A DNA stretch of 64,000 nucleotides from Adineta vaga (GCA_021613535.1 CP075492.1:11036001-11100000), one strand, 5' to 3'; positions 1 to 64,000 are shown, counted from the stretch's first letter. The notes: generated by a model from the sequence alone, not told the origin. Made by a program: numbers and translations.

Positions 1-847
1 ATTTTCTTGTTAGACCAACTCTCTTCTCTTTTTTCCTTTCTGTTCTATATTCTTTTTTTCTCTCCGGATGAGAATATTTCTCACTATATAAAGAAACGAC
101 TGGCGTAAAAAAGCATCTGTTAAGAATTAATATCGAACTTTACTCGAACATGTTGTCTACTTCTTAGTTTACTAACAGACATTTTAATTAAAGAGAAAGA
201 CAAATGATAATTATATGTACAGATAGAGATATATCTATCTGTTACTATTATGCAGTCAACCGTAGAGAATGTATGAACTATCAAAATACATGTATAGTTT
301 AATCATCTAGACTCACCCTTGATTTTTCTTGTTTGTCTTCATGATCATATCTATCTTGTCAAGAACATTGATATGATCATATTTTTTTGGATAGATTTAG
401 TAAAATACAATTGTGCCACGCAAAACATAGTGTCCTCGCCGTACATAACTATATTGACTTTTTTAGTAATTATGACACAAATATGTCAACACAAGTGATA
501 TGAATAAAGATAATTTAATAACAGTGTATCCCAATTATAGATCACAAGGTTCGTACATCATTATGAAAACAAATTAATCATCGAAAATAGATAGAAAAAA
601 ACTCGAATAAAATATTCTACTATTTCATATCTTATTGAATATGTAAATCAAAAAAAGTGCTTTTCTCTGACATGAAGTATTCTTATATAGCACTGGAAAA
701 AAAATTCTATTAAGTATTTCATTCAATTCTATTGCTTTATACAAACACGAAAAAAAGAACAGATCAGACAAATACTGATTATGGAATGTTGTATAACAAA
801 AAGAAAAAATAAGAAAAATAAGTTAACACATTCTTCATTTATCCATT

Positions 848-3800
848 TCAAAGTGCAAATGATGAACAACCATTAACAGCTGCACGTGAACGTGGAACAT
901 TATTCATTAGAATTGCACCATTAAATGCTACAGTTAAATCTGTTTCATCATCTTCAGGTATCTTATTTGTTAAATGATTATTTGACATATATGTATACAA
1001 TTGTTGAGGTAAAGAATGATACCAAGGATAATCCGTTGTGGATTGATTTTCGTCCGATTTTTGATTATGATTTAAAAGACTTTTTGTACTTGTTAAATCG
1101 TCATAAACAGTTGGAGTAGGAATTGGTCGAGGAGGTGAACGACTGGAAAAATTATTATATAATAGATCACTTAATGCAAGACTATCACGATTTCGTTGAA
1201 TAGTTAATTCTCGATTGATCGGAGTAAGTAATGATGATGCTGTATATAAACTTTGTTTCGATTCTGCAAGGTTTAAATTCGATGATAATGTATTCGTTGA
1301 TTGTAATAATTTTCGTTTTTTCAATTTCATTCGACAACAACAACATGTAATGATAATACAAAATAACATAAGGATAAGAAGAATGAATAAACTTAAAAGA
1401 ATATAGAAGAATAATTGATTTGTTCGTAGAAATGTTTGAATATTTGAAAATACTTTCATTGGATAGAGAAATGATAATGATGATGATGATGATGTTAAAT
1501 TATATTTATAGATTTGACTTGATTCACTCATACCGATATGATTTACAGCAAATATTCGAAGAGAATATTCCATTGAAGTATTACTTAGAAAATGATTTGG
1601 ATTAATATAATAAGAAGATTTGGATGTGCGATCAAGAAATCGCCAATTTTGACCATTATCATTCGATAATTCAATGAGAAAGTATTCCGATTGTATTGAT
1701 GATTTCCATGTAAATTCATTTTGTTTAGTAATAAAAAGATCAAACGGTGGCAAAGGAGCATTTACTTGTGGACCTGTTTGAATGGATTTGAAGATACATG
1801 AACCGCATTGTATAGTACAAGCACATAGAATAAATTCATAGAATTGATAAGGATCTAATTCATCAATATGTAATGAAGTAGTGTTTGGTGATAAAAGTTG
1901 TTTGATAGTTTTCACTCGACTCGAAGAAGTATTTGTAGATGATGAGAATGATAAACGATTATCATAAGTTAAATCGTATGAACGTAGAATACCATTTAAA
2001 GATTTCGGTGGTAGCCAGTCGAGCTGCAACGAAGTAAATGTTATGTAAGAAAATGTTAATTTGTCAATTGGACCAGGTGCTACAAAAGAAATTCAATATA
2101 TTAAAACATCAAGTTCTTTTTGGAACTATGACATACTATCTTCATTTGTTCGTACTAAATCTGCATCATATGTCGGTCCATCTCCATTAATATTGAATAC
2201 ATTTATCATTATTTTATACGTTGTAAAAGGAATCAAATTATTTAACACGAGATTTGAATCATTTGATGAAGCAATATAAGTTTGTTCTTGATTATTATTA
2301 TTCGTTTCATTTTCTGATAACCATCGAATTCGATATCCAATTGATGAAGTTAATCGATTGATCATCCAATTAACAAAGATTTCTGTTGAACTTAAAACAC
2401 TTACATTCAATGATGTGATGGTTAGATCAGTTGGCGCAGACGATTGTATATGAAAATAATGCGCATAGGAAAGTGGACCATCACCTATAGAATTACTCAA
2501 GCAGACATATACAACATAGGTATCATTGATAGATGAATCTGTGCACAGATTAGTCAAATGTATTGAATAATCTTCGGTAATGGAATGAAAACTTTTTTGA
2601 TACGATTGTTCACTTGATATTGATTTGAATAAAACTTTATAACGAGTTGTATTTTCCATAGAATCAAATTTCTTGAAAATAAAAGAAGAATCATCTTTAA
2701 TCATTTCATTCAGATAATCAAAAAAGAAATATCTTACTTTCAGTTGTATATCAAGTTGACACGATTGATTTGTTGATATCGATTCAATTATTGGTTGAAT
2801 CAATGGTACTAAATCAAATAAGGACATTTAAAATGTAGAAGATTCTTTGTTGATATTTACCATTTTGTTTTGTTCGAATAGAATTTGTTGGTCGACTATA
2901 ATCACTTATACCCATATCATTCTGTGATGCTAATCGAAAACGATACTTGGTATTTGGTTTTAAACTAAACAGTAATATTAAAAAATGGCGAATTGTGAAG
3001 AAAATAAAAACAATTGTTTCTCTTCTACTTTTGTATCAATAGTGTTGTTATTTGACCATCAGGTTTATTCAATGGATCATATGGTTTCCATGATGATGAA
3101 TCTTCCTCTTCATATTCGATTAATGTATATCGAATTGGTGCATAATTAAAATCTGAATCTTTACGCCATGTTAAAATCAAATTCGTTGAATTAATCGATG
3201 TTTCAATGATTGTTGGTGGATAAGGAGCAGCCGGTCGATCTGAATGAAAGTTTTGTTTTTATTGAAGAAAATGAAAGATAAAAAATTGTATACCTCGTTT
3301 TTCCATTGTTAATAAACGATTGATACTGTTTTCACCGCAACCAATACGAGTTTTAGCACAAAGAATAAATGTATATGGAGTTGTTTTCTCCAAATCTATA
3401 GAGTACATGACAAATATTTTTTTATCACTACACGACGAATGAAATATTTACTTACTTTCTGCTAGATAAGAATTACTTGTATTTGTTAAATTATCAATTT
3501 CAATTCGTGTTTGTTCATCGTCTGATCGCCAATATATAAGTTTATATCCAATTAGAATTCCATTCAATTTCGATGGTTGTTGCCAGATCATTCGTGCAGA
3601 CCAATGATCAACATCAGGAAAGAAGACTTCAGTTGGTTTCGATGGAACTGTAAAGAAATTTTAGTTAAGAACATTTCATAAAATAAAACTGTAGAACATA
3701 CCATTTTCATCTGTAGTGAATACAATCGAATCACTGTATGGACCACATCCACTTGATGTACAAGCACTTATTGCACACGAATACTTCGTATAACCATCGA

Positions 3801-6800
3801 GATTATTCAAAATATAAATGATAGATGAACTATTGTCAAAATGATCAGTGGTAAATGTCGATTGAGGCGATAAGAATGGAAAGTACATAATCTAAAGGAT
3901 TAGTTAATTAGAATTATCTTTTCGAAAACAATTAAATTTACTTTATAATTAGTAATAAAACCACCTTGATCAATGAATTTCAATGAAGTCCAATGAAGTT
4001 TTACAGATGATCCATTTATTGATTCAACACGAATGTTTAACGGAGGAGCAAGAGGTACTAAAATTTCATGTAAACAAAAGTCAAAAGATCCGATGTTATT
4101 GTACTTTACTAACCACTTTCAAATGTTGTTTCCATTGTTTCAATCGAATTTAAACTGGTACCAATACTATTAAATGTACGTAATCGAATTGAGAACAATG
4201 TATTTGATGGTGATAAATTATTAAAGATAAATTCCGTTGTAGATGGATCTTCAATTTTAATTTCATTTATTCTTGAATCATTGATCGAAATAATATAACC
4301 CGTATCTTTTCCGATCGATGATACAGAATTCCATTCATTTGTTGGTATTGGCTAGATGAAAAAAATTCACTTAAAGTTTTTCAATTCAGTTCTTTGAGAA
4401 AACAAAACTTACCATCCATCGAACTCGAATAGCACTTGAATTCATTGCTTGTGCTAATAATATATGTGGTACACCTGATGGTACATCTGGTTTTGTTCGA
4501 AAGAAATCTGTTGGAGTACTTGTATTACTTATACCTTTAACATTCACTGCTGACATTCGTATTCGATATAATTGAGAGGGATGTAAATCATGAAGATTTA
4601 TTGTTGATTGTTCCATATTGAAAGACTAGGAAAAGTAAATTAATTAGAACATTTATTTTGTTCGATAGGAAATAATAAATCTTTTTACTTGAAAAATTTC
4701 CCATTGAGAATTGTTACTTTTCATTTGAATTTCGACAATATATCGAAGAATATTTGTTTTACCTGTATAACCTTGAGAAAATTTGATTATTGCTGAACGT
4801 TTATCAATAGAAATAACTTCCAAATTCGTTGGTGGTGATGGCATTTCCGGTGGATAACCTGATTCAATAGATGCTGAACGTTTTAATCCAAAACCTTTTC
4901 TTGTCTTTGCTCGAACACTTATTGTATACCATGTTGTTGCTGAGAGATTAGTGATTTTATACGTTGTTAATTCAGGTTTAATTTCAATTATTGAACGATC
5001 AGGTATAGTTGATTTTGTATTATTAAATTGATGCCATTCAAGTTCATAACCAACGAGATCACCATTGATTTCAAGTGGTTCTTGCCAACTAATATCCAAT
5101 GATGTGTCGTATACATTTGAAAATGTTAAATTTTCTACTTGATCCGGTACTAGAAAAAAAGTAAAATAGTTCTTTTCGAATATTCTTATATCAAAGATAA
5201 ACAATCTGAAAATTGATGAATTACTACATACCATCTTCAAGTGTTCGAACATAAACTATTGGCGATGACCATGGTCCATTGCCAATTTTCGTCGCACAAT
5301 TAATTTTCAACGAATAATTTGTATATTTTTTTAATGCACCAATAATCAACTGATACATTTCGATAGGTTTAGCTTGTTGTTCTTGATACAATGTAATATT
5401 TCGATTTAAATCAACTAGTTCAATCTATAAAAATAGATAAATGTGAATTTTGAATTTTGAATTTTGAATTTATTTTCACGTGATCATACTTTAAATGAAT
5501 TGAGAATTCCATTGATATGTGAGGATGATGGACCTTGCCATTTCATAAGAATTGCTGTCGAATTTATTGGTTCGTATTGTATGATGGTTGGTGCACGACT
5601 TGGTACACCTTCAAGTGTACGAACTTTAACAATTTCACTTGCGGGACCAATGCCAACATTGTTAACGACAGAAACTGTTATCAAATAGGATTCCCATGTC
5701 ATTAAATCTACAAAAGAAATGGATTACGTCATCATTTTTCAATGGTTATTTAAATATTCGAACCTTTTAAAATATAGGATTGAACAGAGGCATTGACGCG
5801 AATAGATTTCCAATTTAAATGTGGATAATTCAATGCATAATTGATATTATAACCAATAAGTTGTCCATTAATACTCGTTTCAATTGGTTTTGTATATTCA
5901 ATTAATACCGATGTTGAATCACGAGAAGTAGCTGTTAATGATTTGACAGTACCACTCGGAACTAAATCAAATAAGAATAGGTATGTTCTATATATGGAAT
6001 GAATAATCTTACTTTCTTCTGGTAATGTAATATTATTACTAGGAGAACTAATTTGTCCTTCTCCTAATTGATTCCATGCTGATAATCGAAAACGATACGT
6101 TGTAAATGGTCGAAGATGACGTATTAATGTCCACGTTTTTGTTTGATTTTTTTCGATATTAATATCTTCCTTATTTTGCCAACCAAGATCATCATATCCG
6201 TTGTTATCCGATGAAGATGAATCTTTCATTTGAATTGTATAACGTTCAATAGGTATGTTTCCATCAAAATTTGGTATCCAAGTTAAATTTACAGCAACTG
6301 ATTTACTTATAGAATCATTAACCAGTAAACCTCGAACAAATGTTGGTGGCCATGGTAATTCTATTGTTAATATCAAAGTTTTATGTAAGAGAACATTCGA
6401 ATATTGAGCTACTTACCGATAATTGTAACTTCAGTTGTACGACTATCATTACCAGCTTCCGACTCAACAGTACAAGTATAATTACCCTAAAAGCATCATG
6501 TACGAATGTCTTATCATGTAAGATGCGAGGATAAGTAGTGTTTATTTCCTATGATTCGTCTTTCAGTGAATGTATTACATGTATGGAAATATGACTTTCA
6601 GCGGAACAACATCTTGATTCTGGGAGTATTACTAAGTAATACGATGTTTTTTAATTACACATGAGAAATATTTATAAACATAGAGAGTTTTGTATTGAAT
6701 ACAAGATAATTTTCTACGCTTTAGCGAAGGTGATTATTAGTGTTCAATGTGGACAAATTGTTTTCGTTACGGTCATGGTCATGACACACGACCTCATTGT

Positions 6801-9077
6801 TGAGAATCATCAAAATTGTCATTTATGATCGACACGCGTGTCTTATTGATGTATATCTTATTCACCGAATCATGAAATTTTAATAATGCTAAAGACTGAA
6901 ATTGTACGAAAAACTATTTTGAACGTTTCAATACCTTTCTTAAACTACTATATATCATGGCAATATTTATTTTTTGATTTCTATACATACCGTATCTTGA
7001 TTTTGTGGTGTATCAATAACAATTGTACTTTCATTGTAAAATCGATTATGTGATATTGGCTGATTCGAATTAAAATACCAATGAATTCTTTTTGCTATAT
7101 CTTCTTCACTAAAGACATGACAAACAAGTACTAATGATTGTGCTTTAATAATTTTCATTGTTTGTGGTAATGATATAATTCTTGTACGTCCTGAAAGATA
7201 TCCATGTCAAGATCAACAAACATTCCTCTTTATTTTTCCAGGCTACTTACGTCGCACAAGTAACGTTGTACGAGCATGTGCTGATCCGAGAATATTTTGT
7301 GCCACACATTCATATGCCCCTGAATCATTTCGCATTGTGCTGAAGATCGACATGGTACCAGTTCGATTATCTACACGAAATCTATTATCAAGATTAGATA
7401 AGAGAATTCGTTCATTATCATTGGAATTCACTAAAATAAAAAGTGATGTTCATATGAGAAACAAAAGTTTCATCTTACATCTGAACCAAGTTATATTTGG
7501 TAAAGGTGATCCATTTACTGTACATGTTAATTGAACATCAGTACCATTGAAAACAATTAAATCTTTACCAACAGTTACCGTTGGTGGTTCACCTATAAAA
7601 TCTTTCTATTTCAAAACTGAATGATGAGGGAAAAAAACGGTACTGACTTTTGATTTTTAACCATGTTGAACGCGTATCTTCGCCAACATCATTACTTAGA
7701 AAACATTGATACATGCCTTGATCATTCCATTCAATACTATTCAATATCAATTGATTTTCAGATAATTGAATTCTACAAAAAATTCCTTAATAAATCTATT
7801 TCTTATTCATTTTCTTTTTACTTTGAAGATTGATTCGTTAAACGAACAGCATTTTTATACCAAGTTACATTTACACCAGTCGAAATCGATGTTCCATCAC
7901 ATGTAAAAACAATCTTTTCTTGAAGATCAACATTTTGAATAAGTGGAAAATTCGTCGATATAATTGGTACACCTATTTCGTATTCAATAGTACATTATTT
8001 CTTTCGCAAAAAAATGTTTACCTCGAACAATTAAATTCGCACTGGCATTAAGAAACTGTTCACTATTTCGTAAACGAATATGGCAAGAATAAATGCCTTG
8101 ATCATCAGCAATAATTCCCCGAACTTCAAGTGTTCGATTATATGGACCAATATGAAATCGACCATTCGTTTGATCAATTAAAACGGAATTTTTTTGCCAA
8201 ATGATTTCAATTGAATTACTTGGCCTAAAATTAGACAAAACGTGATTATTTCCATCTCGTTTTGAACTTAACCTACCCAGCATTTGCAACACATTCAAAT
8301 GATTTAATAGCATCACCAATCGTTGCTAATTGATCAGTTGGTTTAACAATAAATTCTAATGTTGGTTGAAGAAACTGAGTTTTTCTTCGATTAATTTGTA
8401 AACGATAATCAGGTGATTGTTTTGTCCCTCCGACAAAAATATTTTCTACGACAGCAAAATAAATCTTTTCATCTTGATAATCCGTATTCAATATGACTAA
8501 ATTATGTGTTGTTGTAATGAAATATTTTTCATTTATAATAATACGTATATTATCTCGTGATGATGAACTACTTTTCATAAACCATTGTACACTTGGTTCA
8601 GGTGATGAACTAATCATTGGTAGTTGTAAACTAACAGCATCCGATTCATAAACATTAACAAATTGATCGCGTTGATCATTTTTAAAACCATCGAAATACC
8701 AGATAGTTAAACGTGCTGCTTTACTTGCAACAATTCCGACGTCATTCTTCGCTAAACATCGATATGAACCTTGATCTTCTTTTTTAGCTGAAGGAATTTC
8801 GAAATAACTTAATGAAGAAAAATTTGTTGTTAAATTTTCCCATTCACGTAACCACATATACATCGGAGGTGGATAACCGATTGCATTACATGTGAATACT
8901 TTTCGTGAACCTAATGGAACATCATTATCACTTGATTCACGTAGAATTATTGGTGCTTGCAATTGTTCACCTATATAGACAAAGAGAAATTAGTGATGTT
9001 ATTCAAAACAATTCGTTTGTCTTACTGGAAATTGAAACAAAGAAAATATATACAAGACAAAACGATTTGAAGAACAT
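848..9077 (-). CDS. sdk: Sidekick family cell-adhesion protein (signal peptide, ~6 Ig, ~13 FN3, TM, cytoplasmic tail); multi-exon
   Basis: Exon 1 (9026-9077) encodes hydrophobic MFFKSFCLVYIFFVSIS followed by a gtaag donor. ORF pieces give Ig domains (FTCNAIGYPPPMYMW...DQGSYRCLAKN; DSGAYECVAQN) and many FN3 repeats (LRPFTTYRFRLSAWNQLG; VRTLEGVPSRAP). A TM segment (LFFYILLSLFILLILMLFCIII) precedes a Sidekick-type C-terminus NGAILMNNVPRSRAAVNGCSSFAL (canonical ...GFSSFV). Confidence 0.9.
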
Positions 9078-10183
9078 AGGAAAGATATGTACATTCGATT
9101 GATGAGAATATCTTAAAAAAGAATAGAAGTAAATTTCATTTCAATAAGTGACAGTTGACCGACCGTTGACACCTTTGAAAGGTATAAATTTATGATTCAT
9201 TCAAGTGACCAATGACCGCTTTTCGTTGGTTGACCATCGCCATCTTGCACTTGTCACATCCTCTTTCCTCTATACTTTCATTTGTCTCGGTAGATATATA
9301 TACAATCGTCGTCGAAAATGTATAAACATAAGAGAATTCGATGTATAGCATTATTTGCAAAGAACGATCACTGTTATAAGAAAATTGAATGAAGAGACTT
9401 TGATTTACTTTTCGAAATTTTTTGAATGTTCGATGCGCGAACGCAACGAACGGGCAAAAATTATCTACAATCGTACACGTTTGTACTTCGTAAAGCACAT
9501 ACGTGAAAGAAGATTGCTTGAGTATCTTCTGTAGAGGAGAAGGTAAGATAATTCGTTCAATTCGGACCTCGAAAAGAAGTCGTATAACTTGAACGAAGGT
9601 TTGAATTTGCTAGATTTGAGTATAGATAATATACAGGTTAAGGTAGCAAAATTTTCATAGTTAACGACTCGATTATGTTTGTTTCTTCTCGTTTGAAATG
9701 ACTCAGATACCTTCCTTTCATCGTAATTACTCAAGTTGATATAAAAGAGAAGAAATAAATTATTATGATTACATAAAAATGTTGATTGTGCCAAGCTAAG
9801 TTTTATGCTTGTTTAGTCATATATCTAAAACACGTTGAAGTACTATAAACACAAGACACTATCAAACTCAAAAGATTTCAGAAGAAACAGAGGTCGCTGA
9901 TTTATATCTACACGTACGAAACAAAACACACCTTCCTTTCATTTACCCAATGACTTTCTTTGAAAAAGTATGCAAGTAATCGCATTATTATCAAAACTAA
10001 TCTCATGTTTATATTGAATTCATCAAAAATATTGCATTGTAATTGGCAGTTGTTCTATATGTCATATGATGTATGAAGCATACTTTTCTAGATAAGAGAC
10101 ACTATCGAACTGTTATCAAATTCAAAACTGTAAAGGTCATTTTCGAACGACATATTCTGAAAATATATTCATTATAGATTGAG

Positions 10184-11459
10184 ATGTCTGCTCAACGGTT
10201 GGAAACAATCGGTCGACATATTCGACTGAGCACACAATATGTAAGCTGAAGAAGATTTGAAAAGTTATTTGACTTGAAATTTTGTGTATATTTCAGAAAA
10301 ACGGAGTACACTCTTCGGACTATCGTTTTACATTGCCAAATGGAATATTAACAGATGAACAACGTGAATTTTATGAAAAAAATGGTTTTATCGTAATTCG
10401 AAATTTAGTTAAACCGGAAACCCTCGAACGATTTCGGTGAATAGAAACTATTTATCGTTTTACAGATATATATTCTTTTTTTTCCTAGACAACGTTTTCA
10501 AGATGTTTGTACAGGTAAAGTTCAAACATTTGGTATGACAATAATGAAAGATATTGCAATTGCTAAATCGGAATTCGCTGATGGAGAAAAAGCAATAACA
10601 AAAATTCAAGATTTTGTTTTGGATGATGAATTATTTCAATATTGTTGTTTACCAGATATTGTTAAATATGTAGAAAATTTTACTGGTCCAAATATCATGG
10701 CTATGCATACAATGGTAAACTAGTTAAATAGATGTCGATCATGAAAGTATGAGGTTTTCTTCTTAGTTGATTAATAAACCACCAGATCCGGGTACTCAAA
10801 CATCACGTCATCCACTTCATCAAGATTTGTATTATTTTCCATTTCGATCTGCTGATCGAATTGTTTGTGCATGGACAGCAATGGAACATATACATCGTGG
10901 AAATGGTTGTCTGGTTGTTCTACCTGGTACTCATAAAGGCGAACTTTTAGAACATGGCTATCCAAAATGGGAGGTACCAAAGAATGATTTCTTGTCTATA
11001 TAATTGTTACATTTGTTTAGGGTGGTGTAAATAAAATGTATCATGGCATTCAAACTTTTGATCCAAATGCTGAACGTATACATTTAGAAATGTGGACAGG
11101 TGATACTGTTTTCTTTCATCCATTATTGATTCATGGTAGTGGTACTAATCGAACAGAAGGTTTTCGAAAAGTATGATCTCTTTGTTTTTTTTTCATATGA
11201 AATAATGCGATTTTTATCTTAGGCTATTTCCTGTCATTATGCAGGTTCTGAATGTGAATATATTGATTGTGGTGATGTACAAGATTTAATTTCGAAAGAA
11301 GTAACAGCTATATTTAAAAAACGTACAGGTATTGAAGATGCTCGTTTCGATGTAAGATTTCTTTTTTCTCCATTTATATATATGGCTATGCCCTTTGTTA
11401 TATAGGATGTTTGGAAAGTTAAAAGTCGACTTGTAAAAGGTGAACGAATTAATTTATAA
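10184..11459 (+). CDS. PHYH: Phytanoyl-CoA dioxygenase (2OG-Fe(II) oxygenase), peroxisomal; multi-exon
   Basis: Motifs [54 protein letters not shown] and [16 protein letters not shown]-terminal PTS2-like RLETIGRHI; C-terminus GERINL*. Confidence 0.95.
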
Positions 11460-11668
11460 AACTCTATTTTCTTTTATTGTTACTTTTCTTAATACTGTGA
11501 TTTTTCGTTCTTTTCATAAAAAGAATATACGACAATAAAAGATAGACGTTGATGATTGATGAATCATCCTTTTCTTCGCTTTCTATTTCTCTTTCGTTGC
11601 ACTGTTCTACTGTGCAATTTTTGTGGATGATGAAAGTATATAAACGAATGAATGACAAGACGAAAAGC

Positions 11669-11830
11669 ATACTTACCTGCCACGGAAGCATTCACGATCA
11701 TGAACGTGAATACTCCAGGTTGAGGCGCGAGCATTGCACATCGCTCCCGTTGACGCCTGCGAAAAGTCCACATCGGGCTTTCTCGAGTGGATAATTTGTT
11801 CCGCGGTCACATGCGTTCGCGCATTGACCA
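11669..11830 (+). ncRNA. U1: U1 spliceosomal snRNA
   Basis: Starts ATACTTACCTG. Helix H is CCAC/GTGG; SL1 loop GATCATGAAC (U1-70K site); SL2 loop ATTGCACATC (U1A site); SL3 GAAAAGTCC/GGGCTTTC; Sm-like site ATAATTTGTT at 11791-11800; SL4 GGTCA-CATGCG-TTCG-CGCAT-TGACC. Length ~162 nt. Confidence 0.95.
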
Positions 11831-12202
11831 TTCCATAGAAATGCAAATGAAATCATTTTACTTCTATACAGTATGTATTCCTCTGAACATTTCTGATAAA
11901 AACAGGCTCGTATCAAAGAGAAGTTAATCTGTTATATTTCACATCATATTTATGGTATAGTCGGAAGATCGAATAAGCACATTAAATATCATCGTGATTG
12001 TAATCACGTTTTTTTTTAATATATTATATGTCGTTTATTATGAAAAAAAAAGTTCTTGCGTAGTTAATAAATCATGAGAGACAGAAAAAAACACATGTTG
12101 ATTTTTTTTGCTATAAGAATTGGTGTTTCCTACTGTGATGAGATAATAAAGCAAAAAAGAAAAAGACCATGAGAATGGTTTGTCTAGGTTTTATGTTTGA
12201 TT

Positions 12203-15200
12203 TCAAAACTGACTCCAATTATGTCCATAAATCAATGTATTGCTGACTTCCATATTTCGGGATATATCTTCGGGTATCGAATGTCCTAACCAACGTCGAT
12301 GTAATGTACGATATCGTTCTTCACATAAATGTAATGGATTTCCACGTCTAAAAAAAACAAAAGAAAAATAAATATTTTGTTATCATCAATATTCGAATTG
12401 AAAAATTGTTTCCTAACCGTAAATTTTGATCGGTTTCACCATAATCATCTAAATATGGCGCTGCCAAAAGTGTTCCACGTGTTTTATTACTTCGTCCATA
12501 ATTATTTATATTCAATAAAAGTAATGAACATTCTTTAACACGTAAATAAAGTCCATTTGTACCACAACATTGTTGTGTATGAAGATTACATGGACCACCT
12601 GTATGATCAATATTAAAAAATGATGAAATAATGCCATTGGTTGAGAGAGGACTTGGTGTACTCGTTGATGATGATCGAACAACGACTTCACCACAAACTA
12701 AACATATACATGGTGAACGTATTTCATCACGTGCATATTTATATGGTGCAACACTAAATAAGTTTGTTTTTTAATGAGAAAATCAATTGATTTCTTTATT
12801 TTTTATTTTATTTTATTTTACCCTTGTGAAACTTGATTCATAAGATCAATATATTCTTTTGGTAAAGAATACAATTCATTGATGGCTATTGGATATTTCA
12901 CTAGTGATTTATTAGTAGATAGATTTGAAATCCAATTATTGATCAAATCATTCAAACATCGTTCGTTATCTGTATCTAATAATTCAGACAAACATGTCGG
13001 CAAACCAAGATATCGACAAATAGCCGAATATTCATCTAAATCTATTAAGAAAACTGATAAAATAATTAGATAAATTTCGATTTTTATAAAACCTGTTTCA
13101 ATTGGCCACGAAGTTCCTGTCAAATGATGATAGAAAAGTGCTGAACAACGAAGTAATGGAAGTACTGATTGTTTAAGTTTATCGCAAATAATTTCAAGTG
13201 ACAACATTTGATTGGATGACGATGCCGATCTACAACTCAACATATGAATTTCAGAACGTTTTTTTCAAAATTATCCTACGTTTGATTTTTAGTAATTTTT
13301 TCTATCAATTTTTGAATAGCTTTTATTTCGACATTATCATTAGTCTTCGTATCAGTCTTCATTTGTTGTTGTGATACATCATCTTTTTTTACGAGAGAAT
13401 AGAAAATGATATTTTGTTTTCAAATAAAATCTTACTATTTTCAAATAGAAAGCCTTCACTGGAAAGAATTTGTATGCAATGTGCCATGAAAATCAATCTC
13501 ATCAAATACAAATCATTGAGATTTCCAGTTGGAACATGTGTTAACGATGGTGAGATTTCTTTCGATGCAAATAGAATTGGTAGAGTAAAACAAATTGAAA
13601 TCAACAAATGAAATAGATCAATATCAGCTAATGATGGAATTTGAATATTTGTTCGTGAGAAAAGAAGTACTAGAAGAAAAGAATTGATTTGTTTTTTTAT
13701 CAAACAATTTCCCAACTAACCTGATAATAATTTCAAACAATGTTTACGAATTTTCTCACTATCATTTAATAAACCGTAAACTGCAGCAACTTTCGTTAAA
13801 CAATTAATCAATTCACTTTGTCGAATTGATAATTGTGAAAAGATTGATTTGGAATCAATACGCAACACTTGTTCTATAGATTGAATTGTATATGCACATG
13901 CTGTCCATATTATTAATGGAACACGATCGTTATCATCATCGGGATCAACATTTAATCCATACTGAAATTAATTAAGAAAAAAAATATTTAGATTATAGAA
14001 AGAAAAGAAAAAAATAACTAACCGCATAAACATTTTTACCAAAATTTAATAAACGTTCACGAATACCATCGGAAAAATCTTGAACTCTACAAAAAAAAAA
14101 CTCAGTATAAAAAAACAGAATTGTTAGAAGAAGAAAATGTTTGATTACCTTGAATCGCCAGCAAAACCGAATAATAATTGAAAATTTTGTGCAGCACGTT
14201 CAGCCATCATTTTTGTAATTGATGTTAATGGACATGGATTAAAAAATAATTGTTCTTCATGTGTTTCAATCTCATAACGAGATTCAATACTACCATTCAA
14301 GGCTTTTTCTAAACCATCTAACCATTCACTAAATGTCATCTGAGCTAGTTTTCTTTCAGGTGCAAATGTACGTAGTGATGGTAAAACTGGTATAGTCGTA
14401 TTACTTAAAGTTTGACATAATGGACAAAGAAATTCATTACGATCAGTATCATAATTTGCTGAACCACGTATTCGTAAAGTTCGACGATGATCTTGAGATG
14501 TAATAGAATTATGATATCTAGAGAAAGAGAGAGAGAGAGAAATCATATAAACTTCTTATGTTTCTCTTTGTTTTAATTTACTTTGTCCAACATGAAGCAT
14601 GAATAGCATGACCACATGATGAAACATGTACACCCCAATGAAGATCAGTAGACATAAAAGTTGGATCGAATGCATCCCAATTTTCAATTCGTCGTGATCG
14701 ATTTTTCGATAAAACTCTCGAACTATAAAACAAATGTATACATTGAACAAAACAAGACACAATTCAATTCGATACACTCACTTTTGTACATATGCTGGTA
14801 ATACAATTGCGTCTGCATTCAATTTCACTTCACTATTTTCTTGACAGAAAATACATATTAATGATTGTTTACTGGATTGTGATACATCAGTATCATATGT
14901 TCCTAAACATGATTGTATAACAGGAGATGTCTCATCAATAATCATGGGTTCAAATTTCGATGTTGTATTGGGTGATGTCGATAGAATTTGAAGATCAGAT
15001 GATGATTGTTCATCCATACTTTCCGAACACAAATGAATGTTTTTTTCAATGAAATTTTTCTGTAATTCAGTCATCTGTGCAATCATTTTTGCACGTTTTT
15101 GTACTGCTAGATCTTTTCGTTTACGATGTGCACGTTTGTTTACATCGTCCGCTTCTTGATGAGTAGTAATCATCGATGATGAATTCATTTGTTCATTACT

Positions 15201-18200
15201 TTGATCGAATTTTTTATAGTGCTTGAAGAAATAAAACAAAGATTCGATGGAAGAATGAAATATGTATATACAAACTTTATTCGTGTGATTAAGTAATTCT
15301 CTACAAATTTCAGCTTTACTTGGTAGTTTAAGATGTAATTGAGTAAATAAATTATCAAATTCAAATTTTTGACATTTAGAATAGAATTCAAAATTCGGTT
15401 CACGTTCTTGTTCATAAAGTGCTAAAGTTAATAAATGTAATGCCTATATAGTAGAGTATATTCGAGATTTGCTTTTTCTTTTGCAAAATTTTGTTTTTAT
15501 TTACGCGATTAAGAATAGTTTCAGACCAAAATAAAGCTTTTGGATCTGTAGGTCGATAAAGGCAACCCTTGAGTAATGTTAGAAATATATCACTATCAAG
15601 AAGATGAATTATTGGATGAAATGCATCGGTAAATAGTGGTGGACAAGGAATAAGTAAGGTTACTGGACTTCCATCATTATTTAACTTTCGACGTTTGATT
15701 ATATATTCTTCAGACTAAAAGAATAATGTATTCGATTTAGTATGAAAACTTAAAGACAATTTCTTACTTTGCATTGTTCAGCTTTTGTATAATGATAATA
15801 GAATTGATTGTATTCCATTAATCGATCTGTTTTTAACTCATAATTTCCTTTTGTTGCAGTACCTCGTCTACAAAATCTAGATGTCATTAATCTGGAACGA
15901 TTGTCTTTACTTACTTAAAATCTGCCACTTCTTTCAAAACACTTTCTAAATCTCCTAATCCCTATAATACAAACATTAGTTATAGATCTACGAATTAATA
16001 CGTGTAAAACGAACTGTTTCTAATTGTCCACAATCTTGTAAACCTCGAATTAATTCTGAATGTGCCATTGGTGAAATACATAGTTGATGTATAACTTCTC
16101 GTGTTAATTTTTGTTCATTTGTTACTCTTCCAACACTGGGTTCATATCGTTCGTTGATAATGATTATTAGAAGATGAAGAAATTCTTCCATTACACGAAC
16201 TTTTTCTTTTACTCTCGATTCTGCATCAGGTAGATGACCATTTTCTGGAGTTCTACAATTTTATTAATAGATGTCAAAACGAATTCTTGTTAAAAAAAAA
16301 CAAGAGATTCTTACCGAACCCAATCTAATAAACTAAATTTATGTAGAAGTTGAATTAAAAATGTATCAGCTGGTGTAAATGAAGCACCAACTTGTAAGGC
16401 AAGTATATCTCGATCATACATTTCTTTTCGACATTTTACATTGGAATAGTAATGAATCTTTAAGATGAAAAATATGAAAAACTTTTCTAGTTCAAAACAA
16501 TCTTCTTTTTACTTGATTTGATAAAGAATGGCCATTTCGTTTCCATAGACCTGCTTCATGTTGAGCAGTGAGTACTTGGATACGTAAAGATTCTTCATAG
16601 ACAAAACATGGATGAATTTGATATTTTTCACACTAAAATTTCACACGAACAAATTCGTATTGAATTTAACAAAGAATTTTCAATAGCTGCTCACTAGATT
16701 GTTAAATTTTGTCACCGTATCAGTATATTTTTGTAGATGAACATGTAGAGCTAAAGAGAAGAAAAGATATCTAAACTAATCATATTCGATTATTTATTGA
16801 AATCCTACCAGCAAATAATCGAACAACTGGTATATGAACTGTAATTGGATCTTTAGCCACATCGTATGCAAAACAATCAACTTTAAGATTACGTACAGTT
16901 GTTTTAACAATTGATGCATTGATTGTTTTATCTTTGATTAAATGAGATACATCACTTGTTTTTTCTACTTCTGCTAACACTGAACCGGTAACTTCATAAG
17001 CACGATTTAATAACTCTGCCTATGAAAATAAATGAAGAAGAAGAAGAAGAAGATCTTTCGATTGAATTCATTTGTTTTCATTTACATCATGAGAACACCA
17101 ATCTAATATCGATGCGATAATTGCTTGAATTTTAATGACTAAATTGAAGGCTGTTTCCCATTCGGGATCGAATTCAATATGTTGTCCAACTTGTCGTGTT
17201 ACTTTATCCATACCCTTGATAGAAATACATTTTTAGAAAGAAAAATAATACGAAGAATCGATTATTTACATGCATGTATTTTAATAATTGAAGAAATGAT
17301 TGAAGACCATTGATAAAATTTTCGCGAAGTTCAGGCGTATATTGATCAGGAACAACACCTAGCAGATATCTAAACAAATACAAAGAAAAATGATTTTTCG
17401 ATCTTAATGATAAAGCTTCTTCTCAATACGTAGAACGATCGTTTTAGTTAAAGAAAAGAATACCTTAAGTCGTAAAGAATAGATTGTGCACGTCGAAATT
17501 CATGTTGTACTGCTGTATTTGTTGTTCTTGAAAAAACAAGTCTATCATGATCAAGTTTTGATTGACAATATTTAAGAAAAGAATCTATTATTATTTGAAA
17601 TGCATTATGTGAAGATATTAAATATCTTGCCTAAAGAAAAGATGATTTTGAATTGAAATAAGAAACAAAAAATAATCATATCATTTAAAGCATGTTGTAA
17701 ACATAAGACGTTTTCTTACAAGACTTTGAGTCGCTAATATTTGCACCGACAACTTCAAAAAACAATCAGTACGAGAAATAACAGAAGAATCATCACGATA
17801 TTGTTGAACAATATTCGAATAACACTATAAATTATATGATTAGAAACAAATTTTGCGAGTACTACTACCGACGAGGAAAAACGAAAATTCTTATATTTAC
17901 AACGTGCTTAGATTTTCAATGGAAGGAAAAAAAAAGATTTACCAAAGTTGGTACAGTGTAGATTTGAACAGAGAGATCAGTAAATGAAACGTATTCGTCG
18001 GGATCTTTGACAAAATTTAGCCAAACTGTCGAATAATTCTAAATCATTGATAAGATTTTTATTTTGAACATCGTTTTTCCTCGTCGGATAGAGAGTCATT
18101 ACGCAATATGAGTAGCATTTAAAAGTAATCTAATCTATCTATACGATAGGTCTTTTTTTTTACCAGCTGTGTTTACATACGATTTTGTTATTTTTATCAA

Positions 18201-19813
18201 GGCATTCAATAACTACATAGCTTAGATTAGTAAAAAGAGAAAATATTTTATACTGAAATGCTGTTTTCTTTCCTTTCTCTGTTCACAATTCCTTTTTTGC
18301 TACTCATATTGCGTATTGTAATCATCTCCATTGTTCTTACTTTCATGTACAGAATTGCAAATGTTTTTTTCCATTCAGCATCCATAAAAAAACTAAACAA
18401 TAAATCAAATAATTCTAAATCAAACATTTGATTGTCTTCTTACCTATTAATAAATATTTGATGTAATGCTGATCTTGCACTTTTCCAAACCATTTTTTCA
18501 CCTAGTAAAACTTTTTCTGTCAAAACTATATTTTGTTGATCATCACGTTCCATTTCGCATTCACAAAATAATCGTCGAAAACCATCTGATATGCTGATTA
18601 TATCTTGAAGATAACTTAGAAGTTTTTGTGCAAAATATTGTAATGAAATGAATGAACTCGGATAGATTTCACATTTCAATGGATTATCAGCTGTACGTAT
18701 ACGAATTGTTTGTTGTGCTTCACGACACTGTTCAACTGTACCAATTCGAATCACTGTTCGACCTTCACGATCGACTAACGATGCAAATTCATGTCCTTCT
18801 TGTTTCGTACATTGAATAGCACGACTTAAAACATTAATTACTTGATCATATGTATGAACTTCATCATTGAATAACATTGTTACATATCGTTTATGATCTC
18901 CATCCCAAAATCTAAACGGAAACTTTCATGATAATATCAAAATGAAATAATTCATACTCATTTTTTAATTCATTTGGTATTTCTTGATATTTTTCTGTGA
19001 AAAGTAATTTAATTATAAAACAAAGTAAGATGTGAAATAATTGTTTAGCACGTTGACGAAGATCAACTGGTAAACGATTGAGTATTTCTTCAGATGATTC
19101 ATTTGAATCATCACGTGGTAAATGTAAACTGCAATGTACATGTTGTTTCCAAGCTTCACTATCTCCACAATCACAATATCCTCCACCAGCGGAAACATTC
19201 ATCTAAATCAATGAATTTATCACGTTCTCTTTCGAAATCATTAGACGAAAAGATATTTTCATACTTTATATCGATGATTTCGATGTTCACTTTGAAGAAA
19301 ACAATCCGTACATAGAACACATGTAGGATCAATACAACAATCTCGACAAAAATAAGTTGGTTCTTCAGCTTTAAATAAATGTCCACAAACAGTTGATTGT
19401 TTATTAAATGAACGAATTTTTTCTATTGCTTCATCCGTATTCAATGTTCCGTATAAATAAATATCCAATGGTCGAAAAAGAATTTCTTGTGTACGTTGTT
19501 CAATGATACCTTTTATTAATTGTGTATGATAAACATAACATTGAGGTACAAATGTTTTCCAATGTTCAAATAAGATTTTTTCAAGATCAGTCTTTTGAAG
19601 TAATTCTTCGCCAAATTTATTTCCATCGAAATTAATTAGTTCATCCGATAGTGGTGGTAAATCAATATTTGTTGTGATAGTTGGTAAATTACTATTACTG
19701 TCATCTTCAGCTAAAACCATATTGATAGCATCTTGAATATTGGCAGGATTTATTTCAATATCAAGCATAAATTCATCCGTATCCGATAAATCAATGGAAT
19801 CAGCATCATCCAT
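12203..19813 (-). CDS. UBR1: N-end rule E3 ubiquitin ligase UBR1/UBR2 (UBR box, ClpS-like domain, RING-H2, UBR C-terminal domain); multi-exon
   Basis: UBR box CGHLFKAEEPTYFCRDCCIDPTCVLC...GGGYCDCGDSEAWK; ClpS-like LFNDEVHTYDQVI; RING pieces CIFCQE...HVSSCGHAIHASCW...EFLCPLCQTLSN; C-terminal APYLDDYGETD...RGNPLHLC...HNWSQF*. Confidence 0.95.
17720..17824 (-). other. Alternative (duplicated) UBR1 exon B, 105 nt, phase 0-0
   Basis: tatag| CYSNIVQQYRDDSSVISRTDCFLKLSVQILATQSL |gtaag. Open frame, paralogous to exon A (shared YS...F..LSVQI.....L). Confidence 0.75.
17943..18038 (-). other. UBR1 exon A, 96 nt, phase 0-0 (canonical-type copy)
   Basis: ttag| NYSTVWLNFVKDPDEYVSFTDLSVQIYTVPTL |gtaaa. 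Matches the conserved UBR1/2 LSVQ(M/I)FTVPTL motif. Confidence 0.9.
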
Positions 19814-20607
19814 AGTCGAGAGAAATTGAAAATAAACAAAAGTCAATTAAATTGTAGATGAAATACAGAAAAAAAATAGAAACTTTATTATCTAAAAAGA
19901 ATAATGACGACTAAGTAATATGTTTTTTTTCTTGTACGACTAACAATTTATTTTTATAAATGCAGTCATGCGACTTATATAACAAGGATAGTGGCGCTTC
20001 TTTATCATTCATGATAGATTCATTTATAGATGGCGGACGTAAACAGCAATGTGATTCGAAAGATATTATTCTATTCTATTCTATTGTATATTAAGAGAAG
20101 GTGATTTCTCAGGTCATTTTTTTCGATTTATGTTGTTTGTTTATAAAATATATTGTAAAGATATTCTTCTTCTATTTATCAAATTGATGAACAAAATCTT
20201 AATAAACAATCAATGTATAGAAATTGTTTTATGATTCACACACAATTCATTTACACTACTTTCTTGTAAAATCGGAATAGAAATGAGATCAATACTTGAC
20301 TTTTCTCGTTTCTTCTAATATAATTCACTTCATATAACATATTTAGAGCGATAGAAAACATCGACACTGTAGAATAGCGCTTGTTGAGTTAGTTCTAACA
20401 ATAGAGGTCACTTTAGGTATAACATCTTCACTCTAATTCGTGCATATTTGACGTCCATCCCGTGGCCAGAAGAGATTCATTTGTTTTGTTTATTTATTTA
20501 CTTATCTTGCTTCCTAGATCGAACATCGTCATCATCTAATCTAACTTACTAGACACGGGTATAGAAGTGAATTAAGAAGTTCTTATTCATTTATTTTAAG
20601 TACAACA
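19814..20607. promoter_or_regulatory. Divergent promoter region (UBR1 / CDC42)
   Basis: Head-to-head genes, with motif copies TAGATGGCGG (20027) and TAGAGGTCAC (20402). Confidence 0.5.
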
Positions 20608-21677
<1,070 letters not shown>

Positions 21678-22659
21678 TAGAAAACGATAAAATCGAATGG
21701 TTCGTGTTCAAAACCAAAGAGAAACAGACAATTTTTTTCTTTGCATCTTTTCTTTTCTTTTCTTTTTTTCTCAACTTAACTAACTTTTCTTTTCGTCTTT
21801 TGTGAGAATTGGTTTCTTCTATTAGATGTATATGTGTTTGTCTATCTCATTGAGTATTATAGAAAGAGAGAAAAAGAGAGAAACGTTGTTTCTTTTCGTC
21901 AAATTAAAAAAAAAACGTAAATGATTTTCTCTTTTTTCTTTTGTCTTCTTTTTTTCTTTCTTTTTCATCAATAATCTCAGCTAATCTTGCGTGTTCCATC
22001 ATCAACTATATATATACATATATACATATCCATGTTTGTCTTTTCTCTATGTCTCTTTTTTTTATCTGTATACCAACAAAATATCTTTTGCCTGGTCTTC
22101 ATCAATAATATAAACGATTGCAAACTTTGAATGCAAACAAATGATTTGTCATTATCATCGTACGATCATTGAAATGTTCGTCTTTGAATGTCATTCATTT
22201 CTTGTTTCTTTTGATTGTTTATCTATCAGCTGGAGATTCAATGTATGATTATTGATTACGAGATTTCTTTTCTTAACATTGAGACAAGTAATATATGACA
22301 ATATATCCATGATTGATGAATTGAACTTTTTGAAAGAACATTTCTATATATATATATATATATATGTAGAACAACAATACATATAAAATTCATCGTTTGA
22401 TTGTTACCCCATAAATTATATCTGACAGTTTAATGAACGTTCTTACTTTACGGTCAACCTTCTGTATGGAGAACCGTTTCTTTCATAAATTAGAAACATT
22501 CCATTAAAGAATTAACAAAAAAATATATTTATACATAGAAATTTGAAAGTTTTTACTAATTCATCAACTATAAAAAGTAATATATCACACTGAACAATCA
22601 CCTAGATGAGAAAATGTAATAATATTTTAGTGCAATCATGGTGATAAGAGAATTATTTC

Positions 22660-24265
22660 TCATTTAATAACATGCAATTGTTGTCCAACTTCAGCGAATG
22701 CATCAATACATCGTTTTAAATCCGTTTTCGAATGAGCACCTGATACTTGTACTCGAATACGTGCACGATCTTTAGGTACCTGTATTAAGACATAGAAAGA
22801 TTCGAAAAGAAAAACATCAGATTAATATTAACATACAACTGGATAACTGAAACCAATGACATAAATTCCTCGTTGTAACATTTCTTCAGCAAATTGACTT
22901 GCTAATCGTGCATCACCTAACATAACGGGACAGATTGGATGACTATCTCCTAAAATCTAATATATATATATATATATATAAATTTAAGCAAATCATTTGA
23001 TCAATCTTTACTTTAAAACCCAATTTTTTCATTTCAGTTCGAAAATAATTTGCATTATCGAGTACACGTCCAGGTAGATTCGTATCTTTTTCAATTAAAT
23101 CGATTGCTTTTATTGCACTTGCAACAATTGATCTAGAATAATAAACGTCGATTCAACGATGAAATTTTATTTTCAATTCACTAACGGTGGAAGTGTATTA
23201 GAAAATAAATACGGCCGAGAACGTTGTCTTAATAAATCAATCAATGCTTTTGATCCAGTTGTATATCCACCAGCAGCACCGCCCAATGCTTTTCCTAATG
23301 TCGAATTAATAATATCGATACTTCCAATCATATTAAAATATTCTTCAGTTCCTCGACCTGTTCGTCCAAAAAATCTTTTAAAACAAAACAAAACAAAATT
23401 TCTCGATCATTCTCAATCATACAAGTAATTCTACCCAGTTGCATGACATTCATCCACAAAAATCAATGCATTATACTTCTCAGCTAAACGTTTTATGTCC
23501 GGTAATGGAGCAATCGATCCATCCATAGAAAATACACCATCAGTAGCAATCAATCGAATAACATTTTCATCCTTTAAACTTTCTTGTAATTTTGCTTCCA
23601 AATCAGACATATCTTTATGTTTATAACGTAAACGTTTAGCTTTACATAAACGAATTCCATCAATAATCGATGCATGATTTAATTCATCCTAAATTCAATC
23701 AAAAACGATCATTATCTGATAAATAAACAATAGATATATCTTACACTAATAACATAATCTTGTTCTTTCAATAATGTTTCGAAAATACCAGCATTTGCAT
23801 CAAAACATGAAATATATAAGATTGTATCTTCTCGTTGATGAAAATTAGCAATACGTTGTTCCACTAAAGATTCTCTTGATTTATTTTCTGTATTCAAAAT
23901 TCAAGAAATAGTTTGAACTTACATTGTTTATGGATAATTTGAGTACCACAAATAAATCGAACCGAACTAAGTCCAGCACCATATTGATCAAGTGCAGTTT
24001 TTGCTGCTTGAATTATTTCGGAATTATTTGCTAAACCCAAATAATTATTTGCACAAAAATTTAATAAATCATTCGACGATTTGTCCACTTTAATATGTGA
24101 ACTTTGACTAGTAGTTATAATTCGTTCAGTTTTCCATGTTCCTGCTTGTCGAATTGAATCAAGTTCTGGATTGATATGTTTATTCAAAACGTCAGTTAAA
24201 GTCGAAAAATATCGTAAAGATCTTTGTCGTAATAATAACAATAGATATGATGATTTCGATATCAT
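22660..24265 (-). CDS. GCAT: 2-amino-3-ketobutyrate CoA ligase (glycine C-acetyltransferase), mitochondrial; multi-exon
   Basis: [40 protein letters not shown] lysine motif [31 protein letters not shown]. Arg-rich N-terminal presequence. Confidence 0.95.
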
Positions 24266-24384
24266 TCTTCTTCTGTCCTTTTACTTTTCGTAGTGACGAT
24301 AAGAATGTATATTTTACTGATAGGATATTTATTTAGAATGAAAGAGAGAGAAAATACTGTTCTTCATGTCGACATCTATTCAGT

Positions 24385-24830
24385 TCAGTTACATAAATCA
24401 AATGAACAAAATGTAAAACAATCAAATGCACGCATACGTTTGACGCAACCTTGATCACGATGATTAATCATATCTTTGATGATAGTATATTCAACTGAAT
24501 TTGTCGACATACAACCACGTTGACGGTTGTATCAACTATACACAATAAAACAAAACAAAAAATCATTTCGAAAATAGAAAACTATTATGTTTACTGGTTC
24601 GATGAAACCATGAATAGCATACATCATCAGTATGTTCACACTGGTGTACTTCATTAACCGAAGGTGTTGTACACGATGGATCGGTTCTTTCACATGTTTT
24701 ACACGTAAGCGCTTCAGCTTAATGAATAAAATTCGATATGATAATAGTAAAAAGTTCTATACTTACTTATAGATAAGATCAAGCTTAGAAGAAGAACTAT
24801 ACGGAGAACAAAATTTCTTGTTGAGTACAT
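24385..24830 (-). pseudogene. Small secreted Ly6/uPAR (three-finger)-like cysteine-rich gene, 3 exons, with an apparent 1-nt deletion (pseudogene, null allele or assembly error)
   Basis: Exon 1 signal peptide MYSTRNFVLRIVLLLSLILSI. Exon 2 EALTCKTCERTDPSCTTPSVNEVHQCEHTDDVCYSWFHRT. Exon 3 IDTTV, then in a shifted frame QRGCMSTNSVEYTIIKDMINHRDQGCVKRMRAFDCFTFCSFDLCN*. The LxCxxC start, RGC and terminal C..DLCN are LU-domain hallmarks. Confidence 0.65.
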
Positions 24831-25609
24831 TCTGAAGATATTAATTCAAAAGGAAAAACTCGATTCTATTCTCTACAACAGACAATAACAAAATAAAGAC
24901 TTATTAATCATAAAAAGCTCGATCTCTCCTGAGTTTTCAGCAAATGAAGAAGGAAAACTTTCATTCTAAATATCACAACTATGGAAACTGAAGAAACATT
25001 CATTAGATGAATGTATCTAGAACAATTAAGTAAATTAAATGCAACATTTTACTGACAAGGCAATGTTTTGTTGATATTATTAGTTTTAGATCCATTTTTT
25101 TACATGATAGAAAGAACATAACTAAGAATTTCAATCATTTTCCTTTACATATTAAAATTAATACAGAAAAATAATTAATCAATGGAAAGTATCATTTTTT
25201 TTGAAAGATAATATTAATATAATATGATTAATCGTTGTTATATACTATCAAATATCTTTCTCTATTCAAATGATGATCAATCATATGTTACATACATAAA
25301 TCACCTTTGTCGATGAGACTTTTTTTCAATCTCAATAGATTTCGATTTCATCATTAAGTGTTCTTCAATGAATGACATATCTCTTTGTTTCTAGTTTTCA
25401 GAGAATTGAATGGATCGTTGAAAAAAATCTATCGATTGACATTGAATATCATCAATACAAAAGAATCTGTTCTGTTTTATTTGTATGTCGCACACAGACA
25501 AAAAAAGTTCTTTTTACAATAAAAACAAAAGAAAAAAGAAAGAAAAAAATATATATATATAATGAGTGAGAGAGTAAGAAAAAAGAAGAATAAAGCATTC
25601 GTCCAATTG

Positions 25610-28600
25610 CTACACTTCTCTAAAATATATGGAAAAAAAATCGATGTTATAGAAATAATGTTATTTTCTAGATAACTTACGTGGCATCAAGCGTTGTATT
25701 TAATAATAGATGACTTCGAATATCAATCAATCGTCGTGATGTTAAAGAATCTTTACGGTATGCAAGAAGATTAGGGTGTGGTGCACTGTCATCTAATGAT
25801 GGAATATTTGTTTTCATTGAAGAAGTTGATGATGATAATGATGATGATGATGATATTTTAATAGTATCTGACTGTTGATTGTTATGATTTTCAATATGAG
25901 TATCATTGTGAAGTGTAATTTCATTTTGATCACCCAATAGAAGATCATCTGTATGTATTAATTCATCAGAATAAATATATTTAATCACCGGGAGTCGAAC
26001 AGTCGTTGATCGATTATTATCGTAATCACTTTCATTTCCACTCGTAATTAAAGATGGACTATCATCAGATGAACGTATTGTTTGATCATTTATAGATCTT
26101 GGCGAATCATAAACATTTATATGAATAGAAGAATTGGTGTCATTCTCATCAAATATGCGATGACGTCGATGACCTTGTTGTTGTTGCTGATATGGAGGAC
26201 GATGAGGTTGAGTGCGTTTTTTAACACTTGCAAATGGAGTACGGCGAAGAGAAGATTCTGGTGATGTTGTTCGACCTATCATAGATGATGAAGATTCTAG
26301 TATGAGAAGAGAAAACATATTTATATAGGTTTTTCTCGTGAATATTTCATACCTGTTATTGTTTGATTAGTTAATGTAAGTGTACTTGTATTGGTACTTG
26401 ATGATGATAGTTGAGTAGTTAATTGTGGATTATTTTTCATTTCTACGTCATTTTTAGTAGAATCATCTCGTCCTTGATAGGATGAATGTTGTCGAGTTTG
26501 ATCATCTACTCCAACAACAGTTGATACGGAACTTTTCGTATCGAATTCTTCATTTTTGATTGATGGAACAATGGAAGGAATGGATGAGGATGTTGTCGTT
26601 GTTATTACTGATGAATCTTCATCTGTACTAAATAAAAATGATCCCGTTGAACTTACACCACTTGAACTATGTACACTCCGAAATGAATTTGTAATCAAAG
26701 ATGAATCTGCTTTGTCACTGGATTGTTCATTATTCCATGACATACGTTTAACAATTGTAATGGACGATGATGAAATTTGTTTTGTAGGAGTAGCTGAAGA
26801 ATTTGTTTCATGTGTACTTGTACCATCAGCAGTAAAATATCGACCGAAATTCTTTCGATCAGTACGAGAATTTCGTCGCGTTTGTTCGACAATTTTAAAA
26901 ACATCCGATTCAACTTTTGATGAACGTCGAGAAATATCGTCCGTAGCAAGATTTGCACTTTCAACAGAAGGAATAGATAAATCAATTGATGGTGATGGAG
27001 AAGTAGATAAACATTCTTGAATCGTATTCGTCGAAACAGATGAACTTGTTGTTGAATGAAGAGTTTGAAATTTTAGTTTCGATTCTTCCATTATGAGTTG
27101 AAAGTTTGTTTTCGTTGTTCGAATATTTTCTATCCATTGTTTACTTAAATTTGTTTGAAATAAGTAACCATTCTCAATCAGATTATATTCCGAAAAGATC
27201 AAAGCAACAAATGATGCCTATAAAGATAAAATAAGTATTGATTTTTCAGTAAAAATCAAAAAACAAGATTGTCTCTTTTTTTCATTTACCGTATTTGGTT
27301 CTGTGTTGTTGCTATTTCCTCCACGACGATCATATTCTCGAACATCAATACGATCAATTCGTATGGGTGGTTTAAGAATTTTATTGACTATATTCGATGA
27401 TGGGCGATTCGATGATCCATCGCTATGTGTAGATATTAAGGGTGAATTTGTTGAACCACTTCGTTTTCCACCTTTGGTGATAAGAAACATATCAGAAAAG
27501 AGATAACAATAAACATCTTGACTATTTTTTGCATCTTTCATTTTCATCGGACCTTGCTGAATAATCTGACGACGATAACCACGAACATGTAATGGCATAT
27601 CTTGTAGAAGATCCAAACGATTCGACAATGAATCACGATTATATTCTTGAAGGATCTTTAAGATAAACAAAAACAAAGGATGAATTACAATCGAAAAGAA
27701 GAATACATACAGAAGAAAGTTCAGGCGGTGCTGATACATATTCATATGGACCGATACGATCATTTATCTGACGAATACGTTCTTCTTGTTCTTGATTATG
27801 TAATTTTGAATTTACTCGATTAACAAATGTTGCTACTTTTTGTATCTAAACATTATAAAGATCAAATTCACATATCAAATAACAACCTTGTTTCATGAGA
27901 AATAGTATAAGTATCAAAGTTCAATGTTAGATTTTTTCCTACTTTTAGACAGGGTTGATCATCACATAAACAAAGGTAGTCAAGAATGAGTTCATAAAAT
28001 ACTTTAGCTACTTTTTCTCTCTGCTGCGAGATATAATTGGAAACCAGAGCAAAAGAAATTCCTTTGTGATATGTTGATAATCGCTAGCATTAGAAAAACA
28101 CAATTTGTTCCACTTTGTCACTTGCTGAGATTCCATCTTAAAAAACAGTCTCGACTCCCGGACAATCAGCTCCATAGTAAAGTTTTAAGTGTGTCACAAA
28201 GTAGCAGGAAAGCTATTAGATACGAATAGTAGACAAAGTATTCTGTCATATGACAGACATATCAACAATTGCTATATATGTCATAGTATTTTTTCTCAAA
28301 AATCTACTCATTAGTGTAAATCTGGTAAGAGTAACAAAATAGTATGACATGTCTTCTAGTGGAAATAACGACGACAGTATCCCTTACTTCTCTTTTTCTT
28401 CTCATGTAGACTAAAAAAGTACAGTGTGTTATATCGTAGCAGCTTCTTTTGCTAGGTCTTTCTAATGAATAGACATTAGTAAAATGTCTCCTACAATTGT
28501 TTACGAGAAAACCTTTTCTATTGAAGAACTTGAAGATAATTTGAAATAGAACGATTTTCTCAACGTACCATTTCATGAAGATCATGTCTTTGTTGGGTAT

Positions 28601-31600
28601 CATTGGTTTTCTTTTGTATTGCTTCAAGTAACAATTTATATCGTGTTAATCGTTGTAAAGGTTTGATTGTTAAATCCGAAAATGATAAACGATTCGTATA
28701 GTTACTTTCAATCCACTAAAAAAAGCCCAGAACAAAATCAATGGTTTTATTTTGAAAAATGAAAAACATTTCTCTTTCTTCTCTTACAGAAATTAAACTT
28801 TGAAATAATTCATCACGAGAAAGTTTTTGTTTAAAATATTCTGCACTGGTTTTTTGATCAAGTACATAATGTAAATATGGTTTAAAATATACATCGAACT
28901 AAAATAAGATTCAATTAAATCAATATGAAAACAATACAAAGAATGTTTTACATTAAGAAATCCATTTTTTAAATCAGATGGATTCATTGGTAGACCATGT
29001 TGTTTAAGTTTAACTTTAATTGGTAATAAAATTTCTTTCCAAAAGAGTAAATTTCCATGAAGTACTTCTTGTATATTGGAAAATAATTTCTCCATATCGA
29101 TATCATTGAAAATGCCTTCACGCTGAGATGATTTCAATATACTAACACTGGTCATAAGTATATCAGTCATGGTTAGAATTTGACGTATATACGAAACTTC
29201 AGTTGTAAGTAATTCATAGATAGCTTCTTGTTGAAGTTTTGTTGTTTCAGACATGAGCTGAAAAATAAAAAAAGGAAGTTAGTATTTAGTAGTTGATCAT
29301 TTTGCACTGTCCTTAATCTATAGTATCATGACCTCTCTTGTAAAATTATCCTGTAAGAAGAGAGATCGTTCTTGACTTAGTTATTCCAAAGAAAATAAAG
29401 ATTATGTAACATAGGCAAACGTATCCTTTAAACCTTGCACTATTATGAAGGATAGAAAAGATCTCTATCTTTCTTTTTTCTTTCGAAAATAATTCAAATA
29501 ATATTTACTGTTCGTGCTTGTTCAGTCAAATATGGTTGCCATTCTTTTTCAATCACTAAATCACATTCATCAGTTGAACATTGTAGTTGAGCTAATTTTG
29601 GTAGACCATGTATTAACCATTCTTCACATTTTCGACGAACGAATGAAAGATTACTTTCGGAACGTTCTGTTGAATCAGATGTATCCTATGAAAAAAATTT
29701 ATTCAATAATTTATTTTTCTTTTCATATTAAATAAGACTTACTCGTGTAAATATACTTCCGGTAAATATACTTGATCGATTAGTTTTATTCATTCGAGTT
29801 GATGATTTAGCATCTGAATTGTCATCGTTGTCTAACATCATACAATGTGTTGATAAACGTTTGGATGTCGTTTTCGAATTCTGAAAAGTAAAGAGAAAAC
29901 AACTGTGTGGTCGATTTATGTTATGCACTGACGAGGATTTGTTTTTCACGATACTGAAAATCGAGAAATAACAATAATAGAATGAAGAGAAAAAGTGTTG
30001 TTCGAAGCTTCTAACTATCGGAAAGCAACCTATTGCAAATGAAGCTAATCTTCGAAACTTGAGATATATGAAAATAAAACAGACAAGAAACCTAAATATG
30101 TTTGTTGACAGTAAGCAATAAGATTTTCCTCGCGGTCTCTCTTTCTGCTTAACGTCGATTATCGAAAGTATCCATTAAGATGAAAATCGAGACGAGACAT
30201 GGCTTTATTGCGTTTTTTTCTTCTATGTCTATACGCCATGATGAGAAGGTCACATTTTTTGTTTAGTATTATAAATGATAAAAGAATAAGAACACTAATA
30301 ATATGATATCAATCATTTCTTTCATTTAAGATACTTTTCTATTCTTTTCCTTGATTCTGACGATGATAAACAGGTGAATAGTATCTTTGCTGTTAACCTA
30401 TTAACGACTGACAAGTGTTTATCTGCTATTTTTCGGCAACATCGTGATATATATGTCTACAGAGACTAATTGATTCCAACCACTTACTGATGGTAATACA
30501 GCTGAACCAGTGGAATTTCTTTTTTCTTTTCGTTCTTTTCCAGCTGATGTTTTAGCCAATGCTGGATTGATGGATTCTAAATTAAAGAATAAAACGAAAT
30601 TGAAATTTTCTTCAATTAAATTTAAAAACAAAACTAGAAGACCATTTTCGATTGATTTGTTTTCTAGGATATCATGTATCGATGAAAGATATGCTACATC
30701 AGTATAACTAATACTTTTTTGTTTAATAAAGCAAGGATTATCGAATTGTTCGATTATTGGTGAATCATCTTCAGTTAAGGTACAATTCCAAACAAATTTC
30801 GATGTCGATGAATGAGAATCTGTATACGATTTTCGTTTCGATTTCCAAACATCGGATAGTTGTCGACAAATCGATGAACGACGACCTAGCTCTCCATCAG
30901 TCATTTTTTTACGGTATGGAGAGTAAGCTGTAAGATTTCTTTGTACAATGAATGAAAGAAGCAATAAACGCTAATCGAAGGAGAGAGAATTATGTAATAA
31001 GACGTATGCAGGACAATAACAACAAAAAACTGATAAGTAAGTTTTCTTTTTTTTTCTCTCTCTCTCCCTCTCGCTTTGCCTTAAATAGACTTTTCTATGC
31101 ATGATTGCTAAAAAACGAGCAAGTTTCTAATCAACTGATCGAATCACAGGATAAGTTCGGTTTTTTTTCTCTAATTTAACTTGCTAACTAATTTCAACTT
31201 TGGACAAGAACAGCAGTGATGAAATATCAAGATTAGCCGTTCTATTACATCATTGTATATATATATATATAGACATTTCAAGAATGTATGCCAAGTGAGT
31301 TTTTATATGAGTATGTGCGTGAAAGGAACGAGAAGAGAGGGAGGGAGAGAGAGAGAAAAAAAAGGTTTTATCGTTAATTAGGACAGAAAGACGAGATGAC
31401 ATAATCAATCGAATGGTTTCATGCTTGAGTTTTTTCTTTCTCTCTATACCTGTAACAACAAGATCATTTAAAAGAAGATGTTTTACTGGTTGATCCAAGG
31501 ACAATTGTAATGTAGGAGCACTTCGTAAACAAATATAATATTTTTCAATGGAAAGATGATGTTTTTCAAAGAGTTTTATTAACATTTCTCTACAAAACAA

Positions 31601-34600
31601 AATCAAATACACAAGAAAAGAAAAATGAAAGCTTAGATTACTTACCTCAATGTTGTATTTTCAGATGTAGTCGAATACTTCAATTTTTCTTTAAAACTTT
31701 GTCCATTAATATCATTGAAATAAATATATGTATTATCCTAGAAGAGATATAAACGCAATTATTTTCCAAGGACAATGATTTCTCACATATCGACTATATT
31801 CAATTTGCATGATTAGTTGTCTCCACATTAATTCAAATCCTCCTTTCTTACAATCAATTTTTTTCTGTCTACCCAAACATACATTTTTTTTTCTAATCTG
31901 TCCTTCATAATAAGCACTCATTTACAAATAAATAAACTCTCCGAATAAACGCAAATCAAATCGAAGGTTTTATATATTTACAAAGAACTTTTCTTCAACA
32001 ATAAACATACCATTGATGGTAAATTTTCTTCAGATAAAGCATGTTTTCGTGGATCGAATGTTGATTCATTAATTGTTGCTATTGCACTATTCCTTCGACT
32101 TGTATTAATTGATGTTGTTAGATTAAGAACTGACACACTAAACTGTTTACCAGACATATTTGTCTATTTAAACAAAAGTGAAATGTAGGAGAAGAACGAA
32201 TATGATGAAATTTTACTTCAGGTGAATCTAAAGTTAGATTTGATCGTCGTGTACGAAAGACATTGGTTAATAAACTCCGAGTTTTCTCTCTAGAAGGAAA
32301 AACAAAACACAAAATATAAATATTCTTTTTTTTTCAAGAAAAGTTTTCATCAAGAAAAACCTTCGCTTTTTAACATCTGTTCTTGACATGGAAATTAAAG
32401 TTGAAGTTTGTCGTAGAAAACAATAAATTTAAGATGAGATTGAAAATCAGTTCGACATATTATTCAGAATTTTGTTTCTGCTCTTTTTTTTCTCTCTTCT
32501 CTTTTCGCCTTGTTTTGTTTCTTCGTTTCTCACCATCGTAATCATATGATGTGAGGTGTGAACAATCGTTATACAAATAGCGAAGCTTATTTACTTAGTG
32601 TCGATGTGGACAACGAAAGAAAAAGAATGAGAAGCAAGATTAATTAGAATATGAATTCTTTTTATATCCGCTATCACATATTCATATCGATGTCAACAAG
32701 TAAATAATGACACTTACAATTGACATCGCAATGAGGGGGAAAAAAAGACGTTTGCTTCAAAAGAAATGATATTTCTTGATTAGATAATATGAGAAATGAA
32801 ATGGTCATTGGTTTGTTTTCAAAGATAGATATGAATTCCTATTATATCGAATAGTGTCTATTCATTCGTTGTCGGAAGAAACAAAAACAGTTGCTATTTA
32901 CTAATGACACATAGCTAATATTTTGAAAGTCGTCATAACTTACTCTGGAGGATGCAAAAACTGTTGATTCGTAGTGTTATTTTCAATTGTTATTTCGTTG
33001 TTATTTATCGTCGTTGATTCATCTAAATGAAATAACGTTAACTTTAGAATTAAAAAGAAAACAAATCCTTTTCTTCTTATTATGTAATTACCAATGTGAG
33101 AAGTAAATTCATTATCATTTTCGTCGTTAGTTCCACCCTAAAAATAATCCATATATGAAACCTTCAATTCATGTCTAACCGTCTATATGCAAATAAAACA
33201 TTATTCAGATTCTTTCCTTCATTCACGATTTTATTCGGAATATAAAAAAAGGAAGAAATCTTTTTCTTCTTTTTTTTGGTTTTTATTATGATTGTTTGTA
33301 TTTCATCTCCTTCAATTCAATTAAAATAACACTAGCTTAGTTTTTCTATTTATATATTCTCTCGAATATAAGGATTCGATTTCGATTGAATCAAATCGAG
33401 AACGTACAAAATAAATACTCCGAGTGATTTTTATCTGATGATGATCTTTCGTGAGAGACAAGGTCAGTTCAATTGAATAGACAAACTATCGAGACATCAT
33501 GTGTTGAGTAAATTAGAGTTTTTATTCTAATCAAACGAATTATTGATGAACTTCAAATTGATGCTGTTTGCTTTTCGTTTTCTACTGTTTAAACATGCAT
33601 GCGTGTAGACAATCTTCTGATTGAATTAGGGCGTCCATACCAATGACGGACGTGCCATATAATAGTCTATAAGGAAAATTAGTTCTCGTCACACAACAAT
33701 GACATTTTGAAAGAAGAGAGAAAACAAATTAAAACGAAAGAAAAAAAAGAAAGAGATAGGTGAAGTGTTTTTTATCTACTTAAGAGACATTTCATATCAA
33801 AGTACAATTAGCATATATTTTAGTCTAGTGATTCTTTCTTGAATGGTTGGTAATATGACACAGAACTTTAGATCGTCTCAATGACAAAAAGAATATATAT
33901 TTCTATGGTCAAGTTGAATGTCCTCTATGATTAGTTGTCGTCATATTGACAAGACAAAAGATCAAATATTGTCAATAAATATATGTCAGAAGAAGAATGA
34001 ATAATACTGAGTAATAATCATCAGGAGTATGATTCGATGATTTCGGTTCATGTCATTGAGACGTGAGTGAGAAAAAGTGAAAGCAGAACGAAAAAGGTCA
34101 GTAGCTAGCAATAATGTGATTCTCATGTGTACTTATAAATATGCATGTGTAATACAATGCAATGTCTGACATGATTGAAGTACAAACAGTAATATGTATT
34201 CATTCATTCATTCTGTGTCTGATTTGACCATCATTATTAACTATATTGAAGGTATATCATTAAACAGTAAAATGTCATTGCCATGATTGTTCTTAGTCTC
34301 GCAGACACCAGGCTCTCTTTTATTAACAATAACAGAACGGTACTGTCGGCGCTCATCATTATTACTGTCTCGACAACCGTATCTACGTATGTGTGTATCA
34401 GGGTCAAACAATAATAAATTTTCTCGTTTTTTTTTCGGAGACCAACTGTATTAACACTTGACCTTCATTACATGTATATACATATGTGTATGTGTGTGTA
34501 TGCATGTTGAAAGCACGCGTGCCGCTAGTCAACAAACAAATGTTGTGACTAATAATAAGCGCATCTTTAGCTGATTAACTTTCTTACCTTTTCAGTTTGT

Positions 34601-35706
34601 TGTGATGAGTCATGATAATTGCTTCGTTGGCGTTTTAACGAATTATTATCATGATTATCATCTGATTCTCTTAATGAACAAAACGAATGAGATATAATTA
34701 AAGATGTTTGTTGATGTTGTTCGTGATTAATATTATCATTTACATTGGAATTTAATATTGGTGGCGATGATGGTTCTAAAAGATGATGAAATAATGATGG
34801 AAGACTTTGACGTCTTTTAATATGCAGTTGTAATTGTTTTTGATCACGAAGAGTTTTTGATAGTGATAACTGTTGATTATCATCATTTGTTGTTAAATGT
34901 GATTTTATAAATAATTTTTTACATACTGAACATCGATAGGATGTATTATCCGTTGTTGTTGTTGTTGTTGTTGTTGTATTTAATTTCGAAGCAAAAACTC
35001 CAAATATAGAAGGACGCCTTTTATTTTTAGAATTTATGTCGAGATTGGATGTATGTTGGCATGCCAGACAAAGATGTTCTTGGTTCGATTTGATCATGGA
35101 AAGTTTTGACGATGAATGATTCCCTGAGCGGAATGTAAGTGAGTGAAAAAGACGTGAAAATGTCTCTTTTGACAAGCCTGACTTCGATGTTGCCGGTAGT
35201 TTCATCGTCTTTAATGGTAATGGATTTGCGTGTTCGTCACTATCATTATCGTCATCATCATCATTATTATTGTCATCAGTATCGTTATCATCATGTTTTT
35301 CTGTTACTGTTGCTATATTTGGTTTGGAGCCGAGTGAAAATGAAAAACTTCGTTGTTGACTAAGTGGTGCTCCAATATGATCAGTAGAATCATTTTGTTT
35401 AAGTGATAATGTACGAATAACGGAAATACGTTTCGATTCATTTTCTAAAACTTGATCAAATTCATTAAGAATAGTTATATGACCATTATCGTCGTCGTCG
35501 TCATCATCATTATTATTAACACAAATTTGAGGTATAGGTAATGTTGAATGTTGTTGAGTTTTACCGCGAAATTTACGAATAGGAGTAGTTGGCGAAGATG
35601 AAGTGTCGACAAAAAGTTGAGAGGATGATTGAGAAGTATTTTCTGATTCCATTGAGTGTTGTTTTTGATGTTGTAAATAACGACGAACTTTGTTGGAACT
35701 CGTCAT
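25610..35706 (-). CDS. PLEKHG5: PLEKHG5/Syx-like RhoGEF (RBD-like, DH, PH, C-terminal PDZ-binding motif); multi-exon with long 5' introns
   Basis: DH domain QQEAIYELLTTEVSYIRQI...EKLFSNIQEV...KPLQRLTRYKLLLEAI; PH domain RQIIQQGPMKMKDAKNSQDVYCYLFSDMFLITK...ILKPPIRIDRI; spliced C-terminus HLLLNTTLDAT|EV*, like PLEKHG5 LLLNSTLTASEV. Assignment of the 5' exon 34588-35706 is less certain. Confidence 0.85.
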
Positions 35707-37095
35707 TAGTTGATTAGTACTGTCAAACCTGTAGTAATGACACAAGATTATCTTCTTTTTATGTTAGTTAGTAGACAAGAGAATGTTCACTATCAGTAAA
35801 AGTAGTAATAGCGAGACAGAGACAGAGAGAGAGAGGGAGGGAGAGAAGAGTAGTCAAATTCGTTTCATGTGTTCTGTTCTCTTCCTTTTTATATAGAGGA
35901 TGAAAGAGCAACGACCAAAATTGAATATCAAGAGCGTCATGGAGAAGACACGAACGCACAAGAGAGAGAGAGAGAAGAAAAATCGCGCATAAAGAGAGAA
36001 GAAAGAGCTCATCGAACAAATGGGGGAAAAAAGAGACGATAATAAAGTCAAAACTCCATTACATCAAGTTTTGACGATGTTCATTGAATGCGTAAAACAT
36101 CTTTTCATCTTGTCTCTTATGATTTCCTTTTATTTGTTCAATAAAAAATAGTCGAGCTGAAAAAAATACAAAAACATTTCCGAAAAAAAAATGACGAAAA
36201 CATATACATAGATGAGGATTAACTTAGTTACGAAAATCGATTGGTTCAAGATGAAAAAGCTTTGATTGTTTTTTAATCAAGTTTTTTTCTTCTCTCTTTT
36301 ATCATTACTTATTCGTTTGTGACAGAGAATGTAATTATTCATAAGAAGAAAGAGAAGAGAAAAAAAAAGTAAAAAACAATCGAAGCTGACAAAATGTTCC
36401 GTACCTTTTCCCCTTCTCAGCATTTATCGAAGACAGACCAAAAAATGCAATCAAAAAAAAGACATCGATTATGCATGAGAAAATTTTTTTTCACTATTTT
36501 TATCAATCTATTTGATGTGACATATAACTCTTACTTTATGTGCTGATTACGATTGTCATTTTATCCTATAGGCATTAAAAGACATCACATCACGTCTGTT
36601 CTGTTAACTGACTTTTCTTCTCTCGTTTTTTTTGTCTCCTTGTATATCTGTTTGTCTTCTTTCCTAAGAGATTGTTTGTTTGATATGACAGACAATATAT
36701 AGACAAGAACATCGAGCTAATCATTTGAGTTTCTTTTCAGTTGAATATAACTTAAACGAGGTATATTCTACTAATTTATGTAAACATAACAAAAATGGAT
36801 AGACTCTAATGATCATATCAGTTGAATATCATAGGTTTCGTTTTCGTTCGTTTGGTTTTCAACATCTGCTTAGATAAGATGCAGGATTAAAGAGTTTATT
36901 TTCTTCGCGAAATAATAACTCTGGCTTCGTCACTTTGTTCCCTTAGAGGCTTCAATAACAACTGTGACATTTCATTGATATATGTCTATTTCTGTCGATT
37001 ATCTTTTGGTTTTGATATATATATATATATCCATATATTATATTTTAACTTATTCACAACAATACAAAAAGAGAAAAAGAAAACATATTGTTTTA

Positions 37096-40000
37096 TTAAT
37101 CAAAATGAATTTGTTGATATTGGGATTTCATCAATGATCGTGATCGATATAATCGACAATGAGGTAAAAGATACTGAGCAAGTAATTGTTTAAGTAATAA
37201 TCGTCGTTTTACTCGTGCCATACGAAAACGTATTTCATCAGAATTATTTCCATTTAAATCTTTTTGTTTACATATTCGAATCTAGAAAAAGAAAAATAGT
37301 TATTCGTGACAATCAATACTTTCTAGAAATACATACAGCTAATCTCTTTTTATCTTCATATCCACGTAAATTCAAATTATCTAAAAATAAGAAAGAGAAA
37401 AGATTTATTTTTTCGCGTCTTTTATACAAAAAGAAAAGAATTCACTTACTGATTAAACTTTCTAATAAAGCTAAATCCCAAATACATTCATAATAATCAT
37501 CAATATCATCATTCATATAGTTTTCTTGTAATGTTTTAAATATAATATTATAATCAGGTGTTGAAAGTAATTGACATATACAAGCTACTTGCGTATGATA
37601 ACCTAGAAAGAAAAGATCGTTTATATTCATAAACATCGAAAGGAAATGATATGGAAAGATCTATTTGATAAAAGATCTGATTATTAATCTCATAGTTAGT
37701 CGATAGATCGAAATGAATCAGCCAGTTGTCTGCATAGGTTATAACTCAAGGAAAAATAGCAGATTCCATATGTCTTGAACCTTTCTAATTAGTTTTTGTT
37801 TCCATCTGGATTTACTCGAGAAGACAAATAAAAACTTTAGCCTCAAACATATTCAATCGTTCTTGAAAACTCACCTAATTGTAATGCAGCTTTAATCATA
37901 TTTCTTATTAATGAATCATCTTGTGAAGTGATTGTCACTGATGAAAACAATCCAGTTTCAATTCCAATAGAACTGATATAAGCATGCATAGCTTGAGTAT
38001 ATTGTTGTAATGTTAGATGAATATCAGCTTGTGTACGAAGTAACGAAGATCTGATTTGTATGGGAAGATATTTTCGTGTTTCAATATGTTCAAATAATGT
38101 TTGAATCAATTGTGCTAATATTGATGGTCGTATCGAACGTTGTCGATAATCGAGAGAAGTTGGCCAATAACGTGAATATTCGGAATAAATATCAACATGT
38201 GATTGATCAACAAGTACAAGAGAATAGAGACGAGACAGAAGTGAAAAAATCATTTGTAATAAAATCGGATGATTAAGATTAGTTAAAAATCGTTGTAATT
38301 CAATAACAGTCAGTTTTTCATTGAAGGAATTCGCTTGTTGATGACGATTTCTTGGTTGTTTATGAGCAGAAGGTCCTTGTGATTTTTCTGATAAGATATC
38401 GGATAATCGTTCCCATAATTCACGAGCAAGTTCAGGACGTATTTGTGATTGATTTTCATTTGTTAATAGACCTACAAAATAGATCAATCTTAAAAAAAAC
38501 AGGAAACAAATAACAAATAGAAAGATGTCTTACGCGCAAATAGTTTCGTTATATCAAGATATGGACGAATTCGACGTACAGTTGGAATTAATGATTGAAT
38601 AAATGGAATTTCATTACGAGATAATGTATATGCGAGTGCTGCTGATATTAATTCCGTATTGACATCTAAATATAGATGAAAAACTGTCGAGGTGAACTAG
38701 TCAGATAGAATTAATACACTCATAAAAGGATAGCTTTTCTTTTGATCAATCTGTTTTTAGTAACCATGAATGGAAATCAATTTTTAGATTTCAATCAAAT
38801 GATGAATAGAAAATAGCTTTGAAGTTCATCAATTATTTACCAGTCTCCGAATGATTTTCCATTAGAAAACTTTGACATTTTTCCCATAAATTATTTTCAT
38901 TTTCAAGAAATGTTTGTCTTGATATGACTTCATAAAGATTGAATAATAAACGATCATAGTGAAGTGATTTTATCACTTGTCCTATATTGATGTCTTGATG
39001 ATGACGAGGTGTAAGAAGATCAATCGCTTGAGTTAATAATAGATGACTTTGAGTGTAATTCTAAAAGAAGAAAATATTGACAAAACTGATGATTTTGAAT
39101 GGAAGAAAATTTTACTCTATAAGATTGTGCACGTTTTGCTTTTTCATAAATAATTCGAATTAGTTGTCCTAGTAAATGATTACTATTTATAAGCATATTT
39201 ATTGCTTGATCGGTGGGCGTTTGTTTGAATGACTAAAAATGATTATAAATAGTTAATTAAGAACATATTTGAAACTGACTTAGAAAAAACAAGAAAGAAT
39301 TGTTTCGTCTATTATCGGTCCAATTCAAATACCTTACCAATGGAAATAGATCATCAAGTATTGGAGTTAATTTTGCACTATCTAAATCTGTTATCATTTG
39401 TGTAATGATTTCAGGTTCTGAAGAATGAATTAAACGTGTTTGACATTTGAATTGCACAGAACCTAGATAGTAGATAGATTTAAATGTAGTGAATTTTGTA
39501 TATTGCTTGAACTACATACCATTAGGTCTATCGAGTAAAGTTGATCGTTGAATTGATTGAATTGTTCTTGAACGAGATATTGGAATAGAAAATGTTGGAC
39601 CAACGAGATGTGCTAAGTTATTTGAACGTAATTGTTCTTTTAAAGTTTCAGTTAAATTATGAAAATGAATTCTAGAAGAAAAACGAAATGTTTGCAAAGT
39701 CATTTCAAGAAAGAAGAATGATAATACCGTAGAAAACTGTTTAGTAATGATTGTTGTTTTGGTGTTACTTGTTTCAAACGTTGAAGTGCCTTGAATAGAC
39801 AATAGATTAATGAATAATAATCTTTTTTAAGTGATTCTTACTTACTTTCTCAAGATAATCAAATACATATTGAGTATTTGCTATATGTTTACCATCGAGT
39901 AAAGATCTAACTAGATTAAATGAACACACAACTTTATATTGTGGTGATCCCCTAAATAATAAAAGAAACAATAAGATAGAAAGTGACAATTGTCATAAAA

Positions 40001-41684
40001 TTAGCAAAATATTTCAGACCAATTTTCCAGCAATATACACATACTCAATCAATCCTCAAACTCTATCTATTTTTTTTCTATAGAAAGATCATATACTAAC
40101 AGGAAAAAAAAGGAAGATTCTAACGTTATATAAAACCGAGCGTGTGATATCTAAATATTATTTCGCAATCAAACATCGAATTATCTAAACGAATGAAAAA
40201 ACACATCTTACATTTCCAGTCGATCTTCTAATCTATGTCGAGCTGTCATTGTCATTTCTTTTGTTTCATTATCTTCTGCTAACATTGACACATAATCCTA
40301 AATTGAAATTGAAATCAAAATATGAATAAAAAATGTTTTGTTGTTTTCTTACATCAATAGAGGTACGTGGTGATGGTATACCCATCAAAAATCGATCTTT
40401 TGATTTCATTGAAAGACTCTGTTCCATTGAAGGATTTATTGAACTCAATGATGTTAAATATCCATCAAGTGCTGCAAAATAATTTGTTGGTTCTAACTGA
40501 TTTCGTACATCAGAAACACGTCGAAACATTGTATATGCATTTGTATAATTTTGTTCATAAAAATAAATGGTACCAAGATCAAATGCAATCTATAAGATAT
40601 CATTGATCAATGTCTATGAATATATTAGACAAAATAAATTCATTCTTACATGTGCTAAACAATCAATGAGCGGATAAACTTGTGTACGAGACCAATCACA
40701 TGGTACTGTACCATTTTCAATATCAATTAAACCAAAACATGCATCGACAGGTATGCGTACGATAGATTTCCATTCTAATAGAGCGTCTAATGCTTGAATA
40801 CTTTCTCTCACTTTTACACGTGCCATTTCTATAACATTTTCATTTGGTCCACGCATATGTTGCAAAGGATTAACATATCCAGCTCTAGAAAGACACATTT
40901 CATCTAAATTTCAATGACAAATTCATCCTACACATTGACTTGAAAGATTTTAGGTTGTTTCATTGGAAAGGATGATTGAACACATGTACGTACAGTCCTT
41001 TATAGTAACAAAATAAAATCTACTAAGATTATTCTTTATTGAACACATACCATCGATGTAATAACTGAACAGCGAATAATGCTGGTTCATCAACTTTATT
41101 CAATTGTTGTAATTGTTCACGATCTTTATAATTCTTATCACTTTGAGTAGTTAATCGAACGAAACAATGAATAAGATCTGATGCAACTGCAACTGGAATA
41201 CTACAAAAAAAAACAATCAATAGATGTGTGCTTTATCATATATCGATAATTCTATTAGCCTACCGTTTTTCAATCACTGCTAAATTCCAATTAAGTTTTG
41301 CTGCTATTTTCATAGCCAAATGTCTCAATGCTCGAATTCGATTATCTTTCAATTCGATATCATCTAAATAAATACTCTAGAATCATTGCTTTCATATACA
41401 TTCGATTTTCATACTTGGATTTTCAGTTGCTGTTTTAAGTTTAGTTTTTTGTTCGATTAAATTTGCACTAATTAAAAATTGTATAATCAAATCTGTACCA
41501 GCAATTTCTTCAAATAGAATTTAAAAAAAGGTTTGCATTTATGATCTTTGTCAATTATTCGATGTGAAAAAGAATTACCAAGATTATCTTCTGTAAGGAA
41601 TGTATCTAACAATGTTGGATTGAGTAAAAATTCAAACCAACTTGCTGTTTGAGACTGTACAGATGATGGATATTCACTCATCAT
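37096..41684 (-). CDS. INTS8: Integrator complex subunit 8; multi-exon
   Basis: N-terminal SWFEFLLNPTLLDTFL; LAMKIAAKLNWNLAVIEK; C-terminal TQVACICQLL..PDYNIIFKTLQE...YYECIWDLALLESL. Confidence 0.85.
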
Positions 41685-41903
41685 ATCTTATCTACAATAT
41701 TCATATCTTTATTAAAGTAATCACACAAGAATAGTAATAAAAAAGTAGAGATTTTCTTTCTTTTTTTTCTTGTCTTAGTTTCAAAATATCCTTCTCGAGA
41801 AATATAATAAAGAGAGAAAGAGCAGCTAAGCTGCTTACAAAATAACAATAACAAATGATAACAGCAAAAAACACACAAATATATATATTATTTGGAATTT
41901 GAT

Positions 41904-44498
41904 TTAATTATTGGATGAACTACTATCAATTGCCTCGGGAAAGTGTTCATGATATCGTTCGAGACGTAGGTATTTTGCAATAATTTCTCGACCTAAAACA
42001 TAAACGTCTAATGTTTGAAATTGAAAATGTATGCAAGAATTTACCATGATATTTCCAACTATTAAGTAAATGAAAACCTTGAGAAGCTGCTTCCTTTGAT
42101 GAAAATTTCAAATAAACATAAATTGAATGTATACCAATATGTTCGATTCTTCGTACAGTTGCACAACGATTTTGTATGCTATCAACAACAAGATCGATTT
42201 CGTCATCGTCAGCAATACTAAAATATAATAAATCGAAATTTAATTCATCCAAACTAAACATAATAATCGTCTAGTTTATTATTATTCTTACGTGTCTGGA
42301 TCGAAGAAATTTCGTAATTTAAGACATTGTGTGAGACCAATATCGGGTGGCATATAAACATAACTGTCTTCTGTTGAACTAGTTGGTGATTCCTAAAACT
42401 AACGATTAGAAAATATTTGAAATTTATTGAAGAATTTACGGCTCGTCTTTTTCTTGGTGATGGTGGACTTGATGATGAACGTGGTTGTATCCATCTCCAA
42501 ACGTCATGTTCTTCCCCATGAATTAATTGTGACTCTGTACGAATACGTGATTCACTTTCACTAATCTGTTTTTTTGCTCGTTCCCAAAGAATTTTCAATT
42601 TTTTACTACAAATCAAATAGATTCAATTAAAACGGAAATAAAATATTTAGAAAAATACGAACCGATCATGTTCTGGAATAAGCATATCACGAATATGATT
42701 TATTGCAATCCATGGTTTTGTTTCTGAATCACGTATATGTTCATCATATTGTTCTTCCAATAGATTGGTTATTTTTTGAATAAAAACTGTATATGTCTTT
42801 TCACTTTCTTCACGTTTATTCGAATGTCGTTTCCAAAGCCATCCTAATGTCAAAAAACCAGTCGTACCTGAAATAAATCCGAAATTAAATGTATGAAAAA
42901 TAAGACGAAGAATATACAAATACCTAATAGAAGCCAAACTAAATTTTGCATTAGAGATTTAGCACTCTTTTGAATACGACATGTTAAGGAATGTATTCCT
43001 CTTTCTGTACTCAATTTTGCTGCATTTTCCAAAGTCGTCGTTCTAGCATTCGTGGAATCCCATACCCTAAAAAAAAGATCCTTACATAGAGAAGGTAAGC
43101 AAACATAAAACAACAGATATAAGTTATTTATGCAGATTTATCTAATGTTTGTGATTATCCAAGATCATATATGTAAACTATTCGAGTTACTCAATTTAAA
43201 CGTCAACTGTAGTCATTCTGATGATTATAACTCAATAACTTACGAAATGCCATGATCTTCTTCATTATTAAGTACATATGCCACTAATGTCTGCCAACGT
43301 GCATTAGAACCATCTTCAAATTTGAATCCCTAAAACAAGATAAATAATACATATTGTTATACAGATGTGAATTATCCATTTTACTTTTTTATCAAGATAT
43401 TGATTTAGTTCCTTTTCTGTAACATAACGTTCAATCTTTTTGCGAGCGCCACAATCGACTTCACCTAAACAACAAGTCACATTCAAACTATTTCTTAGCT
43501 TTCTAGGCAAACTATTACCAGCTCGAGTTTCAAGATATTGTTTAACAGTATTGTATATTGGTATCATTTCGTCACATTGTGTCTACAATACAATGATGAT
43601 TAGATAGAATTGATTGATTCATTCATTCATTATAAAAGAATCACTTACTGCGTTACTAGGAGTACAGGTAATACCTTTAAACGAAAGGGAAGGATTAGAA
43701 TTGAATTCTGAAATATAAGACATATACCTCGTGAATGTGGAATAATATCATGTGCCTTCTTTTTAGCAGAATTAAACCACCACCAAGAAGTAAACCAATG
43801 AATACCATTTTGAGCGCATTTAAAATCACATCCTTATTACTTTTCCAAAATGATTGAATTTGTTTTTGTGTACGACTAAACCATGACGGTCCTTTTGGTT
43901 TAGTTAATTCAGGTTTTAATGGTGTTCGTGAACGAGATGAAGTTGAAGTTGGACGAAGAGGTGTAATCGATGATGGTTCGTACTTAGATGAAGATATATT
44001 TGATTGTTCAGCACGAGTTCGATCACGTACAGAAGTAATTAATTGTTCAATTTCACGACGACGACGAGCAACTAAATGAAAAGAAAGTAATCTTATTTAT
44101 AATTATCGAGATGAAAACTTACTTGATTCCTCGACATCAGCTATTACACTTGGAGATGCTTGAGTATTCCGTCCAACAGCAATCGAACGTGTTTGCGGTT
44201 TTGCGCCTCTTGCCGAAGAACGTGATGGTAGATAATCATTAGCTGATGATATATCTGTTTCTGAATCACTTAATTCAATTAAACCACGTACAGGTCGTGA
44301 ACGAGTTGATGTACGTGAAGGCGAAGTCGTTCCACGTGTACGTGTTGGTGATGGTGATGTACGAACAGGTGAACGTGAGCGTGCTCGAAGAACTTCAAGT
44401 CGAACACGAAGCTGTTCACGATTACGTTGTGTTATTGGTGGAACTGTTTCACCTAATCTTATTAATTCTTGACGTAATTGTTGATCACTAAGAGTCAT
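41904..44498 (-). CDS. LEMD3: Inner nuclear membrane LEM-domain protein MAN1 (LEM, TM, MSC, C-terminal RRM/UHM); multi-exon
   Basis: LEM domain MTLSDQQLRQELIRLGETVPPITQRNREQLRVRL; MSC domain PWIAINHIRDMLIP...LWERAKKQISESESRIRTESQLIHGEEHDVWRW; RRM VYLKFSSKEAASQGFHLLNSWKYHG...YHEHFPEA. Confidence 0.88.
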
Positions 44499-45352
44499 CC
44501 TACTTCTTATATCTTTTTCAAAAGAAACGAATGTCTGAAATATTAATAAATTCAATACAAAATCATCATTGCGAAACAAAGACTGAAGAACGTGAATGTT
44601 ATGAAATGAACAGACAGACAAAGAACCAGCAATCATTCGTTATAATAATAACTAATCAGAAAATGATGCCTGAAGTGACATCTAACTCGTTAATCATCTT
44701 ATCGCTTCATAGTAATTTTTCTTTAATTCCTTTAAGTATCTCATAGTTCATCCATTGTATTTAGTTATGAATTCTTTGACAATGTTAAAGAAAATTGATT
44801 ACTTTCCTATACGCGAGAAATTCATTATAAAAAAAGTCTACATTTTTAACATTGAACGTTGAATATTTCATCTAAAGTTTACATATAACTCGTTCAATAG
44901 ATATGCAAATATATATATATAAGATGTATTCTTGCTGCCATGATACTTGTTTGTCTTATGATCAGACATGTATATACATTTTGAAAATGAAAAAAAAAGT
45001 CATTGTCTTAAACAAACAAATCGACAGATGAAGGGAGAGAGAGAGAGAAAGAAAAAGAGAAGTCGTCGAACGTCAAACAAACTCATTTGCTTGCAACAAT
45101 ATTTGATATCTTGTTGTATTTATTCTCAATCTCTACTAGAATATAGATGGAAATCATAGTAGAGAGAGAGAAACTTACCAACCGCATACAGTAGAGAATA
45201 CTGTACAATTGATCAGCTGGTTATAGATGCTTAAAGAAGGTAGTGTGATGATTTGATTCTTTTCTCTCATTCTCTCTGTCCCCTTTCACTTGCCTTGTGT
45301 CAAAGACATTCTTTTTTTAATGGAATTTCAAAATACATCATACATTGAAATA

Positions 45353-45430
45353 AAGAGAGAGAGAGAGAGCGCGCGCGCGAGAGAGAGGGAGAGTAAGACG
45401 GCGCTACACACTCACACATATATATATATA
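45353..45430. repeat. (GA)n / (GC)n / (TA)n simple repeats in a probable promoter region
   Basis: agagagagagagagagcgcgcgcgcgagagagagggagag...catatatatatata seen directly. Confidence 0.7.
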
Positions 45431-46644
45431 CTCTCAGCGAACATTTTCATAATTCTCTCTCATTTTCTTCTCTTCTCTATACTTTTTCTGCAACAACCAT
45501 TCTCTCCTTCATTCAACATAACAGTCTTCTACTTGTCTTTACAAAATACACATCTAAAAAAACCAGTTCGATGTTTATTCATTTCAAATGAGTAAGTTAA
45601 GTTAATATCAATGCAAGTTTATCCTCTATCATTCAACATGTATATCTGTGACTACTGAGAAAATAAGAAAATGTACATTTCAAGCAATATATGTCATTGT
45701 CATTAAGCATTGATAGAATTTCACACTCACTTGAATCACTTGCAGTTCTCTATGTTCGAATGTCAATTTCCTTTATTTTCAGACAGATAGATTGAGACTT
45801 TTCTTCATTTTTGAGCAATTTGACGTGATAGCGGAAATGCATTCGTTTTTCTTTGTCGCATCTTTTCTTTTTTCAACTTAACCTCACACATTACTTTTTC
45901 CTCATTTTACGTCTGTCGTTTCAAATCATCAGTCGAAACGCTTGATGACGTGCATGTGCATATTCCTTCAAGTAGTCGTTACGAATGAATAAGACGCGAG
46001 CGGTAAAGAGAGAGAGAGAGAGAGGGGTAGATGGAAAGAAACGAGAAAGGAAGTTATTACAGTAGAAATGAAAGAAAATACTTAAATCAGTGCCAGAAAG
46101 ATATGATGAACAATTTAGACAGTACATACATCTACCTGCCTACGAATTTCCTCTCATCTATATGTTATTCACTTAGTTGCATTTAATCACTTTACTCTGT
46201 CGTTACACTTGAAATAAAAGAGCTTTTATGTTGTTCTTTTAGGGAATGAAAAAAGGGTATTTTTACAAAGTGAGATGAGAACCATACTTGAAAGAGAAAA
46301 AAAGAAGAAGGTCGACTTAAATGTAATGAATTCATCAAGCGAAACATCGTTCCAAAAGATGTATGATTAGTATTTAAAAAAAAGAGAAAGAAAACTGACA
46401 GCAAACATTCTATTGATGTTAGTTTACTTTTTTTTTATTGTTGGACAAGTAATGTCAGTTTAATTCTGGTAGGTTAAAATCCATCGATTCAAATGTCTTA
46501 TTTTTAGAATGCCGACCATAGACTTGTTCTTTTTTTCCCTTTCTTTAAATCAACATCTCATTTACTACGCTTTTTTTCATCTCATACATACATACATACA
46601 TATATATATATATACAGTTAACAATCATTCAAAAAAAACATACA

Positions 46645-46725
46645 CCGTTCATTATTGAGATGTATCTTTACTGAGCGGTTGATTTCTAATATTCCGCTTA
46701 GTATCGCTGCATCTTCAACAATCGG
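46645..46725 (+). ncRNA. Candidate pre-miRNA-like hairpin
   Basis: TTGA-GATGTA..TACTGAGCGG [15-nt loop] CCGCTTAGTA..TGCATC-TTCAA, extended by ATT/AAT and CCG/CGG. The two G-U wobbles only pair on the + strand. Confidence 0.45.
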
Positions 46726-47314
46726 ATTCGGTATAATCAATCGAACGATCTTAATATCAAAAGAATTTAAAAGACTATCATTGGTTAATATCTAATCATT
46801 TGCATATATTTTTCTGTTTTTCTTTGATGTGCATGTTAACAATACAATTCATAAAAGGTTTCTTTATTACTACACAAAAATACTATCAAACAGACACGTC
46901 ACAATCAAGAATCAAATAAAAAAAGGATCTATTGTCTTTATTCATAAAATAGGTCTTTAAAAGACATATCGTCATTTTCTTATCGATTAAAAAATATTCA
47001 CTTTGGCAGACTGAATACGGTTCTTGAAACACCAAGAAAATGATATTCACTGAAAGCATTCTGTTCGTTCAACATACTCATGAGAAGTACATATTTTATC
47101 TAAATGTCATGAAAAACCGCCTTGTTCAACAAACATTCTTCATGATTTTCAATGATAAACATAATAAATTTGAATTGTACTACATAATCAAAGCTTAATT
47201 ATTTATTTATAGAGAAGTCTGATCAGATCAGGTGTAACAAAAAATTTCTTCTTCTTCTTCTTTTTTTTAAAGTAAAACTTAAATTTATCATGCATGTTTA
47301 GGAAATAAAATAAT

Positions 47315-49607
47315 TTAAAAACCCAAGGGATGTACTGGTACAGTTGCTTCTTTGTTGACAATTTCTTTTGCTAATTCACTCATTAATCTTGATCGTTCAA
47401 GAAAAGCTGAACTTTGAATGAGTTTAATATTATTATTGATTCGATCATAAGCTTCTTCACACCAAATTCGAACTAAATTCGATTCATGTACAGCTGATGG
47501 TGATTGATTACGAAATGAATGAGAACAACGTGATAAACTTGCTGCCATCGTGTATAAATCAATAGTAATATCACCAATGCGATAAACAATAAATTGTTCA
47601 TCACGAATTGTTTTTCCATGTTTGAGAAGAACTTGTTCAATCATTGAACCGAAACTATCAATCGATTTTGATAATAATAAACCCGATGATTGAAGTGATG
47701 AATGAATATGTTCATTTATATTTGGACCTGTAGTCATTCCTATTCCACGACGTAAACGTTTCGAACTTTCACCCATGATGACATTGAAATTAAAATTTTT
47801 TACTGCTTTCTGTAATTCACGTAAATGTAAACCAACATATTGTAAACCAGTGAATGCGACAAATAAACGAAGTATATCATTAGCACCTTCGAAAATACGG
47901 AAGATGCGTAAATCTCGCATAACTCGTTCTAATCCCGTTGCTTTCATAAATCCCATACCACCATGAATTTGAATTGCTTCATCTAAGACAAACCATGCTG
48001 ATTCTGATGCAAAGACTTTACCAATAGCTGCTTCACCTATTTATTATTTTAATGATTAAATAAAGATAAATAACTTATAAAATCGTTCTTACATTGATAT
48101 TCAGGAATTCCTCGATCCATATTTTGTGCCAAAAGAAATGCTAGACTTTCTGTTATATATTGTCGCATTTCCATACGAACAAGTTTCTCTTGAACATTAC
48201 CATACATATCAATAGTACGACCGAATTGACGACGATTTTTAGCAAAATCCTATAAACAATTTTCGACGTTTTTTCCAGATATGATTTTCTCTGTAAAAGA
48301 AATAGCTTACAATTGATTTTCGTATTGCCATTTTCATTGTTCCAGATAAACCAGCAACCATACCAAATCGACCATTATTTAAAATATTCATTGCAACCTT
48401 TAGAAGAAGAAGAAAAAGAACTTAACAAACTCTCTTCTCTGCTCTATAAACTTACTTTAAATCCATTACCAACTCCACCAAGTACATTTTCTACTGGAAC
48501 TTTACAATCTTCAAAATAAACTTCAGCTGTATTTGATGCTTTAATACCCATCTTTTTTTCTGGTGGTCCATGTGAAAGTCCACCAAATTTTCTTTCAACA
48601 ATGAATGCAGTCATTTTATTGCGTGATTGACCTGTTTTTTCATCGAAACTTGGTGTTTGTGCAAATACAGTAAATACTTCTGCAAGACCACCGTTCGATA
48701 TCCAAATCTTGGAACCATTTAATATATAATGTTTACCATCGGGTGAAAGCTCCGCTTTTGTTTTAATCGATGCTGCATCACTACCAGCTGAAATCGATAT
48801 AAAATCATGATAGAAGAAATTTTCAATATTTAAAAACAGTATACCTGATGGTTCTGTAAGAGCAAATGCAGCAAGCTGCTCTCCTGTTGCTAATTTTGGT
48901 AGATATTTTTGTTTTTGTTCATCGGTACCAAATAGAAGAATACCCTTGAAACCAATCGACTGATGTGCACCAGTACAAATCGAAATAGCTAAATCATGAG
49001 CACTAACAACTTCAAAGAGACGAGCTGCTTGTGTATTGGTTAAACCAAGACCACCATATTCCACAGGTACTTGAATACCAAATGCACCTTGCTCTTTTAA
49101 ACCATTCATAACATCTTCTGGAATCTACAAATGAAAAATAAATAGATTAGTGATGAAGAAACAAATCTTCTAGAATTGAAATACTTCTTCTAGTTGATCA
49201 TTTTTAGCTGGATCATTTTTTTCTTCAAAAAACTTCCAGATTGGATCAATTAACATTTTTACATTATCGCGTTGTTCTTCGTTCATTACATTGGGATATG
49301 GAAAGATTTCACTCGGATAAAATTGACCTCGAAATAAATTCAAGACAAATGAATTGGATGATCTCGCTTGTTTATCGAGTTTATTTTCATCAGAAGTTGA
49401 TGTTGGTGAAAGTCGCTCTTTCTTCGTTCGTTGATGATCTTTACTCTCTTTCGATTGTGGTCGTTGTTCATTAATTAATGATTCAGGTGTCACCGGAGTC
49501 GAAGCTAAAGGTGCAGTTGCTGCATTTCGATAAATAATCGATCGATTTAATACATTTACATAACATGGAACACGTCGACAAGCAGTATTAACAAATGTTG
49601 AAGTCAT
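47315..49607 (-). CDS. ACADVL: Very-long-chain acyl-CoA dehydrogenase, mitochondrial; multi-exon
   Basis: [100 protein letters not shown]. Long C-terminal extension ending HPLGF. Confidence 0.92.
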
Positions 49608-49825
49608 AATCTGAAAAATAACTTTTTGTATGTTTTTATCTTACGTAACATATCTTAGTAGAAAAAAAAACAAAATAACAAAACAAGTTGTAGTTTTTAC
49701 GATGATACGTAAAGAACGCAAAGAAATACGTAGACATACATTGTCTAGGTAGGTCATATAGAACGAAATAACAAAGTCCATATATGATATATATATATAT
49801 ATGCATATGTGGACTTTAACCATTC

Positions 49826-51139
49826 TCAGTTATTGTTAACTGTTGCTTTTTTTCTTCGTTTTTCTTCTTGTTCTTCTAATCGTTGATTTTTACGTTTATA
49901 ATATGAACTATCACCTGGATCACCGCGAGTTTTGAATAATTGTTTAAATATAATTTCAAGTGAATTGATATTATTCATTACATTATATTCTTTCGTAGCT
50001 AATATATTACTAATTGATAAATCATTGTCTTGGATATATTCATTTTTATCACATGCAAGTACTGCCGGTGTATTCACTTTGAATAAAGTATGATTATCAA
50101 ATAGAATATATAAATCATTTAATGAAAGACAATAATTAACAATTGTTCCATATTTCGAATCAAATGTTAATTTACGTTGTTCATTATTTGATTTTTCTAG
50201 ATTTGTTAAAGTTGTTAAATAGATTGAATGATTACGATCTGCATAGATTGATACGGCAATAAAGACATCTGAAGTAGATGTTACATCTATCTTCCAAATG
50301 GAATGATTGAGAGATGAAGAATCGTGATTTTCCGATGTTGAAGATTGACCATAGAAGATTTGTTTTGAAGATGAAGAGAATGTCTTCGAATCGAATACAT
50401 TCACCTGAACACAATCAGGTAAATGCCAAAGACGAAGTGTACCTAATGAGAGGAGAATTTAGCGAAAGATCTTTTACAAGAAAACGAAAGACAAACCATC
50501 GCCTGAAGCAGAAAGAATTCGATTAGAATCGATTAATTTCACATGAGAAACAAATTCTCTATGACCAAGACAATAACCTTCGATATTATACGCATTTGGA
50601 TAATGACTTAATCGAATTTTTTCATCTCGATCAGCTGTTAAAATAAATTCTTGATTATCATTTGTACGAACAAAAGAAATATCAAGTAACATAGACAAAT
50701 GTCCCATAATACAATCGTCGGCTGTCAAAACAAGATCTGTTGTTGTTGTTGATAAATTTGTTTGATAAACATCACCACTTTTATCGGCAATAAGAAGAAA
50801 TTCATTAGTTAAATCTAATGCCGAAGCCCGTTTAATTACTGTTATGATTCGCTGTAATTGCCAGTAAGTTTTCTTATCATCGGAAGGTATGTAAATATAT
50901 ATTTGTTTATTCTGTCCATTGATAGCTAATTTTTGACCATCAGGAGTAAATCTAATGAGATTACGATTGAGATCACATGAATTTTCATCATCGTCTTCAG
51001 TTTTCTGTTGTTTATCATTCGATACATCAGGTTTAAGATATTGCCATTGTTGGGTATCGTTTAGATTGAATACAATAGCAGCACCATTTCGTAATGAAAC
51101 AGCAAGCCAATTGGTTGAACTGATTGTTAATTCAGACAT
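49826..51139 (-). CDS. WDR4: tRNA m7G46 methyltransferase non-catalytic subunit WDR4/Trm82; 2 exons
   Basis: LIADKSGDVY, MGHLSMLLDI, ILTADRDEKIRLSHYPNAYNIEGYCLGHREFVS, LSASGD|GTLRLWH; basic C-terminus YYKRKNQRLEEQEEKRRK. Confidence 0.92.
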
Positions 51140-51218
51140 CTATTAAAATGTAGTGAATCTAAAATCGAAAACAAATATAAACATTAGTTTATTATTCTAT
51201 TTTCATTTATTTGTTTTC

Positions 51219-52334
51219 CTAAATAACCGGGAAATCAAGGAATTTAAAATCATCGAAATGATTGTGAGCTTGCTCTTGACTACAATTTCTCATCTCATTA
51301 TCACCTAAAATGAATCTTTCAATATCATTCACATTAAATTCATTGAATAAAGAATCATTTTCAGTTGAATTCACAATTGAGTCGTTGACGATAGGTGTTT
51401 CTTTCTTCCGTTGTTCATTTACTATTACTTCATATTCAGTTCCACATTCCAAGACATCTTTTTTCTTAATTAATACATCTAAATCATGTTTATCTTTCAT
51501 ATGTAATCGTAATTTCGATGCATGAAAAAATTCTTTTGTACATAACCAACAAACAAATGGCTAAAACAGAAAAGAAAACAATAATAATTTCGTATGACTT
51601 TCTTTTTGTACAATAGACCTTATAATCTGCATGAATGATACTATGTTTTCGTAGATCATCATTACATCGAAATGTGGCTTGACATCGATCACATACATAA
51701 GGTCGTTCATCAAGATGTCCACGTATATGTACTTCAAGTTTGCATGGTGCAATAAATGTTTTCTTACAATATGGACATGCATATGGACTAATACCTAAAT
51801 GTCGTTGAATATGATGCCGTAAATTACCCCATTGAGAAAATTTTGATTCACAAAAATCACATGAAAATGGTTTATCTATTGAATAAAGAAATGATGATTA
51901 TCAGTACATACGAGAAAAAAAAATTACGAACCTCGTGTATGTACTCGTTGATGTTTTCGTAATGCATATGTTGATGAAAATGTAGCTTTACATTTTTCAC
52001 AACTTAATGACGAGATTTTCTTTTGTGATTTCGAATTTTCTAAATGAAGTATTTGACCATGTTGATTTATATGTCGTTGTAAACGTTCCATTGATACAGT
52101 AATTAAACCACATATGGGACATGTATATCGAATTGATTTTGGTCCACGTAAACATGTTTTATCTGTTGAATGACGATTTGTTAGATGTAATAATTCAATA
52201 TTAGTTAAACGTTCGATTCTTACGACAGAAGCTTTGATTGTTGAATTAGCAAGAATCCAATCATTTGGATTTGTCATATTAAAATGTGTTGGATTTAAAC
52301 AATTGAGAAATATTTCATCAAGATTTGACATCAT
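51219..52334 (-). CDS. C2H2 zinc-finger protein (about 6 fingers); 3 exons
   Basis: CPICG..HINQH, CEKC..HQRVH, KPFSCDFC..HIQRH, PYACPYC..HIRGH, RPYVCDRC..HSIIH, PFVCWLC..HMKDKH, joined by TGEKP-like linkers. Confidence 0.9.
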
Positions 52335-52661
52335 TTTTTATATTTTGATAATAATCAATTACAACAGACAGACAGACAGACATGTTCGTGTTTCGAAGTT
52401 CTATTGGAGAATGATTTTCATTCGATAGATGCCACACTGACCGATGAGTTATTATTTGCATAGACAATATTAAGTGTGATTGATTTTTCTATAGTTGAAT
52501 TATATAAATTCGAAAGTCTTTTAAGATTTTATTTTATTTCAATAACCAGTAATCAGCGTCCTCTATTAAAGATTCACACAATTGAGTATATTGGACGATC
52601 ATTAGTAAAATAAAACGATTTCTTTACTTTCGACAATTGATTGTTGTCAATTTCTTCGATT
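52335..52661. promoter_or_regulatory. Probable bidirectional promoter (ZnF gene / GOLGA4)
   Basis: Head-to-head start codons 327 nt apart, with two opposite-facing copies of YAGAKGNCRC (52426-52435, 52556-52565). Confidence 0.55.
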
Positions 52662-55600
52662 ATGTTTAAAAATTTAAAAGAAAAATTAGCTACACAAGTC
52701 AATAAAACGAATCAAACTTTATTCTCAACAATACTCCCAACAGATTCTGTATGTTTTACAAGGACATTCTCATCATCGCATGTTTTCTATTCTTTTATTA
52801 ACTAGACATCATCGTCATCAAACGATGTGAGTAATCGTACATCTTCATTTACTAGTCACGATGAACATCATGTAAATCTTTGTGTATTTCTCTCGAAATT
52901 GACTTGATTCTTCTCTTCTAAAAGGAAAATAATCGTTCACGAATAGACTCAGCTTCCAGTGATATTAGCCAAACTCAACTTGGTAACACAAATTATGTTT
53001 CACCATCACGTCAATATGTACCACCATCAGATATTGAATCAGAATATGGCGCCGATGAAAGTGATCATGAAACTAATACAGTAAAATTCATTTTCATTTA
53101 TCATTAACAAATTAAATTTCATTCTTCTGTACATAGAAAATGCAAAAATTACTCAATATATATAAAAATAAATTTACACAATTAAAAAATGCATATAGTG
53201 AAGTCGAACGTGAGAAAGAAAATTTAAAGAATGTTCTACAACAACAACAAGATACTCATATAAAACGACAGACAGAATTACGTCAAAAAATGAAACAAGA
53301 ATTACAAATGAAAGAGCAAACAGAAAGCATATATCTAAATGAAATAAAATCACGTGATAAAACGATTGAAGATATGACTCAACAAGTAAGAATTTCAGAT
53401 TTGAGTTAAAGGAATTTATGAGTTTTGTTATCTGTAGTTTATCGAACGAAACAAATCTTTTCAAGAACTTGAAGAAGAAGTAAAAAATCTTCGAGAAAAA
53501 GTAGGATCATATTTATTGGATTATTTTTGTAGAATTTTTCTTGTAGAATACACAACGTGAAAAATTCCTTCTTCAATGTAAAGAGAAAATAAAAATTCAT
53601 CAAGATAAACAAACTGATTTAGTCACAGAACGTGATAATCTTCGAGAGCAATTAGATGAAAAAGAAGCCTTACTTCAATCATTAAATAAGGTATGTTTTT
53701 CTTCATTGTTGTCGCGAGTCATATCACTAAATCTAAAGAAAATGAGACATGTATTTACAGGCATTGATATACTTTTTCTGGTAAGTACAAGATAAATCTA
53801 AAGTCATCAGTGCAAACAGTTTTTTTTGTTATTTCATGTTGTTGTATGTCCAATATATATATTTTTTGATCAACGGATAGAAATTAGTTCGATTTACATA
53901 AGAATAAATTCATTGTGAACTTATTTTACATTATAGAATGAACAATCTGAACAACCATATGAAAACGAACGTTTACAAGAACAACTAAAATCGACTAAAC
54001 TTCGTATTCAACAATTAGAAGTTGATCTTGAACTAGCAAAGCAACAGACAACTCAATCAGATTCAAATGAAGACATTCAACAAAAATATAATGATTTACT
54101 CAATAAATTCCATGAAACATCTATGAATAATGAGCAATTTCAAGCATCTATTCTAAAAGATAAAGTACATCTCGAAGAACTTAATTGCGAAATTGAAATT
54201 TTAAAAACAAATCATGAAAATTTAACCAATGAATTGCATCATATGAAACAAACGAAAGATGATATTCAATTGTTACTTGATCAAACAAATCAAGAACGAA
54301 CAATGTACAAAGATAAATATGAGCAAATACAACATAATGAACGTCCAGGTTCGTTTTTTAATTAGAAATGATATACAAATACTTCTATTCTGAAGGATAA
54401 ATTACATGCAAAGTCTATATTTTAGATGATACCAATGTTATTCTTACAAAATTACAACAAGATTATGAAGAATCTGTTGCTAATCGTACAGAATTAACAG
54501 AAAAACATTTGGAAGAGATTACGAAACTTCGAAATGAACATGAAATTGAATTGAATAAAAAAATTGAAGAATTACAAGAAGAACATCAACGAATACAATT
54601 AGAAAAAGACGATGAATATCAAAAAGCAATTGATAAATTGAAAGAAAAATTAGACAAGATTCGTAAGGAACAATTATTTGAACTCAAAGCTACAGCTAAA
54701 AAGGTACAAGATGAATCATCAGATTTATCTACACAAATTAATGAACAACAAAAAGAAATTAATCGTCTTCATGAATCAATAAATGAACAAAATAAGAAAT
54801 TAAATCAATATGAACATGAATTAGAAGAAAAAACGTCTCATATTACTGAATTGGAACGAACGATCGCATCTACTACGGAGCTAACAACTCTTCAGGAAGA
54901 ACTTCAGGAAAAGAAATTACACATCAGTAATATTGAACAACAACTTGCGGATAAACTTATTCAATTCAAAGTTGCCATTGAAGAACATGAACGATTACAA
55001 GAGCAGAAAGATAGAGAAGTATATTCATTCTAATTCTCTGTGGAAGACATATTTACGTGACTTTTCATTTTTGAATAGATCGATACACTGAAACAAACTC
55101 TTTCCAATCAAGAATCACTCTATCATTCTCTAACAAATGAACATCAACAAACCATTGAAGAACGAAATAAATATAAATCATTAGTTGACGAAGTTCATCA
55201 ACAATTAACTTCTCAAAAATCTCAATTGGATGAACGTGAAAAGAAATTCGACTGTATTCTCTCAGAAAAAACGGATCTTGAAAATGAATTAGATCGTATA
55301 CGAATACAATTTCAATCAACTCAATTAGCATTAAACGAGAAAACGAATAATGATAGTGATGAATTGAGACATGCGGAAGAAAGAATTCAAAAACTTCAAG
55401 TGAGCTTGTGTAATTGATTGTTCTAGTAATAATTGTTTTGTTTTAGATTCAATATGAATTACGAGAAAAGGAAATTGAAACTTTGAAAAGTGAAATTGCT
55501 TCTTTAGTAAATACAAACGAAGAAAATATTCGTCGAATAGATGAATTTGATAATGAGAAATTCAATTTCGAACAAGAGATTATTGAAAAAGATCGACAAA

Positions 55601-56730
55601 TCAGTGAAATGAATGAACAAAATGAAGAACTTGAATTAAATCTCAAACAAGCACAAGAAAGTGGAGTCAAATTACGTAAAGCATTACAAAAAATGAGAGA
55701 TTCAATGACAAATAAAGAACAGACTACTCAAGATGCAGGTAGAATTCTTTATCCTTATAAAAATGATAATTTTTCTCTTTATGTAGAAAATCAATTACAA
55801 AAAACCATTGATCAATATGAAAAACAATTAAGAATACAAGAAAAAGAACATGATTCAAAACTAAAAGTAATGGCAAAAGAAATGAATCGACAAATTGAAG
55901 AGCGGGAAGAAACTTATCAACAACAAATAAACGATCTTAACCGTAAATTCTATATAAAAATCTTTTTAATTTGTTTTCTTGTATACTCTATTGATAGGTA
56001 AAATTTATCAAACAAATGACGATGTTACAGTGAAATCAGAGCAAAGAGTAGCTAATGCCGAAGAACGAGCATTAGTTGCTGAACGAGAAGTATCTAAAAT
56101 GCAAGAACAATTAAAAGTTTGATTGTTTAGTTTATTTAATTCATTTAATCGATGTGAATTTTTCAGGAGAAACAATTAGATTATTATCGAGTTTTACAAG
56201 ATCTACAAATTCAAATACAAAATTTCAAGAAAGAAGCTCCACAGTATATTTTCATGTTACTCTAATATGAAACTAAAATTAGCTATATACTTTGCTTTTA
56301 TTCTAGAATGATAGAAGATTCTACTCAAACTATAGTTGAAGGTAAATATGCTTCAACTGAATCTTGATGATTTTAACAAAATATTTGAAAATATTTATTA
56401 TAAATTTAGAAGAACCAAATCATGATATACATTCATTTCTGTCTGAACCAACCGAAGTTGATTATTTAAAACAAATTGTACTTGCATATATGACTGGAAC
56501 AGATCGACTAGTATGTGGAGTTTAATTTTTAGAATGGAAAAGAGAATAGCTTCTTTTTCTTTATTAGACAATGGCAAAAGTCATTTGTGCTGTTCTTCGT
56601 TATACAGATGATGAAAAATCATTAATATTAGAAAATGAAAAACTCCGTCATTCTGTAAGTTATTTGAAATAGATTTGATTTCAATTGATATTTTGTTCTT
56701 TAGCGTTGGTTAAATTCAGTAAAATCTTAG
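52662..56730 (+). CDS. GOLGA4: GRIP-domain golgin (golgin-245/GOLGA4-like); multi-exon
   Basis: N-terminus MFKNLKEKL, PPSDIESE motif, long coiled coil, and GRIP domain EPTEVDYLKQIVLAYMTGTDRLTMAKVICAVLRYTDDEK...RWLNSVKS*. Confidence 0.88.
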
Positions 56731-57020
56731 TCATTTATATGGTTAGATTTTCTTAGTGTAACAATTTTAATTTTAATTTATTGGAAATGGAAATTGGATG
56801 CGTTCAATATTGTTGTTTGAAAAGAAAGAAAAACAATATTTCTTTTTTTTTCTTGTTTTTTTATGATAAGCGTTCTTCCTTATAAGAATATATTTATACA
56901 TAATTAAATTTTTTCTTCGATATGGCAATGAATGAACTTAACATCATTATTTCGTCAGATTTTCTTAATCAGAACTGACAGATTGACACTTTATGAGTGA
57001 CATAGAAAACGATGATACAT

Positions 57021-57139
57021 GCTTACGGCCATACCACGTTGAATACACCAGTTCTCGTCCGATCACTGAAGTTAAGCAACGTCGGGCTCGGTTAGTACTT
57101 GGATGGGTGACCGCCTGGGAATACCGAGTGTCGTAAGCT
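57021..57139 (+). rRNA. 5S: 5S rRNA (copy 1)
   Basis: GCTTACGGCCATACCACGTTGAA...GAAGTTAAGC (box A)...GTACTTGGATGGGTGACCGCCTGGGAATACC (box C)...GTAAGCT, followed by a T-run Pol III terminator. Confidence 0.98.
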
Positions 57140-57143
57140 TTTT
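57139..57143 (+). terminator. Pol III oligo-T terminator of 5S copy 1 (equivalent run at 57707-57711 for copy 2)
   Basis: T-run immediately at the 5S 3' end. Confidence 0.8.
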
Positions 57144-57588
57144 ATTATTATTTTTTAATTCCTATTTTAACCTGATATAGAACTTCACTATTTACATTAC
57201 ATATAACACGTTTCATAGCATCATTTTCCATTTTCATTTGACGTACGATCGATACATATATATATGTATAAATAATGACGCATCGTTTGAATCATCGCGA
57301 AAATTTTAAAAAGATTAACTTTCGCTTTTTTTCTTCTTATCGATGGATGAAGATGATTGTTCTCTTTATGTTTACTGATGAGATAAACATGAAACATGAG
57401 AGTTCTCAACCTACAGATGTCAATAAGTAACGAACAAACAGAACATTGAAATATTTTCATTATTAATAATAGAATAATTTAACAAATCAAAACTAATTAG
57501 GGAAATTGTTTGACTTGCAATGAATTGATCGTTATGAATTCGGAAAGGATAGAAGATCATAAGATCGAGTGATAAAATAGTGTTGTAT

Positions 57589-57707
57589 GCTTACGGCCAT
57601 ACCACGTTGAATACACCAGTTCTCGTCCGATCACTGAAGTTAAGCAACGTCGGGCTCGGTTAGTACTTGGATGGGTGACCGCCTGGGAATACCGAGTGTC
57701 GTAAGCT
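57589..57707 (+). rRNA. 5S: 5S rRNA (copy 2, identical to copy 1)
   Basis: Same 119-nt sequence followed by a T-run. Confidence 0.98.
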
Positions 57708-58026
57708 TTTTATTATTTTTTTCCATCCGCACATGTTATATGTTATATCATATGGTTTTCTTTGAAAAATCATCCACATTCTCAAGATTCGCTCGAGCTA
57801 GACATCATTTTTTTTCTTCTCCTACTTCATATAAAATAGAAATGAGAAGGACATAGGCGACATCTATGTTGATGTTGTAAGTGACATTCTTTATTGTTTG
57901 GTTCATCTTTTGACGAATGTAATTGAGGAAAATTACTTTAGTCATTTTTTATTTCGAAAGTACTATAGACTAGTGTAGGAAATTATTTGATTGGCGACGC
58001 ATCAATCTCATTTCAGTATTCATAAT

Positions 58027-59196
58027 ATGTCTGAACCTACACGTGTTGCTTTCAAATTTGGTGGTATCAAACGTCCTATTCTCAATAATAATGCTTCAAC
58101 AGCTAATCATTTCGAAACATCAACAACGAATTCTAATGGTCAACAACTAGAACTTGTTACTGGTTTTGATAATGGTGAAATTAAAAGTAATGCATCAGCT
58201 ATTGTAAAAAAAGAACTTATTATTCCTAGTCAACCAAATGCACATCATCAATTCTTTAAAATTAAAAAAGCTACTGAAAAAAAAACTATATCAAATGAAG
58301 CAATCAATCAAATGGATGATGAGGCAAAACGTGCACTTATTCTTGATGCACAAGCAGCAAATGAAGCTTGGAATGATCGAAATGAAAATGGACCAGTTCG
58401 TGTACATACAATTGAACAAGATTCTGCAAATACATTTATGACTAATTCAGGAAATGAAACAAATACAACAGCTGAAGTTGAAGAAGAGAAAGTAGTTGAT
58501 AATGCTGATTATGATCAAGTACCTATCGAAGATTTTGGTATGGCTGTTTTACGTGGTATGGGTTATAAGGAAGAAACTGGTCTTGGCATATCGAATAAGA
58601 AGCAAACTGATGTATTCGTTCCACAAAGTCGTCCTCGTGGTCTTGGCCTGGGTGCAGATCGAAAGGTACTGGAGAAAATTAATCAATTAAAACGGAATTT
58701 AAAAAAAGCTGGCATCGATGAAAAAGATGATTTATGTTATGAAAAAGGAGCTTTTGTTCTTATCGAAAAAGGTCCTCATCAAGGTTTATACGGTACAATT
58801 GAATCAATTGAAGAAGATGTTGCTCGTTTCACAGTTTCACTAGCAATTGGTGGTACGAATAGAAAGAAAGAAGTCATATCCATATCACAATATAGTGTCA
58901 AATTGGTAACGGAAAAAGAGTTTCTTAAATATAGTAAATATGTTAATAAATCGAAAGCTGATCAAGTGGAAAAAGAAACAAGTAATCAATTAATGAAAGA
59001 TTATCATCGACATGATACCACGACAGATGAATCTCATGATGATAATAATCATAAAAACGATTATAAACGTCATCATTCATCTAAAAGTGATGATAACGAA
59101 CGCCGACATCATCGTTCATCCGACATTGATAGACACGATCGAAAACATCATCATCGACATCGAGATGACGACAGAGATCGATCTAGAAGACATTAA
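58027..59196 (+). CDS. GPKOW: G-patch and KOW motif splicing factor (Spp2/MOS2/GPKOW); single exon
   Basis: G-patch ADYDQVPIEDFGMAVLRGMGYKEETGLG...RPRGLGLGAD; KOW GAFVLIEKGPHQGLYGTIESIEED; R/H/D-rich tail. The first in-frame ATG is at 58027. Confidence 0.9.
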   Translation: MSEPTRVAFKFGGIKRPILNNNASTANHFETSTTNSNGQQLELVTGFDNGEIKSNASAIVKKELIIPSQPNAHHQFFKIKKATEKKTISNEAINQMDDEAKRALILDAQAANEAWNDRNENGPVRVHTIEQDSANTFMTNSGNETNTTAEVEEEKVVDNADYDQVPIEDFGMAVLRGMGYKEETGLGISNKKQTDVFVPQSRPRGLGLGADRKVLEKINQLKRNLKKAGIDEKDDLCYEKGAFVLIEKGPHQGLYGTIESIEEDVARFTVSLAIGGTNRKKEVISISQYSVKLVTEKEFLKYSKYVNKSKADQVEKETSNQLMKDYHRHDTTTDESHDDNNHKNDYKRHHSSKSDDNERRHHRSSDIDRHDRKHHHRHRDDDRDRSRRH

Positions 59197-59930
59197 TTAT
59201 TGAATTGTTACGTTTCTTTTTTTTCTACATGTACGATAAATATCTACACATATTTTGTCATTGTTATTATATTTCTTTCATTTTTAATTTCATATGACTT
59301 TCGAAAAGATCATGATATAGTTCTATTCATATCCATCAACAGAAAACGAACACATCTGAATTGAGAATAAACAGAAAAACACTTCGAACATCTGAATACA
59401 TAAATAGTATGATAGAAAACAGAATCGTAGGGACATTTGGGAGTATACGTTATACAGCTGATTGAATAAGTTTAAACACACCTAATTAAATCTATTTATA
59501 TTCGTCAAAGTATTGTTTAAATGAATTCAACATTCGAATTGTTAGAATGATTAATTTATCTGTAGATATCTGTGAATTTTCTGAAAGATCGATGATTAAT
59601 AGACAATGTAATCGATCTCTGTCAAGCAAATAATAAATAAAACGAGTAGAAAACAACGTTGCAGAAGTCAAAAATAAAAATAATGACAAGAAAATAACAA
59701 AAAATGGTTTTATTCTCTTCATCCAAATAAGCAGTATTGTTGTTATTACATAAAAGAAAAAAAGAAAAAAAAGGGAGAGAAAAAAGAGAAAGAAAAGGAA
59801 CTTCTTTGCCTTTCCTTCTCTGATATTATAGCACTCCATGTTCACAATGTCTCTTCGACTATTTTAAGAGTAAGCATATTTTTTAATTATAAAAAATTCA
59901 TTGTCGAGTCTTGTTCTTATTCAGATAGCA

Positions 59931-62900
59931 ATGGAATCAGCAACAAATTTATTAAATTCAAAAGATTATAAAAGTATTTCATATCTTGATCGTCCATTAC
60001 CAAAACATAAAAATGTCAATCGAACATCCAGTTTTACACCACAAAGTAAAATTTTGGAAAAATCTTTCTCCAGAAATGAAAATTTTTTGTTTCATTGTTA
60101 GGTTCAACAATTTTAGATCCAATGAAGAAGGTAAAAAGATTTGTTATTAATTAGAAAAAAAACTAGTTTAGAACTAAATTCTAGTTAAATAAAACATTCG
60201 ATTCATCTTCGGAATGTGTTGAACGACAATCGACTCCTAAACACGAACTATACAAAGTAACAAAGATAAATTGAAAGAAGAACCAAAGAATCATTCTTAG
60301 TATATATCTAGCTACAAAAACAATCATATGAAAATGCAAAGAAAAGAATTACATCAGAATTGGATTATATTCTTAGAGATCCTTCAATTGTTATTGTTAG
60401 TGATTGGCTTAAAGTACGAGGAACATTACGAGATTGGACCAAGTTATGGGCAATTCTAAAACCTGGTTATCTATTACTCTATCGAAATCCAATATCAATG
60501 GTGAGTTCAATCTTCTCTGTAATATTCTTTCATCATGACAAGATTTTAGAATGGTGTTTGGGTTGGTACTGTTGTTTTATCATCATGTGAAGGTAAATGA
60601 TCTTTTTCAAACTTTGTTTGTACTTCACTACTTAATTTCCTACGTAGTAATACAACGTCCGTCAAAAAAGTCAGGATTTTGTTTTAAAATTTGGCATCCA
60701 ATAGAAAAATCTATTTGGACACAGAAGGTAAACAATTGTATTCTAATTGAAATGAAATCTTTTCTTTCTTTTCTCTCTAGGGTCCCAACAATGAGCAGTT
60801 TGGTGCATTAACATTTCCTTTACCAATGAATTATTTAATTTGTCGAGCATCAGATGAAGCAGCAGGTTTGTTTTGTTGTTAGTTTTTATTTTGATGATCT
60901 CGAAACAAAACATACATTCATTTCAAGGACGCTGCTGGATAGATGCACTTGAATTAACAATGAAATGCTCAAAATTATTGAAAAAACCTTTTTCAACTGA
61001 TGAAATTGTCACTACACCCATAGCAAGCAATTCATCAATATTATCGAATGAAGAAAGTCTACAATCTCATAACAGCATTTTAGATAATGATATTAATTTA
61101 TCTCGAACTAATCTTAAGATAGAAGATGATCGATTTAGTGAATTTAGTGCTGATATTAGTAAAACATCCAGAAGTGCTACAAGTCTATCAGATGCATCTC
61201 AAGATGTAATCAATGTTGCTGTGGATGATGATGATGATGATAATGAAGGGAAAAATGAAACACCATATATTCTTGCATCAGCTGAAGAAATGGGTGAAGT
61301 ACGAAAAAAATAGAAACAAAAACATTCACAATTTGAGATAATAATATGTCATTCGTTTTAGCTTGGAAATGCTGGTCAAACAGAAGATGTAGCTGAAGAA
61401 AATAAATCATTGATAGTACATTTACTAAAACAAGTTCGACCAGGAATGGATTTATCCAAAGTTGTCCTACCAACATTTATACTAGAACCCAGATCATTTC
61501 TTGAAAAAATTTCTGATTATTATCATCATTGTGATATACTTGAAGAGTACGTTGAGTTGAATTATATTTCTTTTAGCATGTAAATGTAGTTCTTTTTATG
61601 AAGAAGAACTATTTTAATGACTTTTTCTGAAGTATCTGGAATATTTTTTAGAGCAGTAAATTCACCGGATCCACTGGAACGAATGAAAACAATTGTGAAA
61701 TTTTATCTCTCAGGATTTTATAAAAAACCGAAGGTTTACTTTAAAACATTTTTCATTAACTTGATAAACTAAACTATTCTATTGAAGGGTTTAAAAAAAC
61801 CATATAATCCAGTTCTTGGTGAAGTTTATCGTTGTTATTTTCAACATACCAAAAATAATAGTAAAACATTTTATATTGCTGAACAGGTAAGTTCTTTAGA
61901 CATTTATAGCAAGAAAAAAAAACGAAATCTTCTTTAGATATCTCACCATCCGCCAATTATGAATTTTTATGTATCGAATCGACAAGAAGGCTTTTGTGTT
62001 CAAGGTAACATATTGACAAGATCAAAGTTCTATGGTAAATTTCTTCGAAGAATATTTCATTTGATTTCGATTATCTTTCATAGGAAACAGTCTTTCAGCT
62101 ATATTAGATGGAACAGCTCGATTAACTCTACTTAATCGTGGAGAAGATTATATTATTACTATGCCATATGCGAATTGCAAAGGTAAAAATTAATGGTTCA
62201 GTTTTGAATAATATGTACATATGTCACAGGTATTCTAATCGGAAGGTTAACAATGGAATTAGGTGGCAAAGTTACAATTATTTGTGAGAAGACTCGTTAT
62301 TCTGCTGATATTGAATTTAAATTAAAAGTAACAATAGATTTGTTTTTTATTTTCTACAATTTATATTCTTTTGAAGCCATTCATTGGTGGTCAAGAACTA
62401 ACAAATCTTATCGAAGGAAAAATTCGTTTAGAAAACGACGTTCTATATACTTTTTCTGGTCATTGGGATGATGAAATAATACTAACCGATAAAGCTACAA
62501 ATGTAAGTTAGATAGATTTTCCATTCAAAATAAAAAAAAATTCTTATAAATTAGGTGAAGAGTACCTTTTGGAAAGTGACATCATCGGTTATTAATTCTC
62601 GATTAAAACGATATATTGTACCTCTCGAACAACAACAAGACAATGAATCAGAAAAGTAAGAAATCGGGTTAATAAAAGAACATGTTTATTCCATATAAAT
62701 AAAATTCTTCATAGATTATGGCAACGTGTTACATTAGCAATTCGACAAAATGATCAAATTTTCGCTACAAAAGAAAAAACAATTGTTGAAAATGAACAAC
62801 GTAAACGAATCAAGGAACGAAAGATAACCGAGTCGAATGGTATCCATGTTTATTTTCGATCGATCAAAATACGAAAGAATGGATATATAATCATATTGAG

Positions 62901-63324
62901 TAAGAAATAGAATTCTTTCTAAAATCATATTAAAATTCTATTTCAATCTTGTATCCTTAGTACTCATCCATGGGATTCACATAATGATATATCTACATAT
63001 GAAAATAATTTTATTATTCATACACGTACATGTCATCATCGAGATCTATCTATTGCTCGTGATCATTCCTTATTATTTCATAATACATACGAAGAATCAT
63101 CTGAGATTAATCGAACAACTTCATTGAATGAAAATATAGCATTAACGTTAAAAAATATAGAAAAACATCTCAGACGTACAAATGAACGAATCGATTTTCA
63201 TGAACAACATATTCATCAGCTACAAAGTCAACAATCAGTATCTTATTATCTTTCATCATCTTATTTTCTTCATTTTATTCTTATCATTCTTGTTGCAATT
63301 ATTTTAAAATATTTCTTTCATTAA
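59931..63324 (+). CDS. OSBPL8: Oxysterol-binding protein-related ORP5/ORP8 (PH, ORD, C-terminal TM); multi-exon, apparent 1-nt deletion near 62821
   Basis: PH domain [23 protein letters not shown]...[15 protein letters not shown]; [43 protein letters not shown]|ISHHPP; C-terminal [21 protein letters not shown]. Confidence 0.92.
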
Positions 63325-64000
63325 ATATCTCCTCGGTAGCTTTTTAATTATTGTCAATTTGTTTTGTCTAAATAGGAATAAAATACAATTTTGTGATAAG
63401 ATATTTATCATAAGGAAACATAAAGCAAAATGATTGAGAATTTAGAAATGTATGTTCATTTCGCCCTCGCTGACACTTACACAATAAAAAGCGAGATTTG
63501 TTCTGTCTTTTGTTTAATTTTAAATACTTCATCATTCAAATATCCAGTGGTAATAGACATATACTATAACTTCTGTATGTTTAATAAAAGAACGGTTAAG
63601 TGCAATTGTTTCCCTATTATTTTGTGCATATTAAAGAGAGACGTAAAACTGCAACACAGTTGATTATGTTTTATCATATTTGCAAGACTTTCTCTCAAGT
63701 TTTATTCTTCTTTTTGCAATCAATCGAAAACGTGCATATCGTTAAAAGTTATTCATCGGTTGTTTTTTATTATCAATTGTTTCGATATAAATGAGAATAA
63801 AACATCACTTTGTAGCAAAATATTTGTCATAAATCAGAACGCATAAAATCAAGACAATCGATATCCATAAAGCATGAAAAGCAATACTACTACGAAACAA
63901 TTTTTCTGCTTGACGATCGATGTATTCCGTACCAGTCGTATTAGTTCCATTATTAGACTTCAAATGTTGCGCATTCATATTCTGTTTTTCTTGTTCAGTT

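What the first reader, a model, noticed from the sequence alone, without database searches (positions are those of the whole stretch)
17688..18087. Interlocking intronic RNA duplexes that could switch between two UBR1 exons
Seen: in transcript order (minus strand) the elements are X (18087-18071), exon A, Y (17909-17889), X' (17884-17868), exon B, Y' (17708-17688). X/X' is a perfect 17-bp inverted repeat (+ strand tcgtttttcctcgtcgg / ccgacgaggaaaaacga) that brackets exon A. Y/Y' (tcttatatttacaacgtgctt / aagcatgttgtaaacataaga) is a 21-nt duplex with one mismatch and one G-U wobble that works in the minus-strand RNA, and it brackets exon B. The two stems cross, and Y and X' are only 4 nt apart. 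Established: competing or bidirectional RNA pairing controls mutually exclusive exons in arthropod Dscam1, 14-3-3 and Mhc. Inference: the two stems are structurally incompatible, so each pre-mRNA loops out exactly one exon. I know of no such switch described for an N-end-rule E3 or for this lineage.
Basis: partly seen in the sequence, partly recalled or inferred. Interest (0 to 1): 0.85.

Follow-up and report, generated by a model that had tools for sequence, protein, structure and literature searches.

The report
RNA stems steering rotifer UBR exons
In the rotifer Adineta vaga, a UBR1/UBR2-type protein-degradation gene holds two alternative copies of one exon, flanked by crossing pairs of matching intron sequences that bdelloid rotifers have conserved; these probably choose which copy enters the mRNA, as shown by mutation in a fruit-fly gene.

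Summary
X/X' is a perfect 17-bp inverted repeat. Y/Y' is a 21-bp duplex with one mismatch and one wobble. They cross exactly as described, around two homologous in-frame exons (96 and 105 nt) of the Adineta vaga UBR2-like gene.

The repeats are neither chance nor transposon remnants. All five other bdelloid lineages checked that have exon B carry both stems at the same places, in introns that otherwise do not align. A sixth carries X, Y and X' before its contig ends. Y/Y' has four to six compensatory pairs. Three lineages with exon A only have no stems and short introns on at least the upstream side.

Exon B is under purifying selection. A transcript-like contig from a two-exon lineage carries A only.

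The layout matches the dual docking-site pairing proven by mutagenesis in Drosophila serpent, so this is a new member of a known kind, in a new phylum and gene.

Not shown: any RNA with exon B, strict mutual exclusion, or that the stems cannot coexist as a pseudoknot.

An unchecked note from this scan reports a similar interleaved pairing in the NTE gene of the same genome.

The parts
12206..19813 (-). UBR1/UBR2-type N-recognin gene of Adineta vaga (28 exons in the annotated exon-A form)
   Evidence: Database protein P0195, named Adineta vaga I4U23_014282, maps exactly onto the window. Its precomputed Pfam domains are zf-UBR, ClpS, WHD_UBR1 and PF18995. The best solved relative is human UBR2, E 4e-91.
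18341..18394 (-). Constitutive exon upstream of the cluster; its donor site follows at 18340
   Evidence: Exact protein-to-genome mapping; sequence read.
18298..18318 (-). 5' arm of a third stem in the intron upstream of exon A
   Evidence: 21 nt, 95% complementary to 18097-18117, with 18 perfect pairs; -29.2 kcal/mol. Part of the minimum-energy fold. Conserved in L006, L017 and L004.
18097..18117 (-). 3' arm of the third stem; ends 9 nt before X
   Evidence: Same calls as the 5' arm. The stem is present in all four lineages whose upstream intron is 178-558 nt and absent in the three where it is 66-101 nt.
18071..18087 (-). X, upstream arm of stem 1; it ends 32 nt before the acceptor of exon A
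   Evidence: Perfect 17-bp complement of X'. A 14-nt core is invariant in seven loci except for one position. RNAalifold predicts the helix.
17943..18038 (-). Exon A, 96 nt, the canonical version of the segment
   Evidence: Translation. Protein identity across bdelloids is 81-97% and dN/dS is 0.03-0.06. It aligns to UBR2 residues about 397-429.
17889..17909 (-). Y, upstream arm of stem 2; it starts 34 nt after the donor of exon A
   Evidence: Conserved, with compensatory changes against Y'.
17868..17884 (-). X', downstream arm of stem 1; it ends 43 nt before the acceptor of exon B
   Evidence: It is the most conserved block of the middle intron, more conserved than exon B itself.
17720..17824 (-). 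Exon B, 105 nt, a divergent duplicate of exon A
   Evidence: Translation. The reading frame is kept in L006, L009, L010, L011 and L017. dN/dS is 0.10-0.40, similar to the constitutive exon downstream.
17688..17708 (-). Y', downstream arm of stem 2; it starts 12 nt after the donor of exon B
17460..17630 (-). Constitutive exon downstream of the cluster
   Evidence: Exact protein-to-genome mapping.

Best explanation
The window is Adineta vaga, and the gene is its single UBR2-like N-recognin. One 32-codon exon, just after the ClpS-like domain, was duplicated in tandem.

Four conserved intronic elements form two inter-intron RNA helices. X-X' encloses exon A, and Y-Y' encloses exon B.

By analogy with Drosophila serpent, X-X' folds exon A away and brings the upstream donor close to the acceptor of exon B, which selects B. 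Y-Y' folds exon B away and brings the donor of exon A close to the downstream acceptor, which selects A. Because the helices cross, forming one should hinder the other.

A third stem closes the expanded part of the upstream intron.

The likely common logic is intron length. This gene's other 25 introns are 46-94 nt. Each stem reduces a 280-814-nt splice distance to about 67-127 nt of unfolded RNA.

Shown here: the elements, their complementarity, their conservation and covariation, their link to exon B, and the coding constraint on B. Inferred: the direction of each effect, the mutual hindrance, and the length logic.
For: - Repeats confirmed and far beyond chance; not repeat-family DNA.
- Both stems are present at the same relative places in WIN, L006, L009/L010, L011, L017 and L004. 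L016 has X, Y and X' before its contig ends. These loci include Adineta and a well-supported Rotaria clade.
- The arms are islands of identity in introns that are otherwise unalignable, while synonymous divergence between the same lineages is 0.4-1.0.
- RNAalifold recovers both helices on its own. Y-Y' has 4 of 18 pairs with compensatory changes and X-X' has 1 of 17. My own pair tables give 6 in the proximal and 3 in the distal part of Y-Y'.
- Loci with exon A only (L005, L014, D. carnosus L021) have none of the motifs. Their flanking introns are 53-87 nt, apart from one 364-nt intron in L021.
- Intron lengths and effective lengths.
- The X state and the Y state are the two best folds, and which one is lower differs between lineages.
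- P0172, a 1856-residue protein on a 5758-nt contig, must come from spliced RNA. It belongs to the L011 lineage, whose DNA has both exons, and it carries A without B.
- The same layout was validated by disruptive and compensatory mutations in serpent (PMC4691838).
Against: - No RNA with exon B was found, and no read-level data were available.
- Both exons keep the reading frame. NCBI gene models of other bdelloids show A+B, A only, B only and neither, so exclusivity is unproven.
- X-X' is almost invariant, so it offers little covariation.
- In A. vaga, X-X' is the stronger helix and is transcribed first, which on the serpent logic should favour B. Yet the annotated and transcript-like forms carry A.
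- The arms do not overlap, so a pseudoknot holding both helices is not excluded.
- The backbone of the lineage tree is unresolved, so loss of exon B cannot be told from never having gained it.
Confidence: 0.7

Rival explanations
1. The stems only bridge introns. They help the spliceosome remove unusually long introns, and Y-Y' keeps a rarely used or decaying exon B silent. There is no regulated choice between A and B.
For: The only transcript-like evidence is A-only. The third stem clearly looks like a pure bridge. Exon B evolves several-fold faster than A.
Against: X-X' would have no purpose in a gene that always uses A, because it encloses A, yet it is the best conserved element. Exon B keeps its frame and a dN/dS of 0.10-0.40 across lineages with near-saturated synonymous sites.
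Confidence: 0.15
2. The inverted repeats flanking each exon drive back-splicing, producing small circular RNAs of exon A or exon B. They do not select the linear isoform.
For: Flanking intronic complementarity is the standard promoter of exon circularisation (my own knowledge, not tested here). Each stem brackets one exon together with both of its splice sites.
Against: The single exons are 96 and 105 nt, which is very small for circles. This idea does not explain why the stems occur only with the duplicated exon, why they cross, or why exon B stays coding.
Confidence: 0.05
3. The conserved blocks are binding sites for proteins, or DNA-level elements, and their complementarity is incidental.
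For: X and X' are conserved as sequences, not only as pairs.
Against: Y/Y' changes on both sides while keeping the pairing at four to six positions. Three separate pairs of blocks are each reverse complements of one another.
Confidence: 0.04
4. The repeats are chance matches or remnants of a transposon with terminal inverted repeats.
For: The genome is AT-rich, and each pair has a spacer of about 170-190 nt.
Against: Random windows gave no repeat of 17 nt or more. Each arm has only its two copies in the genome. The arms are conserved in orthologues with unrelated loop sequences. Terminal repeats of one element cannot interleave.
Confidence: 0.01

Closest known systems
Drosophila serpent (srp) exons 4.1/4.2: bidirectional or dual docking-site RNA pairing (Yue et al. 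2016, PMC4691838)
   Same: Both have two tandem alternative exons and four conserved intronic elements: one upstream, two between the exons and one downstream. These form two inter-intron helices that could also make a long-range pseudoknot. In srp, the upstream pairing selects the distal exon and the downstream pairing selects the proximal exon.
   Different: The phylum (Rotifera, not Arthropoda) and the gene differ. Nothing has been tested by mutation here. This locus has an added third stem that closes the upstream intron. Introns here are of the roughly 60-nt class, so the length logic may matter more.
Dscam1 exon 6, 14-3-3xi and Mhc: a single docking site competing for many selector sequences
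   Same: Long-range intronic base pairing decides which member of an exon cluster is used.
   Different: In those genes the selectors compete for one shared docking sequence, so exclusion follows from overlap. Here X' and Y are separate and non-overlapping, 4 nt apart in A. vaga, and each has its own partner.
Mammalian ATE1 exons 7a/7b: competing RNA structures (Kalinina et al., PMC7797038)
   Same: This is a mutually exclusive exon pair in the same Arg/N-degron pathway, controlled by conserved intronic complementary elements.
   Different: In ATE1, two elements compete for a third, and there is also a 30-kb helix. It is an arginyltransferase, not the E3 ligase.
Mammalian UBR2 alternative exon pair
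   Same: Exactly the homologous exon is substituted. Myotis myotis UBR2 isoforms X9 and X2 differ only there and at one C-terminal gap. A CHO-cell study describes two similar 33-residue Ubr2 exons used exclusively (bioRxiv 10.1101/863175).
   Different: I found no RNA-structure mechanism reported for it. The echinoderm UBR2-like isoform pairs I compared (Antedon, Patiria) do not differ at this exon, so the duplication is probably independent of the bdelloid one. That inference was not tested by a tree.
Yeast intron self-complementarity that shortens the donor to branch-point distance or hides an in-loop exon (Howe and Ares 1997, as cited in PMC4691838)
   Same: The third stem, and the looping-out effect of X-X' and Y-Y', would work in the same way.
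   Different: Known to me only from the citation and from memory; not compared here.

Membership tests
Mutually exclusive exon cluster run by bidirectional (dual docking-site) RNA pairing, srp type | Two tandem, homologous alternative exons between constitutive exons | tested here: met
   Exons A and B share the same ends and core motif and lie between exons mapped exactly by P0195.
Mutually exclusive exon cluster run by bidirectional (dual docking-site) RNA pairing, srp type | Four conserved intronic elements: one upstream, two between the exons, one downstream | tested here: met
   X, Y, X' and Y' are conserved blocks in six two-exon lineages.
Mutually exclusive exon cluster run by bidirectional (dual docking-site) RNA pairing, srp type | The elements form two inter-intron helices, upstream with middle and middle with downstream | tested here: met
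   Repeat finder, duplex energies and RNAalifold consensus structures.
Mutually exclusive exon cluster run by bidirectional (dual docking-site) RNA pairing, srp type | The pairing is maintained in evolution by compensatory change | tested here: met
   Y-Y' has 4 compensatory pairs by RNAalifold, and 6 proximal plus 3 distal in my own tables. X-X' has 1, plus two wobble-preserving changes.
Mutually exclusive exon cluster run by bidirectional (dual docking-site) RNA pairing, srp type | Only one of the two exons appears in each mRNA | tested here: inconclusive
   An A-only spliced contig exists in a two-exon lineage (P0172). No B-containing RNA was found. The reading frame allows both exons or neither.
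Mutually exclusive exon cluster run by bidirectional (dual docking-site) RNA pairing, srp type | Disruptive mutations shift exon choice and compensatory mutations restore it | not testable with these tools
   Needs minigene or in vivo mutagenesis.
Single docking-site and selector competition, Dscam1 exon 6 type | Alternative helices use one shared docking sequence, so they exclude each other by overlap | tested here: not met
   X' (17868-17884) and Y (17889-17909) do not overlap, and each pairs with its own partner.
UBR1/UBR2 N-recognin E3 ligases | UBR box, ClpS-like N-domain and UBR1 winged-helix domain in one protein of about 1800 residues | tested here: met
   Precomputed Pfam domains for P0195 are PF02207, PF02617, PF22960 and PF18995. 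Residues 260-620 match solved UBR2 and UBR1 at E 4e-91 and 2e-71.

The most novel reading that the evidence does not exclude
Bdelloid rotifers splice introns of about 60 nt. They may have evolved, independently of arthropods, a general design for alternative exon clusters. In this design, interlocked intronic helices fold away whichever exon is not used, so that every splicing event sees an intron of ordinary length. Extra bridging stems would absorb later intron growth. The UBR2-like cluster would then be one instance of a genome-wide rule. The scan's unchecked note on the NTE gene of the same genome hints at a second instance.
Probability: 0.3. Interest if true: 0.7.

Novelty: new member of a known kind. 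Interest (0 to 1): 0.55.

Why it matters
RNA-structure control of mutually exclusive exons has been demonstrated mainly in arthropod genes and a few vertebrate genes. A deeply conserved, covarying example in a rotifer extends it to another animal phylum.

This case also offers natural controls. Some lineages have lost or never had exon B, and they lack every stem. In others the upstream intron has grown, and a bridging stem has been kept or gained with it.

The case suggests a testable idea: in short-intron genomes, such stems work by restoring a normal effective intron length.

The same exon of the same ligase is also alternatively substituted in mammalian UBR2. This marks the segment after the ClpS-like domain as a repeatedly tuned part of the N-degron reader.

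Tried and rejected
- **Transposon origin of the arms.** Rejected by genome-wide pattern counts.
- **Search for B-containing transcript fragments.** A 231-residue piece of P0195 returned only genomic exon fragments and partial gene models.
- **NCBI gene models of other bdelloids.** They show all four exon combinations. I treat them as predictions, not as RNA evidence.
- **L013/L020.** The gene breaks off inside the third stem's loop, so the locus gave nothing for the alignment.
- **D. carnosus.** A weak exon-B-like stretch in the 364-nt intron has no splice sites. I do not count it as an exon.
- **Strand from wobble pairs.** Wobbles and A.C mismatches are about equally frequent, so they do not tell which strand folds.
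- **The count of structure pairs.** Not used, because it needs a long typed structure string. Pair tables were computed in scripts, and RNAalifold was used instead.
- It was rerun with the peptide taken from the window by reference.
- **Joined exon models.** Only for the tree were the translations of two exons per locus concatenated inside a script.
- **Human contigs.** None was met.

Full report
**What is in the window.** The minus strand of 12206-19813 encodes a UBR1/UBR2-type N-recognin. The database protein P0195, named Adineta vaga I4U23_014282, contains the window's exons exactly, so the window is Adineta vaga. The assembly has 100.8 Mb in six pieces, and the gene is single-copy in it. 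The closest solved relative of residues 260-620 is human UBR2.

**The two exons.** The constitutive exon ending at 18341 is followed by two exons that both open with a tyrosine-serine motif and share the 'LSVQI' core near their ends. Exon A is 18038-17943 (96 nt) and exon B is 17824-17720 (105 nt). The next constitutive exon starts at 17630. The annotated protein uses A only.

**Checking the observation.** The repeat finder gives X/X' as a perfect 17-nt inverted repeat. It gives Y/Y' as 26 nt at 85% complementarity, with a 21-nt core. Duplex energies are -28.9 and -23.7 kcal/mol.
- It also returns a third pair, 18298-18318 with 18097-18117, which has 18 perfect pairs. This pair lies wholly inside the intron upstream of exon A and ends 9 nt before X.
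- In the whole 64-kb window, these are the only two long perfect inverted repeats that are not low-complexity.
- Random windows of the same dinucleotide make-up gave none of 17 nt or more.
- Each arm occurs only twice in the genome.
- The minimum-energy fold of the region contains the third stem and X-X', and has a z-score of -3.3.

**Orthologues.** A search with the 145-residue ClpS-domain exon found fragments from many bdelloid rotifers in genomes, metagenomes and read assemblies. I fetched their contigs.
- Six lineages have both exons: A. vaga, L006, L009/L010, L011, L017 and L004. L017 falls in a well-supported Rotaria clade next to R. socialis. L004 is a degenerate Rotaria sordida copy.
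- L016 ends just after exon A but already shows X, Y and X'.
- In every one of these lineages, X lies 16-33 nt before the acceptor of exon A and X' lies 43-73 nt before the acceptor of exon B. Y follows the donor of exon A by 27-44 nt, and Y' follows the donor of exon B by about 10-35 nt.
- Outside these blocks and the splice signals the introns do not align. X' is better conserved than the coding sequence of exon B.
- Synonymous divergence between the same lineages is 0.4-1.0 per site, so neutral sequence would not have stayed identical.

**Covariation.** RNAalifold was given only the sequences.
- It predicts Y-Y' with 18 pairs, four of them keeping the pair after changes on both sides. One position runs U-A, U.G, C-G across lineages.
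- It predicts X-X' with 17 pairs. One terminal pair covaries, and two internal changes are wobble-preserving.
- My own pair tables agree and add three compensatory positions in the distal part of Y-Y'.
- The third stem has one clear compensatory pair.

**Natural controls.** Three loci have exon A only: L005, L014 and Didymodactylos carnosus L021. None has an X, Y or third-stem motif. Their flanking introns are 53-87 nt, except for one 364-nt intron in D. carnosus that holds a doubtful relic of B. The tree backbone is unresolved, so I cannot say whether these lineages lost exon B or never had it.

**The third stem and intron length.** The third stem is present in all four lineages whose upstream intron is 178-558 nt, and absent in the three where it is 66-101 nt. 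After subtracting the hairpin, the remainder is 66-101 nt everywhere.

**Exon B is a real coding exon.** It keeps an open frame of 93 or 105 nt in five independent lineages, with dN/dS of 0.10-0.40. That is similar to the constitutive exon downstream; exon A is at 0.03-0.06.

**RNA-level evidence is thin.** P0172 is a 1856-residue protein on a 5758-nt contig, so it must derive from spliced RNA. It matches the L011 lineage exactly and carries A without B. A second such contig, P0202, belongs to an exon-A-only clade.

**Mechanism.** The layout is that of Drosophila serpent. There, four conserved intronic elements form an upstream and a downstream pairing. Mutagenesis with compensatory rescue showed that the upstream pairing selects the distal exon and the downstream pairing selects the proximal one. 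The in-loop exon is suppressed, and a long-range pseudoknot was discussed but judged unlikely to be the active form (PMC4691838).
- I therefore propose that X-X' selects B and Y-Y' selects A.
- One observation specific to this genome fits that proposal. The other 25 introns of the gene are 46-94 nt, with a median of 59 across all 27 introns of the annotated form. The upstream-to-B and A-to-downstream distances are 280-814 and 300-371 nt. With the stems formed they shrink to 70-127 and 67-99 nt.
- X sits where the branch point and U2 anchoring site of exon A should be, so pairing and spliceosome assembly may compete there. That would reconcile the stronger, first-transcribed X-X' helix with A as the form seen.
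- These last steps are inference.

**Comparison and novelty.** I file this as a new member of the bidirectional-pairing kind, not of the single docking-site kind, because X' and Y do not overlap.
- I found no paper on such structures in rotifers or in UBR genes.
- ATE1, in the same pathway, uses competing structures.
- Mammalian UBR2 substitutes exactly the homologous exon.
- An unchecked note from this scan reports interleaved pairings in the NTE gene of this genome.

Noticed in passing
L012:573-1117: A metagenome contig of the L011 lineage lacks the DNA from the middle of exon A to 14 nt before the acceptor of exon B. The break lies between two short direct repeats and removes Y and X'. This could be a deletion allele that can only make the B form, or an assembly artefact.
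   Followed up: partly
L020:10497-20438 (same contig as L013): In this lineage the gene stops after the upstream exon and the 5' arm of the third stem. No exon A, exon B or later exon appears in the next 10 kb. This could be a large insertion, a rearrangement or a misassembly.
   Followed up: partly
L004:1539-2962: This Rotaria sordida 5.4-kb contig is a degenerate second copy. It has a stop and a deletion in the ClpS-domain exon and one extra T in exon B, yet all three stems are nearly intact. The intact R. sordida protein P0201 has both exons in frame.
   Followed up: partly
P0003 versus P0231 (Myotis myotis UBR2 isoforms X9 and X2): The two isoforms differ by substitution of exactly the exon homologous to A/B here, so the same exon has been duplicated and used alternatively in mammals.
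   Followed up: partly
P0006 versus P0232 (Antedon mediterranea), P0010 versus P0234 (Patiria miniata): Echinoderm UBR2-like isoforms of equal length differ in a 16-residue block near residue 781-796. The sea-star pair differs by 4 residues at the same place. This may be another alternative segment of the ligase.
   Followed up: no
window 17996-18002 and alignment A2 columns 98-102 / 200-204: Exon A contains a 7-nt copy of the start of X. RNAalifold also proposes a 5-bp pairing between that part of exon A and the core of Y. This is probably incidental, because the exon sequence is constrained by coding.
   Followed up: no
window 31048-31070 and 31341-31363: A 23-nt perfect inverted repeat of low-complexity T/C-rich sequence, with arms about 270 nt apart.
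   Followed up: no
window 20946-21529 (+) and loci L006, L007, L015, L016, L020, L021: A Ras-family GTPase gene lies upstream of the UBR gene in the window and in every bdelloid contig long enough to show it, so the gene order is conserved.
   Followed up: no
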